Shown: positions 1 to 64,000 of the stretch, piece after piece | How the letters are laid out: each line of letters begins with the position of its first letter | How positions within the stretch are numbered: the stretch's first letter is position 1 | Origin: Bacteroides sp. | Lineage (GTDB): Bacteria > Bacteroidota > Bacteroidia > Bacteroidales > SM23-62 | Length of the DNA stretch: 64,000 nt | Assembly (NCBI GenBank): GCA_011053095.1 | Contig: DRHS01000127.1 | Span: 27,035-91,034, forward strand | Reading direction: 5' to 3' | Translations under genes and position numbers: made by a program | The notes under the pieces: model-generated | Seen by the model: the letters and a program-made list of their open reading frames with translations, nothing else | Told to the model about the DNA's origin: nothing | Database searches by the model: none

Positions 1-30
1 GGCTGTATAACAAATGTATAAAATCCCTGC

Positions 31-768
31 TCATTTTAACCAGGGACCGGGATCAATCCTGTACAGGGCTGCCGGGAATTCGGTCATTTCACAGGATATA
101 TATACCCTTTCGGGGGAAGAAATAACAATGCCTTCGGTCTGCAGATCGATCAGGGCCGGGTAATCAAAACGGAAAGTCTTAGCATGGGAATAGTCAACCG
201 GATTAAAATCATTAAGGATCCATACAAAAGGCACATAATCCTTATAGCCGCAGAACATAATAAAACTGCTGTCAGGGCTCATATCCACCCCGGTAATGAG
301 TCCATCGGCCTGATACGTTTTCCGGGGATGGAGTTCATACTCACCGGGATTTGTGCTGCAGGTATAGAGAGTGGTTGACCGGGTTTCCCAGTCCTTTGTA
401 AACAGGTACAGGCTGTCTGCAAAGGCAAATACGGCTTCACAGTCATATGCACTTCTTTTTAAAGGATTATTTTTCTCACGGTTTGCATAACTGTACTTAA
501 TTATACCTGCAGTGATCACTGCATTTCCTGAGGAGGGTATGGAATCTTTCGGAAGTTTATAAATTTTCAATGTCTCCCTGCGCCCCTGATTATTTCCGAC
601 ATCACATATATATACATACTTCTCATCCTGAGCAAGTGATTCCCAGTCCCTGTTCCTGCCGTTCTCCAGCATGATGGCCTGGAGTACCTTGCCTGTCTGC
701 GGGTCAAGGGCGAATAATACCGGCTCACCCCCACTGTCATTAACAGTCCACAGTTTACCATCAAACAT
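31..768 (-). CDS. hypothetical protein, beta-propeller-like (SdiA-regulated/phytase-like flavour)
   Basis: 245-aa ORF with no motif I can assign firmly. An in-frame hydrophobic stretch upstream (to 846) has no ATG/GTG/TTG, so the true N-terminus is uncertain. Confidence 0.55.
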   Translation of the reverse strand: MFDGKLWTVNDSGGEPVLFALDPQTGKVLQAIMLENGRNRDWESLAQDEKYVYICDVGNNQGRRETLKIYKLPKDSIPSSGNAVITAGIIKYSYANREKNNPLKRSAYDCEAVFAFADSLYLFTKDWETRSTTLYTCSTNPGEYELHPRKTYQADGLITGVDMSPDSSFIMFCGYKDYVPFVWILNDFNPVDYSHAKTFRFDYPALIDLQTEGIVISSPERVYISCEMTEFPAALYRIDPGPWLK

Positions 769-878
769 GATAAGTCCTGAATTCTCAGGCAGTGATAAGG
801 AGGGCTGCCAGAATAGTAGTAAAAGAATATCTGGTATGGATACCTGTTATCGCCAAAATGACACCCTTTGTATCATTT

Positions 879-1124
879 TTATGAGTCCTTCTTCCCAGGG
901 GTAAACCGAATAAGAAGACTTGCGAGTCCCCTGATAAACAGCAGAAGCACATAGACTATCAGCGAAACAATCACAACGATATGCAGGCTGGTGAAAAGCT
1001 CGGCCAGGGAGGTCTTATACTTAATTATGGAATAAATATTAAAAACGAAGGCGATTGCAAGGCTGATTATCAGCCACCTGAGTTCTGTTTTTATCCTTTT
1101 ACCGGAGATTGTGATATCCTTCAT
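879..1124 (-). CDS. small integral membrane protein (2 predicted TM helices)
   Basis: 81-aa ORF with two long hydrophobic segments. It lies 14 nt downstream of the oxidoreductase gene on the same strand. Confidence 0.5.
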   Translation of the reverse strand: MKDITISGKRIKTELRWLIISLAIAFVFNIYSIIKYKTSLAELFTSLHIVVIVSLIVYVLLLFIRGLASLLIRFTPGKKDS

Positions 1125-1137
1125 TATTCTTCAGTAT

Positions 1138-2397
1138 TTATTTTGTTAATTTGAATTCATCGGGCCAGGTCACCACCCTGTGCTCCATCATAGCCTGGTC
1201 GCCAAGCAGGGATGCAATCGTTGCATTGTAGCCTTCTTCCAGGTTACCGGGTATTTTCCTGTTTTCTCTTACCGAATTAACAAAAGCCTCCATCTGCATA
1301 TCAGAACCATCCGAGTTCAGCGCATCCGTGATAAATGTTCCCTTATCCTCATTGGGATCCTCGGGTACCCAGGAAGCTCCGCCAATCGGAATAACATCGA
1401 AAATGTTTTTTTCGATCTGGTTAATCAGCTGTAGAATACCCGGGGCAGGGGGTGGATTTTCAAGGTAGAATTTAGCAGTTTCCATTTCCAGGGTTCCCAG
1501 TGGACCCATTGCCTGCAGCTCACATCCGTATTTCTCATTACTGGAAACCGAATCGTAAATAAAATGGGTCCCCGAAGGGTATCTATAGATCAGGTTAACA
1601 TTATCGAATACCTCACGACCATCTTTCCAGTAATTTATGGTCCCGGATCCGGAAATTTCATGTGGGACCTCACCGAGTATCCAGTTACCCACCTGTAAAT
1701 GGTGAGATGCAAGTTCAGTCATTAGTCCCCTGCTATACTCCCGGTACAACCTCCAGTTGATCTTCCTCTCGAGATCCGGTGATGGAACTTTTCTACGCCA
1801 GTCGCTATTGCGATGCCATGACGCTCTTATCTGAGTAATCGGTCCAAGCTTTCCTTCCTGTATCATTTCAATGCCCTTGAGAAACCGGATGCTGAATAGA
1901 CGCTGGTGCCCTATCTGCAGATTACGGCCGGTGTCCCTGCTGGCATTTACCATCTCAAGACTGTCCTGTAGAGTCTCTGCCATGGACTTTTCACAGAATA
2001 CATGCTTGCCCTTGTTTAGGGCAGCGATGGTTATATGGGCATGTTCGTTCAGGGGTGTAGCAATTACCACAGCCTGGATCTCGTCCATTTCCAGTAATTC
2101 CGTGTAATCGGTAAAAGCTTTTGCATTTTTACCGACCATCTCTCCTGCACGTTCCAGGTTTGCAGGATAATTGTCGCAATATGCGACAATTTCCACAGCC
2201 GGATTGGCAAGAAGGTGTGAGGTAAGATACCTCCCCCTTGATCCTACGCCGATCAAGCCCAGTTTCACAACCGAGGGTGAACCTGCTTCCTGTGCGAGCA
2301 GGGGACTTAACCATGAATTTGAGCTCAGCATCGTTGCTCCTGCAAGCATACTGAATCCTTTAATGAATTCTCTTCTTTTAAGCTGGTTATCAATCAT
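1138..2397 (-). CDS. Gfo/Idh/MocA family oxidoreductase with Tat signal
   Basis: N-terminal KRREFIKGFSMLAGATML twin-arginine signal. Rossmann motif GLIGVGSRG. EKSMA (EKP-like) motif typical of the Gfo/Idh/MocA family. Confidence 0.9.
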   Translation of the reverse strand: MIDNQLKRREFIKGFSMLAGATMLSSNSWLSPLLAQEAGSPSVVKLGLIGVGSRGRYLTSHLLANPAVEIVAYCDNYPANLERAGEMVGKNAKAFTDYTELLEMDEIQAVVIATPLNEHAHITIAALNKGKHVFCEKSMAETLQDSLEMVNASRDTGRNLQIGHQRLFSIRFLKGIEMIQEGKLGPITQIRASWHRNSDWRRKVPSPDLERKINWRLYREYSRGLMTELASHHLQVGNWILGEVPHEISGSGTINYWKDGREVFDNVNLIYRYPSGTHFIYDSVSSNEKYGCELQAMGPLGTLEMETAKFYLENPPPAPGILQLINQIEKNIFDVIPIGGASWVPEDPNEDKGTFITDALNSDGSDMQMEAFVNSVRENRKIPGNLEEGYNATIASLLGDQAMMEHRVVTWPDEFKLTK

Positions 2398-2403
2398 AAT
2401 TAA

Positions 2404-3351
2404 TTACTCAATATTATATTTCTGTACTTGGGGCATGCCTGTTTCATTATACTTTATTTCAACGGCCCTGCAGTCAGGAAATTTTGCAAGCAGGGAAATT
2501 TTTTCTTCTTCCGAAGCTGCTAATAGTGCCGTAGACAAAATTTCTGCCTCTATTGCCAGCTTTGATACTGCACTAACATGCTGAAAACCAGGATCAATTA
2601 ATCCCTTCCTTGGATGCAGTACATGTGCATTCTGACCACCCCTGGTATTGTTTGGTCCCGTTCCAGATGTTGAAAGTGACTCATCAGCTAAATCAAAATC
2701 AAATATACTTTCTCCAGGCTTTAACAGGTGGCTGATTCCTGATTTCCATCCCTTCCCGTGAGGGTGATTTCCAATGGCAAGAATCGAACTATCGCCAAAA
2801 CTAATAAAAGCATCCGTAATTTCCATGCTTGCCAGCTGAGTTTTTATGCCATCAAGTGCAAATCCTTTGCCAAACCCTCCCAGGTCGATTTCAACCTGAT
2901 CATTCAGAAATTTAACAGATTTTTCTGCCGGGTCAAGAGACAACTTGTCCATACCGGTATGTTGGAGCAGCTCAGAAATTATCGACGATTCGATCCTCCC
3001 ACTCTTATTCTCAGATGTTACTTTTCCCATACTTATGTCAAACAATCCTGAAGTTTTATTGTAATACTCCATGCATAGTTCGAGTACTGCGTATATTTCC
3101 TCTCCCACTGTTACAGGTTTTTTGGCAGCAATCCTGTTTATCATGCTTATGGGACTGTTCGGATCGAAATGGCTTAGTTTATCTTCAAGATCTGAAATCC
3201 CGGCATAGATAATTTCAAAGGCCTGTTCTGCCTTTTCCTCCTCCAATCCGTGCATTATAACATCCAGTCTCGTACCCATTGACTGGCAGTGATTATGATA
3301 GAGACCGTGTTCGCCTGAATAATATGCCGATTCCGAAGATTTCATATCCAT
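2404..3351 (-). CDS. apbE: FAD:protein FMN transferase (ApbE family), no signal peptide
   Basis: 315 aa. ApbE-like core (MGTRLDV..., GGFGKGFALD, SLSTSGT). Only about 25 residues precede the conserved MGT and they are not hydrophobic. An in-frame stop lies just upstream. Confidence 0.85.
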   Translation of the reverse strand: MDMKSSESAYYSGEHGLYHNHCQSMGTRLDVIMHGLEEEKAEQAFEIIYAGISDLEDKLSHFDPNSPISMINRIAAKKPVTVGEEIYAVLELCMEYYNKTSGLFDISMGKVTSENKSGRIESSIISELLQHTGMDKLSLDPAEKSVKFLNDQVEIDLGGFGKGFALDGIKTQLASMEITDAFISFGDSSILAIGNHPHGKGWKSGISHLLKPGESIFDFDLADESLSTSGTGPNNTRGGQNAHVLHPRKGLIDPGFQHVSAVSKLAIEAEILSTALLAASEEEKISLLAKFPDCRAVEIKYNETGMPQVQKYNIE

Positions 3352-3432
3352 GAATTCAATTCACAAAAATACTCAGTATTTTTAATAATTTTTTGTTGGC
3401 AATGTGTATTTTTCCGGCCTAATACTATTTTT

Positions 3433-4473
3433 ATGAACAAAACAGGTGTCGGACTTGCTTCCTTTGGGCTGTCAGGTCAGGTATTTCACGGGCCACTTAT
3501 TAAAGTGAATCCCTCATTTAAGATAAGAACCATACTGGAACGAAGCCGGAATATTTCAGAAAAGCACTTTCCGGATGCCCGGATTGTAAGAACATTCAAG
3601 GAATTAACTGAAGATAATAATATTGATCTCATAATTGTAAACACACCTGATCCTTATCATTACGAGATGACACTGGAAGCTCTACTGGCCGGCAAATCTG
3701 TTATTGTGGAAAAGCCTTTTGTACAGGATAGCAGGAAGGGACGGGAACTAATTGACCTGGCAAATAAGAAAGGCCTGTTACTGAGTGTATTTCAAAACAG
3801 GAGGTGGGACGGGGATTTCCTGACCATTCAAAAAATCATTGAAGAGGAACGGCTGGGAAGGCTGGTCGAATATGAAGCACATTTTGACCGTTTCCGAAAT
3901 CATATCCAGGAAAATTCATGGAAAGAAACACCGGGATCAGGCAGCATATTGTACAACCTTGGATCCCACCTTATCGACCAGACCATGGTATTGTTCGGCA
4001 AACCGGATAATGTATTTGCTGATATCAGGTCCATGCGTACTGATTCTTCCGTCGATGACGCATTTACAATACTGATGGCATACACCGGGGTTAAGGTTAC
4101 ACTAAAAGCAAGTTACCTTGTAAAGGAGGCGGGTCCAAGGTTTTACCTCCACGGTACCCATGGATCCTATCTTAAGCACGGAATCGATCCACAGGAGGAT
4201 GCACTTAAGGCAGGTGAATTGCCAGGGGGTGAGGACTGGGGAAAAGAGAAGGAATCGGAGTGGGGACAAATGAATACGGAAGTAAGGGGAAATCCCTTCA
4301 ACGAAAAATACGAGACAATCCCGGGCCGGTATACAGCCTACTATGAAGACATTGCCAGGGCTTTGAAAGAAGGAACCCCTCCCCTGGTCACAGCAGAGCA
4401 GGCCAACCTTGTCATCAGGGTTATTGAAGCTGCAAAGGAAAGTAATAAAACAGGAAAGAGGATCCCCGTTTAA
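3433..4473 (+). CDS. Gfo/Idh/MocA family oxidoreductase (cytoplasmic)
   Basis: N-terminal GLASFGLSGQVFH Rossmann fold, VEKPF motif, 346 aa. Confidence 0.9.
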   Translation: MNKTGVGLASFGLSGQVFHGPLIKVNPSFKIRTILERSRNISEKHFPDARIVRTFKELTEDNNIDLIIVNTPDPYHYEMTLEALLAGKSVIVEKPFVQDSRKGRELIDLANKKGLLLSVFQNRRWDGDFLTIQKIIEEERLGRLVEYEAHFDRFRNHIQENSWKETPGSGSILYNLGSHLIDQTMVLFGKPDNVFADIRSMRTDSSVDDAFTILMAYTGVKVTLKASYLVKEAGPRFYLHGTHGSYLKHGIDPQEDALKAGELPGGEDWGKEKESEWGQMNTEVRGNPFNEKYETIPGRYTAYYEDIARALKEGTPPLVTAEQANLVIRVIEAAKESNKTGKRIPV

Positions 4474-4529
4474 TTCAGCAAGATCCTCTTCCGTATTGGT
4501 GAAATCCACCGGATTGTCTGGCGGCTTGT

Positions 4530-5639
4530 TTATTTCTGTGAAAATTCTTCGAAAATCACCTCCATTTGTTCTGCACTTATATGAGACCCAGATCTTATAT
4601 GGAGACGATGTTTGAAAATCATTGATTCTCCTGGCATAAGTATAACCTGTACTGGTTCTGCGGTCTCATCGAAAGCTTTAGCACCAAGATTATTAACTGA
4701 GAAGAGCCCATACCCCCTTGCATGCCAGTGTGATGGATAGCCGGAATTATCAGGATGGTCTAATATGCAAATACTAATGTCTTCCTCAGCTATGTTCGAT
4801 GAGAGGCTTATCCAACGTGCCTTCTTTCCCCATGCATCCTCTCCTTCAAAGCCGTCAGAATTCAGGTAGTGTCCGTTTACACCTTCATTATCAAGCTTCT
4901 TAACTTCCTCAGCAATGCCATTTGCATCTGTAAAAACCTGAGGTTCATCTGAGGGATGTTCAAATTCCCTTGCGACCCGGATAGCAAACATTCCTTCCTT
5001 GTTATCTGTAAATACGACTTCATCTTCCTGGGCTGTAAGCTGTGTAATCCTGTCTATGGTACGGGTATTCTCATCTCCGCTGAATTCCAGGATTGTATTT
5101 TCCTGCAGCAGGGTATGCCATGACCCGTCTTCTGCAGGCACCTGCCAGTCTGCCGCTACCTCAAGAATACCCACAGATTCCCGGCTTTCGGCACGTTTTA
5201 CTCCCCTGTGAAGTACCCTGCCATAATGGGCTTTCCTTTCTGCAGGAATTGCATTGGAATTATTCCAGAAATCAAAGCCATTGACGTCTCCGAAATTGAA
5301 CCAGACCCCCACATGGTGAGGATGGTCAACCCTCTCTCCTGCCTTTGGTTCCAGGGGGTATCCACGGGTAACAGCGGTTCCTTCAGATGTACGAATGGGA
5401 AAAAGAACCGGCTTTTCAAGATCAGAAGGATAAATGTAAGAAGTAAATATATCTCCGTCTATAAATACATCCACCTTGTTTTCCTCACGAAAATCAACCA
5501 GGATTACTCCCTTTTTCAGGGGAGTTGCAGTATCCTGGCTTTCAGCAGCTGGTTTTTGACCCGACTTGCAGGATGACATGAGTACTACCAATGTAAGTGA
5601 TACCCTCAGAAAAGTTTTTAATAAAACATTTGTTTGCAT
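4530..5639 (-). CDS. PmoA-like / DUF6807 family lipoprotein
   Basis: Lipoprotein signal (LVVLMSSC). DHPHHVGVWFNFGDVNG motif characteristic of the PmoA-like DUF6807 family. Confidence 0.75.
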   Translation of the reverse strand: MQTNVLLKTFLRVSLTLVVLMSSCKSGQKPAAESQDTATPLKKGVILVDFREENKVDVFIDGDIFTSYIYPSDLEKPVLFPIRTSEGTAVTRGYPLEPKAGERVDHPHHVGVWFNFGDVNGFDFWNNSNAIPAERKAHYGRVLHRGVKRAESRESVGILEVAADWQVPAEDGSWHTLLQENTILEFSGDENTRTIDRITQLTAQEDEVVFTDNKEGMFAIRVAREFEHPSDEPQVFTDANGIAEEVKKLDNEGVNGHYLNSDGFEGEDAWGKKARWISLSSNIAEEDISICILDHPDNSGYPSHWHARGYGLFSVNNLGAKAFDETAEPVQVILMPGESMIFKHRLHIRSGSHISAEQMEVIFEEFSQK

Positions 5640-5710
5640 GATTGAGGTTTAGATATTGATGGTTTATTGATGATTGGTTATTAGTAAAATTAATAAATTC
5701 TGGTTCAGCG

Positions 5711-6463
5711 CTATTCTGAGACATCTTTGTACAACCTGCTTTTACGTATCCCGGTCTTTGCCAGAAAGTAGCCCAGAGACACACCGAGGACTCCAAATCC
5801 GTATTTCATGCTCCGGCGGACATTGATAGATGAGGCTTCTTTAAAGTATTTTGTGGGACAGGTGATCTCTGCGATTTCAAATCCACCAAAAAATATCTGG
5901 GCAAGCATCTGGTTATCAAAAACGAAATCATCCGAATTCGCCTGAAAATTTATACTCTTCAGCACATTAGATGAAAAAGCACGGTACCCTGTATGGTATT
6001 CCGACAACTTCTGGTTCATTAAAAGATTCTGAAAAAGTGTCAGGAAACGGTTAGCTATATATTTATAATACGGCATTCCTCCTTTGAGAGCACCCTTTCC
6101 CAGAATCCTCGATCCGAGAACAACCTCATAAACATCGTTGGCAATCAGGTAGCACATTGAATGAATGAGTCGGGGATCGTATTGGTAATCAGGATGGAGC
6201 ATCACTACAATATCTGAATCAATCTCTAATGCCTTTATATAACATGACTTTTGGTTCCCTCCGTATCCCAGATTATTTTCATGTTCGATTATATGTTCAA
6301 TTCCAAGTTCGCGGGCTACAGTAAGGGTTTTGTCACTGCTCTGATCATCAACCAGGATTACACTGTCTACAATATCCAAGGGAATCTCACTGAAAGTTTG
6401 AGTCAGAGTCTTCTCTGCATTGTAGGCCGGCAGTACTACGCTTATCTTTTTATCTTTAATCAT
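5711..6463 (-). CDS. family 2 glycosyltransferase (polyprenyl-phosphate sugar transferase, ArnC/DPM1-like)
   Basis: VVLPAYNAEKTL and VDDQSSD (DxD region) motifs, with a C-terminal amphipathic/TM tail. Confidence 0.9.
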   Translation of the reverse strand: MIKDKKISVVLPAYNAEKTLTQTFSEIPLDIVDSVILVDDQSSDKTLTVARELGIEHIIEHENNLGYGGNQKSCYIKALEIDSDIVVMLHPDYQYDPRLIHSMCYLIANDVYEVVLGSRILGKGALKGGMPYYKYIANRFLTLFQNLLMNQKLSEYHTGYRAFSSNVLKSINFQANSDDFVFDNQMLAQIFFGGFEIAEITCPTKYFKEASSINVRRSMKYGFGVLGVSLGYFLAKTGIRKSRLYKDVSE

Positions 6464-6469
6464 CGCAGG

Positions 6470-8125
6470 CTAATCATTATCTGGTTTGTCTCTCTTACAG
6501 AATGTGAACCCGTTCTTCTCATATATCACTTCAAGTTCCGGGTAATTCTCCTGGAAATAATCAAGCGTCTTACTTCTAAGAATGAAATAGGCTGTTTTAT
6601 CTATATCACCCTGAGCGAGCCAGGCCTGATCCTGAGCCTTCACATTGACCGGAACAGGCTTTGCAGCATAAAAAAGGTGGGCATAGCTTTTCATGCCCAG
6701 TGTGGAGACATAACAGTCTTCACCCTGTCTTTCTTCACAGAATTCTATCAGGGCTTTCTGGGAATAGCCTTCAATTTTTCCGGCTGTAAGAAACAGCACC
6801 AGGTTGAGAAAAATGGTAACATTAAGAAACATTACAACATATGCTATTTTCTTGTCTTGCTTTAACAGAATAAGTGATGCTACAATACCCAGAATAAACA
6901 AAACGCCAATCAGTCCCTCGAAACCTGACCAGTAAACATCCGACATTATATTCGCCTGTGCAAAAGGATCCTGAAAAAAACCAAGCTCTATTAGCCAGTC
7001 AATCCTTGAAGCAAGCACCGGTGTAAGGGTGAAAATTATTCCAATGAGAATGCCTACTGAGGCATATATGATATTCAGCCAGCGATAGTTCTTGATCCTT
7101 TTGTGGATGACCTTGTAAATTACATAGGCGCCCAGGAAACTAAGGGGGAAATAACACAGCGATGAATAGTGAACTATTTTGGTCTTCACAAGGGTAAACG
7201 TAATCAGGACCACCCAGAATAAAACGATCATCCAGAACTTGAAACGTTTTTGGAAATTTGAGTCATAATAGCTCCTTCTAAAACCTTTAAGTGCAAAAAT
7301 TGAAACTGGAAAAACCCCGAGAAGAAGTACAACAAAATGATAAAGAAAAAACCCGCCATGACCAGAATCCTGTGTTTGCATCAATTGGATCTGGTACCTG
7401 ATAAAATCGAGTATGACACTGAAGTTCCCGACTGCAATTTGAATGAGATACCATGCCCCTCCAACAACAATCAATATCCCTGAGAATGCAAGTATCTCTG
7501 TCCAAAAGATCTTCAGCCTGAATTTATTCAGAGACCAAAAAATGAAAATAGTCAGTCCGAAAAGAAGTATGGATACCGGTCCCTTGGTCAGGTTGGCCAG
7601 TCCCAGAAGAACCGCCGACAGAACCAGGTTTTGCCATTTTTTCTTACCCCGATCTGCTTCAAGGAAATAGATCATATTTACCATGGCGGTAAAAATGAAC
7701 AGGTTAAACCAGGGATCTATAATACCGGATTTAAAATACAGGAACGGCAGGAATGATCCTATATAGGCAATAACCCAGAACCATCCGAATTCTGAATCGT
7801 ACAGGCGACGGCCAACCCTGAATAAAACAACAAGAGTGAGCATTCCACAGAGCACATTTGGCAGGCGGGCAGCAAACTCATTAATACCGAATATTTTCAT
7901 CGACAGAACCTGCATCCAGATAAATAAAGGAGGTTTCTGCCAGAAAGGAATAAAATCTATTTGAACAGTGAGATAATCTCCTGTAAGTATCATTTCCCTG
8001 GCAGACTCAGCAAAATTTATCTCATCCCAGTCAAAAAGATGAAGTCCCCCGATAAATGGAATAAATAACAGCAGCCCCATCAGGGCGATGAGAATCTCAG
8101 TAAATATGGGATTGTTCCTGAACAC
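6470..8125 (-). CDS. ArnT/PMT-like (GT39/GT83) polyprenyl-phosphate-dependent glycosyltransferase
   Basis: 551-aa polytopic membrane protein. N-terminal loop DWDEINFAESAREM (DE..YAE.AREM-type motif). GTG start at 8125. Confidence 0.85.
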   Translation of the reverse strand: MFRNNPIFTEILIALMGLLLFIPFIGGLHLFDWDEINFAESAREMILTGDYLTVQIDFIPFWQKPPLFIWMQVLSMKIFGINEFAARLPNVLCGMLTLVVLFRVGRRLYDSEFGWFWVIAYIGSFLPFLYFKSGIIDPWFNLFIFTAMVNMIYFLEADRGKKKWQNLVLSAVLLGLANLTKGPVSILLFGLTIFIFWSLNKFRLKIFWTEILAFSGILIVVGGAWYLIQIAVGNFSVILDFIRYQIQLMQTQDSGHGGFFLYHFVVLLLGVFPVSIFALKGFRRSYYDSNFQKRFKFWMIVLFWVVLITFTLVKTKIVHYSSLCYFPLSFLGAYVIYKVIHKRIKNYRWLNIIYASVGILIGIIFTLTPVLASRIDWLIELGFFQDPFAQANIMSDVYWSGFEGLIGVLFILGIVASLILLKQDKKIAYVVMFLNVTIFLNLVLFLTAGKIEGYSQKALIEFCEERQGEDCYVSTLGMKSYAHLFYAAKPVPVNVKAQDQAWLAQGDIDKTAYFILRSKTLDYFQENYPELEVIYEKNGFTFCKRDKPDND

Positions 8126-8134
8126 TTTATGATC

Positions 8135-8800
8135 TTACTTCTTTCTGTCTTTGAAGATCGTCAATATTGAGCGATCAAGCCATTCCGGTTTCAAACCTTG
8201 AAAATACCAATAAAAAAACAAAGCTGAAAGAGTTCCGAGAACTGACCCCGCCAGCACATCAGCCAGAAAATGCTGGGAAAGGTAAACTCTTGATACAGCA
8301 ACAGCCCAGGACAGGATAATGCCTGTCAGGAATACCATCCTGTTCCTGAATATCAATCCGGCAAGTAGCAGAACTGCAAAGGCTGTTGTGGTGTGTCCGG
8401 AAGGAAAACTCATGGTATGGTGGAGTTCCACACCGGCGACAGTATCGATTCCGGGCATCTGATCAAGAAAAGCAGCCGGCCTTAATGCACCGGAGAATAC
8501 GATCCTTTTCAGAAACTGTGCTATTAATCCGGAAATACTGAACGAGAGAAAAAGCATCAGAAAATACCTGAAACGTAAAAACAGAAAGCAAAGAGAAAAA
8601 ACTACTGCAAACCAACCATCTCCAAGCCAGGTTACAGACTTAAAAAAAACATCCAGCACATCTGTATGGTTATTGTTCATCAGGAGATGAAGCTGAAGTT
8701 TAGGTATGGCAAGCACCAGAATTATCCCCGCGATTAAAACCAGGTCGTACAATATAAATCCAGACTTATATTTTTTTATCAGTTCCAGCATTTTTTCCAA
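8135..8800 (-). CDS. PAP2 superfamily phosphatase (lipid phosphate / lipid A phosphatase-like)
   Basis: PAP2 motifs KRIVFSGALRP, PSGHT and SRVYLSQHFLADV. The 8800 start is TTG; the ATG at 8791 is a likely alternative. Confidence 0.85.
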   Translation of the reverse strand: MEKMLELIKKYKSGFILYDLVLIAGIILVLAIPKLQLHLLMNNNHTDVLDVFFKSVTWLGDGWFAVVFSLCFLFLRFRYFLMLFLSFSISGLIAQFLKRIVFSGALRPAAFLDQMPGIDTVAGVELHHTMSFPSGHTTTAFAVLLLAGLIFRNRMVFLTGIILSWAVAVSRVYLSQHFLADVLAGSVLGTLSALFFYWYFQGLKPEWLDRSILTIFKDRKK

Positions 8801-8972
8801 AAACCAAATATAAGGATTTTATGAGCTTCAGATATAAGTGTAATTTTTACGCTTGTTGGAAAATCCATGAGTTTACCGGAAGTAAAAATCAGAAATCCCA
8901 AGTATTTTTGGATAATTTTTGAATTGCATTTGGACTTCATATTCCATATATTTACTTATAAAATAGGTAAAT

Positions 8973-9803
8973 ATGAGCGATAAAGGGAATAAAAAAAATC
9001 ATAAACATTCCGGTTCCGGAAAAGAGCACAAAAGGCTTAACAAGCAGTTTTACTTCGAAGAGCTTGAACGTCTGCAGACAGAGCTCGTCAAAATGCACGA
9101 ATGGGTAAGGGAAAAAGGGCTGAGGATTGTTGTTGTGTTTGAAGGAAGGGATGCCGCCGGGAAAGGTGGCGTAATTAAGAGAATAACCCAGAAGCTCAAT
9201 CCAAGGGTATGCAAGGTTGTTGCCCTCGGAGTTCCTACCGAGAGAGAAAAAACCCAATGGTATTTTCAGCGCTATGTTCCTCATCTTCCTGCAAAGGGAG
9301 AGATTGTATTGTTTGACCGCAGCTGGTACAACCGGGCAGGTGTTGAACGTGTAATGGGATTCTGTACGGATGATGAGTATTGGGACTTCCTGAGGTCTTG
9401 TCCCCGTTTCGAAGAAATGCTTATTCATTCCGAAACAATTCTTATAAAATACTGGTTCTCAGTTAGTGATGATGAGCAGGAAAAGCGTTTCCTTGAACGT
9501 ATAGATGATCCTACAAAAAACTGGAAATTCAGTAAAATGGATGTCACGGCCCGCACAAAATGGATAGAATATTCCAAAGCAAAGGATGAGATGTTTGCCT
9601 ACACCGATACAAAAGTATCTCCCTGGTGGGTTGTGGAAGCTGATGACAAGAGAAGGGCCCGCCTGAATTGCATTCACCACTTCCTGAAAATGATACCCTA
9701 TAAGGAAATCAAGCACGAACAGATCAAGTTGCCTCCGATTAGTATGGAAGGGTATGTCCGCCCCCCCATTACCGAGCAGACATTTGTACCGGAAGTATTC
9801 TGA
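8973..9803 (+). CDS. ppk2: polyphosphate kinase 2 (PPK2)
   Basis: FEGRDAAGKGG Walker-A-like motif and PPK2 lid region (DRSWYNR), 276 aa. Confidence 0.9.
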   Translation: MSDKGNKKNHKHSGSGKEHKRLNKQFYFEELERLQTELVKMHEWVREKGLRIVVVFEGRDAAGKGGVIKRITQKLNPRVCKVVALGVPTEREKTQWYFQRYVPHLPAKGEIVLFDRSWYNRAGVERVMGFCTDDEYWDFLRSCPRFEEMLIHSETILIKYWFSVSDDEQEKRFLERIDDPTKNWKFSKMDVTARTKWIEYSKAKDEMFAYTDTKVSPWWVVEADDKRRARLNCIHHFLKMIPYKEIKHEQIKLPPISMEGYVRPPITEQTFVPEVF

Positions 9804-9826
9804 GACCAGGGTCCTTGAATCCGGGC

Positions 9827-11755
9827 CTATTGCTTTACAATCTTAGCAGTATAGGCCTCTTTTCCGTCCTCAACCTGCAGAAGATAAAGTCCCTGTACAA
9901 GATTTTGGGTATACATGGTTACCTTTTGAGAAGAACTCTGGATTTTGTTTATAATCTTTCCACTCAGATCACTCAGAGTTATTACCCTCTCTCCCGCTCC
10001 TGATTGAAATACAATATTAAGTTCGTCTCCGAAAGGATTCGGATTAACACTGAAATGACCATTCGTAATCACTTTCCTGACTACCAGCGATCTGTCAAGA
10101 ACCCAGTTTTCAGGATCCGGAACAAGCGATACAACCGCTTCCCTGAAAGGCATTGAAATCCTCATTGAAGGCTTGTCGATAATGGTTCTGAAAACCGAGT
10201 CAGATCCCGATTCAGATTCTATGCTGAAATCCATGCTTGTCCTGAAGAAAGGCGTCTCAACTGAGCTGCCTGTCTGGCTGACATCAATAATCAGGCTGTC
10301 GCTGGTCTGCCACCAGGTATAATTGAAGGAAGGAAATCCCTGGCCATAATACCACTGGTCAAAAAACCATCCATAATCTGATCCTGAAACCTCATTCAGC
10401 ACATTCCTAAAATCATCACCGGTGGCAACACTGTCAGAAAACTGCTCAGTAAAAGTTCTGAGTAAATCAAAGAAAAGGTTGTCATCATTAAGCTCATACC
10501 GGATCATATGAAGAAGTGAGGCTCCTTTTTTATAGGACATGGCCATGCTAAAAATCCTGAACTCATTTGTTGCATCTTCCTCCGGTATATATACGCTTCC
10601 TTCCGGCTCTGACATTGCCCACTCATGAGCGTTTGCCATCCACATATCAGCCTCCTGTCTGGATTTTAAATATTCCTGGGCAAGATATTCACCATAAGAA
10701 GCAAATCCCTCGTTGATCCATATATCCTGCCAGCTGGCACATGTAACATTATCACCATACCATTGGTGAGTGAGCTCATGAGCCACAAGGTTAAACCGGA
10801 AACTTGACAATGAAGTCATAGTCTGATGTTCCATTCCTCCACCCATAGGAGCAAGGCAGTGACCGTATTTCTCCTTCCAGAAAGGATAATCCGAAAAGAT
10901 ATCCGAATACAGATGAATCATATCAGCTGTCTCATCGATATCATCCTTATTCTGTTCAAGATATCCTGGTACATTGTAGATATAATTCTGGATTAGTATC
11001 GAATCCTTAATGGATGCAGGTTTTGTATAAATACTGTAATCCTGGTAATTCGATACAGAAAGTGAAAGCAGATAATATGCCGTAGGATACAGGGTCTTCC
11101 AGTGGAACCGCAGTTCGTTTTCATCCAGGCTGTCAATCTCAACCAGTTTCCCATTCGATCCGGCCATTAGTCCCTCAGCCACAGTAAGCCAGACATCAGC
11201 AGAATCAGCTTTATCATTCAGCACCTGTTTGCATACAAACCAATCGCGGGCGGCAAATGGCTCTGAGAGAGTGTATGTAACCCGGGTTCCCCATTGGGAA
11301 TCTGTCTTGTTCGAAATCCCGGAAAAGAATCCTCCCTTTTCCCCGCTTCCATTGTAATAAACTCTTACCACAAACAAATCATCCATAAGCACAGGTGAAG
11401 CCGGTGAGAATTTAATAAGATCATGTTCGTGTGTGAATGAACTGAGCTTCTGTCCACCAAAAAAAACGGAATCCACCTCCATAACGGATTTAAGCTCAAA
11501 TACCAGTTCCTGTATCTGCTCAAGTGCGGTTGCCTGTATATCGGTAAATCCGCTTATGTAAGTATTCGAATCAGTTACATTCAGAGAAATACCATAATGG
11601 CTTACATCATATTTCAGAAGAGCAGAATCCTGAACATGCGTGGGAACGCTTTTCAAATTAAAGGCCCTATGACCGGAGCAGTCAAGATCTGTTGTCTCTG
11701 CAAGGCATAAAATCGGCAGCAGTGCAATTATTGCAGGCAGGAAATATCTCTTCAT
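9827..11755 (-). CDS. secreted M1 family metallopeptidase with T9SS C-terminal sorting domain
   Basis: Signal peptide. GGMEHQT (GxMEN-like). HELTHQWYGD...WINEGFASYGE (HExxH-18-E). C-terminal ~80 aa resemble a Por/T9SS CTD (NPNPFGDELNIVF...LYLLQV). Confidence 0.9.
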   Translation of the reverse strand: MKRYFLPAIIALLPILCLAETTDLDCSGHRAFNLKSVPTHVQDSALLKYDVSHYGISLNVTDSNTYISGFTDIQATALEQIQELVFELKSVMEVDSVFFGGQKLSSFTHEHDLIKFSPASPVLMDDLFVVRVYYNGSGEKGGFFSGISNKTDSQWGTRVTYTLSEPFAARDWFVCKQVLNDKADSADVWLTVAEGLMAGSNGKLVEIDSLDENELRFHWKTLYPTAYYLLSLSVSNYQDYSIYTKPASIKDSILIQNYIYNVPGYLEQNKDDIDETADMIHLYSDIFSDYPFWKEKYGHCLAPMGGGMEHQTMTSLSSFRFNLVAHELTHQWYGDNVTCASWQDIWINEGFASYGEYLAQEYLKSRQEADMWMANAHEWAMSEPEGSVYIPEEDATNEFRIFSMAMSYKKGASLLHMIRYELNDDNLFFDLLRTFTEQFSDSVATGDDFRNVLNEVSGSDYGWFFDQWYYGQGFPSFNYTWWQTSDSLIIDVSQTGSSVETPFFRTSMDFSIESESGSDSVFRTIIDKPSMRISMPFREAVVSLVPDPENWVLDRSLVVRKVITNGHFSVNPNPFGDELNIVFQSGAGERVITLSDLSGKIINKIQSSSQKVTMYTQNLVQGLYLLQVEDGKEAYTAKIVKQ

Positions 11756-11787
11756 CTAACTCTAAATTCGGGTCAAAGTTAATAAAA

Positions 11788-12756
11788 CTAAAGGAGGGAT
11801 GGGGCTTTGATCAGGTGGTTTTTTCCATTGCTGTGAAGGGCATACTCGAAACCTTCCCTCAGGCAATATCCCGCAGTGTTGCCGGATTTGTTCAGTGCTA
11901 TATATCCTACCTGATGTTCTGAATCCAGAGGTACTTTTCTGCGGATGCGCTCCAGAGCTTCTCTGCATGCTTCTTCGGGACCTGCTCCGTTTCTCATAAG
12001 TTCCACAACCAGAAAGGAGCCAAGTGTTTTCATAACCAGTTCGCCCCATCCGGTAGCTGCCGCTCCTCCTACCTCATTATCAACATAAAGCCCTGCACCG
12101 ATTATGGGAGAGTCCCCTACCCTCCCCGGCATCTTGAATCCCAGTCCACTCGTAGTACAGGCTCCTGCGATATCTCCGGATTTATCCATTCCAACCAAGC
12201 CAATTGTATCATGACCTACAGGGGATAAATTATTCTTCAGGGCTTTCTCTTTTTCCCATGCTTTTTTTGCTCTCGGGGTAAGCAGGTTCTCCCTGGGAAA
12301 TCCCTCTTTTTCTGCAAATTTTTGAGCACCCTCACCAACCAGCATAACATGAGGTGTTTTCTCCATAACTTTTCTCGCGACTGAGATCGGATGCATAATT
12401 TCTTTAATACAGGCTACCGAACCTGCATCACCTGAGGGATCCATGATGCATGCATCCAGTGTAACATTGCCATCTGCATCCGGCAATCCCCCGTATCCGA
12501 CTGATCCTATATCCGGATCTGCCTCGCTAATCCTTACTCCTGCTTCCACAGCATCAAGGATGGAACCTCCGGATAATAATGACTGATAGGCCGCTTCATT
12601 GGCCGGGATGCCATGATCCCAGGTAGAGATAATCACCGGACTGCCTGGGGCGGCAGACAAGCTCCCCGGTGCAACGGAAGATTTAACATTGTAAGGCAGG
12701 GTAACACCCAGGCTTGCTGCCAGTGAGGATAGAAGAAATTTTCTCCGGTCTATCAT
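11788..12756 (-). CDS. N4-(beta-N-acetylglucosaminyl)-L-asparaginase / isoaspartyl peptidase (Ntn hydrolase)
   Basis: Tat-like signal (DRRKFLLSSLAASLG). HDTIGLVGMD autoprocessing/nucleophile Thr motif. GAGLY and GAAATGWGE motifs. Confidence 0.85.
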   Translation of the reverse strand: MIDRRKFLLSSLAASLGVTLPYNVKSSVAPGSLSAAPGSPVIISTWDHGIPANEAAYQSLLSGGSILDAVEAGVRISEADPDIGSVGYGGLPDADGNVTLDACIMDPSGDAGSVACIKEIMHPISVARKVMEKTPHVMLVGEGAQKFAEKEGFPRENLLTPRAKKAWEKEKALKNNLSPVGHDTIGLVGMDKSGDIAGACTTSGLGFKMPGRVGDSPIIGAGLYVDNEVGGAAATGWGELVMKTLGSFLVVELMRNGAGPEEACREALERIRRKVPLDSEHQVGYIALNKSGNTAGYCLREGFEYALHSNGKNHLIKAPSLL

Positions 12757-12770
12757 GGCTATTGGTAGTT

Positions 12771-13805
12771 TTACAGAACACTGAACTTATATATGGTTTT
12801 TTGAGTATACGTTTCTCCCGGTCTGAGGATAGTATCGGGAAATCCGGGTTGATTTGGAGAATCAGGAAAGTGCTGGGTTTCCAGGCATAGGGCCTGGTGT
12901 TTCTTGTAGGTCTGTCCACCTTTCCCCTGTACACCTTCCAGAAAATTGGAACTGTAAAACTGCATTCCCGGTTCAGTTGTAAGCACTTCCATAACCCTGC
13001 CGCTTTCAGGGTGTAATACTCTGGCAGTGAATCCGGGATCTTCATTGTCTTCCCCCAAAACATAACAATGGTCAAATCCACCTTCCTGCTTCTCAATGGC
13101 AGAACCGATGGATTTTTGTATTCGGAAGTCCAGGGGACTCCCATCTACTGATACTATTTCACCTGTAGGTATAAGATCTTTATCACATTCCACATACTGA
13201 TCCGATTCAATCATTAGCTCATGGTCATATATTGGCAGGGATCCGCCTCCAAGGTTAAAATAGGCATGGTGTGTCAGATTCAAAGGAGTTGCCTTATCGG
13301 TGGTTGCCTTATAGTCAATGCAGACCTGATTATCCTTATCAAGGGTAAAAGTAACCCTGAGTTTCAGATTACCGGGATAGCCCTCCTCCATATCATGGCT
13401 GAGGTATGTAAGCGTGACTCCTGCACCTTTATCGTCGGCAAATTCAGTCGCATCCCAGAGTACCTTATCGTAACCTTTTAGTCCCCCGTGAAGATGATTC
13501 TCCCCATGATTCTGTGCCAGTCTGTACTCTTTCCCATCAAGAGAAAATCTGCCTCCGGCGATCCTGTTTGCAAACCGCCCGACCAGGGTACCTATGAAAG
13601 CCTGGTTGCCGATGTAGCCGGCAAGATTATCAAAACCAAGCACCACATCAGCAAATTCACCATTTTTTCCGGGAACAAATATGGACTGAATAATTCCTCC
13701 GTAATTTGAAATTTTTAGTTGCAGTCCGGCGGGATTGACTGCCGTGAAAAGGTAGGCTTCACCGTTATCCGGAAGTTGTCCGAATACTTCTCTTGAAACT
13801 TTCAT
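12771..13805 (-). CDS. galM: aldose 1-epimerase (galactose mutarotase)
   Basis: 344 aa. GRFANRIAGGRFSLDG and NHLHGG motifs typical of GalM. Confidence 0.9.
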   Translation of the reverse strand: MKVSREVFGQLPDNGEAYLFTAVNPAGLQLKISNYGGIIQSIFVPGKNGEFADVVLGFDNLAGYIGNQAFIGTLVGRFANRIAGGRFSLDGKEYRLAQNHGENHLHGGLKGYDKVLWDATEFADDKGAGVTLTYLSHDMEEGYPGNLKLRVTFTLDKDNQVCIDYKATTDKATPLNLTHHAYFNLGGGSLPIYDHELMIESDQYVECDKDLIPTGEIVSVDGSPLDFRIQKSIGSAIEKQEGGFDHCYVLGEDNEDPGFTARVLHPESGRVMEVLTTEPGMQFYSSNFLEGVQGKGGQTYKKHQALCLETQHFPDSPNQPGFPDTILRPGETYTQKTIYKFSVL

Positions 13806-13947
13806 GCATGTTCTGGATTAGTTTACAACCTGACAAAAATAGTAAATTGGATAATGAATAAAACTTTTCCCTGCGGATGATCAAATATATTTTATATTTT
13901 TGGACCACTAAGCCAAATAAGATAATATACCTATAACAAAAAACGCT

Positions 13948-14787
13948 ATGAAAACATCTATGACCAGCAGCAGGGGAATACTCGGGATTATCCTGGCAAT
14001 CTCAATCCTTTTCTCCATTTCTGCATGCAAGAACCAGAAGACTTCAGAATCAGGAACTAATGCAGCAGACGCTACGGAAATGATCGAAGGAAAAGATGCC
14101 CTTATTAAGGAGATATCGGATTATCCTTTACCCACATCATTTGAAGTAACCACTATGCTTATCGAAGCCGGAGCAAGCTATATCCTTAACCTTTGCAACC
14201 ATGTTGACAATGTGGACAAATACATTAACCTAAAAAGCAAAGCCCTGAACCTCGGTGTTTACGGAGCAGATTTAAGTTATGCAGCCACCTATAAACAAAC
14301 CCAGGAAACCATGCAATATCTGAGTGCCAGTGCAAAGCTGATCGATGAGCTTCAGATAGGGTCGTTTGACGAAGCGCTTGTAAATGAAGTTGAATCCAAT
14401 GTAGATGATGTGGATGCATTGATCACACTTATCTCAGATTCATTCTATAAAACATACGAATACCTGAACAATAATGAACAGGATGAACTTTCCATTCTTG
14501 TTATGGCAGGGAGCTGGATAGAAGCATTTTACATTTCAACACAGATCAGCATTATCAGTGCGGATAACCAAAAGATTGTTGATGTGATAAATGATCAACG
14601 TTTTTCTCTTGAAAAGCTTCTCAGTGTTATGGAACCGGTTTCCGCTAGTGAAATGAGCGCAGATGTATACAGTGGACTCATAATCCTGCAGAAAATCTAT
14701 CAGGATGCAGGAGACAATCTTTCAGGCGAGAGTCTTGAATCACTTATTCTCCAAACCGAAAATCTCAGGACACAGATAATTTCCTGA
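13948..14787 (+). CDS. hypothetical helical lipoprotein
   Basis: Lipobox LFSISAC. 279 aa, acidic and helical. Followed by a strong terminator. Confidence 0.7.
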   Translation: MKTSMTSSRGILGIILAISILFSISACKNQKTSESGTNAADATEMIEGKDALIKEISDYPLPTSFEVTTMLIEAGASYILNLCNHVDNVDKYINLKSKALNLGVYGADLSYAATYKQTQETMQYLSASAKLIDELQIGSFDEALVNEVESNVDDVDALITLISDSFYKTYEYLNNNEQDELSILVMAGSWIEAFYISTQISIISADNQKIVDVINDQRFSLEKLLSVMEPVSASEMSADVYSGLIILQKIYQDAGDNLSGESLESLILQTENLRTQIIS

Positions 14788-14811
14788 CATTGGTAAAATA
14801 CTTTTAATAAT

Positions 14812-14842
14812 AAAGCCGCCCCGAAATAACCGGGGCGGCTTT
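14812..14842 (+). terminator. rho-independent terminator
   Basis: Perfect 12-bp stem AAAGCCGCCCCG / CGGGGCGGCTTT with a 7-nt loop. Followed by a T/A-rich (TTA)6 tract. Confidence 0.8.
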
Positions 14843-14858
14843 ATTATTATTATTATTA
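14841..14858. repeat. (TTA)6 microsatellite
   Basis: Six perfect tandem TTA units directly after the terminator stem. Confidence 0.9.
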
Positions 14859-14933
14859 ACTCTGCTGACCCTGTCAACCGGAGATTTCTTATTTTCATTA
14901 TTTAATTACTTTTACTGTACAATCGTCAGATAA

Positions 14934-17900
14934 ATGAGTGAATCTATTCTCAATGCTCTTATGCGCCTGTTTGCTGTATTTGCTACGGTTCAGGATGAGA
15001 ATGTCTCAGAAACAGGGAAAAATATCGTTACTTCTTTCCTGCTTCGTTATCTCAATAAGGAGGATGTCATAGAAGAATATATCGGACTCTTCCATGACTA
15101 CCATGATTTTTATCGCAGGGAGGCCGCCTCACCTGTTGAGGATACAGGATTTCAGACCTCCTCTCTGGATGCTGAAAATATCTCAAGGATCTGCATACAA
15201 ATCCGCAAAGAACTAAACAGTAATGAGAGGATTATCGTGCTGTTCCGTCTCATTGAATTTGTCTATGAGGACAAGCTGATAACCGATCTTGAAAGGGAAT
15301 TTGTGAAGATAGTCGGGGAAGCGTTTTCCATTAAAGGCGATGAACTGGACAATGCTCTTTTGTTTATTGAGGAAGGAAAAGAACATCTGATACGAGAAGA
15401 TTACACTGTGGTCGTACAGTCCGAAATCCCGATATCAATTGAAGAGCTGGAAGGAGACTGGATCGATAAGAACCGTCCGGAGCAGGAATATCCGAATCAT
15501 ATTCTTCTGAAGAAAGGATTACAGGGGGAGGTATTCATACTGCATTTCAAGAGCCTGAATGGGATGGTCATGAAATATGTCGGACCGGATATCCTGACCA
15601 TTGATGGAAATCTTCTCGATACCAGCAAGGTTTATTTTTTCGGTAGTGGTTCAATAATTCGTGGCAGTGGTTTTGGAGCAATCTATTATACCGAGGTAGC
15701 CAGCAGGTTCCTTCAGTCTTCAGAAGGAATCCGGATAACTGTAAATGCAGAAGATATTGAATTCCGGTTCCTGAATAGTGATAACGGAATCCGCCGCTTT
15801 AGTTTTTCAGAGGATTCGGGACAGCTGATCGGTATCATGGGCGGAAGTGGTGTGGGAAAATCAACCCTGCTGATGCTTCTCAGTGGTCAGCTGCCATTGA
15901 CCAACGGGAAGATCAGTATCAATAATTATGATTTGCACCGTGACACCTTCAAGCTAAAAGGAATAATTGGTTTTGTACCACAAGATGACCTTCTCTTCGA
16001 GGATCTGACTGTATACCAGAATCTCTATTACAATGCCAGGCTATGTTTTGGTTACTATTCAGAATTTCAGCTGCAGGAAGTTGTCAGCACGGTAATGAAT
16101 GAACTTGACCTTTTTGAGATTAAAGATCTTAAAGTCGGTACACCCTTGAATAAGCTTATAAGCGGGGGACAAAGAAAAAGGCTGAACATTGCACTGGAAC
16201 TTATGCGTGAGCCTTCCATATTGTTTATTGATGAACCTACTTCCGGACTGTCTTCCATGGACGCGGAAAATGTGATCCGGCTTCTGAAGGAACAAACCGC
16301 AAAAGGTAAACTGGTCATTGCCAATATCCACCAGCCCAATTCCAATATCTTCAAAATGCTGGATAAACTATGGGTTCTTGACAAAGGTGGATTCCCCGTT
16401 TATTCCGGGAATCCTATCGATGCAATCCTGTATTTCAAAAAGCTTAGCAGCTTTGCCGAGGCAACGGAGGTCGAATGCGGTTCATGCGGTCATGTGAACC
16501 CTGACCAGATTCTTGAAATTGTGGAAGCAAAGCTTGTGGATGAAGAGGGAAAGTATTCCCTCGAAAGAAAAATTTCCCCGGAAACCTGGTACGAACATTA
16601 CCAGCAGAACATTGCTCCGGAAGTTACAATGAAGGAAACCAAAAAGATACTTCCTTCCAGCCTTTTCCGCATACCGGATATGACTGTTCAGTTCAAGGTA
16701 TTCTTCATCCGAAATCTTCTTTCGAAAATTTCCAACCGACAGTATATTCTTATTAACCTTCTCGAAGCTCCGGTACTCGCATTCGTACTGGCATATTTTA
16801 CCAAGTACATGCCCGGCAACGAATATATTTTCAGTGAAAACAAGAATCTGCCGGCCTACCTGTTTATGTCTGTAATAGTGGCCATTTTCATTGGAATGAT
16901 CGTAAGCGCTGAGGAAATCATCAAAGACAGGAAGGTACTGCACCGGGAGGCATTTCTGAACCTTAGCTGGTTCTCATACCTGAATTCCAAACTACTGTAC
17001 CTGTTTGCTCTTTCTGCCGTACAGATGCTGCTATACGTGCTGGTCGGAAACTGGATTCTTGAGATTAAAGGCATGACCCTGACCTACTGGCTTGTACTGT
17101 TCAGTACTGCCGCATGTGCCAATATGCTGGGACTGAATATCTCTTCCGGGATGGATTCAAGGGTAAACATCTATATCATTATCCCACTGATCCTTATTCC
17201 CCAGTTACTGCTAAGTGGAGTGACCGTAAAATTTGATGACCTTCATAAAAGCCTTACCTCAAAGGTCCACGTTCCTTTTATCGGAGACCTGATGATATCA
17301 AGATGGTCCTTTGAAACCCTGGCAGTTGACCAGGCCAAAAGCAACCGCTTTGATAAGAATTTTTACGCCTTCGACCAGATGTCAAGCGAGTCAAGATTTA
17401 AAACTTCCTTTTTAATCCCCAGGCTTATCAACAAGCTGGAAGAATGCAATCGGAATCTTGGCGTCGAGGGTGACCAGGAATTACTCAGGAACAATCTTGA
17501 ACTGCTTTCAAATGAGGTTGAAAAGCTTGGAAGCCACGAAGATCTGTTTGAATTTGAGTACCTAAGTAAACTGAATATTAATGATTTTTATGTAGAGTAT
17601 TCAACAGAATTGGAGGACTGGCTGGCATATATTCGTTTTTATTATATGGATTTATCCAGGGATGCAAGTCAAAGAAAGGAGCAGGCATATACAAGACTTG
17701 TTGATTCCCTGAGTTCGGATGCCGTTTTCGAAATGCGCCAAAAATATCACAACGACCAACTCTTCGACCAGGTAACAAACCGTCTTGAAGTGGAAAAAAT
17801 ACTCGAAGTAAAAAACCGCCTTATACAGAAATCCGATCCAATTTACATCATCCCGGAATCAAACCTGGGAAGGGCACATTTTTATGCGCCTTTCAAATTA

Positions 17901-18047
17901 TTCAACAACCAGCTTACAGATACCAAATGGTTTAATATCACAATGCTCTGGGGATTCTCCTTTGTTCTGTACTTGGCTCTTCTTCTCAATCTTCTCAGGC
18001 GCATAATCAATTTCATGAATTCTTTCAGGCTTCGTAAAAAGTCCTGA
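14934..18047 (+). CDS. fused ABC transporter (ATPase + ABC-2/ABCG-type permease) with ~290-aa N-terminal extension
   Basis: Walker A GGSGVGKST, signature LSGGQRKR, Walker B ILFIDEPTSGL. Downstream multi-TM ABC-2-like region, then a long C-terminal region ending in one TM helix. Confidence 0.9.
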   Translation: MSESILNALMRLFAVFATVQDENVSETGKNIVTSFLLRYLNKEDVIEEYIGLFHDYHDFYRREAASPVEDTGFQTSSLDAENISRICIQIRKELNSNERIIVLFRLIEFVYEDKLITDLEREFVKIVGEAFSIKGDELDNALLFIEEGKEHLIREDYTVVVQSEIPISIEELEGDWIDKNRPEQEYPNHILLKKGLQGEVFILHFKSLNGMVMKYVGPDILTIDGNLLDTSKVYFFGSGSIIRGSGFGAIYYTEVASRFLQSSEGIRITVNAEDIEFRFLNSDNGIRRFSFSEDSGQLIGIMGGSGVGKSTLLMLLSGQLPLTNGKISINNYDLHRDTFKLKGIIGFVPQDDLLFEDLTVYQNLYYNARLCFGYYSEFQLQEVVSTVMNELDLFEIKDLKVGTPLNKLISGGQRKRLNIALELMREPSILFIDEPTSGLSSMDAENVIRLLKEQTAKGKLVIANIHQPNSNIFKMLDKLWVLDKGGFPVYSGNPIDAILYFKKLSSFAEATEVECGSCGHVNPDQILEIVEAKLVDEEGKYSLERKISPETWYEHYQQNIAPEVTMKETKKILPSSLFRIPDMTVQFKVFFIRNLLSKISNRQYILINLLEAPVLAFVLAYFTKYMPGNEYIFSENKNLPAYLFMSVIVAIFIGMIVSAEEIIKDRKVLHREAFLNLSWFSYLNSKLLYLFALSAVQMLLYVLVGNWILEIKGMTLTYWLVLFSTAACANMLGLNISSGMDSRVNIYIIIPLILIPQLLLSGVTVKFDDLHKSLTSKVHVPFIGDLMISRWSFETLAVDQAKSNRFDKNFYAFDQMSSESRFKTSFLIPRLINKLEECNRNLGVEGDQELLRNNLELLSNEVEKLGSHEDLFEFEYLSKLNINDFYVEYSTELEDWLAYIRFYYMDLSRDASQRKEQAYTRLVDSLSSDAVFEMRQKYHNDQLFDQVTNRLEVEKILEVKNRLIQKSDPIYIIPESNLGRAHFYAPFKLFNNQLTDTKWFNITMLWGFSFVLYLALLLNLLRRIINFMNSFRLRKKS

Positions 18048-18064
18048 GTAATAAGCCTCTGACT

Positions 18065-19024
18065 ATGTTAAAAGCCATTAAACGGATAGCAAAACGAATT
18101 TTCATATTCATCCTGATCATATTTGCCGTATACCTTCTTATAAGTAATATTGACCTGATAAAAGAACTTGCATCAAAGGAGAAGATCAGTGCAGCTATCG
18201 ATGCTGATGCTGCAAACGGTATTGATGATCTTTTTGCCATCTACAGGATTCTGCTTGATGAGGATATTGAGCTCAGGGGACTCACATCAGCCCAATGGAG
18301 GTTGGTGGACCTGGAAAATGACAGTACCGTACACTCAAGCTGGCTGATCCACCGTTTTTTTCTTGAACAATTTTACAAAACCCGAATTCCTCATCCTGAA
18401 GGTGCAAACCTCCCCCTTGCATATACCCTCAATAAGGATAATAATGATAACCGGGCATCGGATGCAATAATTAAAATTGTCCAGGAATTACCTTATGGAC
18501 AAAAACTAAACATGATTTGCATGGGTTCGGCAACTAACCTTGCAACTGCCATCCGGGAACGTCCGGATATCTCAGACAAAATAATTTGTTTTATCATTGG
18601 ACCCAATTACGATCCTGCCAGAAGGGCCTGGAATAAAAATGACCCCACTTCCAGGCTTGATCTGGAAGCCATGAATATTTTACTGAATGAAAAAAACCTG
18701 GAGATCCACATGCTGCCATCCAATGTGGCTTCCGAATTCTTTCTGACACGAAAGTCCTTAGCAGAAACCTTGAATGCAAAAGACACAATCCAGAATTCCC
18801 TGCGATTTGCAGCGACGAATTCAGAATCCGGGAATGACACCATTTACTCTCCCAGCCTAGCCCTTGTTGAAGCCTTCCGCAACCCTGATATGTCTACCCA
18901 GAAGCAACTGATCGGTCCTCCTGAAAATTCCCAGCGCAAGATCTATGTCTACACACGGATCGATGCTGCCAGGATGGAAAAAGAATTTTTGGATTTCCTT
19001 GAAGATTATAATATAAGGGACTAA
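18065..19024 (+). CDS. membrane-anchored nucleoside hydrolase-like protein
   Basis: N-terminal TM helix followed by DADAANGIDDLFA, which resembles the DxDxxxDD IU-nucleoside-hydrolase motif. Lies 17 nt after the ABC gene. Confidence 0.65.
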   Translation: MLKAIKRIAKRIFIFILIIFAVYLLISNIDLIKELASKEKISAAIDADAANGIDDLFAIYRILLDEDIELRGLTSAQWRLVDLENDSTVHSSWLIHRFFLEQFYKTRIPHPEGANLPLAYTLNKDNNDNRASDAIIKIVQELPYGQKLNMICMGSATNLATAIRERPDISDKIICFIIGPNYDPARRAWNKNDPTSRLDLEAMNILLNEKNLEIHMLPSNVASEFFLTRKSLAETLNAKDTIQNSLRFAATNSESGNDTIYSPSLALVEAFRNPDMSTQKQLIGPPENSQRKIYVYTRIDAARMEKEFLDFLEDYNIRD

Positions 19025-19203
19025 TAATTATATCAGCCTGTTTACGGCCCCGGAATGTTTCCAGTCCCCGGCTTTATCCGTCCGGCCGTACCTGGCTCCT
19101 TTCCGTTATAAAAACGTTAAAATTCTCATTTCGTTGGAATTGCAGTGATGAGTTCCATAATATTGCAATTACTACATTAAGGTATTTATTTCTGAAATAT
19201 GCA

Positions 19204-19392
19204 ATGGACACTGGAAAACTGGTGATATTGATACTTGCGTTGATTTCATCTGCCGGATGTGAAAAGGAACACGGAGGTGAGGAAACTGAATATTCAAGCC
19301 AGTTTGATTATCTGGTTGACAAGGGGGAAATAACCGGGAACCTGAATCCATTTGCGCTTATTGAGAAAGTCAGGTATTACATGGCCGATTAA
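19204..19392 (+). CDS. small hypothetical lipoprotein
   Basis: 62 aa with lipobox LISSAGC. Confidence 0.45.
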   Translation: MDTGKLVILILALISSAGCEKEHGGEETEYSSQFDYLVDKGEITGNLNPFALIEKVRYYMAD

Positions 19393-19400
19393 CTTACTGA

Positions 19401-20957
19401 TCAATTCGGAACCTGTCTGAAATTTTCTATTGCCATTCTGTCTTTTTCCGGTATATCCAGCATGGGATTCGGGTACCATATCTTCTCCTGGGTCTCAAAG
19501 TCATACAAAGTCAGGATGCGCAGCCTGTAATACGCCACCCAGTAATCCTGAAGAGAGGAAATGTAATCCCTCCTTGCTTTTTCTCTTTCCTGGAGAGAGA
19601 TATTAAGGTCCATTATGCTGATCTCCCCGTTCTGGAATCTCCTGAGTGAGATCTCGTAACCATTTTCGGCAACATTGTCGGCTTCCTTTGCAGTGGTGAG
19701 CTGGTCCTTCAGAAGGCTGAACTGCTCTACCTGGACTATAATTCCACGGTCAAAATTCATCCTGTCATTCTCGACATCATAGACAACCAGCTCCCTCTGT
19801 GATTCTGCCAGTTTTACTTTTGATTCAGACCTGCCCCAATCAAGTATAGGAACACTGAGCGAAAGTCTGATCATTTGCTGCTGGTCAGGCTGCTGGTAAA
19901 TTCCACCAACGGTTGATGAATTATTTGACATTCCGTAACTTCCTCTCAGAGTGGCCCGAAGACTATTATCTCGTTTAGCCCTTACAAGGTCACGGTCTGC
20001 CTCAATCAGACGACGCTCGTAACTTGGAGTTTCCTTACGGTTCGTCTGGGCTTCCCTGCGAGCCTTCTCTACATCTATGTCAAAAAGAAAAATATTCAAA
20101 GGCATTTCCAGCTGAAGGTCCTGATCCGGATCCAACTGTACATAGGATTTTAATTCAAAATCGGCATTTTTCATATCCATTTTAGACTGGTTGAGCGCCT
20201 TCTGGGCATTGATCACGGAAAGCCGGATCCTTGAGAAATCATTTTCAGATATTGTTCCAAGTGTGCGCCGGGTTTCTGCAATCCTCAGGTTATCATTACT
20301 GTTTTTCAGGTTACTCCGGGCAAGACTGAGATTGGTCTGAACACGAAGGAACCTGAAAAACCGATAGGTGGCAGAGAGTGATATCTGTTCAATAGATTCG
20401 ATAAAACTCCGCATAGACTCCTCATACATCAATGGCTCAACCTGCTTTTGCCATCGCATCCGGTTGTAGGAAAATATCGGCTGGACAAATCCAACTGAGA
20501 TCGGGGTCCCGGAGTATTCAATGTTATCAGTGTTATAATCTTCTATCCTGTAAACAGATGAAGCTGCATAAATCTGTGTTCCTGTAGCTGCGATTGACTG
20601 TGTAAGGGCAAGGTTTGCATACATCTGTGCATTGGCAACATTCTTGAACTCAATACTACCATCAGGCTGGGTTATAGGCTGGGTTGTATGGGAAAAGTTT
20701 GGCAGGTCCCCAGTAAGGATCAGTTGAGGCATAAACCCTGTCTTAAAATTCTTCCACCTCCAGTAGGATCGCACATTTCGGTTTTGAACGTACTTTATGG
20801 AGGTGGACTGGGTTATTGCCAGATCCACAACATTATTCAGGCTCAGGCTCAGGCTCAGATTCAAGGATGGTATTTCTGCTTGTGCAGTAGCAATTTTAAC
20901 ACATAACATTTGCAGTCCCATTCCAACGATAAGAATGGATAATGATCTTCTTCCCAT
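19401..20957 (-). CDS. TolC family outer membrane efflux protein
   Basis: 518 aa, signal peptide, two-repeat coiled-coil/beta-barrel OEP-like sequence. Immediately downstream of the HlyD gene. Confidence 0.85.
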   Translation of the reverse strand: MGRRSLSILIVGMGLQMLCVKIATAQAEIPSLNLSLSLSLNNVVDLAITQSTSIKYVQNRNVRSYWRWKNFKTGFMPQLILTGDLPNFSHTTQPITQPDGSIEFKNVANAQMYANLALTQSIAATGTQIYAASSVYRIEDYNTDNIEYSGTPISVGFVQPIFSYNRMRWQKQVEPLMYEESMRSFIESIEQISLSATYRFFRFLRVQTNLSLARSNLKNSNDNLRIAETRRTLGTISENDFSRIRLSVINAQKALNQSKMDMKNADFELKSYVQLDPDQDLQLEMPLNIFLFDIDVEKARREAQTNRKETPSYERRLIEADRDLVRAKRDNSLRATLRGSYGMSNNSSTVGGIYQQPDQQQMIRLSLSVPILDWGRSESKVKLAESQRELVVYDVENDRMNFDRGIIVQVEQFSLLKDQLTTAKEADNVAENGYEISLRRFQNGEISIMDLNISLQEREKARRDYISSLQDYWVAYYRLRILTLYDFETQEKIWYPNPMLDIPEKDRMAIENFRQVPN

Positions 20958-20968
20958 GACAATATAAA

Positions 20969-22198
20969 TTAATGGCTAATATCTATTTCAGGCCGGTTTC
21001 GGAATTCTGCAGTCTCTGAAACTATAACTTCGTCACCCGATTGGAGGCCGGATTTGATTTCAATATAATCCAGTCCTCTCATGCCCACTTCTACTTTCTT
21101 TAAAACAAGTACATCATTCTCAACTACATACAGCTCTACATTCCTTCCCCTGCCAATACCGGGTCCTTGTTGTACACGCATGACACTGTCTTTCCTTCTG
21201 TTTACAATCTGCAAGGGAAGACTCATATTTGAAAGTAGTTTTGGATGATTGCTTTCTTCGAGATAAACATCAAACTTTATTTTGCTGCCCTGCACTTCGG
21301 GATACACTGTCCCGATTTGCCCGACAAGTTTCTCGCGGTCGACAAGAGCGTAAATAGTTTTTCCTGTTTTGATAATTTCTGCATGTTCCTCACTTGCGGA
21401 TCCTATAATCTTGAAATTACTCAGATCTGACATTCTCACGAGCAACTTATCCTTGTTGACCATCTCACCCGCCTTACCGTTTATTGACATAATGATGCCT
21501 GAGGAAGGTGCTCGTACGGAAGTCTTTCCAAGGGTCTCCGTTTTTGCCTCCAGTTCCTTTTCCTGAATATCGATCTGTAGCTCAAGCCCCCTCTCCTCTA
21601 CCTGCAGTTGCTGTAAGCGTATTGAATTCCTGGATTCAATCATCTCCAGGTCTTTCTCGGCAAGGACAAGTTCCTGCTTTGTTTTTTCAAATTTCGCCGG
21701 TGATATTCCTCCTACTTCCAGCAATTCTTCCTGATCAGCAAGATCTGACTTTAGGGTGGCAATCCTGAGTTTTTTGGTCTCAACCTGATAATCAAGATCT
21801 ACCCTTGTACTTTTGGCATTTAATTTGGTTCGCTGTAGATTATTGCGCTTGATCCCGATCTGGTCTTCAAGCCTGGCAATTTCCTCTTCAAGAGGTTTTG
21901 GATCAAGTCTTAAGATCGTCTGGTAGGCATTAACCCGGCTCCCGGGTGCCTGGAGGATTCTCTCAATTTTGGTTGAAGTGGGACTAAGCAGAAGAACCTC
22001 GCTTTCAGGCTCAACAAGTCCCTCGGCATCAATGATTGTTATTACGGTACCAATGTCAATCCTGGATGTCTCTATGCTTGACCGGTCAACAGAGGGAGGG
22101 GCAAATATTTTGAAGTTCTTAAATGCCAGGAATCCCCCGACAATAACAAGAGTTGAAATAACGATAAGCAGAATTATTTTCTTCCTGGACATAATCAC
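20969..22198 (-). CDS. HlyD family periplasmic adaptor (membrane fusion protein)
   Basis: N-terminal TM anchor, long coiled-coil segment, C-terminal beta-barrel domain, 409 aa. Confidence 0.85.
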   Translation of the reverse strand: MIMSRKKIILLIVISTLVIVGGFLAFKNFKIFAPPSVDRSSIETSRIDIGTVITIIDAEGLVEPESEVLLLSPTSTKIERILQAPGSRVNAYQTILRLDPKPLEEEIARLEDQIGIKRNNLQRTKLNAKSTRVDLDYQVETKKLRIATLKSDLADQEELLEVGGISPAKFEKTKQELVLAEKDLEMIESRNSIRLQQLQVEERGLELQIDIQEKELEAKTETLGKTSVRAPSSGIIMSINGKAGEMVNKDKLLVRMSDLSNFKIIGSASEEHAEIIKTGKTIYALVDREKLVGQIGTVYPEVQGSKIKFDVYLEESNHPKLLSNMSLPLQIVNRRKDSVMRVQQGPGIGRGRNVELYVVENDVLVLKKVEVGMRGLDYIEIKSGLQSGDEVIVSETAEFRNRPEIDISH

Positions 22199-22366
22199 AA
22201 GGTTTAGAGTAAGAATCTATTAGCTGAATGGGAAACAGCAAAATTATTAATCTTAACGCAATTTCCGGCACCATGGTATCAACAATCTCTAAAAGATTTC
22301 AAAATAGGCTTGGCTGCATAGTTCAAGAAAGTTATTTTTATACATAAATCCGTTAAACAATATAAA

Positions 22367-23359
22367 ATGAATTATCTACCCTCAACTGAAAGATACGAAC
22401 AAATGAAATACCGAAGATGCGGTCTCAGCGGAATAAAACTTCCGGCTGTTTCCCTGGGACTCTGGCATAACTTCGGCCATGTGGACAATAAGGATGAAAT
22501 CCGGGAAATCCTATTTGCGGCTTTTGATGCTGGCATTACACATTTTGACCTTGCAAATAATTATGGTCCCCCTCCCGGCTCGGCCGAGGAAAACTTTGGA
22601 AAAATATTAAATGCTGATTTTGTCTCCTACCGGGATGAGATGATTATTTCCACCAAGGCAGGTTATCTTATGTGGCCTGGTCCGTATGGAGATTTTGGTT
22701 CCAGAAAATACATGATTTCCAGCCTGGACCAGAGCTTACGGCGAATGGGAATTGATTACGTTGATATTTTTTACCACCACCGTCCTGATCCTGAAACACC
22801 ACTTGAAGAGTCAATGATGGCGCTTGACCATGCAGTGCGGTCAGGTAAGGCCCTGTATGCCGGCATTTCTAATTATCCACCGGAAAGGACAAGGGAGGCT
22901 GCTGCAATATTGAAATCACTTGGTACACCTTGCCTTATCCACCAGCCAAAATATTCCATGCTTGTCCGCGACCCGGAGGATGGATTATTATCAGTACTTG
23001 AAGAAGAGGGCATCGGATGTATACCTTTCTCTCCCCTGGCCCAGGGATTATTAACAGAAAAGTACCTTCAGGGCATCCCCGAAGGTTCGAGAGCAGATAA
23101 AAGTCATGGCTTCCTTAAAAAACACCAGATAACACCCGAATTGATAAAGAGAATATCAGGATTAAACGAGATGGCGAAAGAACGGGGGCAGTCCCTCGCC
23201 CAAATGTCCCTTTCATGGCTCCTGAAAGACAGCAGGGTAACATCCGTACTTATTGGAGCAAGCTCGGTCAATCAATTACATGACAGTCTCGGATCCCTTG
23301 AGAATATTGAGTTCAGCAGGGAGGAACTGGATAAAATAGAGAACCTGCTTAAGATTTAG
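22367..23359 (+). CDS. aldo/keto reductase (YghZ/L-glyceraldehyde-3-phosphate reductase-like)
   Basis: MKYRRCGLSGIKLPAVSLGLWHNFG N-terminus and DLANNYG motif, 330 aa. Confidence 0.85.
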   Translation: MNYLPSTERYEQMKYRRCGLSGIKLPAVSLGLWHNFGHVDNKDEIREILFAAFDAGITHFDLANNYGPPPGSAEENFGKILNADFVSYRDEMIISTKAGYLMWPGPYGDFGSRKYMISSLDQSLRRMGIDYVDIFYHHRPDPETPLEESMMALDHAVRSGKALYAGISNYPPERTREAAAILKSLGTPCLIHQPKYSMLVRDPEDGLLSVLEEEGIGCIPFSPLAQGLLTEKYLQGIPEGSRADKSHGFLKKHQITPELIKRISGLNEMAKERGQSLAQMSLSWLLKDSRVTSVLIGASSVNQLHDSLGSLENIEFSREELDKIENLLKI

Positions 23360-23361
23360 AA

Positions 23362-24339
23362 ATGAAAGTATATAACTGGGGAATTATTGGCGCCGGTTGG
23401 ATTGCCGGGCAATTTGCAAAAGACCTGAAGCTGCTGCCAAATGCATTTCTGAAAGCAGTTGCCTCACGTTCTTCGGAAAGAGCCAAAACTTTTGCCGGTG
23501 AATTTGAAATTCCGGTTTCCTATGGCAGCTGGGAGGAAATGTCGGCAGATCCGGAAATTGATATTGTGTATATTGCCTCCCACCACCCTTTCCATTTTGA
23601 GAATACACTTTCCTGCCTTGAGGCGGGCAAGGCAGTCCTCTGTGAAAAACCTTTTACAATGAACAAAGAGGAACTGGATAAACTTGTGGAGGTTGCACGC
23701 CGGAATAAGGTATTTCTGATGGAAGCGATATGGACAAGGTTCCTGCCTTCCACCCGAAAAGTCATTGAGATTGTAAATAGCGGGGAACTTGGCAAAATGC
23801 AAAATATCTATGCCGATTTCGGGTTTCTTCTGGAATATGACCCCAAGCACCGTCTGTATGATCTGGAAAAGGGAGGTGGCGTACTCCTTGACGTAGGAAT
23901 TTACCCTGTATTTATCTCACAATTGCTGGCAGGTCCTCCAGTAAAAATTCATACCACTGCAAGATTCGCAGAATCGGGTACAGACCATAGCTGTAATATC
24001 ATATTTGAACAAAAGGAAAACATAGTATCCTCCCTTAATTGCAGTCTTCTCTCACATTCACCGGTTGAGGCAACTATATTGTTCGAAAATGGCTATATAA
24101 GGATGGAATCAATGTTCCTTACTCCAGGACCAATTACAATTCACCGCAAGGATAAGGACCCGCAGTTATTTGAATTTCCTGAAAAGGGCGGTGGACATCA
24201 TCATGAAGCGACCGAGGTTATGAGATGCCTTGACGGGGGACTGACTGAAAGTCCCTTGCTTCCCCTCGATTTCAGCCTGGGTATAATGGAGTCGCTTGAC
24301 AGGATCAGGGAAATATGCGGTATTACTTATGGGAATTAA
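23362..24339 (+). CDS. Gfo/Idh/MocA family oxidoreductase (dihydrodiol dehydrogenase-like)
   Basis: WGIIGAGWIA Rossmann motif and CEKPF motif. Translationally coupled to the AKR gene (2-nt gap). Confidence 0.9.
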   Translation: MKVYNWGIIGAGWIAGQFAKDLKLLPNAFLKAVASRSSERAKTFAGEFEIPVSYGSWEEMSADPEIDIVYIASHHPFHFENTLSCLEAGKAVLCEKPFTMNKEELDKLVEVARRNKVFLMEAIWTRFLPSTRKVIEIVNSGELGKMQNIYADFGFLLEYDPKHRLYDLEKGGGVLLDVGIYPVFISQLLAGPPVKIHTTARFAESGTDHSCNIIFEQKENIVSSLNCSLLSHSPVEATILFENGYIRMESMFLTPGPITIHRKDKDPQLFEFPEKGGGHHHEATEVMRCLDGGLTESPLLPLDFSLGIMESLDRIREICGITYGN

Positions 24340-24366
24340 TAAACAACTATAATTGACATCCTGAAC

Positions 24367-25803
24367 ATGAAACATTTCTTAATTCCTTTTGCCATTGTAT
24401 ACCTGTTGGCATCATGTACATCCCAACCGGAAGAACAACTGCCCAACATTATATATATCCTGGCAGATGATCTTGGATACGGAGACCCTTCATGTTTCGG
24501 ACAGGAACTCTTCCAGACACCCAATATCGACAGGCTTGCCACCGAAGGCATGCGCCTTACCCAGCATTATTCCGGATCCACCGTCTGTGCACCATCCCGC
24601 TCTTCTCTTATGACGGGTCAGCATACAGGTCATACTATGATTCGTGGGAATAAGGAAGTAAAACCTGAGGGACAATGGCCTCTGTCAGATGAGATTTTTA
24701 CAATTGCTGAACTCCTGAAACAAAAAGGGTATGCCACCGGGGCATTCGGGAAATGGGGATTGGGCGGACCCGGTTCGACGGGCGATCCTACCAGGCAGGG
24801 ATTTGACAGGTTTTATGGTTATAATTGCCAGAGACTGGCACATAACTATTATCCCTACTATCTCTGGGATAACCAGGACAAACAAATCCTGCCGAATGAG
24901 GATGATAAACTGGAAGCATACGCCCCATTACTGATACATGATCAGGCCCTTAAATTTCTGGAAGAAAACAGGGAAGGTCCGTTTTTCATGTTTTACCCCA
25001 ACGTTATACCACATGCAGAAATGTTCGCCCCTGAAGAATACATGGAAAAACACAGGGGAAAATATCTTCCGGAAAATGGTTATGAAGGATCCGACAAGGG
25101 CCACCATCGCTATAAGGACGGCGGTTACGGATCACAGCCTGAAGCACATGCAGCATTTGCGGCCATGATAAATCTCCTGGATGAACAGGTTGGTGATGTA
25201 ATTGACAAAGTGAGGGAACTTGGCATTGCAGAAAATACAATAATCATTTTCACCTCCGATAATGGTCCCCATTTAGAGGGAGGAGCTGATCCGGATTATT
25301 TTAACAGTAATGGTCCCTACAGGGGCTATAAACGAGATCTGTATGAAGGTGGTATACGGGTGCCAACGATTGCCTGGTGGCCCGGAAAAATCAAGGCTGG
25401 TTCGGAATCGGACCATATATCCGCATTCTGGGATCTATATCCCACTGTGGCCGAATTGAGCGGACAGGAAATCCACTCCGGAGTGGACGGTATTTCATTC
25501 CTGCCAACACTTCTTGGAAAGGGAGATCAGGTTGAACACGAATTCCTGTACTGGGAATTTCATGAAAAAAAGGGGAGACAGGCCTTGAGGAAAGGGGACT
25601 GGAAACTGGTAAGGTATAATGTATTTGAACCTGAGATCACCACCACAGAATTATACAATATTTCCCTGGATCCGGGTGAGGTTCATAACCTTGCCACAGA
25701 AAATCCGGATATTACGGATGAATTACTTGAACTAATGAAATCCGCCAGGACTGAATCAGACATATTTCCTTTTAAACCACAATCTTATGAAAACACCCTC
25801 TAA
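24367..25803 (+). CDS. Cys-type sulfatase (arylsulfatase family S1)
   Basis: Lipoprotein signal (LLASC). LADDLGYGD metal site. CAPSRSSLMTGQ formylglycine (CxPxR) motif. Confidence 0.9.
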   Translation: MKHFLIPFAIVYLLASCTSQPEEQLPNIIYILADDLGYGDPSCFGQELFQTPNIDRLATEGMRLTQHYSGSTVCAPSRSSLMTGQHTGHTMIRGNKEVKPEGQWPLSDEIFTIAELLKQKGYATGAFGKWGLGGPGSTGDPTRQGFDRFYGYNCQRLAHNYYPYYLWDNQDKQILPNEDDKLEAYAPLLIHDQALKFLEENREGPFFMFYPNVIPHAEMFAPEEYMEKHRGKYLPENGYEGSDKGHHRYKDGGYGSQPEAHAAFAAMINLLDEQVGDVIDKVRELGIAENTIIIFTSDNGPHLEGGADPDYFNSNGPYRGYKRDLYEGGIRVPTIAWWPGKIKAGSESDHISAFWDLYPTVAELSGQEIHSGVDGISFLPTLLGKGDQVEHEFLYWEFHEKKGRQALRKGDWKLVRYNVFEPEITTTELYNISLDPGEVHNLATENPDITDELLELMKSARTESDIFPFKPQSYENTL

Positions 25804-26923
25804 TTATTTGACAATACGGATTACCCTGATTTTCCTGATCATTGCAGGCAGCCTTAATGCCCAGGATATTAATCGAATCGTTAAAAATGACTATTCCAGG
25901 TCATCAGACCGAAAAATTTTGCACATTCCTGATATACAGGGATATGAGACCCTGAAAGGGGATTTTCATATGCATACCGTGTTCTCAGATGGTCATGTAT
26001 GGCCTGAGTCCCGCGTAATGGAAGCCTGGAGAGAAGGGCTTGATGTCATTGCGATTACGGATCATATTGAGTACCGGCCCCATAAGGATCATATTGTCTC
26101 TGACCACAACTCGGCCTATGAAGTTGCAAGAGAAAAGGCTTTAGCTCAGAATATTATTTTACTCAGAGGAACAGAAATAACCCGTGATATGCCTCCCGGT
26201 CATTTCAACGCTCTTTTTATAGATGATGTAAACCCTATAGAAAATGAAGATCCCATGAAACAGCTTGAAGAAGCAGCCAGGCAAGGAGCTTTTATTCTCT
26301 GGAATCATCCAGGCTGGGCCTCACAGCAGCCTGACAGCACGATATGGTGGGATATGCATACAGAAATTCTGGATAATGGATGGATGCATGGAGTTGAGGT
26401 TTCCAATTCGGGTGAATGGTACCCCATCGTACTTGACTGGTGTAGGGAAAAGGAACTAACTGTTTTTTCCAACAGTGATATACATGCAGCAATTGACTTT
26501 GATTACGATCTCTCACTGGCAAATGCTCACCGGCCTATGACACTTGTATTTGCGAAAGACAGATCCCAAACGGGGGTAAAAGAGGCCCTTTTCAGCAGGA
26601 GAACACTTGGTTTTTTTGGCAATCAGCTTGTGGGACCGGAAAACCTGATTCTGGATCTTTTCAATGCCTCGGTTATTGTTAATACTCCATTCATGGAATC
26701 AGAACGTAAAGGAAAAAAAGTGAAACACATTGAACTTGAGAATCCAACTGACCTTACTTTTATCCTGGTAAAAGATGAAGAGAATGGTAAGAATAAAGAT
26801 TTAATAGAATTGAATCCTCACAGTGAGATAATTATTATTATCCCTGCAAATGAGGACACTGCCAATTACCGGCTGGTAAATTGCTGGTCAGGCAGCAATG
26901 ATCATCCTGTTGTACGATTCTAG
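25787..26923 (+). CDS. secreted PHP-domain phosphoesterase
   Basis: Signal peptide. GDFHMHTVFSDGH PHP metal motif, plus ITDH and NHPGW motifs. 17-nt overlap with the sulfatase gene. Confidence 0.8.
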   Translation: MKTPSNYLTIRITLIFLIIAGSLNAQDINRIVKNDYSRSSDRKILHIPDIQGYETLKGDFHMHTVFSDGHVWPESRVMEAWREGLDVIAITDHIEYRPHKDHIVSDHNSAYEVAREKALAQNIILLRGTEITRDMPPGHFNALFIDDVNPIENEDPMKQLEEAARQGAFILWNHPGWASQQPDSTIWWDMHTEILDNGWMHGVEVSNSGEWYPIVLDWCREKELTVFSNSDIHAAIDFDYDLSLANAHRPMTLVFAKDRSQTGVKEALFSRRTLGFFGNQLVGPENLILDLFNASVIVNTPFMESERKGKKVKHIELENPTDLTFILVKDEENGKNKDLIELNPHSEIIIIIPANEDTANYRLVNCWSGSNDHPVVRF

Positions 26924-26944
26924 TCTGAAAAAAATAATCGCAAT

Positions 26945-27589
26945 ATGCTTAAAGCCGTTTTATTTGATATGGACGGGGTCCTTGTAGACTCAGAAGAATT
27001 CATCCGAAAGGCTGCAATTGAAATGTTCCGGGAGAAGGGACATTCAGTTAAGGCAGAGGATTTCCTGCCCTTTACCGGAACAGGTGAAGACCGGTTCCTT
27101 GGAGGGGTGGCACATAAATACGGCATATCACTTGATATTGGGAAAGACAAGGCAAGGACCTACCTGATCTATGAAAAAATTTGTTCAGGAATGCTTTCCG
27201 CCCTGCCAGGAGTATTTGAAACATTGGAACTCTGCAGAACCCATCACCTGAAAACTGCGGTTGCCACAAGCGCCGATGAATTTAAAATGCTGGTAAACCT
27301 GAAAGAAATTGGCCTGCCTGTAAATACATTTGATGTGACGGTTTTCGCAGATATGGTCAAAAACAAAAAGCCTGATCCGGAAATATACCTGACCGCAGCA
27401 GAGATACTTAAGGTGGAAGTATCGGAATGTCTGGTGATCGAGGATGCGCCCAGTGGACTACAGGCTGCCGATTCAGCAGGAATGAAATCCCTGGCTCTCA
27501 CCACCAGTTTTCCGCCTGAAAAGCTCAAGCTTGCAGAATGGATAATTCCTGACCTTTCTTTTATGAGTGAGGAATATATCAGCTGGTAA
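26945..27589 (+). CDS. HAD-IA family hydrolase (beta-phosphoglucomutase/phosphatase-like)
   Basis: LFDMDGVLVDSE (DxDG), TSA and KKPDPEIY...EDAPSG motifs. Confidence 0.9.
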   Translation: MLKAVLFDMDGVLVDSEEFIRKAAIEMFREKGHSVKAEDFLPFTGTGEDRFLGGVAHKYGISLDIGKDKARTYLIYEKICSGMLSALPGVFETLELCRTHHLKTAVATSADEFKMLVNLKEIGLPVNTFDVTVFADMVKNKKPDPEIYLTAAEILKVEVSECLVIEDAPSGLQAADSAGMKSLALTTSFPPEKLKLAEWIIPDLSFMSEEYISW

Positions 27590-27645
27590 CAGAGTCAGTC
27601 AGAAACCTGAAAATAATACTGTTAATTATAAAATACCTGGTAACT

Positions 27646-28644
27646 ATGGCACTTATAAAACTTGGAAATACAGATCTGGAAATAACAGAAATTGCCTTCG
27701 GTGCCTGGGCCATTGGTGGCTGGATGTGGGGTGGTAATGACAAAAAGGATTCTCTGCGCGCACTGGATGCTTCTGTTGACATGGGAATTACCTCAATCGA
27801 TACTGCCCCAATCTATGGATTCGGATATAGTGAAGAAATTGTTGGAGAATCTATTCAGGGCAAGCGCGACAGGGTACAGATATTAACAAAATTTGGCATG
27901 CGATGGGAAATAAAACAAGGCAAACATTTCTTCTCCTCTGAAAAAAATGATGGAACTCCGGTTGATATATACAAGTATGCTGGTAAAGAAAGCATCCTGA
28001 AAGAATGTGAGGAAAGCCTGAAAAGACTCAAAACAGATTACATTGACCTCTACCAGATCCACTGGCCTGATGTTACAACCCCGATAGAAGAAAGCATGGA
28101 GGCTGTTGAGCTTCTGATAAAACAGGGAAAGGTCAGGGCAGCTGGAGTTAGTAACTATTCTACTGAGGATATGAAAAAGGCAGGAACGGTAATCAACCTC
28201 GCTTCAAACCAGGTCGCCTATAGCATGGTTAAGCGAGATATTGAGGAAGATATTGTTCCCTACAGCATAGAAAATAATGTTGGAATACTCGTCTACAGTC
28301 CCCTTCAAAGAGGCGTTCTTGCCGGAAAGATAAAACCTGATACAAAGTTCAATAATGGAGATCACCGCCCAACGACCGCCCATTATAAAAATGACAATAT
28401 CATCAAAATCAATCTATTTTTGGAGCAGATCAGACCTTTGGCGGAGCTTAAAGACGTAAGCCTCGCCCAACTTGTACTCCGCTGGACCCTTCAAAGACCA
28501 GGAATTAGCTGTATTCTTGCTGGTGCAAGAAATGAGGAGCAGCTTATCGAAAACGCAGGAACACTTGAGTTTGAGCTCAGCGGGGAGGAGATGGAATCAA
28601 TTGATCATTCCCTTGAAAAACTTGTACTGAACCTTGAAGAGTAG
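27646..28644 (+). CDS. aldo/keto reductase
   Basis: AFGAWAIGG, IDTAPIYG, YQIHWPD and GVSNY motifs. Confidence 0.9.
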   Translation: MALIKLGNTDLEITEIAFGAWAIGGWMWGGNDKKDSLRALDASVDMGITSIDTAPIYGFGYSEEIVGESIQGKRDRVQILTKFGMRWEIKQGKHFFSSEKNDGTPVDIYKYAGKESILKECEESLKRLKTDYIDLYQIHWPDVTTPIEESMEAVELLIKQGKVRAAGVSNYSTEDMKKAGTVINLASNQVAYSMVKRDIEEDIVPYSIENNVGILVYSPLQRGVLAGKIKPDTKFNNGDHRPTTAHYKNDNIIKINLFLEQIRPLAELKDVSLAQLVLRWTLQRPGISCILAGARNEEQLIENAGTLEFELSGEEMESIDHSLEKLVLNLEE

Positions 28645-28691
28645 AGATTATTATAGTAACTTATCCTGAGATCCAGATAAGGAATTTCAAA

Positions 28692-29927
28692 ATGATTAAA
28701 TACAATTTAAAAGATTTTCCGGATTCGTCAGCCTTGCTTTTTGATTACCAGAGTCTTGGAGCCAAGGACATGCTTCAGGTAAATGCACACCTGCACACAC
28801 CTTACTCATTTAGTTACTTCGACAGTATACCCTCTATTTTCCAGCAGGCTGCAGCGGAAGATGTCCGGGTGCTTGGAATTAATGATTTCTTTTTGGCTGA
28901 CGGATTTCGGGAATTTTATGAAGAGGGACTAAAAACCAGGATTTTTCCGCTTTTCAATATTGAGATCGTGGGACTAATGCTTAAGAAACAATATAACCGT
29001 TTCAGGATCAATGACCCGGTCAATCCTGGCCGTACGTATCTTTCTGGTAAGGGACTTGATTACCCATTCCACCTTGATGAGTCCCACGCCTGCAAGTTAC
29101 AGAACATGCGCCAGGAAATTCAGGAGCATGTAAAGGAGATAATCGATAAGGCCAACAGTATTCTTCAGGAAATCGATAAGAATCTCACACTGAAGTATTC
29201 TGAGGTTAAAAGAATTTATGCCAAGGAATTTGTTACCGAGAGGCATATCAGCCGTGCCATCCGCAGCCTTATTTTTGAAAACTATGAAGATCCGGCAGAT
29301 CGAAAAAAAATTCTTTCGGAGATGTTCGGATTTTCAAAATGTTGTAAAGACATTAACAATAATGCAGAAATAGAGAATGAAATAAGATCCAGTTTCCTTA
29401 AATCCGGTGGCAGAGCATTTGTACCGGAAAAGACTGCAGCCTTTTTACCTATTGCTGAAGTATTAAAGATAATTCTTGACACAGGAGGAATTCCATGCTA
29501 CAGTGTGCTTCTTGATGATGACAAGGGTCGATGCACAGAGTATGAAGCCAATAAGCAGATCCTGCTGAATGAATTGCTAACGCATAATATCCATTGCATT
29601 GAATTCATACCATCAAGAAACCATCCGGAAATACTCAAAGACTATGCACGCTTCTTCAGAAAAAACAATTTTCTTGTTCTCTTTGGAACTGCCCACAGTA
29701 CACCAGAAGAGAAACCCCTGAGAGTTTGTACCAGGGACAGTGCATTTCTTGATGAAGAACTATCCGGAATTTCATACGATGGAGCATGCATTATTGCGGC
29801 ACATCAATACCTTAGGGCCCGTGGAGAATCCGGTCTTTGCGGCGCTGATGGAACTTACCAGGATAAGAGATTTGATGAATTCATTTCACTAGGGCAGGCA
29901 GTAATACACCGGTTCATTACAAATTAA
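28692..29927 (+). CDS. PHP-like domain protein of unknown function
   Basis: VNAHLHTPYSFSYF resembles the first PHP His motif. No signal peptide, 411 aa. Confidence 0.6.
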   Translation: MIKYNLKDFPDSSALLFDYQSLGAKDMLQVNAHLHTPYSFSYFDSIPSIFQQAAAEDVRVLGINDFFLADGFREFYEEGLKTRIFPLFNIEIVGLMLKKQYNRFRINDPVNPGRTYLSGKGLDYPFHLDESHACKLQNMRQEIQEHVKEIIDKANSILQEIDKNLTLKYSEVKRIYAKEFVTERHISRAIRSLIFENYEDPADRKKILSEMFGFSKCCKDINNNAEIENEIRSSFLKSGGRAFVPEKTAAFLPIAEVLKIILDTGGIPCYSVLLDDDKGRCTEYEANKQILLNELLTHNIHCIEFIPSRNHPEILKDYARFFRKNNFLVLFGTAHSTPEEKPLRVCTRDSAFLDEELSGISYDGACIIAAHQYLRARGESGLCGADGTYQDKRFDEFISLGQAVIHRFITN

Positions 29928-29943
29928 TTAGCTTTGCCTAATC

Positions 29944-31047
29944 ATGGGCAGAACAATCAGAATTCTTATTGTAACACTTTTGATATCCTGGTTTGGTACC
30001 GGGAAAAATTGGGCAAGTATTACAGATTCAATTTCAGAGCCTGATACTGCCAACCTGCTCACTTTCACTCTCTTTCCTGAGTCAGACCCCTTCCACACTG
30101 ATGAGTACATGCATATTACCCTGAAATTTGATATGCGGAAATTCATCAGGGAAAAACATAAGGAAAAATATCATGATGCCATCCTTGGTATAGAAGAGGA
30201 AGATGGTGGCATATTCGAAGACAGCATCCGGATCATAGCCAGAGGCGAGTTCCGTAAAAATCATTGTTACTTCCCTCCCATTAAACTGAATTTTAAGAAA
30301 AGTGAATTTGAGGAAGTCTACATGAATGATATCAAAACACTGAAACTGGTAACTTACTGTAAAAACAGTGAGACATACCAGCAGTATATCTTAAAGGAAT
30401 TCATGGTCTACCGGATGTTCAATATTCTTACAGATAACAGCTACCGTGTGAGGCTGATTGAAATAGAATATATTGATTCAAAGGCAAAAAAAAAGTCGCT
30501 TAGCAAATACGGATTCATTATTGAGAGCAATAACCACCTGGCAAAGCGAATTGAAGCAGTGAGGATTGAGAGGGAAGGCATAACAACATGGCAAACAGAA
30601 CAATATCAAACCAACCTTATGGTTCTTTTTCAGTTTATGATTGGAAACTCAGACTGGGCGATTAAAAATCAGCATAATATTCGATTGTTTAAACAATTGG
30701 ATCATCCTATCCTGACCCCGCTTGCTGTACCATACGATTTTGATTATTCCGGAATGGTTAATACCTATTATGCAATTCCTCCGGAGGAACTTGGAATAGA
30801 ATCTGTAAGGGAAAGAATATACAGGGGATACTGCCTGAGATCTGAAGCAGAATACCAGAAATATATCAGAATATTCCTTGAACATAAAGAGGAATTGTAT
30901 TCCCTGGTCAGGAATTTTAATCTGCTTGATGAAAGGCATCGCAAGGAAATGCTGGTTTACCTTGATGAGTACTACGAAATTATTGAAAACCCGGTACGGG
31001 TAAAAAGGGAAATCATGGATGCATGCCAGGAGATGCCTGCCCGCTGA
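29944..31047 (+). CDS. secreted hypothetical protein, possibly CotH-like (atypical kinase fold)
   Basis: Signal peptide. MIGNSDWAIKNQHN ... PYDFDYSGM resembles the CotH GNxDw/HN/wDxD pattern. This is my motif reading only. Confidence 0.5.
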   Translation: MGRTIRILIVTLLISWFGTGKNWASITDSISEPDTANLLTFTLFPESDPFHTDEYMHITLKFDMRKFIREKHKEKYHDAILGIEEEDGGIFEDSIRIIARGEFRKNHCYFPPIKLNFKKSEFEEVYMNDIKTLKLVTYCKNSETYQQYILKEFMVYRMFNILTDNSYRVRLIEIEYIDSKAKKKSLSKYGFIIESNNHLAKRIEAVRIEREGITTWQTEQYQTNLMVLFQFMIGNSDWAIKNQHNIRLFKQLDHPILTPLAVPYDFDYSGMVNTYYAIPPEELGIESVRERIYRGYCLRSEAEYQKYIRIFLEHKEELYSLVRNFNLLDERHRKEMLVYLDEYYEIIENPVRVKREIMDACQEMPAR

Positions 31048-31056
31048 TAATGTAAA

Positions 31057-31989
31057 TTATTTCCGACCCAGAGTTCTGGCAAATTCCCTGGAAATATAAT
31101 TATCATAATGCATGCAAACATGTGAAGCCAGTTTTACACCTGTTTCAGCCAAGGCCTGCAAATCCTTATCACCAATACTCTCAAGATCCTTTCTATGCAA
31201 ACCATTCTGTAAAAGGTAAAGCAGGATTCCCGCATTAAAATTATCTCCTGCCCCGATTGTACTTACCGGGGTAATTATCTCCCCAGGTACATTGACACTG
31301 CTTGATCTGAATCTGACCTGAACTCCTCGGGTATTCCTCGTATAAAGAAGAACTTTCCTCTCGGTATTTACCTGATCTGAGACCTGGGACAGATCTTCAA
31401 GTCCAAATATCAGTTTAAAATCCTCATCCGATCCCCGAACGATATCAGCATATTCAATATTTTCAATGATCCTGGGCTTGAGTTCCTCCAGTTCAGAAAG
31501 ATGAGACTTCCTGAAATTCGGGTCATAAATGATCAGGCATCCTTTCTCTTTTCCCATTTTCAGGAATCTAAATACAGAAGCCCTCACTTCCTTTGAACTT
31601 GCATAGATCGACCCGAACAGGATAATATCTTCCGAACTCAGGTCGGCCGGAAGATCCTGGAGACGCTTCTTCGGGAAGTCCTTATAGAATGTATAATTGG
31701 CATTGTTTTCACTGTCAAGGAAGGCCAATGCAAGAGCTGATTTCCCATCAGAGAACCTGCTGACATACCTCGTATTGACTCCATTGCCCGTAAGAAAATT
31801 ATCAATAATCTTTCCTACATCATCATTTGCGTATTCGCTTATGAAAAAGGGGTTCCATCCAAGTCTTCCGAGCGAAACAAATGTGTTCAGAACAGACCCT
31901 CCTGGCTTTGCAGCGACGGGCTGTCCGTTTTTAAAGATAATATCGAGTACTGTTTCACCGAATCCAAAAACCCTTCTCATGTGTCTCAC
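31057..31989 (-). CDS. PfkB family carbohydrate kinase (fructokinase-like)
   Basis: GGSVLN N-terminal motif and C-terminal TIGAGDNFNAG anion-hole motif. Confidence 0.9.
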   Translation of the reverse strand: MRHMRRVFGFGETVLDIIFKNGQPVAAKPGGSVLNTFVSLGRLGWNPFFISEYANDDVGKIIDNFLTGNGVNTRYVSRFSDGKSALALAFLDSENNANYTFYKDFPKKRLQDLPADLSSEDIILFGSIYASSKEVRASVFRFLKMGKEKGCLIIYDPNFRKSHLSELEELKPRIIENIEYADIVRGSDEDFKLIFGLEDLSQVSDQVNTERKVLLYTRNTRGVQVRFRSSSVNVPGEIITPVSTIGAGDNFNAGILLYLLQNGLHRKDLESIGDKDLQALAETGVKLASHVCMHYDNYISREFARTLGRK

Positions 31990-32528
31990 TTTACAAGTTT
32001 GGAAATTGCTTTAAACTCTTCCGTTCCGGAAAACCTGCATAATTCAAAAAGGACAGATTCGCAGGTACTGACAATTGCACCCTCATCACGGATCCTTTTC
32101 ATGGCTGTAATCTTATCCTGCGGTTTGCGTGAGGAAACACAATCTTCTATAACAACGGGCATAAAACCCTTCTCAATCAAATCAATTACCGTTTGGAGCA
32201 CACATACATGACTTTCTATACCTGCAATAATTATGAATTGGCGCTGATCTGCTTCCAGGGCTTTTATCATCTCAGGTTCATCACAACAGGAGAACGCTGT
32301 TTTTTCGATATGTTTGAATGACTCGAAGAGTCCCTCAATAACCGTAATAGTGCGACCAAGTCCCTTGCTGTATTGTTGTGTCACATTCACCGGGATCCCA
32401 AGAACCTGCAGTCCCCTGATAAGCACTTCCGTATTTGCTGCAATGGTATCGTGTTCATGTATGTGCGGGAATAGCCTTTCCTGAATATCAATAATAAGAG
32501 CTGCTGCATTTTCAGACTGAATCCTCAT
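31986..32528 (-). CDS. isochorismatase family hydrolase
   Basis: AALIIDIQ and GIESHVCVLQT (catalytic Cys) motifs. The ORF track extends to 32585, but the ATG at 32528 removes the overlap with the upstream SIS gene and gives a typical N-terminus. Confidence 0.8.
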   Translation of the reverse strand: MRIQSENAAALIIDIQERLFPHIHEHDTIAANTEVLIRGLQVLGIPVNVTQQYSKGLGRTITVIEGLFESFKHIEKTAFSCCDEPEMIKALEADQRQFIIIAGIESHVCVLQTVIDLIEKGFMPVVIEDCVSSRKPQDKITAMKRIRDEGAIVSTCESVLFELCRFSGTEEFKAISKLVK

Positions 32529-32532
32529 ACCA

Positions 32533-33126
32533 TCATGTTTTTCTGGATTTATGTCCCAGATAACCTCCATGGTGCCTCTTTGCATATTCGGATGGAGAAA
32601 ACCCGATCTTTTTCATCTGGAGAACAACCAGTACATCCCCTATGACAGTCATGGTGGTTGTTGAAGTTGTAGGGGTAAGTTTCAGGAGACAAACCTCTTC
32701 GGGATTGCCGGTACTAATTACCACATCGGCTTTTTCTGCAAGTTCTGATTCAGGATTTCCGGTAATAACAATCAGTGGCAAAACCCCGTTCAGGTTTTCA
32801 GCGAGGTGGACCAGTTCTATTATCTCCCTTGTTTTACCCGAATTGCTGATCAGCAACAACAGGTCGTTCTTCTGAATAATCCCCAGATCCCCATGCTGTG
32901 CGTCGCTGGGATGAAGAAATACGGAAGGTGTTCCGGTTGAACTGAAGGTGGTAGCCATGTTAAGGGCAATCTGTCCCGCCTTGCCCATGCCACTGAAAAC
33001 CAGCTTTCCTTTCAATTCATGCACTTGTTTATATATCAGCTCCGTAGCCTTATAAAATGCATCACTCGCCGGAATATTAAGAATCGCATCGGCTTCATGT
33101 TTTAACAGGTCCCTGATTTCTTTCAT
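32533..33126 (-). CDS. single-domain SIS sugar-phosphate isomerase (KdsD/KpsF-like, no CBS domains)
   Basis: GMGKAG and SNSGKT SIS motifs. C-terminal HHGGYLG matches the KdsD HPGGxLG linker. The protein ends where CBS domains would normally start. Confidence 0.8.
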   Translation of the reverse strand: MKEIRDLLKHEADAILNIPASDAFYKATELIYKQVHELKGKLVFSGMGKAGQIALNMATTFSSTGTPSVFLHPSDAQHGDLGIIQKNDLLLLISNSGKTREIIELVHLAENLNGVLPLIVITGNPESELAEKADVVISTGNPEEVCLLKLTPTTSTTTMTVIGDVLVVLQMKKIGFSPSEYAKRHHGGYLGHKSRKT

Positions 33127-33139
33127 TAATCCGGATGGT

Positions 33140-34096
33140 TTACAAAAATTCCAAAATCATTTCTTTAAGTTTGTTCAGGTCGGCATTGAAACGTCTTATG
33201 CCCTCAGACAATTTCTCTGTTGCCATTGCACTCTCATTGAGCATCCATCGGAATGATTTCTCATCGAGGGAGATTTTTTGAATATCAGATTCCATGGCCT
33301 CATCCGGAACCAATTTTCGCAGCAGATTCCCTTCCATTCCTTCCAGCTCAGCCAGAAGTGCAGGGGAAATGGTCAGCAGATCGCATCCGGCCAATTCAAT
33401 AATCTCCTCCGTATTCCTGAAGCTGGCTCCCATAACCTCTGTCGTGTATCCGAACTTCTTATAATACCTGTAAATCTCCCTTACGGACATAACCCCTGGA
33501 TCTTCAGCTCCTGGTATATGATCCACTCCCCTATCCTTTTTATACCAGTCATAAATCCTTCCAACAAAAGGTGAAATCAGTTGAACACCCGCCTCAGCGC
33601 ATGCAATAGCCTGTGCCATGCTGAACAGCAGAGTAAGGTTGCAATGAATTCCTTCTTTTTCAAGTATTTCTGCAGCCTTTATTCCTTCCCAGGTTGTGGC
33701 AAGTTTTATTAGAATCTTATCACGGGATATGCCGGATTCTTCATACATGCTTATCAACTTTCTTGCTTTTTCAAGGGAAGCTTCAGTATCAAATGACAGA
33801 CTCGCATCCACCTCCGTTGACACACGGCGTGGAACGACCTTGAGTATTTCCAGTCCGAAATTAACAGCCAGCTTATCCAGTATATGGTCCATTCTTTCCT
33901 CTGTCCCACCAGCCTGTGATTTTCCAAAAGAAACGGCATCAGTGACAAGTGACCTGTACCTGTCATTTTGGGCTGCTGCAAGTATGAGTGAAGGATTAGT
34001 GGTTGCATCAATCGGTTTAAATCTTTCAATTGACTGAAAATCACCAGTGTCTGCAACGACTTCGGTGAGTTGTTTAAGTTGTTCCAGTATGTTCAT
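33140..34096 (-). CDS. tal: transaldolase
   Basis: [15 protein letters not shown] and [10 protein letters not shown] (Schiff-base Lys region) motifs, 318 aa. Confidence 0.92.
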
Positions 34097-34181
34097 TATG
34101 ATCTCAAAGATAATTGATATATGTTTATAATTGGGGATTTAATATTCTGTATTTTTAGAGTGAATCTTTAAATGGTGGTTT

Positions 34182-35216
34182 ATGAAATCAATGGCTCTCA
34201 CAGGAATTGCTGAAATGGGAATGATAACCGGTTCCAATCCGGGCATTAAAAATGACAATGAGGTACTGATACAGGTATCCCATATGGGGGTATGCGGATC
34301 GGATATGCACTATTATAGTACCGGCCAGATAGGAGATAACAAGGTTGAATATCCTTTTGTACTGGGACACGAAGGATCAGGGGTGATTGTCGAAACGGGG
34401 GCAGCTGTTGCCGGATTAAAGAAGGGACAAAGAATTGCCATTGAACCTGCCATGCCATGCCATAAATGTGACCAGTGCTTAAACGGCAGAACTCACACTT
34501 GCCGGAACATGATTTTTCTTGGTAGCGCGGGACAGGCTCCCGGACTACTTTCTGAGAGAATTGTAATGCCGGCGGAAAGCTGTTTTCCCATTCCCGAATC
34601 TCTCCAAAGTGATCTTGCTGTTATGGCTGAGCCCCTCTCGATTGCTGTCTGGGCAGCAGACCTGGCTGGAGTTCAAACGGGGATGTCTATTGGGATACTT
34701 GGCATCGGTCCCATAGGAATGAGCTTAATGAACTACTGCCGTTTCCTTGGAGCAGAAAAGATTTACGTAACAGACAAGCTGGATTACAGGCTAATAATGG
34801 CAGAAAAAGCTGGTGGCGTGTGGACAGGGAATCCTGACAAATCAGATGTTGTATCCGGGATAAACCATGAAGAGCCTTTGGGGATTGACATAGTATTCGA
34901 CTGCTGCGGGATGCAGGAAGCCATGGACCAGGGCATCGAAATTCTGAAACCGGGCGGTAAAATTATGATCGTTGGCATTCCTGAGTTTGATAACTGGATT
35001 CTATCCGCAGATCTGACCCGGAGGAAAGAGGTATGTTTTCAGAATGTTCGCCGACAAAATGACCGGATGCAAAAAGCAATTGACCTTATAGTAGAATCAA
35101 AAGTAGATATGTCATCCATGATAACACACCGATTCCCTTTCGAATCAGCAGGTAAAGCCTTTGATATTGTATCGGGCTACAGGGAGGGTGTAATGAAAGC
35201 CATCATTGAAATCTAA
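34182..35216 (+). CDS. zinc-dependent alcohol/polyol dehydrogenase (MDR family, sorbitol/threonine DH-like)
   Basis: GVCGSDMHYY and GHEGSGVIVE Zn motifs, structural Zn Cys cluster CHKCDQCLNGRTHTC, GIGPIG NAD motif. Confidence 0.9.
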   Translation: MKSMALTGIAEMGMITGSNPGIKNDNEVLIQVSHMGVCGSDMHYYSTGQIGDNKVEYPFVLGHEGSGVIVETGAAVAGLKKGQRIAIEPAMPCHKCDQCLNGRTHTCRNMIFLGSAGQAPGLLSERIVMPAESCFPIPESLQSDLAVMAEPLSIAVWAADLAGVQTGMSIGILGIGPIGMSLMNYCRFLGAEKIYVTDKLDYRLIMAEKAGGVWTGNPDKSDVVSGINHEEPLGIDIVFDCCGMQEAMDQGIEILKPGGKIMIVGIPEFDNWILSADLTRRKEVCFQNVRRQNDRMQKAIDLIVESKVDMSSMITHRFPFESAGKAFDIVSGYREGVMKAIIEI

Positions 35217-35227
35217 TCCATATCCCG

Positions 35228-37912
35228 ATGAAGAAAATACTAAATGCCGTTCTGATATTCGTGTTTCTTATCGGATTAAGCAATTGTAATAAAAGTTCAG
35301 AGACTAAACCCTTTAAATCATATTGGAATCTGCTTCCTGACAGGTATTGGATCGGTCCCGAATTCTGGGCCAACCGATTGCAGGACTGGCAGTTAAAAAA
35401 TGGCAGAGTAGAATGCACAAATCCTGTTCAACCCAAGCGAACCCTTCACATGCTCAACAGGTACCTTTCCAGCCGCCCGGGTTCATTTAAGATGGTGGTC
35501 AATACCGGTATAATCAAAAAATCCGAAGACGCAGTATGGTCCGGTTTTCTCTTTGGAGCCGGTCCGGAATCAGTGGATTTCAGGAGACGGTCCCTGGTTC
35601 ATGGATCATTTGGCCGGGGAGGCGGTTTGATTGCAGCAGTCAGTGAAAAAGGTGAATTGCTGATCATTGATAATGAGACAGGAAAGGAGATGCAAAAAGT
35701 TCAGGTACCTCTTCAACCGGGAGTAAAAATTCCTGGTTCATTTTTACTCACTCTGGAGCTCTTTCCCAGGGGTGAACAATACAATATGGTTGTAACGGTT
35801 GCTGATCCTGAGACCAAGGAGCAGATCTCACAAATTGATACACTTATTAGAAGGGATGGGAATTTTGGAGGAAATATGGCCCTGATTTGCAACGGGGGCA
35901 GTTTCTGGTTTGACAACTGGAATATGGAAGGTTCCAAGATTCGTGTAGCAGAAAATCAGAAACTCGGTCCCGTGATCGGGACACAATACACCCTGAGTGA
36001 CGGAACCCTGAAACTTACAGCTCAGCTTCCACCGTTGAGTGAGTCAGATGAACAGGAAGTAGAAATGCAAATCATGGATGCCGGAAGCGGAAAATGGAGT
36101 ACTCTTGTCACCAGTCAGCTAAAAGTTCCCGGATACATTGCATGTTTTAAAATACCTGATTGGAATCATGAAATACGCCACGATTACAGGATAATGTATC
36201 CCGTTACCGATGCAGATGGTACACAGAAACCATATTATTATTATGGTGTAATTGTACAGGACCCCAGAAACCGGGATGAAATAATTGTCGCTGCTTTTAC
36301 AGGCAATAGCAATAGTCATGGAAACATCAACGGGAAAGAATTCGATTTTGCAGGCAAGCTCTGGTTTCCACATGAAGATATCACTTCATATGTTGCCAAG
36401 CACCAGCCTGATCTGTTATTTTATTCCGGTGACAATGTCTACGAAGGCAGACCTACTCCACCGGATTTAAGTTCCGACCTTAACACGGGACTCGATTACC
36501 TGTATAAATGGTACATGTTTCTGTGGGCTCATGGTGAACTAACCAGGAACATACCCGCTGTTTCAATCCCGGATGACCACGATGTGTATCATGGTAACAT
36601 ATGGGGAGCATCCGGAGCAAAAGCACCTACAAAACCAGCAGGAGGCTTATACCCGGATTATTATAAGGGATTCCAGGGACACTGGAAGCAGGACCAGGGA
36701 GGATATAAACTTTCTGCCGAACTGGTTAACATGATTCAGCAAACCCAGGTTAGCCATCTTCCTGATCCGTTTGATCCGGCGCCGGTGAAACAGGGGATCG
36801 GTGTCTATTACTGTAATATTAATTACGGTAGGATCAGCTGGGCAGTATTGGAGGACAGAAAATTCAAATCTCCTCCCTCAAAGATTCTTTCCCAATACCA
36901 GGTTATAAATGGTTTCAGCCAGATAAAGGGAATCGATGGAAGAAGACTTGATTCCCCGGATGCATCATTACTCGGGGAAAGACAATTGTCATTTCTGAGA
37001 GACTGGTCTGCCGATTGGCGAAGTGTTGACATGAAAGTTGCACTCAGCCAAACCATTTTTGCTAATCTGTCTACCTATCCCGATACATTCCAGACCGACG
37101 CCCAGACTCCAAGGCTGCCTGTTTTGCCGCAGGGGGTAATACCAAGGGATTACAGCAAGGCGAAGGATATGGATTCAAATGGGTGGCCACAAACTGGCAG
37201 GAACAAGGCCCTTAATGAAATACGGAAAGGATTTGCTGTAATGATCGGAGGTGACCAGCACCTGGGATCAGTTATTCACCATGGAGTAGATGATTGGGAG
37301 GATGCCGGCTATTCATTCTGTGTACCTTCAATCGCAAATCTTTGGCCACGAAGATGGTTTCCTCCTGATCCCGGAGAAAACTACCAGGAAGGAATGCCTC
37401 GATATACTGGAAGGTATTTGGACGGATTCGGCAACAGGATTACGGTACATGCTGTCTCCAATCCATCTATCTCTGAACAGGAACCAGTCCTGCTGCATGA
37501 CAGGGCCCCTGGATATGGAATCATTCGACTTAATAAAAAGACCCAGGAAGTAACTTTTGAATGCTGGCCAAGGCATAGCGATCCTGAAGCATACAATGCA
37601 GAACAATATCCAGGCTGGCCTGTAACACTCCAGATGCAGGATAATTATGCAAGAAAAGCTGCAGGATGGCTTCCTCCAATTATCGTAAGTGGACTTGAAC
37701 GCCCTCCTGTTATCCAGATCCTAAATGAAATAACCGGCGAAATTATTTACACCCTTCGTATTTCTTCTAACAATTACCAGGCAAGGGTATTTGAAAACGG
37801 CAATTACTCAATTATTGTTGGTGAACCCGGAACACCCCTGATGAAAAAAATTTCCGGTCTTGTAGCCTCAGATTCCAGAGATCAGGAAGCCCTTTCAGTA
37901 ATCTTCCAGTAA
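35228..37912 (+). CDS. large secreted metallophosphoesterase (PhoD-like) with ~340-aa N-terminal domain of unknown function
   Basis: Lipoprotein-like signal (LIGLSNC). SGDNVYEG, IPDDHDVYHGN and GGDQHLGSVIHHG match the calcineurin/PhoD-type metal ligand pattern. Confidence 0.7.
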   Translation: MKKILNAVLIFVFLIGLSNCNKSSETKPFKSYWNLLPDRYWIGPEFWANRLQDWQLKNGRVECTNPVQPKRTLHMLNRYLSSRPGSFKMVVNTGIIKKSEDAVWSGFLFGAGPESVDFRRRSLVHGSFGRGGGLIAAVSEKGELLIIDNETGKEMQKVQVPLQPGVKIPGSFLLTLELFPRGEQYNMVVTVADPETKEQISQIDTLIRRDGNFGGNMALICNGGSFWFDNWNMEGSKIRVAENQKLGPVIGTQYTLSDGTLKLTAQLPPLSESDEQEVEMQIMDAGSGKWSTLVTSQLKVPGYIACFKIPDWNHEIRHDYRIMYPVTDADGTQKPYYYYGVIVQDPRNRDEIIVAAFTGNSNSHGNINGKEFDFAGKLWFPHEDITSYVAKHQPDLLFYSGDNVYEGRPTPPDLSSDLNTGLDYLYKWYMFLWAHGELTRNIPAVSIPDDHDVYHGNIWGASGAKAPTKPAGGLYPDYYKGFQGHWKQDQGGYKLSAELVNMIQQTQVSHLPDPFDPAPVKQGIGVYYCNINYGRISWAVLEDRKFKSPPSKILSQYQVINGFSQIKGIDGRRLDSPDASLLGERQLSFLRDWSADWRSVDMKVALSQTIFANLSTYPDTFQTDAQTPRLPVLPQGVIPRDYSKAKDMDSNGWPQTGRNKALNEIRKGFAVMIGGDQHLGSVIHHGVDDWEDAGYSFCVPSIANLWPRRWFPPDPGENYQEGMPRYTGRYLDGFGNRITVHAVSNPSISEQEPVLLHDRAPGYGIIRLNKKTQEVTFECWPRHSDPEAYNAEQYPGWPVTLQMQDNYARKAAGWLPPIIVSGLERPPVIQILNEITGEIIYTLRISSNNYQARVFENGNYSIIVGEPGTPLMKKISGLVASDSRDQEALSVIFQ

Positions 37913-37935
37913 GAGTATATATCTTTTTAATCATT

Positions 37936-37967
37936 TGCCTCATCCAAATGGGTGAGGCATTTTTTTT
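37936..37967 (+). terminator. rho-independent terminator
   Basis: Stem TGCCTCATCC / GGGTGAGGCA (one mismatch), 4-nt loop, then T8. Confidence 0.8.
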
Positions 37968-38086
37968 GGAAAAATATATTATTACTCTATTTCATTACCC
38001 CCCCTTTTCTATTTGCCTTATAGTGTTATTTTATACTTTATTTTAATATACCCCCCTATTTATGTTATCTAATTGAAATATTTATA

Positions 38087-38094
38087 TACTTTTG
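38087..38094 (+). promoter_or_regulatory. candidate Bacteroidetes -7 box (TACTTTTG)
   Basis: Matches TAnnTTTG about 42 nt upstream of the OM barrel gene start. I could not find a convincing -33 TTTG. Confidence 0.35.
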
Positions 38095-38135
38095 TAGCGA
38101 ACGAATTATTAATGTAACATTAAAACCTGTGTATT

Positions 38136-38840
38136 ATGAAAAAGATTACCTACATCTCATTGCTATTATTTGCTCTAAGCATATCACTTGCTCCATATTC
38201 ACAGTTACAGGCTCAGGATGACGAATCAGAATCACCAATCAGTATCGGTGCCGATTTGGTCAGCCGGTATGTATGGAGGGGTACAGACTTAGGAACTTCT
38301 CCAAGTATTCAACCCTATATCGAAGTCGGATTTGGCGGATTTGCTATAGGTGCATTGGGTGCCTATACCACGAACCTGCCGGGAGTACAGGAAATGGACC
38401 TCTATGCCAACTATACTTATAATGACCTGGTTACAGTAGGAATTACTGATTATTTCTTCCCGGATGAAATTGGAGGATATAATTATTTTGATTATAAAAA
38501 TGATTCATCGGGACATATTTTTGAGGCGATGGCTAGTTTTAACGGACTGGAAGACTTGCCTCTTTCGGCGATGATAGGCTATAACTTCTATGGTGACAAT
38601 TCATTTTATATCGAGTTAGGCTATGGCTTTTCAATGTTTGATATTTTCCTCGGTGCAGGTAATGGAATTTACACGGTTGAAGACCCAGGCCAAAGTGACA
38701 AGTTCGGAATCGTAAATATTGGAATATCTGCCAGCAAAGAAATATCTATTACAGATAATTATGGCATTCCCATCTCAGCAGCACTTATTACAAATCCAAA
38801 CTCAAAAGGAATCCATCTTGTATTTGGAATATCATTCTAA
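38136..38840 (+). CDS. outer-membrane beta-barrel protein (putative porin heading the glnK-amt operon)
   Basis: Signal peptide, alternating amphipathic beta-strand pattern, C-terminal aromatic residue (…LVFGISF). Confidence 0.7.
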   Translation: MKKITYISLLLFALSISLAPYSQLQAQDDESESPISIGADLVSRYVWRGTDLGTSPSIQPYIEVGFGGFAIGALGAYTTNLPGVQEMDLYANYTYNDLVTVGITDYFFPDEIGGYNYFDYKNDSSGHIFEAMASFNGLEDLPLSAMIGYNFYGDNSFYIELGYGFSMFDIFLGAGNGIYTVEDPGQSDKFGIVNIGISASKEISITDNYGIPISAALITNPNSKGIHLVFGISF

Positions 38841-38876
38841 GGATATTGAATTGATCATCAATAATATAGTTATAAA

Positions 38877-39224
38877 ATGAAAAAAATTGAAGCAATTATA
38901 CGAAAAACCAAATTCGAGGAAGTGAAAGAGACACTTCACGAATCAGGAATTGATTTTTTCACCTTCTTCCCTGCTACGGGAGTTGGTAAAGCACGTCAGA
39001 GCAGAGTTTACAGGGGTATCGCCTATGACACATCAAGCATTGAGCGTCTCTTGATATCAATTGTTGTAAGGGATATCAATGTCGATAAAACAATTGAGGC
39101 AATAATGAAGGCAGCCAATACAGGAGAGATTGGAGATGGAAAAATATTTGTCTCTGACATAATAGAGAGTTACAGGATACGTACCGGTGAGAAAGGAGAC
39201 GAATCCCTCTATACCAAGGATTAA
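38877..39224 (+). CDS. glnK: P-II family nitrogen regulator
   Basis: MKKIEAIIR N-terminus, T-loop-like segment, and TGEIGDGKIFV C-terminal signature. Directly upstream of amt. Confidence 0.9.
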   Translation: MKKIEAIIRKTKFEEVKETLHESGIDFFTFFPATGVGKARQSRVYRGIAYDTSSIERLLISIVVRDINVDKTIEAIMKAANTGEIGDGKIFVSDIIESYRIRTGEKGDESLYTKD

Positions 39225-39256
39225 CTATTAACAGAATTCAAGCAAAATATCATATC

Positions 39257-40507
39257 ATGGAAGAAACAAAAGTTTTAGAAGAGGTAGCTGGCTTGGTCAG
39301 TGAACTCACAATATCTCTCGATACGGTCTGGGTGCTTATTGCAGCAGTACTTGTTATGTTTATGCAACCTGGATTTGCCATGGTTGAGGCAGGATTTACC
39401 AGGCAAAAAAACACTGCCAATATATTAATGAAAAACCTGGCTGACTTTTCAATAGGAGCAATTGTCTTCTGGTTTGTTGGATATACAATTATGTTTGGGG
39501 AAGACATAGGTGGCCTTATTGGAAAAGTTTCGTTTTTCTTTAATAGTAATGGCGTGAATGGTATCACGGATAAATCCAGCCTGATGTTCCAGACCATGTT
39601 TGCTGCTACAGCCGCCACTATTGTTTCAGGAGCTGTAGCAGAACGGACTAAATTCAGCACCTATCTGATTTTTAGCCTGGTGATTACCATATTTATATAT
39701 CCTGTATCTGGTCACTGGATATGGGGTGGCGGATGGCTCTCAAATCTCGGATTTCACGATTTCGCCGGTTCCACGGTTGTGCATTCCGTTGGTGCATGGG
39801 TTGGACTTGCAGGTGCCGTGATGGTTGGACCAAGGATCGGAAAATACAATGGAAAACCAAATGCCATTCCCGGACATAACCTGACGCTGGGGGCACTTGG
39901 TGTATTCATTCTTTGGTTCGGCTGGTTCGGATTCAATTCCGGATCACAACTGGCAGCTGCAGGTACGGGCAATGCTTTAGCAATCTCACATATTTTCATT
40001 ACAACAAACCTTGCTGCAGCAGCTGGCGCTATGACTGCCATGTTCATAACCTGGCGAAGGTATAAGCGCCCGGGACTATCACTTACACTTAATGGTGCGC
40101 TTGCGGGACTTGTAGCCATAACTGCAGGCTGTGATATTGTTTCTCCCGGAGGAGCTTTAATCATAGGTATTATTGCCGGTATCGTATTGGTGTTCGGTGT
40201 TGAACTGTTTGACAGGATATTCAAAGTTGACGATCCGGTTGGAGCTATTTCCGTACATGGACTAAGTGGCGCAACAGGTACTCTTATGGTCGGATTATTT
40301 GCTACTGAAGGGGGTCTGTTCTACGGTGGTGGAGCTGGACTGCTTGGAGTACAGTTCATTGGTGTTCTATCCGTTGCCGCATGGGCTCTGGGACTTGGAT
40401 TCCTGCTGTTCTTTATCCTCAAGAAGACCCTTGGTATCAGGGTAGAGAAAATCGTTGAAGAAGAGGGACTGGATATTTATGAACACGGAGAATCTGTATA
40501 TAATTAA
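39257..40507 (+). CDS. amt: ammonium transporter
   Basis: 416 aa, 11-12 TM helices. DFAGSTVVHSVGAW and twin-His region motifs of Amt/MEP. Confidence 0.92.
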   Translation: MEETKVLEEVAGLVSELTISLDTVWVLIAAVLVMFMQPGFAMVEAGFTRQKNTANILMKNLADFSIGAIVFWFVGYTIMFGEDIGGLIGKVSFFFNSNGVNGITDKSSLMFQTMFAATAATIVSGAVAERTKFSTYLIFSLVITIFIYPVSGHWIWGGGWLSNLGFHDFAGSTVVHSVGAWVGLAGAVMVGPRIGKYNGKPNAIPGHNLTLGALGVFILWFGWFGFNSGSQLAAAGTGNALAISHIFITTNLAAAAGAMTAMFITWRRYKRPGLSLTLNGALAGLVAITAGCDIVSPGGALIIGIIAGIVLVFGVELFDRIFKVDDPVGAISVHGLSGATGTLMVGLFATEGGLFYGGGAGLLGVQFIGVLSVAAWALGLGFLLFFILKKTLGIRVEKIVEEEGLDIYEHGESVYN

Positions 40508-40553
40508 AACATAAGATCATTCTTAATTAATTAGTTTTAGATTTAGGTGGTAA

Positions 40554-40586
40554 AAGAAGGCGTTGAAAATCATTCAACGCCTTCTT
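40554..40586. terminator. hairpin terminator between convergent amt and trpB2
   Basis: Perfect 14-bp stem AAGAAGGCGTTGAA / TTCAACGCCTTCTT with a 5-nt loop. A/T-rich flanks (AAA on the left, T then ATT on the right); no long T-run on either strand. Confidence 0.8.
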
Positions 40587-40617
40587 TATTTACAAACCTA
40601 ACAATAGATTCTCTGTT

Positions 40618-42012
40618 TTACCATTTGCCGGATTTTGCTGTGCTAGGTTGAGGGAAATTTTTCAATGGGTCTGTATACTTTGTAATTTCTTCCTCGGGAA
40701 GGGCATAGTCTGTAAGTTCACCATTCAGAAATTTGTCATAACCAACAAGGTCCATCATACCATGACCACTCAGGTTAAATACAATCACTTTCTCTTTGCC
40801 CTCTTCTTTTGCTTTTTTAGCTTCCTGAATAGTAGCTGCCACAGCATGGCTTGTTTCAGGTGCCACTAAAATTCCTTCAGTTTTTGCAAACAGAATGGCG
40901 GATTCATAACATTCAAGCTGGTGGATTGATCTTGGATTCAGAAGTCCTTCTACCGCTGCTGCACTTACCAGGGGAGACATACCATGATACCTTAGTCCCC
41001 CGGCATGAATTGGCGGTGGAATAAATTCATGTCCCAGTGAATACATTGGAAGCAGAGGGGTCATACAGGCCACATCTCCATGATCGTAAGAAAATGGTGC
41101 ACGGGTTAATGTGGGACAAGAGGCCGGTTCTACCGGAATGATATCAATATCGGCACCGTGAATCTTATCGGCCACAAAAGGAAATGCAATTCCGGCGAAA
41201 TTACTTCCTCCTCCTGCACAGCCTATAATAGTATCCGGTGTTCTTTCTCCGAATATTTCAAGTTGCTTCTTAACCTCCTGACCAATAATTGTCTGGTGAA
41301 GTATAACATGGTTCAAAACCGACCCAAGACTGTAACGACTTTCACCGCTGGGGTCAGTTACGGCAGCTTCTATGGCTTCCGAAATGGCTATACCCAGGCT
41401 TCCCGGAGTATCCGGATATTTAGCCAGAATATCTTGTCCTGCTTTTGTTTCCGGGCTGGGACTGGCTACGCATTCAGCACCATAGGCTGCCATTAGCATT
41501 TTCCTGAAAGGTTTCTGGTCAAAACTTACCCGAACCATATAAACCTTACACTCAATTCCAACCAGGGAACAAGCAAAAGCCAGGGCGGAACCCCACTGTC
41601 CCGCACCTGTTTCTGTTGTCAGCTTCTTAATTCCGAATTCCTTATTGTACCATGCCTGTGCTACTGCAGTATTGGGTTTATGGCTGCCGGCCGGCGAGAC
41701 GGATTCATTTTTATAATAGATCCTGGCCGGAGTCCCAAGTGCCTTCTCAAGGTGATATGCCCTGTGCAGCGGAGTCGGGCGCCATCGATACAGCATCTCA
41801 AGAACACCTTCAGGAATATCGATCCAGCGTTCGGTACTTACTTCCTGCTCAATCAGGTTCATCGGAAATACGGGTGCAAGCATTTCGGGTCCGATAGGAT
41901 TTCCATCCGGTCCCAGAGGCGGCTGTGGCGGAGTTGGCAGATCTGCTGCCAGGTTATACCATTGCCTTGGCATGTCTTTTTCAGACAGGAAAACTTTGTG
42001 ATCTTTACTCAT
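40618..42012 (-). CDS. trpB: TrpB2-type (stand-alone) tryptophan synthase beta-like PLP enzyme
   Basis: 464 aa, long TrpB2-type N-terminus. PLP-lysine motif GSHKPNTA and GGGSNFAG phosphate loop. No trpA in the window. Confidence 0.88.
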
Positions 42013-42033
42013 AGTTAATTGGTTTTTAGATAC

Positions 42034-42065
42034 AAAAAGGGCATGCTGTAAACAACATGCCCTTT
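42034..42065 (-). terminator. intrinsic terminator inside the trpB2 5' leader (candidate attenuator)
   Basis: Minus-strand RNA AAAGGGCAUGUUG-UUUA-CAGCAUGCCCUUU. The stem is 13 bp with one G-U pair, and the U-tract reaches UUUUU. It ends 21 nt before the trpB2 ATG, and no upstream co-directional gene needs terminating. Confidence 0.6.
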
Positions 42066-42095
42066 AATTATTAATTATGCTTTAGCACACATTGA

Positions 42096-42161
42096 CTACA
42101 ACAATCGCCCGAAGCTATGCCAGCGCCAGACAGGAAAAGTTGTATTTGCAGTACAATGCAT
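42096..42161 (-). CDS. candidate Trp-codon leader peptide (MHCTANTTFPVWRWHSFGRLL)
   Basis: 21-codon ORF, ATG 42161-42159 to TAG 42098-42096. UGG codons at 42128-42126 and 42122-42120 give W-R-W. The stop lies 30 nt upstream of the terminator hairpin. Confidence 0.45.
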   Translation of the reverse strand: MHCTANTTFPVWRWHSFGRLL

Positions 42162-42270
42162 TGGTTTCAAATTACGATACAAAATAGTAATTAAATCATT
42201 AATGTCAACATATGAGGTAGAATTTTTCAGGATGCCGTATCTTTATAAGTAAATCCTTAAAACAATAGTC

Positions 42271-42936
42271 ATGAGAAAGCTGGTGTATCCCCTCCTAATT
42301 ATAATGCTGCTTGCTTGTGACCCGACCGTTCTATTCCTGGAGCCTCAACCAGAGGGTAAAAAAGATCTTAAAAGTTTTCCTGCAAAAGCCATGGGAACAT
42401 ATATGGAACTCGATGACAGTTCAATTCATATTATTACCGGCAGCTTTGTACTTGAGAGGTATGAGGAAACTATTGCAGACATTGCCGATGATATACTTGA
42501 GGATGAAGATATTGAACTGATCGGAGAGAACCTGCACCTCAAGGAAATGGATCTGACATTTCCAGTTACCTTGAAAAATGATTCTATATTCGGGCATGTA
42601 GTGATCTACGATACATTAATAAATCTGCTGAAAGGCAGTAAACTCAGAAAACTTGGTAAAGATTATTTTCTCAACCGATCAAGCGATAGTCTGTGGATTG
42701 TATTTAAATTAAACTTTGAGAAATCAGGGTATGCCTACCTCTGCGATATAGATCATGAAACTGAGATTGAGATATTTGAAAAGTACAGCAATGTTGATAC
42801 AGAAAAAAATGACCAGGGCAATCCAATGAATTATTTTCTTTCTCCAACAAGAAAGGAGCTGAAAACTTTATTAAAGCTGGAGACTTTTACTGATTCAACT
42901 GTATATATCCGGCTATCTCAGGACTTCCTAAGATAA
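42271..42936 (+). CDS. hypothetical lipoprotein
   Basis: Lipobox IIMLLAC, 221 aa. The 3' end overlaps the convergent gltD by 19 nt. Confidence 0.65.
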   Translation: MRKLVYPLLIIMLLACDPTVLFLEPQPEGKKDLKSFPAKAMGTYMELDDSSIHIITGSFVLERYEETIADIADDILEDEDIELIGENLHLKEMDLTFPVTLKNDSIFGHVVIYDTLINLLKGSKLRKLGKDYFLNRSSDSLWIVFKLNFEKSGYAYLCDIDHETEIEIFEKYSNVDTEKNDQGNPMNYFLSPTRKELKTLLKLETFTDSTVYIRLSQDFLR

Positions 42937-44345
42937 TCATCTATTGCTGCGGCTGCCTCCCGGCCTGAATAAATAGCCGTTACCACAAGGCTGGCACCAT
43001 TTCTTGCATCACCCGCAGCAAATACTTTCTCATGACTGGTGGCAAATTTAGTGTCAGTGACAATGTTTTTACGGGCATTTACATTCAGCTTCAGAGTATC
43101 AATTATTCCTTCCTGGACCGGATGAACAAATCCCATGGAGAGAAGTACCAAATCGGCATCATATACCTTTTCTGTTCCGGGAATTTCCTTCATTTGCATC
43201 TGTCCCTTAACATTCTTTACCCACTCCACTTCAATAAGTTCAAGTCCGGTAATATGTTGCATATCTCCCAGGAATCTCCTTGTAGACAGGCTCCATTTCC
43301 TCTCACATCCCTCCTCATGAGAGGTTGAAGTCTTTAGCTTTTGGTTATTGTGTGGCCAGTTTGCATTTTCTTTTCCGTCAAGTTCCCGGGGACGGGGCAG
43401 TATTTCTATCTGGGTAATTGATTTTGCACCCTGCCGTACCGCGGTCCCTACGCAATCAGATCCGGTATCACCCCCGCCAAGCACGATGACATTCTTATCC
43501 TTTGCATTTATCTGGTAATCATATGGAATTTCCAGTCCCCGGTTAACCTTATTTTGCTGCTTCAGGTAATCCATTGCAAAGTGGATTCCATCCGTATCCC
43601 GTCCTTCGACTGTAAGATCGCGGGGTTTTTCAGATCCTATCGCTATACAAACTGCATCGTATGAATCAATAAGCTCATTAATATCCAGGTTTCTGCCAAT
43701 CTCCTTGCCGGTCTGTATCTCAATCCCTTCGGAAAGCAAGATATTCAGCCTACGGTCAACAAGGTCTTTATTCAACTTGAAATCCGGAATACCGTAACGT
43801 AATAGTCCCCCGGCAGCATCTTCCTTTTCAAATACTGTTACCAGGTGTCCTGCCTTGTTCAGCTGATCAGCACATGCGAGTCCCGCGGGACCCGAACCAA
43901 TTACGGCTACCTTCATGCCGGTTCGCTTCGAAGGTGGATTTGGTTTTATATACCCTTCCCGGAAAGCCATCTCGGTTATGGCCGCTTCATTCTCGCGAAT
44001 GGTTACAGGAGATTTATCAATGGTCAGCACACAGGCATCTTCGCAGGGGGCAGGACATATTCTGCCGGTAAATTCCGGGAAGTTATTGGTGCTGTGCAAT
44101 ACATCACTGGCTTTCTTCCACTCTCCCTTGTAAAGCAGTTCATTAAACTCGGGTATTATATTTATCACCGGACAAGCCCAGTGGCAGAATGGTATCCCAC
44201 AATCCATACAGCGGGATGCCTGCAGTTTCCTGTCCTCCGAATTCAGTGTTTGTTCAACTTCACCAAAATCACGAACCCGGTCCTGCATCGGTCTGTTCCC
44301 GGCTTCTTTTCTTTCTATTTTCAAAAACCCCTTCGGATCTATCAT
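42918..44345 (-). CDS. gltD: glutamate synthase small subunit (NADPH)
   Basis: N-terminal Fe-S Cys clusters (CMDCGIPFC, CPAPCEDAC) and VAVIGSGPAG FAD/NAD motifs, 475 aa. Confidence 0.93.
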   Translation of the reverse strand: MIDPKGFLKIERKEAGNRPMQDRVRDFGEVEQTLNSEDRKLQASRCMDCGIPFCHWACPVINIIPEFNELLYKGEWKKASDVLHSTNNFPEFTGRICPAPCEDACVLTIDKSPVTIRENEAAITEMAFREGYIKPNPPSKRTGMKVAVIGSGPAGLACADQLNKAGHLVTVFEKEDAAGGLLRYGIPDFKLNKDLVDRRLNILLSEGIEIQTGKEIGRNLDINELIDSYDAVCIAIGSEKPRDLTVEGRDTDGIHFAMDYLKQQNKVNRGLEIPYDYQINAKDKNVIVLGGGDTGSDCVGTAVRQGAKSITQIEILPRPRELDGKENANWPHNNQKLKTSTSHEEGCERKWSLSTRRFLGDMQHITGLELIEVEWVKNVKGQMQMKEIPGTEKVYDADLVLLSMGFVHPVQEGIIDTLKLNVNARKNIVTDTKFATSHEKVFAAGDARNGASLVVTAIYSGREAAAAIDDYLRKS

Positions 44346-44365
44346 CTCATTAATATTTGCAATTT

Positions 44366-47300
44366 CTAATATACCCCCAGGATTTTACCGTCCTGGTTCT
44401 CCACATCGGTCTCAACTTCTTCGATCTTCCTTTTCAGGGCCTCTAGTTTTTCTTCTTCGAGTACCCGCTTATATTCATATGGAATTATCTTAATGAACCT
44501 GGGAATATAAGTCTCCCAGTTTTCCAGGACATCCTTTGCCCTGGGACTACCGGTGTACCTTTTGTGTTGCTGAATTAATCCCTGGAGTTCCCGTATATCA
44601 TTCATATCCTCGACAAGGGAAATCTCAACCATCCCCATATTGCAGTAGTAATCGAAATCGCCCTCGAGATCGAGTACATAAGCTATTCCACCGCTCATTC
44701 CGGCTGCAAAATTCCTGCCTGTCTTGCCCAGTACAACAGTCCTGCCCCCGGTCATATATTCGCAGCAATGATCACCGGTACCCTCTACAACTGCGGTTGC
44801 CCCTGAATTCCTGACACAAAACCGTTCCCCGGCATTACCATTTACATAGATCTCTCCACTTGTGGCTCCATAAAGTACTGTATTACCGGTAATTACATTC
44901 TCTTCAGGTTTAAATCTTGAACCCTGCGGGGTAACAACGATAATTTTTCCGCCTGAGAGTCCTTTTCCCAGGTAATCATTTGTATCCCCCTCCAAACGGA
45001 ACGTTACACCCCTTGTGAGAAAGGCCCCGAAACTTTGCCCTGCTGACCCCTTGAAGCCAACATGTATGGTATTCTCGGGAAGTCCTTCAAGACCGTACAG
45101 GGTAGAAATGCGACCGGAAAGCATCGCCCCGGTAGTCCTGTCTGTATTTTTAATCGTGTAGTTCAGAACAACTTTTTCCTTATTGTCAAGGGCAGGAGCA
45201 GATTTTTCAATCAATTCGAGATCCAGCACCTTGCCCGGCAAGTCGCGTTTGGTGGTTGTAAAACGCCTGTCATATTGAAGGGCTTCCTTAGAAATATGAA
45301 TAAGGGGTGAGATATCTACTGTAGAAGCTTTCCAATGATCCGATGCTTGTTTAATTTCAAGAAGATCAACCCGCCCCACCAGGTCATCAAAGTGTTTGAA
45401 TCCAAGTTCAGCCATTAATTCACGGACTTCCATTGCCAGGAAAGTGAAATAATTGACAAGGTAATCTGCCTTACCTGTATATCTTTTCCGGAGTTGCTCA
45501 TCCTGGGTAGCGATCCCGACCGGACAGGTATTTAGATGGCATTTGCGCATCATAATGCAGCCAAGGGAAATGAGTGCAGCTGTAGCAAATCCGAATTCTT
45601 CTGCACCCAGTAAGGCGGCCAGGATGATGTCAAGTCCTGTTTTCATCTGTCCGTCTGTCTGCAGGATTACATTACGTCTCAGGTTATTCATGACAAGAGT
45701 CTGCTGGGTTTCGGATAGACCGATCTCAACTGGTAATCCCGCGTGTTTGATGGAACTTGAGGGACTTGCACCGGTGCCTCCTTCTGAGCCACTGATTGTA
45801 ATAATATCAGCCCCGGCCTTTGCAACTCCGGCAGCTATGGTTCCAACTCCGGAAGCCGACACCAGTTTAACACTGACTTTGGCTTTAGGATTTACATTCT
45901 TCAGATCAAATATCAACTGTGCAAGGTCTTCAATCGAATATATATCATGGTGTGGAGGTGGCGAGATAAGGGTTATGCCCGGAATTGAATACCGTGTTTT
46001 TGCAATTATCTTATCCACCTTATGCCCGGGCAGTTGTCCCCCTTCACCCGGTTTTGCACCCTGGGCAACCTTTATCTGTATCTCATCTGCATTGACCAGA
46101 TAATAGTTTGTCACACCGAACCTGCCAGAAGCGATCTGCTTGATGGAACTACGAACACTGGAACCATCTTCCCGAGGAATGAATCGTTCCGGATCTTCTC
46201 CTCCCTCACCTGTATTACTTCGTCCTCCTATCCTGTTCATTGCCTCAGCAAGGGCCTCATGGGCCTCTTTCGAAATTGATCCGTAAGACATGGCTCCGGT
46301 GACAAATCTTTTAAATAATGCCTCCACAGGTTCAACCTCATCAATGTTGATAGGTTTCTTTTTTAGCCGGAAAAATCCACGAAGGAATGTTGGCTTCTGG
46401 TTCTGTTCATTAACGAGACCTGAGAATATTTTAAACCGCTCATAATCATTGGTTTTTACTGCCCATTGCAGATGTGTTATGGTTTCCGGGTTCCAGGCAT
46501 GGTGCTCCCCTTTCATTCTGAAATGATAAGTCCCGGAACTTTGAACCGGGTTATCCTCACCAATTGAATGAAATGCCTCAGAATGAGGGATGCTTGCTTC
46601 TGTAGCGATCTCTTCAATTCCAAGTCCATCAATCCTGCTGACAGTACCCTCGAAATATTTATCCACAACCGCCTGGCTAAGTCCCACAGCTTCAAAAATC
46701 TGGGCGGAGCGATATGACCTGAGGGTTGAGATACCCATCTTTGACAGGATCTTCAGGAGTCCCTTGTTGATAGCCTTTATATAATTTTCTTCTGCTCTCA
46801 GGTAATCGAGCTGTATGACCTTTTCCATGACAAGCTGCTCAATTACAGCAAATGCCAAATATGGATTGATAACCGATGCACCATATCCAAATAGAAGGGC
46901 AAAATGATGAACCTCTCTTGCTTCACCTGTCTCAACCACGATATCAATCTGCATCCTTTTCCTTGTATTTATCAGATGGTGATGCACTGAGGAAACCGCA
47001 AGAAGAGAAGGCACAGGAGCCATTTCAGGGCTAATTCCACGGTCTGTCAGAATGATGTAATTCTTACCCTCATCGACAGCCTGTTCAGCCTGCCGGCATA
47101 TATCGTCAACTGCTTTTGCCAGGGCTCCGGATCCTTCGTTTACAGGAAAATGCATGGGAATAGTCGATGCAGAGAATCCCTTATATCTCAGATTGGCAAT
47201 AACCTGAAAATAGGTATTGTTTACCACGGGACTGTGAAGCTTGATCATCTTGCTGTGCTCTGGTCCCTCATGAAGCAGGTTATCCTGCAGTGAACCGATA

Positions 47301-48913
47301 TAACCTGTAAGGGACATAACCAATTCCTCCCGTATAGGATCAATTGCCGGATTTGTTACCTGAGCGAAAAGTTGCCTGAAATAGTTGAAAAGCCTTTGTG
47401 GTTTGTCTGACAGAACAGCAAGAGGAGTATCGTTCCCCATACTGCCAACTGGTTCCTGTCCCTTTTCAGCCATTCCAGAAATAATGAATTCAACATCTTC
47501 CTTTGAATAACCGAATGCTTTAAGGTGACGATTGTAATCATCCCCTAAATCAGGTGAAACAATCCTTCCTACTTCGATATCATTAAGATTAATCCTGTTC
47601 TGGCTGAGCCACTCTCTGTAGGGATTATGTGTTGCAAGTTCCGATTTCAGTTCAGGATCATAGTGTATCTTTCCCTCTTTGGTATCAATAATGAGCATCT
47701 TGCCAGGTTTCAACCTGCCCTTCTCAATTATCTCCTGGGGCGGAAAGTACTTTACTCCCACCTCGGATCCCATGACTACGATGTCTGTATCTGTGATTAC
47801 ATACCGTGAAGGTCGGAGTCCGTTGCGGTCCAGCGTCCCACCAATATAACGGCCATCAGAAAAAATAAGTGAGGCCGGTCCGTCCCATGGCTCAATGAAG
47901 GTAGAATGATATTCATAAAAAGATCGCAGATCTTCTGATATTGGATTCTTTGTATTCCAGGATTCCGGAATCAGGCAGGAAACTGCATGGGGAAGTGATT
48001 TACCTGTCAGGTACATAAACTCCAGCACATTGTCCAGGCTGGCCGAATCCGATTTCTCAGGTTCGATTATCGGGAATATTTTATTCAGGTCCTCATCAAG
48101 GTAATGTGAATGGAGTAGAGATTCACGGGCCTCCATCCAGTAACGATTGCCTTTGATGGTATTGATCTCACCGTTATGAGCAAGCAACCGGAAAGGCTGA
48201 GCCAGATCCCATGATGGAAAAGTATTTGTAGAAAACCTGGAGTGTACAAGGGCAATGGCAGAGGTAAGCCTTTTGTCCTTAAGATCCAGGTAGTATTCAC
48301 CAAGTTGCCCGGAGGTTAGCATACCCTTGTAGATTAGGACACGAGTCGAGAGGCTTGGAATATAAAATATATCCTTACCCGAAATATTTGAATCCCTGAT
48401 TGCGTTCTCCACCCTCTTTCGGGCGACATACAGCCTGCGTTCAAATTCAAGCTGTTCCAGGTCAGCTTCGAGGAGGACCTGCTTCATTCCGGGCTCTGCT
48501 TGCCTGGCCAGATCTCCAATAGTAGTGTCGTCTCTCGGAACTTCTCTGTAGTCAATTATGGAAATCCCATGCTCAGCCATAATATCCTCAAAGATTTTCA
48601 GGCAATCTTCTTCCTGCTTTTTCTCCTTGGGAAGGAAAATAATGCCCGTACCAAACTGTCCCTCAGGAGGAACATTATATCCTTGTATCAGGTAGAAATC
48701 TCTTGGTATCTGGATCATTATACCTGCTCCATCACCGGTTTTACTGTCTGCCCCTTCAGCACCCCGATGGGTCATATTTTCGAGTACTTCAAGTCCCATG
48801 CTAATAATCTCATGTGACTTCTTACCACGAATATGGGTTACGAATCCAATTCCGCAATTATCATGCTCATACTCGGGTCTGTAAAGTCCCTCTTCCCGTG
48901 GTCTGATCTTCAT
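44366..48913 (-). CDS. gltB: glutamate synthase large subunit
   Basis: 1515 aa. N-terminal Cys (HDNCGIG) amidotransferase domain, FMN/3Fe-4S central region, GXGXG C-terminal domain. Confidence 0.95.
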   Translation of the reverse strand: MKIRPREEGLYRPEYEHDNCGIGFVTHIRGKKSHEIISMGLEVLENMTHRGAEGADSKTGDGAGIMIQIPRDFYLIQGYNVPPEGQFGTGIIFLPKEKKQEEDCLKIFEDIMAEHGISIIDYREVPRDDTTIGDLARQAEPGMKQVLLEADLEQLEFERRLYVARKRVENAIRDSNISGKDIFYIPSLSTRVLIYKGMLTSGQLGEYYLDLKDKRLTSAIALVHSRFSTNTFPSWDLAQPFRLLAHNGEINTIKGNRYWMEARESLLHSHYLDEDLNKIFPIIEPEKSDSASLDNVLEFMYLTGKSLPHAVSCLIPESWNTKNPISEDLRSFYEYHSTFIEPWDGPASLIFSDGRYIGGTLDRNGLRPSRYVITDTDIVVMGSEVGVKYFPPQEIIEKGRLKPGKMLIIDTKEGKIHYDPELKSELATHNPYREWLSQNRINLNDIEVGRIVSPDLGDDYNRHLKAFGYSKEDVEFIISGMAEKGQEPVGSMGNDTPLAVLSDKPQRLFNYFRQLFAQVTNPAIDPIREELVMSLTGYIGSLQDNLLHEGPEHSKMIKLHSPVVNNTYFQVIANLRYKGFSASTIPMHFPVNEGSGALAKAVDDICRQAEQAVDEGKNYIILTDRGISPEMAPVPSLLAVSSVHHHLINTRKRMQIDIVVETGEAREVHHFALLFGYGASVINPYLAFAVIEQLVMEKVIQLDYLRAEENYIKAINKGLLKILSKMGISTLRSYRSAQIFEAVGLSQAVVDKYFEGTVSRIDGLGIEEIATEASIPHSEAFHSIGEDNPVQSSGTYHFRMKGEHHAWNPETITHLQWAVKTNDYERFKIFSGLVNEQNQKPTFLRGFFRLKKKPINIDEVEPVEALFKRFVTGAMSYGSISKEAHEALAEAMNRIGGRSNTGEGGEDPERFIPREDGSSVRSSIKQIASGRFGVTNYYLVNADEIQIKVAQGAKPGEGGQLPGHKVDKIIAKTRYSIPGITLISPPPHHDIYSIEDLAQLIFDLKNVNPKAKVSVKLVSASGVGTIAAGVAKAGADIITISGSEGGTGASPSSSIKHAGLPVEIGLSETQQTLVMNNLRRNVILQTDGQMKTGLDIILAALLGAEEFGFATAALISLGCIMMRKCHLNTCPVGIATQDEQLRKRYTGKADYLVNYFTFLAMEVRELMAELGFKHFDDLVGRVDLLEIKQASDHWKASTVDISPLIHISKEALQYDRRFTTTKRDLPGKVLDLELIEKSAPALDNKEKVVLNYTIKNTDRTTGAMLSGRISTLYGLEGLPENTIHVGFKGSAGQSFGAFLTRGVTFRLEGDTNDYLGKGLSGGKIIVVTPQGSRFKPEENVITGNTVLYGATSGEIYVNGNAGERFCVRNSGATAVVEGTGDHCCEYMTGGRTVVLGKTGRNFAAGMSGGIAYVLDLEGDFDYYCNMGMVEISLVEDMNDIRELQGLIQQHKRYTGSPRAKDVLENWETYIPRFIKIIPYEYKRVLEEEKLEALKRKIEEVETDVENQDGKILGVY

Positions 48914-48946
48914 ATAATACTCTCCTCTTTTTCCTTGCCTTCTCCC

Positions 48947-48985
48947 AAAAAGAAACCGCTCCCAGTTTGTTCTGAGAACGGTTTC
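48947..48985 (-). terminator. terminator-like hairpin within the gltB 5' leader
   Basis: Minus-strand GAAACCGUUCUC-(10 nt)-GGGAGCGGUUUC followed by UUUUU. The stem is 12 bp with two G-U pairs. It ends about 33 nt upstream of the gltB ATG. Confidence 0.45.
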
Positions 48986-49100
48986 CTGCTATTTTTTTGT
49001 ATAGTTAAAGAAAAACCATTCTCACCAGATTTGTGCCTTTTTTAAAAGATATTCTGTAAGTCCTGGAAACTCCTTTGTATACATCAATAAGCGCATGGCG

Positions 49101-49108
49101 CAAATATA
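49101..49108 (-). promoter_or_regulatory. candidate -7 box TATATTTG for gltBD
   Basis: Exact TAnnTTTG match on the minus strand about 190 nt upstream of the gltB ATG. It implies a long leader. Confidence 0.35.
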
Positions 49109-49276
49109 TTTATATTTCTCTTATAAATCAAAAGCCAAATCCTGCTTCTATTGATAATTTTTAACAAAACCATAGATATTATTACCAAATCATCACAAAT
49201 GCCAGGCATAATACTTATAGATATTGTTCATACATTTAATGCTATCTTTAGTCTTAGACATCTTAAAACCTTAACT

Positions 49277-52200
49277 ATGAAACTATTCATCTCTGTTCTA
49301 TACTTCAGTATATTAAGTCTTTTTATTTTCCATCCGGCCCAGGGACAGGTGGATGCAAGAATGTTCCGTTCACCTGACATTTCCAGAACGCATATAGCCT
49401 TTATCTATGCAGGGGATATTTGGGTTGTTGAAAAAGAAGGTGGATTGGCTCACAGCCTAAGCTCTCCACTGGGAGAGGAGATTTCTCCCTGCTTCTCACC
49501 CGATGGAACAAAAATTGCATATACGGCCAGTTATGATGGTAATCCTGAAGTCTATGTAATATCCAGCCTTGGAGGACTTCCTGAACGGATCACATATCAT
49601 CCCATGCGGGAGAGGGTGGTGGACTGGTACCCGGACAGCAAGCATTTGCTGATTAATTCATCCCGCGAAAGCGGCAGGCAGCGATACGGACAATTCTACA
49701 AAATATCTGCCCGGGGTGGACTGGCTGAAAAGCTTCCCGTGCCATACGGTGAATATGGAACACTGTCAGGTAATATGCAAGAACTGGCTTATACACATGA
49801 AAGAGGCGCCAGTCGTAATTGGAAAAGATATGAGGGAGGCTATGCAGCGGATATTTGGATCTTCGACCTGAACTCTAAAGATGCCAGGAGAGTAACAGAT
49901 CATCCTGCTACCGATGCGAATCCTATGTGGAATGGAGACAAGATTTATTTCCTTTCAGACAGGGGAGTCGAAAAACGTCAGAATATTTGGGTATATAGTA
50001 CCGGAGATGAATCCTTCAGGCAGGTTACCGCTTTTAGTGATTTTGATATATATGGTCCCTCTCTGGGACCCCAGGATATGGTTTTTCAGGCCGGAGATAG
50101 GCTCTATCGTATGGATCTTGATACGGAAACTCCTGTTGAAGTAGACATAACTATATCTACTGACCTTGCTTCAATCCATCCGAGACTCACAAATGTTTCC
50201 AAGTACATCCAAAGCTTTCAAATTGGGCCGGATGGAAAAAGAGCACTCATCGAAGCACGAGGTGACGTATTTACTGTTCCGGCCGAACATGGACCGATTC
50301 GAAATCTTACTCAGACCTCCGGCATTGCAGAAAGATATCCAGCCTGGTCACCAGATGGCAAACATGTAGCTTACTGGTCGGACAGGTCTGGTGAATATGA
50401 GCTTTGTATCCAAAACGGTGACGGTTCAGGAGATGAGAAGCAGCTCACTAAACTTGGCCCCGGATTCAGGTACAACCTTTTCTGGTCACCCAATAGCGAG
50501 ATGCTGGCATTCATAGACAATAAACAGAATATCAATATTTTCAAAATTGAAGAGAAAAAGCTTATCAAGGTTGATTTTTGTCCCATGCTTAGCCACTCCA
50601 ACATGCAAAATTTTGTACTATCCTGGTCAGAGAATTCAGAATGGCTGACTTACCCAAAAGAAGTTGCCAACCGCCATCTGGCAATATTCCTGTATAATGT
50701 TAATGAAGCGACTATTAAACAGGTTACATCGGGATATTATTCCGATTTCTCCCCTTCCTTCGATCCTGATGGTAAATACCTGTATTTTCTTACGAATCGC
50801 TCATTCAGTGCCCTTTACTCTGATCTTGACGGGACCTGGGTTTACCCGAACTCTACCCAGATTGCTGCAGCATCACTGCGAGCTGATGTACCTTCCCTGC
50901 TGGCAGAAAGAAATGACGAGGTAGCAGTTAAAAAGGATACAAATAAAAGTTTGGATAATGAGAAAAAGGAGGAATTCAAGTCCCTTATCATTGAGACTGA
51001 CAATCTCGAATCAAGGATTGTAATCCTACCTGTGAAGGCTGGTAATTATAATAACCTTGTGGCGGTTAAAGGACAGGTATTGTATACTCACTATTCCAGG
51101 AGCGGATCCGAAGAAAGGACCTCATCGATCCGTACATGGATACATAAAGACCGTGAAGAAAAGACAATCATTAGTGATGCAGGAGGATGGGAATTGTCAG
51201 CCGACGGGGAAAAAATACTTGTTTCCAACAAGGGTTACGGTATCATTGATGTTAAACCCGAGCAGAAAATCAAAACCAGGCTAAGAACAGGTGAAATGGA
51301 GGCCATGGTAAATCCCAGGGCGGAATGGCATCAGATTCTTGCCGATGTATGGAGGAAATACCGGGATTATTTTTATGATGAGAATATGCACGGTCTTGAC
51401 TGGAAAGCTATTAAGGACCAATATGATCCACTAATTGAACAAGCTTTAACGCGCTGGGATGTAACCGTAATACTCAAGGAAATGATTGGTGAACTGAATG
51501 CTTCGCATACATATATTTCCGGCCCTTCTCCCGAGAGACCTCCTTCTCAGCAGTTTGGAATGCTGGGGGTAAACTGGAAACTTGAAAATGGGACCTTCCG
51601 GATTGATCGGATTATTGATGGTGGTGCCTGGGATTCAGAATTGCGTTCACCCCTGAGTGTTACCGGGGTGGAAATCAAGGAAGGTGATTATGTATTGGCT
51701 GTAAACGGAATACCTCTTGATGCGGGGAAAGAGCCATGGGCAAGTTTTCAGGGACTGGCGAACCGGGCTGTAGAACTCACCATTAATGACAAGCCATCTT
51801 TTAAGGGGTCGAGCAAGCTTATCATCAAAACTATGGCAAACGAGACCCGACTTCGAAACCTGGAATGGATGGAAAAAAACAGGCTGTACGTAGAGAAGAA
51901 ATCCGGTGGACGTATCGGATATATCTATATGCCTAATACAGGGGGACAGGGACAAACTCAGCTAGTTAAGCAGCTATATGCACAAATGGATAAAGATGCA
52001 ATCATTATTGATGAGCGTTTTAATAGCGGGGGACAATTATCAGACCGCTTCCTTGAATTCCTGATGCGGCCACGAATCGGTTATATATATTCCAGGAATG
52101 GGAATATTGCGGATTGGCCCGATCGGGCTAATTTTGGACCTAAAGCAATGTTGATCAACGGATGGAGTGCTTCCGGGGGAGATGCTCTGCCCTTTGGTTT

Positions 52201-52507
52201 CAAGATCCTGGAAGCCGGTCCGATTGTAGGGACCCGGACCGGAGGGGCATTGATCGGTCCCGCAATGGGCCATAGTAATATAGATAATGGGGGACACACA
52301 GTTCCCAGTGGTCGTATAATGGGTAAAGATGGACAGTGGTTCTCAGAGGGACATGGAGTGGACCCTGATTACCTGGTTATTGCTGATCCCTCTAAACTCG
52401 CTAAAGGTGAAGATCCACAGATGGACAAAGCGATAGAACTTCTGCTGGAAGAGCTCAAAAAGAACCCGCCGGAGGAAATGAACAGGCCTGCTTTTGAAGA
52501 AAGGTAG
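49277..52507 (+). CDS. tricorn protease homologue (TolB-like beta-propellers + PDZ + S41 peptidase)
   Basis: Start chosen at the ATG giving signal peptide MKLFISVLYFSILSLFIFHPAQG (ORF track TTG at 49151). Repeated PD40-like SPDG motifs, then a C-terminal S41 domain (NGWSASGGDALP). Confidence 0.88.
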   Translation: MKLFISVLYFSILSLFIFHPAQGQVDARMFRSPDISRTHIAFIYAGDIWVVEKEGGLAHSLSSPLGEEISPCFSPDGTKIAYTASYDGNPEVYVISSLGGLPERITYHPMRERVVDWYPDSKHLLINSSRESGRQRYGQFYKISARGGLAEKLPVPYGEYGTLSGNMQELAYTHERGASRNWKRYEGGYAADIWIFDLNSKDARRVTDHPATDANPMWNGDKIYFLSDRGVEKRQNIWVYSTGDESFRQVTAFSDFDIYGPSLGPQDMVFQAGDRLYRMDLDTETPVEVDITISTDLASIHPRLTNVSKYIQSFQIGPDGKRALIEARGDVFTVPAEHGPIRNLTQTSGIAERYPAWSPDGKHVAYWSDRSGEYELCIQNGDGSGDEKQLTKLGPGFRYNLFWSPNSEMLAFIDNKQNINIFKIEEKKLIKVDFCPMLSHSNMQNFVLSWSENSEWLTYPKEVANRHLAIFLYNVNEATIKQVTSGYYSDFSPSFDPDGKYLYFLTNRSFSALYSDLDGTWVYPNSTQIAAASLRADVPSLLAERNDEVAVKKDTNKSLDNEKKEEFKSLIIETDNLESRIVILPVKAGNYNNLVAVKGQVLYTHYSRSGSEERTSSIRTWIHKDREEKTIISDAGGWELSADGEKILVSNKGYGIIDVKPEQKIKTRLRTGEMEAMVNPRAEWHQILADVWRKYRDYFYDENMHGLDWKAIKDQYDPLIEQALTRWDVTVILKEMIGELNASHTYISGPSPERPPSQQFGMLGVNWKLENGTFRIDRIIDGGAWDSELRSPLSVTGVEIKEGDYVLAVNGIPLDAGKEPWASFQGLANRAVELTINDKPSFKGSSKLIIKTMANETRLRNLEWMEKNRLYVEKKSGGRIGYIYMPNTGGQGQTQLVKQLYAQMDKDAIIIDERFNSGGQLSDRFLEFLMRPRIGYIYSRNGNIADWPDRANFGPKAMLINGWSASGGDALPFGFKILEAGPIVGTRTGGALIGPAMGHSNIDNGGHTVPSGRIMGKDGQWFSEGHGVDPDYLVIADPSKLAKGEDPQMDKAIELLLEELKKNPPEEMNRPAFEER

Positions 52508-52516
52508 TATTTGCAT

Positions 52517-52933
52517 ATGGAACAACGAGATTACCTGATGCGGCAGATCGAGCAGCTTGGCCAGGTCCTGGCTAAAGCCCTCGCAGGCCTGCTTAATCTG
52601 AAGCAAGTCCCTGATGCCAGCCTTAGCATAGATGAAATCAGGCAGATCTACGGTGAGGAGCTGGACATTACTCTTGACCTGGTTTTGGTTACCCCAAAAG
52701 AGGAAATCATTTCTGTCCTTATGTCCCGCGTAAAGTTCATAGACCACCATCTTGATACCATGGCTGAGTTACTTTCAGAAACTGCTGAGCTCTACGATAT
52801 ATCGGACGAGACCGGTACGGCAAAGGATCTTAGAAAAAAGGCATTGTATATTTATGAATATTTGCAGGAAACCTCAGGGACCTATTCCATTGATCAGGCG
52901 ATGAAGATTACACAATTGAAACAATTGCTGTAA
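52517..52933 (+). CDS. hypothetical helical protein
   Basis: ~138 aa, acidic and helical. ATG at 52517 is preferred over TTG at 52511. Follows the tricorn gene by ~10 nt. Confidence 0.55.
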   Translation: MEQRDYLMRQIEQLGQVLAKALAGLLNLKQVPDASLSIDEIRQIYGEELDITLDLVLVTPKEEIISVLMSRVKFIDHHLDTMAELLSETAELYDISDETGTAKDLRKKALYIYEYLQETSGTYSIDQAMKITQLKQLL

Positions 52934-52944
52934 GCAGGCAGGAA

Positions 52945-53538
52945 ATGTATAAACCTTTATTAAGCATACTATTTATATTTAACAGTTTATGCCTTGTCGC
53001 ACAGACAGGTTTTTATGAGAGCCTTGCTGACTCCGCCATACTGCTTACCGAACAAACTGTTATCTATGATCCGGGCTACTATTCCCTTGAATACCCCAAT
53101 GGGGATGTTCCTGCTGACAGGGGTGTATGCACGGATGTAATAATACGGGCATACAGGATGTTTGGAACAGATCTGCAGAAGGAAGTACACGAGGATATGA
53201 ATGCTAATTTTGATGAATACCCTGATATTTGGGGATTGACAGGAACCGACAGAAATATTGATCACCGGAGGGTACCGAACTTAATGGTTTTCTTTGGCCG
53301 GCATGGTAAAGAATTAATTGTCTCAGAGTCTCCTGCAGATTACCTTCCCGGGGATCTTGTTTGCTGGGATTTAGGAGGTGGAATAACTCACATCGGGATC
53401 GTTGTCAATCCTATCTCGGTGGACAGAAAAAGAAATATGATCGTTCATAATATAGGAGCGGGTCAGGTCCTTGCCGATTGTCTTTTTGAATTTAAAATTA
53501 TCGGACATTACAGGTATGAAAATAAAAATGGCATTTAG
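52945..53538 (+). CDS. DUF1287 family protein
   Basis: Signal peptide. GVCTDVIIRAYR and GDLVCWD...THIGIV motifs typical of DUF1287 (NlpC/P60-like). Confidence 0.75.
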   Translation: MYKPLLSILFIFNSLCLVAQTGFYESLADSAILLTEQTVIYDPGYYSLEYPNGDVPADRGVCTDVIIRAYRMFGTDLQKEVHEDMNANFDEYPDIWGLTGTDRNIDHRRVPNLMVFFGRHGKELIVSESPADYLPGDLVCWDLGGGITHIGIVVNPISVDRKRNMIVHNIGAGQVLADCLFEFKIIGHYRYENKNGI

Positions 53539-55213
53539 ATTCTCCATTCTGATCTCTCTCATTATGCTTACCGCCTGCAAGGCAGAAACTTCCGAAGAAA
53601 GAAAGGAAGTTAATATTCTTCTTATCGTTGCAGACGATCTGGGATTCACAGACCTGGGATGTTTCGGCAGCGAGATAAAAACTCCCAACCTGGATGCCCT
53701 GGCAAGTCAGGGGATAATCAATACTGCATTTTACACCTCCCCTACCTGTTCACCAACAAGAGCTATGCTGCTTACAGGTGTAGATAATCACAGGAACGGT
53801 TATGGTACAATGGGTAGCCTCGCTGAGAACCAGAAAGGCCTGCGTGGTTATGAAGGTTATCTGAACTTTGATATTGTGACCTTCCCTGAATTGTTACAGG
53901 AAAGGGGATATCATACCTCCGTGGCCGGCAAATGGCACCTTGGATACCCGGTTTCAGACAGCAGTTTCTGGCCCTACCGAAGGGGATTCGATCGTTCCTT
54001 TTGCCTCCTTCAGGGAGGAGCCGGACATTTTGCCGATAAACAACTACTATTCTCCAATTACCAGAAAACAATCTATGTTGAAAATGAACGGATTGTCAGG
54101 TACCTGCCTGCAAATTTTTATTCAAGCGATTACTACAGCTCGAAGGCCATTGAATTCATCAATGAGAGTCAGGAACTCAATAAACCTTTTTTCTCATACC
54201 TGGGATTCACCGCTCCGCACTGGCCGCTTCAGGCTCCTGACCATTACATCGATCTTTATAGGGGATTTTATGAGGAGGGTTATGAGATCCTTGCTGAACT
54301 AAGACTGGAAAATGCCAGGCAACTCGGGATTGTATCAGAGTATGCCAGATTGCCATCCCTGTCTCCAAATGTGCCTCCCTGGAACTCATTGACTGAACAA
54401 CAACAAAGAGAATCAGCACGCATTATGGAGGTATATGCAGCCATGGTCGAATGCCTGGATGCAAACATTGGAAAGGTTATTTCTCATCTAAAAGCAATCG
54501 GGGAATATGATAACACGCTGATTGTTTTCATGTCTGACAACGGAGCGGAAGGCAATAACATTTCTACGGTAAGAGATGCCGGGGAATGGATTGCTGAGAA
54601 CTTTGATAACAGTCTTGAAAATATCGGCAGAAAGGATTCCTATGTTTACACGGGACCAGGTTGGGCACAGGCCAGCACAGTACCTTTCAAATGGTATAAA
54701 GCCTTTGCTACTGAGGGAGGAGTCAGGAGTCCGGCGATAATCACTTATCCCCGATGGAAACATAATTCGGGAATTATCAATGACGACTACATCTCGGTAA
54801 TGGATCTTGCCCCGACATTCCTGGAATTGACAGCTTCGGAGCATCCTGGGACAGAATACAAGGGAAGGGAAATTTATTCAATGGATGGGATATCGCTGGT
54901 TAACTGGTTGAAGGGAAATGAAGAGGCAGCTCATTCTCCTGAAGAAGCTCATTGCTGGGAATTGTACGGGAGAAGAGGAGTACTCAAGGGAGTCTGGAAA
55001 GCGGAATGGCTGGAGTCCCCATACGGAAATGATTCCTGGGAATTATTTAATCTTGAAAGGGATCCCGGTGAACAAACCGATCTGGCCCTGAAAAATCCTG
55101 ATAAACTGAAAGAATTGGTAGCAGAGTGGGAAAAATATGCCTCAGATTATGGAATAGTACTGCCCAATGAGAAGGTGTCATATGCCTCAGAAGATTTCTG
55201 GTTGGAACAATAA
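53516..55213 (+). CDS. Cys-type arylsulfatase
   Basis: Start chosen at the ATG giving lipoprotein signal (…LIMLTAC). VADDLGFTDLG metal site and CSPTRAMLLTG formylglycine motif. Confidence 0.9.
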   Translation: MKIKMAFRFSILISLIMLTACKAETSEERKEVNILLIVADDLGFTDLGCFGSEIKTPNLDALASQGIINTAFYTSPTCSPTRAMLLTGVDNHRNGYGTMGSLAENQKGLRGYEGYLNFDIVTFPELLQERGYHTSVAGKWHLGYPVSDSSFWPYRRGFDRSFCLLQGGAGHFADKQLLFSNYQKTIYVENERIVRYLPANFYSSDYYSSKAIEFINESQELNKPFFSYLGFTAPHWPLQAPDHYIDLYRGFYEEGYEILAELRLENARQLGIVSEYARLPSLSPNVPPWNSLTEQQQRESARIMEVYAAMVECLDANIGKVISHLKAIGEYDNTLIVFMSDNGAEGNNISTVRDAGEWIAENFDNSLENIGRKDSYVYTGPGWAQASTVPFKWYKAFATEGGVRSPAIITYPRWKHNSGIINDDYISVMDLAPTFLELTASEHPGTEYKGREIYSMDGISLVNWLKGNEEAAHSPEEAHCWELYGRRGVLKGVWKAEWLESPYGNDSWELFNLERDPGEQTDLALKNPDKLKELVAEWEKYASDYGIVLPNEKVSYASEDFWLEQ

Positions 55214-55467
55214 TCCTTTATAAAAACAATCAACTATGGGATCAAATCCAATCAATCTGACCACCTGGCTGATCAGATCTGACATCCCTGCATACTCTTA
55301 AAAAGCCGTTAAATGGTTCAAATGGGAGGCACCTCCTGCAAGGTTCCCTTTGCATCAGACTATATTAAGAAAGTGGAAGTGAGAGGGTCAATCGGTAAGA
55401 AGAAGAAAATCGCTCGCTGCTAGGATAATGTGGCCACCGCATAATCGGCTATACCGAATACTGAGCG

Positions 55468-57435
55468 TTATTCATTTCCTGAGGATTTTCCATCCTCTTC
55501 CTTATCCATAGCTTCATAGATTTCCCTTACCTCTTCACGCAGGGTTTCTGTATCCCATGCATCATCGCTTTCATGCAATACATGGTCTTTTTCTGTAAGA
55601 AGAATATTGTCAAGCTGTTGTGAATACCGGCGAACTTCATTTATATATTTCTTTTTATCGCTTCCCCAGAGAGTGTGCAACTGGTCCATCATCTCATTGT
55701 CATGGTAGCGGAAAGTGCGGGCAGCACGGCTAGCCTGGTAACGGCTGAATCCAAGATCAGACAAAACATTCATGCCCAGGTCAACCGATGCATCATAGGT
55801 TTCGCGTTTCACTCCGGTTATACCAAGGTCCTTAAGTTCAAAGGAATGCCTCACATCTACAGCCCTGGCATATATTTTAAGTGATGGATAGCTTTTTTGC
55901 ACCTGTTCAACGATATTACTGATCTGTTCCCTGTCATCAACAGCCACGATCATTACTTTTGCCTTCTCGAGTCCCGCAAACTCCAATAGATCGGGCCTGT
56001 TGGCGTCTCCATAATAGACCTTGAAACCGAACTTTCTAAGAAACCGAATGTTGTCAGGATTATTATCAAGGACGGTAGCCTCTATACCGTTTGCTCTCAG
56101 GAACCTTCCAATCACCACTCCGAATCTACCGAATCCTGCGATGATCACCTGGTTCTCTTGTCCGGAGATTTCGTCGGGCTGCCGATCTGCATCGGCCTTA
56201 ACAAACATAGGTTGAACAAATCTGTCATTAATAATTAGCAATAAGGGCGTAATCAGCATAGAGAGGGCTACAACAATCAGCATCACGCCGGAAACGGATT
56301 CCGGAAGAATGGTGTTTTGGTTGGAAAATGAGATCAATACAAAAGCGAATTCCCCGGTTTGCGCAAGCGCAAAGGAGAACAGTATTTCCTGTCCGTTACG
56401 CATCCTGAAAAACCGGCCCAGCACCAGGAGTACAATGAACTTAACTGCAATCAGCAGTCCCAGGAGTCCAACTACAGTCCCGGGTTGAGTAACAAGAATA
56501 TTAAAATCAATGCTTGCTCCTACAGCAATAAAGAACAAACCCAGGAGGAGTCCCTTGAAAGGTTCGATATCCGATTCAAGTTCATGCCGGTATTCATTAT
56601 CAGCAAGTACCACTCCCGCAAGAAAAGTACCGAGTGCAGGTGAAAGTCCCACGGCATCCATGGCCATTGCTATACCTATTACAAGAAGCAGTGCGGTTGC
56701 CGTAAATATCTCACGCAATCCTGTTCGTGCTATAAAACGGAAAAGGTAGCGGGCGAGAAATCTACCTGAAAAAATAATGAGGGCTACCAGTCCTATAATG
56801 ATCAGCAACTGCTGCCAGCCGTCAAGGTCTGCAATACCAGTCTGATGAGCTGCCTCTGTAGATTGGTGGACAGCATCAACCACATGAGGATCTGCGCTAC
56901 TGCCAGAAACAACCTGGCCTGCCATCAGGGGTAGAATCGCCAGGATTGGTATGACGGCAATATCCTGAAATAACAGAACTGAGAAACTCCCCTCCCCTGC
57001 CTGTGTTTTCATTAATCCTTTTTCAGCCAGGGTTTGTAAAACGATTGCTGTGGATGACATAGAGAAGATAAGTCCAATCGTAATGGATTGAACCAGGTTC
57101 ATTCCGAAAAAGAGAGATATTCCGGCAACAATCACAGTGGTCATTGCCATCTGCAATCCACCGAGTCCAAATATTGACCGGCGCAGGCTCCAGAGCAGGG
57201 ACGGCTTTACTTCGAGTCCGATCAGGAAAAGCATCATTACGACCCCGAATTCTGCAAAGTGCATGATGTCAGTACCCTCCTCCCCGACAAGTTTCAGGAA
57301 ATATGGGCCAACAAGTACCCCGGCAAGCAGGTAACCCAGTACGGATCCCAGTCCAAGTCTCTTGGCAATTGGAACAGATATCACTGCTGCGGATAGGAAT
57401 ATTACTGCCTGGAAAAAGAATTCCTGTCCATGCAT
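55468..57435 (-). CDS. kefC: CPA2 family K+/H+ antiporter with C-terminal RCK/KTN domain (KefB/KefC-like)
   Basis: ~13 TM Na_H exchanger region, then IIAGFGRFG Rossmann (KTN) domain, 655 aa. Confidence 0.9.
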   Translation of the reverse strand: MHGQEFFFQAVIFLSAAVISVPIAKRLGLGSVLGYLLAGVLVGPYFLKLVGEEGTDIMHFAEFGVVMMLFLIGLEVKPSLLWSLRRSIFGLGGLQMAMTTVIVAGISLFFGMNLVQSITIGLIFSMSSTAIVLQTLAEKGLMKTQAGEGSFSVLLFQDIAVIPILAILPLMAGQVVSGSSADPHVVDAVHQSTEAAHQTGIADLDGWQQLLIIIGLVALIIFSGRFLARYLFRFIARTGLREIFTATALLLVIGIAMAMDAVGLSPALGTFLAGVVLADNEYRHELESDIEPFKGLLLGLFFIAVGASIDFNILVTQPGTVVGLLGLLIAVKFIVLLVLGRFFRMRNGQEILFSFALAQTGEFAFVLISFSNQNTILPESVSGVMLIVVALSMLITPLLLIINDRFVQPMFVKADADRQPDEISGQENQVIIAGFGRFGVVIGRFLRANGIEATVLDNNPDNIRFLRKFGFKVYYGDANRPDLLEFAGLEKAKVMIVAVDDREQISNIVEQVQKSYPSLKIYARAVDVRHSFELKDLGITGVKRETYDASVDLGMNVLSDLGFSRYQASRAARTFRYHDNEMMDQLHTLWGSDKKKYINEVRRYSQQLDNILLTEKDHVLHESDDAWDTETLREEVREIYEAMDKEEDGKSSGNE

Positions 57436-57438
57436 GGT

Positions 57439-58050
57439 CTATCTCTTTTCAGATTTTTCCAGAAGGTCGTTCAGGTAATAGCATTGCATTATCTCATCCA
57501 TGCTGAATATCTCATCACGCAAAGAGATTAGGATAGAGCGATATTTGCGGGCTGCTTCCTCAATTCCCTCCTCAGAGAACATATGTGTACCGTGTACAAC
57601 AAAAGGAGGAAGGTAGTCCATACCACAGAGTCTAGCTGTACGGTTGAATGGTGCCAGGAACTGGGGAATTGAAAATTCATTCCTTCCACCGGACTGGTAA
57701 GCATCAATTCTGCCCCCTGTGGTTATTGAGGTCAACACCTGCTTCCCCCGAAGTGCAGTCCCCTCTCTCCCATAAGCAAACCCATGCTGCAGAACCAAAT
57801 CTATCCATTCCTTAAGAATCGAAGGTGCGCTGTACCAGTAAAAAGGATGCTGCCAGACGATAATGTCATGTTCGAGTAAAAGCTGTTGTTCCCGGTTCAC
57901 ATCTATGTGGAAATCCGGGTATTCCTCATATAATTTATGAATGGTTACGCCTTCGACATCTTTGATTGATTCGATCAGCCTCCTGTTAATCCTTGACTTG
58001 TGCATAACAGGATGAGCAAAAAGTATAAGTATTCTATTTCGGACATTCAT
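57439..58050 (-). CDS. kefF: flavodoxin-like NAD(P)H oxidoreductase, KefF/KefG-type ancillary subunit
   Basis: ILILFAHPVMHKSRINR N-terminus as in KefF/KefG. 3-nt gap to kefC. The ATG at 58050 is preferred to the ORF-track start at 58107. Confidence 0.8.
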   Translation of the reverse strand: MNVRNRILILFAHPVMHKSRINRRLIESIKDVEGVTIHKLYEEYPDFHIDVNREQQLLLEHDIIVWQHPFYWYSAPSILKEWIDLVLQHGFAYGREGTALRGKQVLTSITTGGRIDAYQSGGRNEFSIPQFLAPFNRTARLCGMDYLPPFVVHGTHMFSEEGIEEAARKYRSILISLRDEIFSMDEIMQCYYLNDLLEKSEKR

Positions 58051-58166
58051 GTCCGCTAAAATACTATTTAGCACCAAGACAGGTGCAGGAAGGAAATAAG
58101 ATAACAATTATTTAACGCGGACTGGCAACAGGATCCCTGAATAAACTCAATCTATAAGTAGAGTTA

Positions 58167-58994
58167 TCAGCTTTTCCCCGGATAGACAGGATCCAGCCAT
58201 TTGGGCAGGGGCTTATATTTGCTCATACTTGCCCAGCGTATGCCCCGCTTCATAATTTCCATTGCCTCGGGGACTTCAAAATCGGATGCTACATGTCCGA
58301 TTGAAGAATAGAATACTCTTCCCTTCCCATAGGTCTTTTTCCATACCACCGGCATGGTGGCGCCATCGATCCAGTCCGCATGTTCAGCATTAAAAGTTGT
58401 CGTAGCCAGGACTTTGATGTTGGGATCAACGTGCAAGTAATATTGTTCGGAATGCATATTAAAATCAGACAGGCCTTTTGTCACTCCATCATTGACATTG
58501 GTTATATTAACCTCATAATCAATAATACCTCCGGGATGAGCTACCCATTGTCCCCCTACCATAAACTGATATCCAGGGTTGTCCCGAAAGGCATCTCCCA
58601 GTCCCCCATGCCACCCGGCAATTCCAACCCCGCTCTTAACAGCCTCCAGTAACCCTTTTTCCTGTTCCTTCTCAATTGTTGACATGGTCATGACCTGAAC
58701 GATAAGGTCAAGTTCCCCCATAAGTTTTTTGTCAGTATAACTGTTCAGATCCGTCGAAAGGGTAACTACTGCCCCCTCGCTTTCCATCCAGGGCACAAAA
58801 ACATCCCGGCACTTATCCGGTTCATGAGGCTTATATCCTCCATAGATAAAAAGGACCTTCTTCCCCTTCAGCCGGGTGTCCTGCTGTCTGGCACTGGCCA
58901 TCTTGGGTAAAAGTCCCGGAAGAACCACGACTCCGGCTCCGGCAATTGCAGTATGTTTAAGAAAAGTACGTCGGCTTGCGAATTGTTGATGCAT
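58167..58994 (-). CDS. ThuA domain protein with Tat signal
   Basis: [17 protein letters not shown] twin-arginine signal. ThuA-like GWHGG and YSSIGH motifs. Confidence 0.8.
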
Positions 58995-59063
58995 TCTCTG
59001 TAAATTTATCGTTCATGTAATAGTCTCTAAAATTAATCATTTCGTTGCATAATCCCTACAATT

Positions 59064-59741
59064 ATGGTACAAGAGATCATTCCCGTTAAGCTTAAAATGA
59101 CAAATTGTTTCCTTATCCGGGGAAACAGTGGATTTTTATTGGTGGATGCCGGACCGCCAAAATCCTCCGATCTTTTCCGGCAGGCACTGCTGGGATTATC
59201 TATCGATCCGGCAGATATTAAGATGATTTTTTTAACACATGGCCATTGGGATCACTGGGGATCCCTGCGTGATATTAAGGATCTTACGGCTGCTCCCGCT
59301 GCAATTAATCACCGTGAAAAAGAATGGGTGGAAAAAGGCGAAAATCACCTTCCCGGCGGAATAGGTACCTGGGGAAAAATTGTAGTGGGATTAATGAAAG
59401 CCATGCCAATAAAATCCCAACTTACTGCCACCGGCATTGATATTGCCCTGAATGACGAGGACCTTTCCATGGAGACGTATGGAATTAAGGGACGGCTAAT
59501 TCATACCCCTGGACATACGGACGGAAGTATGTCCCTCCTTCTCGACAGTGGGGAAGCCTTTGTGGGAGACCTTGCCATGAGCGGTTTTCCAAGGCTGGGC
59601 GGACCAGGACCATTTGTTGTCGGTAAAGACATCAACACCATGAAAGACTCCTGGCAGATTCTGCTCGATGCCGGAGCCAGAGTTATCTATCCTTCCCACG
59701 GAAAACCTTTCAACGCAGAAGTATTTGATAAATACTGCTGA
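59064..59741 (+). CDS. MBL-fold metallo-hydrolase
   Basis: THGHWDHWG (HxHxDH) motif and a downstream HTPGHT motif. Confidence 0.88.
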   Translation: MVQEIIPVKLKMTNCFLIRGNSGFLLVDAGPPKSSDLFRQALLGLSIDPADIKMIFLTHGHWDHWGSLRDIKDLTAAPAAINHREKEWVEKGENHLPGGIGTWGKIVVGLMKAMPIKSQLTATGIDIALNDEDLSMETYGIKGRLIHTPGHTDGSMSLLLDSGEAFVGDLAMSGFPRLGGPGPFVVGKDINTMKDSWQILLDAGARVIYPSHGKPFNAEVFDKYC

Positions 59742-59749
59742 TACAGTGT

Positions 59750-60283
59750 ATGAGAACATTCGATTTGATTCTGCTTGCTTTTCTCACTTTTGCCAATTTG
59801 TGGTTATCCTGGTGGATTTCGATCCGGCAGAAGCGCTTTCACGGCATCTTTCGTTTCCTTTCCTTTGAATGCATCATCTTGCTGGTGCTGTTTAACTATC
59901 CCGTATGGTTCAGGGATCCCCTGTGCTGGTACCAGGTTATCTCATGGATACTGCTGACCGGATCCGCTATCGTTGCCTATTTCGGTTTTTACCAGCTCTA
60001 CCGTTACGGGAAACCAGGTGACCAGATGGAAGAGACCACTCAGCTGGTGACAACGGGACTCTATCGTTACATCCGTCATCCCCTATACCTTTCCCTGATC
60101 CTTGGCGGTTTCGGCTGCATGATGAAAGACCCGGTATGGATTCCGGTTGCCCTGTCTGTCATAAACCTGATCGCCCTGTATATGACAGCAATGGTTGAAG
60201 AAAATGAAATGCTGAAAAAGTTCGGAACTGAATATGCTTTATACATAAAAGAAACGAAGATGTTTGTTCCGTTTGTCCTTTGA
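59750..60283 (+). CDS. ICMT/PEMT-like membrane methyltransferase
   Basis: 4-5 TM helices and a GLYRYIRHPLYLS motif. Confidence 0.8.
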   Translation: MRTFDLILLAFLTFANLWLSWWISIRQKRFHGIFRFLSFECIILLVLFNYPVWFRDPLCWYQVISWILLTGSAIVAYFGFYQLYRYGKPGDQMEETTQLVTTGLYRYIRHPLYLSLILGGFGCMMKDPVWIPVALSVINLIALYMTAMVEENEMLKKFGTEYALYIKETKMFVPFVL

Positions 60284-60411
60284 ATCAGGAAAGGAAGCAG
60301 ATCTGAGACTCATTGATTGGGTTTGGAGGATAATCTGTTATCTTCATCCGGTTTACCAAACTTATGCAGCACTTAAAATATTAATAAACATAACTCGTCA
60401 TTATAATTAAA

Positions 60412-61218
60412 ATGAATTTTCAGGATAAAACAATTCTCGGTAAAACGGGATTGAAGGTGGGCCGGATGGGGATCGCCTCAAGCTATGGTGCACCAGCAGA
60501 AGCATACGAAGAAGCCTTTGAGAAAGGCTGTAATTATTTCACTGCCGGAAGTTTCATGCGCGGCCGCAGGGCAGGCATTGTAAAAGCTATCCATAATATT
60601 GTCAAAAAGGGCAAACGTGAAGAACTGGTTGTAGCAATGGCAGAATATACCCATAACAGGTTCATGGGACAGCCTAATTTTCTAAGGGGACTAAAAAAGC
60701 TTGGACTGGAATATGTTGATGTTCTTTTCCTGGGGTATTATTCCAGGAAGCCCCGTGCGGGTCTGATAAGCTGGGCATCAACCCTTAAAGAAAAGGGACT
60801 TGTGAGGCACATCGGGATCTCGTCCCATAACCGTTCATTGTTCCCCGTCCTTGCGGAGGAAGGGATTATAGATGTTTTTCATGTGAGGTACAATGCGGCC
60901 AACAGAGGAGCGGAAAGCGATGTATTCCCCCAGCTGCCAATGGAAAACAAACCTGGAATTGTATCTTTTACGGCAACCCGATGGGGACAATTACTGAATA
61001 AAAAAAAGATGCCTCCCGGTGAGGAACCCCTCTCAGCCAGCGATTGTTATCGTTTTGTTCTGAGCAATCCCTCCGTAGATCTTTGTCTTACCGGAACACG
61101 CAATCACGATATGATGCGGGAAAACCTGAAAACCCTGGAGCTTGGCCCTCTTACTGAAGAAGAAATGAAAAGGATACGCCTGATCGGAGATTATGTCTAC
61201 GGGAAACCCCGTGCCTGA
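60412..61218 (+). CDS. aldo/keto reductase family protein
   Basis: 268 aa with AKR-like GISSH and MGIASSYG segments. Last gene with core-like base composition. Confidence 0.75.
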   Translation: MNFQDKTILGKTGLKVGRMGIASSYGAPAEAYEEAFEKGCNYFTAGSFMRGRRAGIVKAIHNIVKKGKREELVVAMAEYTHNRFMGQPNFLRGLKKLGLEYVDVLFLGYYSRKPRAGLISWASTLKEKGLVRHIGISSHNRSLFPVLAEEGIIDVFHVRYNAANRGAESDVFPQLPMENKPGIVSFTATRWGQLLNKKKMPPGEEPLSASDCYRFVLSNPSVDLCLTGTRNHDMMRENLKTLELGPLTEEEMKRIRLIGDYVYGKPRA

Positions 61219-61341
61219 GAAGCAGGGTTCATTGTAAAACTAAAGAACAAATATCATTTAAGATAGTTGTATAATTAAGGATTAGCGGGGTTTTTGTTAA
61301 TAATGTAAATTTTGATAATTTAATATGATTTCGTAATATTG

Positions 61342-61360
61342 TGTAAACCTTATGTAAACC
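61342..61360 (+). repeat. tandem TGTAAACC direct repeat (11-nt register) just upstream of the integrase start
   Basis: TGTAAACC at 61342-61349 and 61353-61360. Related TGTAAA(A/T) copies at 61233-61240 and 61304-61310. Confidence 0.7.
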
Positions 61361-61367
61361 GAAAGAA

Positions 61368-62570
61368 ATGGCAACCGTAAAAATCGTCCTGTACGAGTCC
61401 AAAAAGCTTTCAAAGGGTAAATACCCTATTATGCTACGAATAACCACTCAGGGGACGCGAAAATACGTTTCATTGGGACATTCTGCCACATCCCAGGAAT
61501 GGGAGGAACTAAGAAACCCGGAAAATAACTCCAAACTGGCAAAGTTGATCCGAAAACGCCAGGCAGATGCAGACAAAATAATTGACCGTTATGAATATGA
61601 CGGGATTGAATTTACTGGTGACCAGTTTTATAATGAATGGGCCAGGAGGTTAAAGGGTACAATGACGGTGTTTAAGTTCTTCGATGAGCGGATACAATAC
61701 TTCAAAAAAAAGAAAAAACCCGGTAATGCAGCTGTATATACAACAACAAAGAACTGTTTATCTAAATTCAGAAAAAATAAGGATCTCCGATTTACAGATA
61801 TTACCCCTCAGTTCCTGAACAAATATAAAGACTACTTGGAAGATGAGCGGGGCATTTCGGGTAATACTATGAGTATATATCTGCGAACCCTGAGGGCGGT
61901 GTATAATGAAGCCATTGAACAGGGCCATGTTCACCGGGATCTTTACCCCTTTAGCAGACGCAAATTTAATATTTCTGAACTATCTGAGGAAACCGCTAAA
62001 CGGGCCTTAACTAAAGAAGAGATGCAAAAAATCAATTCTAAGGACCTTAAAGAACATCCCGAGTTAATCGATGCAAAAAATATCTTCATGTTCTCATTCT
62101 TTGCCCGTGGTATTCAGTTTTTTGACATAGCTCATCTTACCTGGGATCATATCCAGGGGGACCGCTTAAATTATAAACGCAAAAAAACAAAGGTTTACTT
62201 CAATGTCAAGATACAACCGGAAACCGGGAATATACTGGAGTATTTCAAACGAAAAAAGACAGGCAGTAACTTCATTTTTCCTATCCTGGACCACCGGATA
62301 CACAAAACCGAGCAGCAAAAGTTTGACCGTATTATTAGAGTAAGGAAACAGATAAACAAAAAACTCAAATTGCTGTCAGTGGTTGCGGATGTGAAACCCT
62401 TTACAACATATTGGGCCAGACATAGCTATGCAAGTATTCAGAAGTTCAACGGAACACCCGCCTCAATGATAAAAGAACTGTTAGGACATTCAACGGAACA
62501 GGTTACTCAGATATACCTAGATAAGTTCGGAAATGAAATGCTTGACTCATTGGATGAAAGCCTTATCTAG
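61368..62570 (+). CDS. int: site-specific tyrosine integrase (Bacteroidetes type with N-terminal arm-binding and SAM-like domains)
   Basis: N-terminus MATVKIVLYESKKLSKGKYPIMLRIT typical of the Bacteroidetes arm-binding domain. Catalytic region ARHSYAS...LGHSTEQVTQIYL (R, HxxR and Y elements). Confidence 0.9.
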   Translation: MATVKIVLYESKKLSKGKYPIMLRITTQGTRKYVSLGHSATSQEWEELRNPENNSKLAKLIRKRQADADKIIDRYEYDGIEFTGDQFYNEWARRLKGTMTVFKFFDERIQYFKKKKKPGNAAVYTTTKNCLSKFRKNKDLRFTDITPQFLNKYKDYLEDERGISGNTMSIYLRTLRAVYNEAIEQGHVHRDLYPFSRRKFNISELSEETAKRALTKEEMQKINSKDLKEHPELIDAKNIFMFSFFARGIQFFDIAHLTWDHIQGDRLNYKRKKTKVYFNVKIQPETGNILEYFKRKKTGSNFIFPILDHRIHKTEQQKFDRIIRVRKQINKKLKLLSVVADVKPFTTYWARHSYASIQKFNGTPASMIKELLGHSTEQVTQIYLDKFGNEMLDSLDESLI

Positions 62571-62620
62571 AATCGCTCCAGTTAAGATATTTTGTAAATT
62601 ACAGTAACCAAAACTGAATT

Positions 62621-63259
62621 ATGGAATTTTACAATAAGGTTGAACAAGCAACGGTCAAACTTAATTACGATTACTATAAGGAAAATGGAGATATTACCCG
62701 CAGCAAAGACACGCAGGGGGTCATTGTTCAAAATGGCTATATTCTAACTGCTGCTCATTGTCTTGACTTGAACCAACTTAAAGATGCATACCAGGGGGAC
62801 TATTATCATATTTATATTAAAAATCAATACGAGAGTAATAAGTGTAGAGCGATTCCGATGGTTGTTGAACAAATGAGAGATATTGCAGTTCTAGGAAGAC
62901 CGGATAAAGATGACATAACAAATGAACATAAACATTTCGATGTATTTATAAACGAGGTTGAACCTCTGAGTATTAATACCGATTTCAAACTTGTTAATAA
63001 CCAGCCAGTGCATTGTTTTACACATACCGGAGAATGGATAAAGGGCAAAATTCTGTTTCCAGATAATGAAGACATGGGTTTTTTATTGGTTGAGTTTGAA
63101 AAGAAGTTTAAGGGCGGTACATCTGGGGGGCCAATTGTGAACGACTCAGGAGAATTAATGGCTGTTGTTTCAGGTGGTAACTATGATAATATGCATAATC
63201 CTTACATCTGTCGGTGTTTACCGCAATGGATACTGGAAAAGATTCTTAAGGAAGATTAG
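62621..63259 (+). CDS. cytoplasmic trypsin-fold serine protease (Trypsin_2-like)
   Basis: Triad motifs in order: LTAAHC (H46), RDIAVL (D87), GGTSGGPIV (S168). No signal peptide, 212 aa. Confidence 0.8.
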   Translation: MEFYNKVEQATVKLNYDYYKENGDITRSKDTQGVIVQNGYILTAAHCLDLNQLKDAYQGDYYHIYIKNQYESNKCRAIPMVVEQMRDIAVLGRPDKDDITNEHKHFDVFINEVEPLSINTDFKLVNNQPVHCFTHTGEWIKGKILFPDNEDMGFLLVEFEKKFKGGTSGGPIVNDSGELMAVVSGGNYDNMHNPYICRCLPQWILEKILKED

Positions 63260-63302
63260 TCCCGGTCATTGAGCCTGGTTTTTTTGTATCTTAAAAGGAA
63301 AA

Positions 63303-64000
63303 ATGATTACTTATTTATTAGGAGCCGGGGCCAGCTACAATTGTATTCCTGTAGTTGGAAATTTTAAGCAAAGGGTTGATGGCCTGCTGAAATACATAAC
63401 CAAAACTTATGTGAATAGAACGGCAAAGAATGATATTAAAGACTATGAATCTTTTGCTGCTTTTCTAAAGGATTTCAATCGATTCTTTTCTTGGCTAATG
63501 AACGAGGAATCTGCGGATCTACTGGCAATGAAGCTCTACAAAAGTGAAAAATTCGAATTTTTTTATGAGACAAAAATTTGGTTGACATTAGTTATTTTAT
63601 TGTTTCAGTACTATCGACCGCACGACGCGAGATATGACAAATTCTTTGCAAATATTTATCAAGACTTTGATGGTCCAATAAGTAATATATCTCGACAAAT
63701 GGCTGTGATATCATGGAATTATGATATTCAGTTTGAAATTTCATATTCAGATTTTTTGGATAAAGGGGCTGTTATGAATACTAGGATGATTCAGGCTGAG
63801 CTTGATGTTTATCCAAGTTTTTCAAATAATGATTCATTTAGCAAATTCTCTATTACCAAGTTAAATGGATCGGCTATTGTACAAGACCACTCGTTATCAA
63901 ATGAAATGATTTTTGATATTCAGCAGTTAAATCGAGAACGCATAATCAAAGATGATAACCAACATGGTTTATTGCATCCTGAAGTAATTAATAATATTGT
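63303..64000 (+). CDS. SIR2-like (SIR2_2/ThsA-type NADase fold) protein, 5' partial (runs off window)
   Basis: My own translation from the ATG at 63303 stays open to 64000 (232+ codons). It is not in the ORF track because it is unterminated. LLGAGAS (aa 5-11), ISWNYDIQFE (N139) and TKLNGS (aa 185-190) parallel ThsA FAGAGLS / TTNYDRLIE / KMHGD. Confidence 0.6.
   Translation, partial: MITYLLGAGASYNCIPVVGNFKQRVDGLLKYITKTYVNRTAKNDIKDYESFAAFLKDFNRFFSWLMNEESADLLAMKLYKSEKFEFFYETKIWLTLVILLFQYYRPHDARYDKFFANIYQDFDGPISNISRQMAVISWNYDIQFEISYSDFLDKGAVMNTRMIQAELDVYPSFSNNDSFSKFSITKLNGSAIVQDHSLSNEMIFDIQQLNRERIIKDDNQHGLLHPEVINNI

Follow-up and report, generated by a model that had tools for sequence, protein, structure and literature searches.

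A putative leader-peptide attenuator that would link a stand-alone trpB2 gene of Bacteroidales to tryptophan supply

Our analysis of a 64,000-nucleotide stretch of Bacteroides sp. DNA (the window, by which we mean this stretch at its full length) revealed, ahead of a stand-alone trpB2 gene, a leader that combines a short open reading frame (ORF) containing Trp codons with three alternative RNA helices. The ORF, its Trp codons and the helices are conserved in related genomes and metagenomes, and their link to trpB2 is exclusive. We propose that this leader is a ribosome-mediated, leader-peptide transcription attenuator that makes expression of trpB2 depend on the supply of charged tRNA-Trp, an interpretation that we regard as likely.

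In the model that we favor, transcription would start about 10–15 nt upstream of the leader ATG, and in the emerging RNA segment 1 could pair with segment 2, segment 2 alternatively with segment 3, and segment 3 alternatively with segment 4, the last of these pairings forming the terminator that is followed by the U5 tract (Table 1). When tryptophan is plentiful, the ribosome would reach the UAG inside segment 2 and mask that segment, with the result that the 3:4 hairpin forms and transcription ends 21 nt ahead of trpB2. If the leader were left untranslated, segment 2 would be held in the 1:2 helix and termination would be expected in this situation too. When charged tRNA-Trp is scarce, the ribosome would stall at UGG-CGC-UGG, codons that precede segment 2 by about 20 nt, thereby disrupting the 1:2 helix and leaving segment 2 free. 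Segment 2 could then pair with the emerging segment 3, no terminator would form, and trpB2 would be transcribed.

Table 1. Elements of the trpB2 leader and the gene that it precedes, in window coordinates.
Feature	Position	Strand	Description or basis
trpB2, 464 aa, TrpB-like PLP enzyme; regulated gene in the proposed model	40618..42012	(-)	Pfam PALP, NCBIfam
Leader ORF	ATG 42161 to TAG 42098-42096	(-)	21 codons plus TAG, encodes MHCTANTTFPVWRWHSFGRLL
Putative regulatory codons UGG-CGC-UGG (W12-R13-W14)	42120..42128	(-)	Read from sequence
Intrinsic terminator	42034..42065	(-)	13-bp stem (10-bp G-C core), UUUA loop, U5 tract
Segment 1, leader codons 1-8 (GCAUUG.ACUGCA...ACAA)	42140..42159	(-)	MFE structures; 5' arm of 1:2 helix
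Segment 2, UUGUUGUAGUCAAUGUGU	42087..42104	(-)	Holds leader stop UAG (42098-42096); partner is segment 1 or 3
Segment 3, GCAUGUUGUUUACAGC	42045..42060	(-)	Terminator 5' arm, loop and first 3'-arm bases; antiterminator 3' arm
Promoter-like hexamer TTGACA, candidate -33/-35 element	42203..42208	(-)	Promoter-like site scan; putative function
Promoter-like box TATTTTG, candidate Bacteroidetes -7 element	42180..42186	(-)	Conserved position

The 21-codon ORF with its two Trp codons (42128–42126 and 42122–42120) and the Arg codon CGC between them, the 30-nt spacer that follows, the hairpin AAAGGGCAUGUUG-UUUA-CAGCAUGCCCUUU (42065–42036) with a U tract running to 42034, and the 21 nt that remain to the trpB2 ATG (42012) were all found, on reading the minus strand of 41900–42500, exactly where an earlier reading of the window, made from the sequence only, had placed them. 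Leader ORF and structural gene are thus separated by an intrinsic terminator. With 13 pairs, 6 of them G-C, the hairpin ranks top among the terminator-like sites in 39000–45000, and its energy is about −19.4 kcal/mol; for the 191-nt leader as a whole, the fold reaches −48 kcal/mol (z = −2.94), which was not equalled by any of 200 dinucleotide shuffles. The sequence-only reading had also argued that the hairpin is not needed by any gene upstream, and indeed the window contains no co-directional gene in that position that could need it. The option that the hairpin terminates a plus-strand transcript was rejected, given a plus-strand tail of UUUAAUUAUU and no co-directional gene end at that site. 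The window's leader recurs in three independent assemblies from other samples (258/258, 258/258 and 177/178 identical positions), and an assembly artefact is therefore excluded.

Upstream of the ORF, TTGACA and TATTTT are separated by 16 nt and together match at 10 of 12 positions, making them the best promoter-like site in 39000–45000. The sequence TATTTTG resembles TAnnTTTG, which we take to be the Bacteroides −7 consensus. In 48 of the 66 distinct leaders described below, a TATTTT box is found 23–29 nt 5' of the leader start codon (mode 26), and in the relatives TTG recurs about 19–21 nt upstream of this box. Judging from the position of the box, transcription would begin near 42172, leaving a 5' UTR of about 10–15 nt before the leader ATG. 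This arrangement points to a promoter dedicated to the leader and to a terminated RNA of about 135 nt.

The gene downstream of the leader encodes a protein of the TrpB2 class. Its product scores 698.7 bits with NF009057 (cutoff 366) and 622.1 bits with TIGR01415 (cutoff 518.85), above the cutoffs of both TrpB2 models, whereas the canonical trpB model TIGR00263 yields 158.6, below its cutoff of 392.45. In the window, trpB2 is monocistronic, stands alone and is convergent with amt, P-II and amt being located downstream on the plus strand. Its divergent neighbor is a 221-aa ORF for which the gene annotation of the window contains no family match, followed by gltD and gltB. The genomic context is hence as it had been described from the sequence, with an orphan trpB2 between amt and gltBD, and the models TIGR01415 and NF009057 now identify the gene.

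To assess conservation, we collected 80 loci encoding relatives of the TrpB2 protein from a scan of one genome per species and inspected 200 nt upstream of each. A homologous leader occurs in 33 of the 42 Bacteroidota loci that have enough upstream sequence, with a short ORF bearing a Trp cluster followed by a terminator of the form GGGGCAUGUU...CCCC-U(5-10). The leader is missing at 9 Bacteroidales loci among these 42, and none was found at trpB2 loci of other phyla within the 80-locus set. Genomes and metagenomes together yielded 66 distinct Bacteroidales leaders after removal of duplicates. Conservation of the ORF and its Trp codons upstream of trpB2, the result on which the sequence-only reading had staked its proposal, is thus borne out.

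A pattern comprising leader and terminator bases only, TGGCGNTGG-N50-80-GGGCATGTT-N8-18-CCCNTTTT, allowed a search of a metagenome collection that was blind to the genes present. It returned 47 matches, 42 of which are real leaders. In 39 of the 47, a trpB2 gene (74–92% identical) begins 20–60 nt downstream; three others are real leaders truncated by a contig end, and five are chance occurrences within coding sequence. None of the 47 matches places a leader ahead of any gene other than trpB2. A covariance model, R1, was built from 60 trpB2 leaders with the window left out. It matches the window at 42034–42169 on the minus strand over the full length of the model (69 bits, E = 2.7e-16), and this match, directly upstream of trpB2, is the only one on the sense strand in 64 kb. 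Applied to the 80 genome loci, R1 finds a single copy per locus, always before trpB2, and it also recovers four distant members absent from its building set. The leader defines a trpB2-specific family of Bacteroidales that has so far not been catalogued.

The sequence-only reading had proposed that the spacer pairs with the terminator's left arm over 8 bp, CAAUGUGU:GCAUGUUG. This pairing is real and constitutes the inner half of a more extensive antiterminator helix, 2:3, in which GUUGUAG.CAAUGUGU (42102–42087) and GCAUGUUG.UUACAGC (42060–42045) form 15 pairs with one mismatch. In the window the duplex has an energy of −17.8 kcal/mol (z = −3.6), which none of 200 shuffles attains. Across the family, the energy of the duplex between the post-stall spacer and segment 3, compared with shuffled spacers, has a median z of −2.5, with 65% of the members below −2; rows L003, L065 and L091 of this survey are to be ignored, as the automatic finder mis-called their terminators, and the hairpin regular expression missed the bulged terminators of group C.

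Conservation of the helices was assessed in two alignments, A1 for group A (the window plus 17 relatives, 18 sequences) and A2 for group C (37 sequences). In group A, 97.8% of the 270 cells of the 15-pair antiterminator are paired, compared with 25–57% in slid controls. Nine of its pairs vary on one side only, all in a wobble-compatible manner and with no double changes, and the terminator core is 100% paired in this group, its variation again consisting of wobble-compatible single changes. Since all changes in these two helices are single and wobble-compatible, covariation proper is absent from them within group A. Across 60 family members, the terminator is 97.6% paired, with an A-U/G-C swap between groups. 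The third helix, 1:2, for which the window's own fold supplied the structure that was evaluated, provides the anti-antiterminator pairing. It comprises 16 pairs, of which 79.5% of cells are paired in A1 as against 30–47% in slid controls, and six pairs are changed on both sides, with a covariation score of 0.219 versus 0.147 (0/500 shuffles). Covariation had been put forward in the sequence-only reading as a check on the leader; the compensatory changes appear in the 1:2 helix and not in the group-A antiterminator or terminator. The 1:2 helix is part of the minimum-energy fold of every group-A leader, with segment 1 as the 5' arm of the anti-antiterminator and the Trp-codon hairpin enclosed within the helix.

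When the group-A alignment is cut before segment 4, RNAalifold predicts pairing of GUUGUAG.CAAUAUGY with RCAUGUUG.UUACAAC (−14.7); on full-length alignments it returns little besides the terminator, and the alternative helices emerge only once the alignment is cut at this point. The 5' arm of the group-A antiterminator contains or abuts the leader stop codon, the arm beginning 5 nt before or 1 nt after it in all 18 leaders of the group. Group C uses another arm, with AUGCUUCGU pairing with RCGGGGCAU (98.8% paired); it shows two compensatory pairs, both contributed by one sequence, L065, and 3 of 500 shuffles reach its score. The Trp-codon segment of this group, GCGAUGGC, is able to pair with the antiterminator arm, which corresponds to the classical 1:2 arrangement. 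In group B, the antiterminator is formed by GUAAACAACAUG with CAUGUUGUUUAC. The arm has moved between groups yet always competes for the 5' arm of the terminator, and we consider this constant competition to be evidence for function. In the Prolixibacteraceae leaders L050, L053 and L056, no antiterminator better than shuffles was found. A ribosome positioned at the stop codon would leave the antiterminator arm uncovered in groups B and C, where the arm precedes the stop codon by 13–27 nt.

How would the position of a ribosome select between these helices? We placed a 29-nt ribosome footprint on the window transcript, which had been cut ahead of segment 4. A footprint over the Trp codons permits formation of the antiterminator, whereas one over the stop codon precludes it, and the full-length RNA then folds into the terminator. 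In silico, the antiterminator thus excludes the terminator in a footprint-dependent manner, with a geometry that is weaker in groups B and C than in the window. As a point against the model, the antiterminator exceeds the 1:2 helix in stability when the window transcript is truncated and free of ribosomes, with −28.0 for the whole truncated fold versus −23.5 for the leader segment alone with the 1:2 helix, values that are only roughly comparable because the RNA lengths differ. At equilibrium, the full-length window transcript still folds into the terminator when the Trp codons are covered by the footprint. The model therefore depends on co-transcriptional kinetics, and the E. coli trp leader likewise depends on them. 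To our knowledge, transcription–translation coupling has not been established in Bacteroidota. The sequence-only reading had suggested looking for mutually exclusive terminator and antiterminator folds; both are conserved, together with the 1:2 helix, and a purely thermodynamic calculation cannot reveal the switch between them.

What does the leader peptide itself reveal? The 66 distinct leaders comprise 21–30 codons and contain two to six Trp codons (mean 4.1), all in frame and clustered at codons 10–16, with 9–11 residues ahead of the first Trp in 65 of them. Trp accounts for 15.7% of leader residues and for 1.3% of those in TrpB2, and the element is thus a 5'-leader ORF with clustered codons for the amino acid of the gene that it would regulate. 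Indels among the leaders are multiples of three, and the reading frame is kept in the two leaders that start with TTG and in the one that starts with GTG. Outside the Trp cluster the peptide is poorly conserved across the 66 leaders. A W-R-W core is present in 63, and its Arg is encoded by CGA in 35, CGT in 12, CGC in 10, CGG in five and AGG in one.

Retention of the core Arg through five synonymous codons, within a core shared by so many leaders, gives the impression that selection has acted on the peptide or on the decoding of Arg and not on the RNA sequence. It is conceivable that free tryptophan or indole causes the W-R-W nascent chain to arrest the ribosome, in a TnaC-like fashion, and that trpB2 is induced by its substrate or product and not by starvation; use of indole by TrpB2 (PMC11535334) is in line with this idea. 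We nevertheless consider nascent-chain arrest unlikely. The remainder of the peptide is variable, the number of Trp codons varies between two and six as expected of a codon-counting sensor, and the layout, with a terminator, an antiterminator and a stop codon at its arm, is the classical tRNA-charging design. The action of TnaC involves Rho and a spaced W...D...P motif, and a motif of this type is absent from the trpB2 leaders. Moreover, Arg beside a Trp run is also found in Bacteroid-trp leaders (WWWR), and E. coli TrpL has Arg beside its Trp codons as well (WWR). It is likewise improbable that the W-R-W core constitutes an arrest module, dependent on the nascent peptide or on Arg decoding, with a sensing capacity beyond tRNA-Trp charging. 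Such a module could sense free tryptophan or indole, or the joint status of Trp and Arg, and in that case the leader would serve the salvage of indole by TrpB2 as a dedicated sensor that differs in mechanism.

Attenuation governed by charged tRNA-Trp, the reading that we prefer, has also been weighed against a function in trans, in which the promoter, leader and terminator would mainly constitute a gene for a small RNA or small protein. The terminated leader of about 135 nt or the 21-aa peptide would then act like rnTrpL and peTrpL of Sinorhizobium, with trpB2 as a secondary target of control. In favor of this view, a conserved promoter-like box and a strong terminator belong to the unit itself, and PMC6614838 and PMC7298713 offer a precedent for a Trp attenuator whose RNA and peptide act in trans. 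However, the element never occurs alone but always directly ahead of trpB2, its peptide is variable beyond the Trp residues and their surroundings, and a simple small RNA would have no use for a conserved alternative partner of the terminator arm. We therefore find a primarily trans-acting unit very improbable, and a role in trans would in any case supplement attenuation and not substitute for it. We give just as little credence to a mechanism in which the ORF is untranslated and a TRAP-like factor binds UGG-CGN-UGG RNA, or termination is constitutive. Such a factor might exploit the UGG triplets, which repeat at 6-nt spacing, but the repeats always fall in frame inside a start-to-stop ORF of conserved length, the frame survives both indels and the use of TTG or GTG as start codon, and the position of the stop codon is tied to the antiterminator arm. 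TRAP requires 9–11 (G/U)AG repeats, and the two to six triplets per leader fall short of this requirement; in addition, no candidate RNA-binding protein linked to the trpB2 locus was seen in the gene neighborhoods. Finally, to find one 21-codon ORF with two Trp codons in an intergenic region of 258 nt is not in itself improbable, but the origin of this ORF by chance, as a random ORF beside a hairpin that insulates the divergent genes, is effectively refuted by the gene-blind scan, by the matches to R1, by the failure of every shuffle to fold as well and by the retention of ORF, Trp cluster and terminator in 66 distinct homologous sequences.

Is the leader related to known Trp leaders? In the window and in 11 loci, the gathering score is not attained by any Rfam 15 family, and neither RF00513 (Trp_leader) nor RF01692 (Bacteroid-trp) has a match at E ≤ 10 in the 601-nt region searched or in nine related loci; the scan with the Trp_leader model that the sequence-only reading had suggested was accordingly negative. 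The matches that other Rfam models gave at E ≤ 10, namely CncR1 (plus strand, 27 bits versus a gathering score of 76), STnc40 and AbsR25, were rejected as hairpin and U-tract artefacts. Full-text searches for trpB2 together with leader peptide, attenuation or Bacteroid* yielded no description of the element, and Naville & Gautheret 2010 contains no mention of Bacteroid* or tryptophan.

The closest counterpart is Bacteroid-trp, predicted in 2010 by Weinberg et al. for canonical trp operons in Bacteroidetes (PMC2864571). The Bacteroid-trp ORF is short, contains at least two UGG codons, presumably senses a low tryptophan level by attenuation and is followed by an intrinsic terminator. Leader-peptide attenuation by Trp codons, which the sequence-only reading had presented as classic for proteobacteria, follows the same logic here but, as this prediction illustrates, is not confined to them. 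The phylum and the predicted mechanism of Bacteroid-trp and the trpB2 leader are alike, and the layout of the peptides is similar, with about 8 residues, often ...N-T-x, preceding a Trp run and Arg (e.g., MRTMLVNTYWWWRPLQLRQS). In Bacteroid-trp, however, the run is a contiguous WWW(R), whereas the trpB2 leaders have an alternating W-R-W(-x-W), and the terminator sequences differ. The Bacteroid-trp seed members that we examined precede trpE or, in the case of Parabacteroides, the gene of a canonical TrpB1 at the head of the trp operon (MKTYQVDENGYYGEFGGAYVPE..., ...YYGEFGGAYVPE...), and none of the translatable downstream genes in the PMC2864571 alignment encodes TrpB2. In the window, the RF01692 model finds no match and the downstream gene is that of TrpB2 instead of trpE or trpB1. 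A hidden Markov model of the trpB2 leaders produces weak, colinear matches to some Bacteroid-trp seeds, none above 14 bits and all obtained in a very small search space, and distant common ancestry of the two families is possible.

The leader of enterobacterial trpL consists of an ORF with adjacent Trp codons and an Arg codon after them, segments that pair as 1:2, 2:3 and 3:4, and a U tract; its stop codon is located at the edge of segment 2, so that a terminating ribosome blocks the antiterminator. The trpB2 leader shares this attenuation logic, whereas trpL, as represented by RF00513, matches the window neither in sequence nor in structure. Unlike in trpL, segment 1 of the trpB2 leader is located upstream of the Trp codons, which are part of an inner hairpin within 1:2. 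The trpB2 leader would govern one stand-alone, salvage-type gene, whereas trpL governs the biosynthetic operon, and no TrpR operator is evident at the leader in the window. Actinobacterial Trp leader attenuators have been predicted by comparative genomics from ORFs with Trp codons and from terminator/antiterminator structures (Seliverstov et al. 2005, PMC1262725). They contain conserved complementary triples common to the alternative helices, belong to another phylum and have other sequences, and their targets are trp operons and trpS, as opposed to the TIGR01415-type TrpB2 described here; the designation 'trpB2A' in that study (PMC1262725) refers to the second trpB copy of C. diphtheriae.

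A different type of regulator may serve the same gene elsewhere. At 13 non-Bacteroidota loci, labelled Spirochaetota, Myxococcota, Leptospirales and SAR324 or belonging to several unclassified MAGs, a PF01371 Trp_repressor-family gene (67–68 bits) immediately precedes trpB2 in the same orientation, and the gap between the two genes ranges from −4 to 117 nt. The TrpB2 proteins of these loci share 74–79% identity with the window protein and belong to the same trpB2 clade. A TrpR/YerC-family gene at trpB2 represents an arrangement of the protein-repressor type, without a leader ORF or terminator, and the presence of the PF01371 gene in the same position as the leader suggests that trpB2 of this clade is under Trp-responsive control.

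What is the relevance of such control for TrpB2? The role of the stand-alone enzyme has been debated for about 25 years, with indole salvage, serine deamination and O-phosphoserine-dependent Trp synthase activity under discussion. A TrpB2 homologue of B. thetaiotaomicron rescued an E. coli trpA mutant only with cross-fed indole (PMC11535334). Together with the PF01371 genes elsewhere, the leader provides in-silico evidence that trpB2 may be switched on when tryptophan is short, and induction by Trp scarcity would fit a role of the enzyme in salvaging indole to tryptophan. The leader would constitute a second Trp leader family in Bacteroidota, absent from Rfam, and its compact size of about 135 nt lends itself to probing ribosome-coupled attenuation in this phylum. 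Bacteroidota largely do without initiation led by a Shine-Dalgarno sequence. Since the proposed mechanism is a textbook one and the novelty lies in an uncatalogued family that uses it, the gain is incremental, and we see its main value in the physiology of TrpB2 and in an attenuator that can be tested.

A further point that weighs against the model is that the window leader is the sole member of the family with just two Trp codons, the family minimum. It is the poorest in these codons because of a 6-nt deletion, which removes one GCTGGC repeat present in close relatives. For the leader in general, the Arg of the W-R-W core, conserved at the amino-acid level, is the least ordinary feature.

Compared with its closest relatives, the window's leader is one GCTGGC (Trp-Arg) repeat short (columns 52-57 of alignment A1, which comprises the window and 17 relatives), and it is alone among the 66 leaders in having only two Trp codons. 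This shortened version, with one repeat fewer, is also found in three independent assemblies (loci L128-L130). In 63 leaders the first Trp codons are separated by an Arg, which is kept as an amino acid through five synonymous codons (CGA in 35, CGT in 12, CGC in 10, CGG in 5 and AGG in 1). Leaders of Bacteroid-trp, the Rfam family of canonical trp operons, likewise encode an Arg, placed after the Trp run.

What is the relationship between the two leader families? An AAUAC (Asn-Thr) immediately ahead of the Trp run is common to both. Comparison of the Bacteroid-trp seed sequences (PMC2864571 supplement) with alignment A3 further revealed that some flavobacterial members of Bacteroid-trp have a weak colinear similarity to the trpB2 leaders, UGGUGG.A.AAC...UCGUG.GC, of at most 14 bits. 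The two families may be paralogous. Another catalogued RNA, CncR1 (Rfam), matched the plus strand below threshold (27 bits, gathering score 76, E=3e-4). The terminator hairpin, read as its reverse complement, and A/U-rich flanks give rise to this match, and we treat it as an artefact.

Leaders of group C (37 sequences, alignment A2) carry an extra in-frame Trp codon within the 5' arm of the antiterminator (columns 70-85), where the codons GAU GCU UCG UGG GCA AUG encode the peptide D-A-S-W-A-M; stalling of a ribosome at this in-arm codon would block the antiterminator. Three Prolixibacteraceae leaders, with the peptide ...YKYGWWISPW..., are distant members of the family, scoring 26-27 bits against R1, the covariance model built from 60 trpB2 leaders with the window left out. 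Their terminator starts just 6-7 nt past the stop codon, and no antiterminator that beats shuffled sequences was found in any of the three. These leaders may use a different arrangement.

Ahead of the leader ORF lies a promoter-like pair, TTG..(about 19-21 nt)..CTATTTT(C/A/G)G, which is conserved at the same position in the L001-L127 leaders; in 48 of 66 sequences its TATTTT box falls 23-29 nt ahead of the codon at which the leader starts. About 60-70 nt upstream, trpB2 leader regions often have an A-rich run.

Coordinates of features in the window and in other trpB2 loci (L-numbers)
Feature	Position	Strand
Promoter-like pair	42180-42208	-
Trp-Arg-Trp codons of the shortened leader	42120-42128	-
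Conserved Arg codon	42123-42125	-
CncR1 match	41974-42083	+
Divergent 221-aa ORF	42271-42936	+
Nitrogen-assimilation neighbourhood	38877-48913	
Group-C antiterminator 5' arm (example)	L038:2819-2834	
Prolixibacteraceae leaders	L050:2822-2964, L053:2825-2965, L056:110-250	

Leader ORF, terminator and R1 match are all absent from the 300 nt upstream of trpB2 in nine Bacteroidales loci (L025, L032, L036, L043, L054, L063, L064, L074 and L077). Their upstream regions are strongly A+T-rich, and some, including L036, L043 and L054, share a conserved block, TTGTCAAATTTAATAATATTTT...

Outside Bacteroidota, 13 loci have a gene of the Trp_repressor family (PF01371; 91-111 aa; 67-68 bits in the two genes tested) immediately in front of trpB2 and in the same orientation. 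It is placed roughly 10-330 nt ahead of the trpB2 match, and the gap between the two genes ranges from -4 to 117 nt. This arrangement suggests a TrpR/YerC-like regulator-trpB2 operon in these loci (L010, L015, L017-L019, L024, L030, L031, L039, L040, L075, L078 and L080), which are labelled Spirochaetota, Myxococcota, Leptospirales, SAR324, Eubacteriales or unclassified.

In the window, trpB2 sits in a nitrogen-assimilation neighbourhood, with P-II and an ammonium transporter on one side and gltD-gltB on the other. L129 encodes the same TrpB2 protein but differs on the downstream side, where amt is absent, and the linkage of trpB2 to nitrogen-assimilation genes is therefore not fixed. The divergent 221-aa ORF, whose N-terminus is lipoprotein-like (MRKLVYPLLIIMLLAC...) and which matches no family in Pfam or NCBIfam, overlaps the 3' end of gltD by 19 nt on opposite strands, and its place beside trpB2 is conserved in L128 and L129.

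Follow-up and report, generated by a model that had tools for sequence, protein, structure and literature searches.

An invariant asparagine at the catalytic-histidine position in a mobile, chiefly Bacteroidota family of SIR2-fold proteins

Sirtuin-fold enzymes in defence and how the family compares

Defence sirtuins are understood as histidine-dependent NADases, and the Pfam SIR2_2 and PADLOC catalogues are built around that active site. Changing the histidine to alanine abolishes NADase activity in both ThsA (H152A) and SIRanc/FAM118B (H206A), and alanine at ThsA N112 or FAM118B N163 is also inactivating. Proteins of this SIR2_2/SIRim type include SIR2-HerA, the SIR2 domain of ThsA, DSR1/2, SIR2-APAZ, and Avs5. 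A variable helical small (lid) domain is typical of defence sirtuins (Bonhomme et al.).

A gene encoding a protein with this fold, P0001, lies at the end of the 64,000-nucleotide stretch of DNA analysed here (the window). P0001 and its relatives share with SIR2_2/SIRim proteins, which are also their best structural matches, the fold and the motif order G-x-G-x-S, N-x-D, K-L-x-G-S, I-G-Y-(S/G), along with a helical lid after beta1, the lack of a zinc-binding cysteine tetrad, and a defence-island or mobile context. The key difference is in the active site: SIR2_2/SIRim proteins have the catalytic histidine in (K)-L-H-G-S, whereas the family has an invariant asparagine and no compensating conserved histidine. 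Unlike canonical SIR2_2/SIRim proteins, the family scores below the Pfam SIR2_2 gathering threshold and falls outside the PADLOC SIR2 models, and it has invariant residues of its own (D72, R110, Y111, W138, E145, W252/E253, N285, and D289). Partners and sensors known from SIR2_2/SIRim systems (HerA, TIR/ThsB, SLOG, Macro, APAZ/pAgo, STAND, and the DSR C-terminal domain) are missing from the family. For example, SIR2-HerA systems encode a HerA ATPase alongside the sirtuin, whereas HerA was absent both from the neighbours in the window and from the recurrent neighbours of the family. Thoeris ThsA carries a SLOG or Macro sensor domain and works with the TIR protein ThsB, whereas P0001 is a single-domain protein with no TIR among recurrent neighbours and no PADLOC matches. 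The comparison with ThsA in the first-pass annotation of this DNA was thus too specific.

Of special interest as a mechanistic precedent are the class M sirtuins (SirTM), in which the absolutely conserved Gln137 replaces the catalytic histidine and contacts the ribose 3'-OH (PMC4518038). SirTM is a robust ADP-ribosyltransferase rather than a deacylase, and restoring the histidine in a Q137H variant inactivates it (Rack et al. 2015, PMC4518038). An amide residue in the histidine position makes SirTM the best precedent for the asparagine of P0001, and the resemblance is mechanistic only. SirTM belongs to a different sirtuin class with a classical core and pairs its glutamine with a conserved arginine, whereas the family uses asparagine, with no matching arginine identified. 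SirTM also sits in an operon with macrodomain, GcvH-L, and LplA2 genes and has a dedicated protein substrate, and no such genes occur near family members. No SirTM structure was among the best 50 Foldseek matches of P0001.

Another single-gene system of similar length is AbiH of Lactococcus, a predicted sirtuin-like protein of about 346 aa carried on integrative elements, for which action on NAD+ has been proposed, not shown (PMC13064643). AbiH and the family are set apart by the Pfam profile only: the AbiH model PF14253 gave no match to the window protein at E<=10 and was absent from the families listed for 114 family members at E<=1. The DARNA preprint, which came up in the literature search, is irrelevant, as it describes a HEPN nuclease.

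The gene, its island, and the predicted SIR2 fold

The window cuts the open reading frame, which runs on for about another 385 bp to a stop at window-equivalent position 64385 (Table 1). In the source (Logan) contig copy, the gene occupies positions 10001-11083 of L001, corresponding to window positions 63303-64385. The full-length product, P0001, has 360 aa, is identical to the window frame across 232 residues, and carries no annotation beyond 'hypothetical protein ENI20_08425 [Bacteroides sp.]'; it occurs on two contigs, with the identical protein coming from two assemblies. The start codon is credible because the N-terminus, MITYLLGAGAS, agrees with the family consensus. The AlphaFold2 (AF2) model and family lengths indicate a single-domain architecture for P0001 and its relatives, with no second (effector) domain in P0001. 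The motifs GYSFP..N285..D289 fall beyond the window end.

The gene is the third of a low-GC island that opens with an integrase and a protease, and from about position 61300 onward GC content drops from about 45% to 31-38%. The integrase is of Bacteroidota type, and no tRNA gene that could mark an attachment site was found near it. Around the SIR2-fold gene, the window contains the integrase, the protease, and small open reading frames. The protease is similar to those present as domains in the retron type XI RT-protease (RT-Protease_XI, 1.5e-11) and in Lamassu LmuA (1.2e-6). A scan found no predicted terminator between the protease and SIR2-fold genes. For sigma-70 promoters and intrinsic terminators near the gene, scans gave results no better than with shuffled sequence, and the tool does not extend to Bacteroidota promoters.

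Table 1. Features of the low-GC island and of the SIR2-fold reading frame, in window coordinates
Feature	Position	Strand	Remarks
Tyrosine integrase (Arm-DNA-bind_5 / Phage_int_SAM_5 / Phage_integrase)	61368..62570	+	Marks start of low-GC island
Stand-alone trypsin-like serine protease, 212 aa	62621..63259	+	43-bp gap to SIR2-fold gene
SIR2-fold ORF, first 232 codons of 360-aa product	63303..64000	+	ATG at 63303; frame open to window end
GAGAS, G7-S11	63321..63335	+	Glycine-rich NAD-phosphate-binding loop after beta1; family-invariant; pairs with GSGFS of canonical SIR2_2 family
Helical small domain, residues 18-121	63354..63665	+	Five helices between beta1 and beta2 (AF2 secondary structure)
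D72	63516-63518	+	Family-specific invariant in helical small domain (alignment column)
R110-Y111	63630-63635	+	Family-specific invariants in helical small domain (alignment columns)
W138-N139-Y140-D141	63714..63725	+	N-x-D motif after beta2; N139 is AAT at 63717-63719
K186-L-N188-G189-S190	63858..63872	+	After beta3; N188 is AAT at 63864-63866, in the catalytic-His column (KLHGS) of SIR2_2

A key difficulty in placing the protein was that Pfam, PADLOC, NCBIfam, and PHROGs scans with both the 232-aa fragment and full-length P0001 returned nothing significant. A family-profile search of PDB sequences produced only spurious calaxin matches, and solved structures were reached through an intermediate family that still has the histidine. 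Weak traces of the relationship were visible in Pfam, where 48 of the 114 aligned homologues gave sub-threshold matches to SIR2_2 (PF13289; best E 3.6e-5). Among individually scanned members, those matching PF13289 scored 13 to 19 bits against a gathering cut-off of 24.5, with the matches beginning at the WNYD strand, and P0001 itself had no match.

The intermediate family came from locus L049, which encodes a canonical SIR2_2 protein with KLHGS 3 kb from its asparagine-family gene (Pfam, 34.5 bits against the cut-off of 24.5; PADLOC Aga_SIR2, 4.7e-16). An alignment of 83 homologues of this canonical protein (A3) has invariants that include N199, D201, K261-L-H263-G-S265, and G354-Y355. When the asparagine family (A1) was compared with A3 by hhalign, the two aligned with a probability of 97.3% and an E value of 2.5e-11 over 292 columns, with all motifs in register (GAGAS with GSGFS, ISWNYD with HTLNHD, KLNGS with KLHGS, and IGYSFP with IGYGF). 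By sequence, A3 in turn matched the solved SIR2-HerA sirtuins 8yhx (2.4e-13), 8w9l (1.8e-12), and 8j4u (5e-10), with the KLHGS motifs aligned. In 8w9l, the Paenibacillus SIR2-HerA NADase, H212, N163, and D165 have been named as putative catalytic residues (PMC11472057). N139, D141, and N188 of P0001 are equivalent to N163, D165, and H212 of this protein, and N139 and N188 are also equivalent to N112 and H152 of ThsA and to N163 and H206 of FAM118B. The spacing of 49 aa from N139 to N188 is the same as that between N163 and H212 in 8w9l.

An AF2 model of P0001 built from the alignment of 114 homologues had a pLDDT of 87.3 and a pTM of 0.88, with the block at residues 181-190 reaching 94. The predicted structure has the SIR2 strand order, and every motif directly follows a strand: GAGAS after beta1 (2-6), WNYD after beta2 (133-137), NG after beta3 (183-186), and GYS after the strand at 273-277. 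In a Foldseek search of the PDB, the best 50 matches were all SIR2 proteins (top E 1.5e-5, probability 1.00, TM of about 0.4-0.5), led by the SIR2 subunits of E. coli and Paenibacillus SIR2-HerA, Sir2Tm, and the SIR2-STAND protein Avs5; a Foldseek search of viral structures gave no significant match. A zinc-binding tetrad is absent from the family alignment, in which no cysteine column is conserved and the richest has cysteine in 42 of 114 sequences.

Profile alignment and the predicted structure together confirm that the product belongs to the SIR2 superfamily and that Asn188 occupies the catalytic-histidine column, both of which the first-pass annotation had proposed by eye; GAGAS, the NYD Asn139, and the KLNGS Asn188 are all at the positions it gave. 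Within the superfamily, P0001 belongs to the 'immune' sirtuin branch (SIR2_2/SIRim-like), with no zinc module and a helical lid. The spacing of about 130 aa between GAG and NYD, earlier taken as a sign of an insertion relative to ThsA, corresponds to the helical small domain, a variable part of defence sirtuins. A3 has 172 aa between the two motifs and 8yhx about 181 aa, and because the spacing in P0001 is within the range of other defence SIR2 domains, no special insertion is needed to explain it.

Asparagine 188 across the family

To judge by every homologue checked, the asparagine is fixed. It was found in 114 of 114 members of the alignment, 131 of 131 further 50%-identity cluster representatives, and 170 of 170 reading frames from loci in genomes, metagenomes, and viral contigs (three sets that overlap), as well as in a copy from a Leptospira LE1-like phage. 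Codons at this position were AAT in 138 cases and AAC in 32, and the use of both points to long-term purifying selection for Asn188. Median pairwise identity in the 114-sequence alignment was 31%, and the invariant positions were G7, A8, G9, A10, S11, D72, R110, Y111, W138, N139, Y140, D141, N188, G189, N285, D289, and F341. N139, Y140, and D141 were invariant in every further set, and W138 was replaced by tyrosine once among 85 locus reading frames. No other column of the 114-sequence alignment contained a conserved histidine; the richest, position 68, had histidine in 70% of sequences and is glutamate in P0001. The exchange of histidine for asparagine is, on the evidence of these alignments, a selected family trait, neither an error nor a fresh mutation.

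Two simpler explanations of the asparagine were weighed against these data. The codon AAT is one base from CAT, and the first-pass annotation had allowed for an error in sequencing and for inactivation by a recent CAT-to-AAT mutation, next to a divergent active site and a sensor pseudo-enzyme. The first two are excluded for practical purposes by the invariance of the residue across the overlapping sets and the Leptospira phage copy, and the use of two asparagine codons and the recovery of an identical protein from two assemblies also speak against them. It was also conceivable that the protein is not a sirtuin at all (an AbiH-like or other Rossmann-fold protein) or that the true catalytic histidine lies elsewhere. 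The missing Pfam SIR2_2 match for P0001, the empty PDB search with the family profile, and the existence of AbiH, which at about 346 aa is likewise a SIR2-like protein that stands alone (PMC13064643), would suit such an explanation. We consider it very improbable, given the in-register alignment to a Pfam-validated SIR2_2 family, the uniformly SIR2 identity of the top Foldseek matches, the absence of PF14253 from the families listed for the 114 members, and the lack of any conserved-histidine column.

Distribution, neighbours, and proposed activity

The family is large, so far unnamed, and mobile, occurring on integrative elements, in prophages, and in defence islands. HMMER, run exhaustively against 1.84 billion representatives clustered at 50% identity, retrieved 3,714 proteins at E<=1e-3, of which 2,632 were at or below 1e-10 and 1,988 at or below 1e-30. 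The best 150 matches were all 320-378 aa long and aligned end-to-end, which indicates a uniform single-domain architecture; a typical member has about 340 aa. No Pfam, NCBIfam, or PADLOC model recognises a family protein above threshold. When one genome per species was searched, relatives were found in 459 of 185,579 species genomes, with a patchy spread. Almost all are from Bacteroidota, with additional members in Ignavibacteria, Rhodothermia, and Balneola and in single Spirochaetota and Campylobacterales metagenome-assembled genomes. Copies were also present on 13 IMG/VR viral contigs and on three Leptospira LE1-like temperate phages, and a tblastn search of PLSDB found none on plasmids. No defence family of SIR2 type with asparagine at the histidine position was described in the literature searched, an absence that does not prove novelty.

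Clustering of neighbouring genes, at 85 and then at 171 loci, revealed no constant partner gene. In 12 of the 171 loci, a type III Mod gene on the same strand lies upstream at a distance of at most two genes. In L059, L077, and L154 the family gene is between mod and res, and in L018, L030, L088, and L169 it comes just after res. About 90% of loci were without a restriction-modification partner. Other neighbours, identified with PADLOC, were components of type I, IIG, and IV restriction-modification systems, mad2/mad3 of MADS, and the DISARM methylase DrmMI, and related integrases were present in 9 loci of the 171-locus set. Because no neighbour is constant across the 171 loci, these genomic associations are consistent with the family being a self-sufficient, one-gene defence-island system.

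Since histidine-to-alanine changes kill canonical defence sirtuins, the loss of the histidine in P0001 could mean a loss of catalysis. SirTM, an active sirtuin with an amide in place of the histidine, offers an analogy for retained activity, and with this precedent in mind we lean towards P0001 being an active, stand-alone NAD+-consuming defence effector that works by a non-histidine mechanism, a reading that makes no choice between NADase and transferase. The motifs of the NAD+ pocket are intact in the family (GAGAS, N139-x-D141, and GYS...N...D), and P0001 would be expected still to bind NAD+ and to act as an effector rather than as a dead enzyme. As the alignment suggests, the amide of Asn188 may hydrogen bond to the 2'/3'-hydroxyls of the nicotinamide ribose, like Gln137 of SirTM. 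Nicotinamide would then be released, and the ADP-ribose could pass either to water, which would make the protein a NADase that depletes NAD+, or to a macromolecular acceptor, which would make it an ADP-ribosyltransferase. Such chemistry would proceed without a histidine general base, possibly with help from an acidic residue that is invariant in, and particular to, the family (E145, E253, or D72). Comparison with SIR2-HerA and ThsA points to gating of pocket access by the lid (PMC11472057). In P0001 the helical lid probably shuts the pocket, and its opening, by oligomerisation or in response to a phage cue, would abort the infection. A bolder version, which we regard as possible and rather unlikely, is that the family forms a mechanistically new 'Asn-class' of sirtuin-fold enzymes, which would rely on the amide, in place of a histidine general base, to attach ADP-ribose to a macromolecule of phage or host, or to generate a product from NAD+, instead of carrying out plain hydrolysis. 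The family would in that case constitute an unlisted one-gene anti-phage system that is widespread among Bacteroidota and borne by temperate phages.

Two other functions compete with that of an active stand-alone effector. In one, P0001 is a pseudo-enzyme whose pocket binds NAD+, ADP-ribose, or a signalling nucleotide without catalysis, and which regulates or scaffolds other proteins, for example those of adjoining restriction or defence genes. A residue required in ThsA and FAM118B is missing, the conservation of the pocket motifs is what a ligand-binding module would show, and repeated embedding in type III restriction-modification operons would fit a protein with accessory or regulatory functions. 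However, with some 90% of loci free of restriction-modification genes and no recurrent partner, a sensor would lack any fixed recipient for its signal, and a protein of 340 aa has no second domain to serve as its effector. The set of invariant residues (D72, R110, Y111, E145, E253, N285, and D289) also exceeds the needs of binding and is more like that of an active site, and SirTM demonstrates that an amide at the histidine position is compatible with catalysis. On balance we judge a purely sensory role, although it is the strongest competitor, unlikely. The other alternative concerns this genome in particular, where the SIR2-fold gene could form a two-gene module with the trypsin-like protease upstream, through activation by cleavage or as joint effectors. 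The SIR2-fold gene follows the protease gene on the same strand after a 43-bp gap in which the scan predicted no terminator, the protease resembles effector domains of known defence systems, and at another locus, L044, the gene immediately downstream of the family member encodes a protein with a protease domain. Yet a protease adjoins the family gene in only 2 of 171 loci, with opposite gene orders and different architectures. The family is otherwise partner-free, and both genes could be independent cargo of the island, which makes such a module improbable.

The family comprises thousands of sequence clusters and is present in hundreds of species of Bacteroidota, with gut and marine lineages among them, and it escapes the Pfam SIR2_2 and PADLOC catalogues. 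If active, it would represent a second chemistry among sirtuin-fold immune effectors, parallel to the SirTM ADP-ribosyltransferases, and a compact one-gene addition to the thinly characterised defence repertoire of Bacteroidota. Were it inactive, defence islands would have in it their first widespread ligand sensor with the SIR2 fold.

Two further neighbourhoods deserve mention. In Pedobacter frigiditerrae, a Drt2 gene ends 15 bp upstream of the family gene. This reverse transcriptase was considered as a retron, or as a link to the RT-protease, and rejected, as it is an ordinary Drt2 and an independent adjoining system. In 7 Flavobacteriaceae-type loci, the PADLOC candidate PDC-S50 (SLFN_AlbA_2/DUF5929) is directly downstream of the family gene. 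In six or seven Flavobacteriaceae loci, the neighbourhood, with an SDR gene upstream and a PDC-S50-like gene downstream, looks like inherited synteny and not like a mobile island.

Left edge of the island

Flanking chromosomal genes have a GC content of ~45%, which drops to 31 to 38% starting at the integrase gene (window positions ~61300 to 64000; positions 8000 to 12420 of L001, the Logan contig covering this region), and this drop marks the left boundary of a horizontally acquired island at ~61300. The vicinity of this edge showed neither a tRNA gene nor an obvious att repeat. The protease gene upstream of the SIR2-fold gene encodes neither an attached reverse transcriptase (RT) nor any other domain, and its closest matches in the defense library were the protease domains of Lamassu LmuA and of the RT-protease fusions found in type XI retrons. 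This protease could be a remnant or could itself act as an effector. Downstream of the SIR2-fold gene, in the ~1.3 kb that remain before the Logan contig stops, two small ORFs on the opposite strand had no match in PADLOC or precomputed Pfam hits.

Features at the island edge and at other loci carrying the family gene
Feature	Location	Strand	Remark
Stand-alone trypsin-like protease, 212 aa	window 62621-63259	+	defense-library matches
Small ORF, 95 aa	L001 11376-11663	-	just past window end
Small ORF, 156 aa	L001 11676-12146	-	just past window end
Drt2 (DRT type 2) reverse transcriptase, Pedobacter frigiditerrae	L003 4426-5985		3' end 15 bp upstream of family gene
Family member, annotated hypothetical protein	L086 4001-5035 (KF114879.1 54798-55832)		LE1-like temperate phage of Leptospira
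Two SIR2-type genes, Bacteroidota contig	L049 39-1067 and 4023-5009		~3 kb apart

Known and candidate defense genes beside the family gene

Homologs of the SIR2-fold gene recur within type III restriction-modification operons, between mod and res (loci L059, L077, and L154), or at their ends, after res (L018, L030, L088, and L169). The shared strand and gaps of only a few bases suggest that the family gene is cotranscribed with restriction-modification genes in ~7% of loci. In Pedobacter frigiditerrae, the adjoining Drt2 and family genes are probably two one-gene defense systems. Seven marine Flavobacteriaceae-type loci (L013, L025, L031, L032, L081, L082, and L146) encode, directly downstream, a conserved SLFN_AlbA_2/DUF5929-domain protein that corresponds to PADLOC candidate PDC-S50; its length is ~377 aa, except in L025, where it is 237 aa. 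An SDR gene lay upstream in all six of these loci with the upstream gene scanned (all but L146), and the arrangement could be a lineage-specific pairing or merely inherited synteny.

Phage-borne members and a locus with both SIR2 types

The LE1-like temperate Leptospira phages KF114879.1 (tabulated), KX656785.1, and KF114880.1 encode a family member. The phage protein has YLNGS for KLNGS and GYT for GYS, and retains every other invariant residue checked. In L049, a canonical His-bearing SIR2_2 gene (KLHGS, PADLOC Aga_SIR2-like) and a gene of the Asn-bearing family share a single island.
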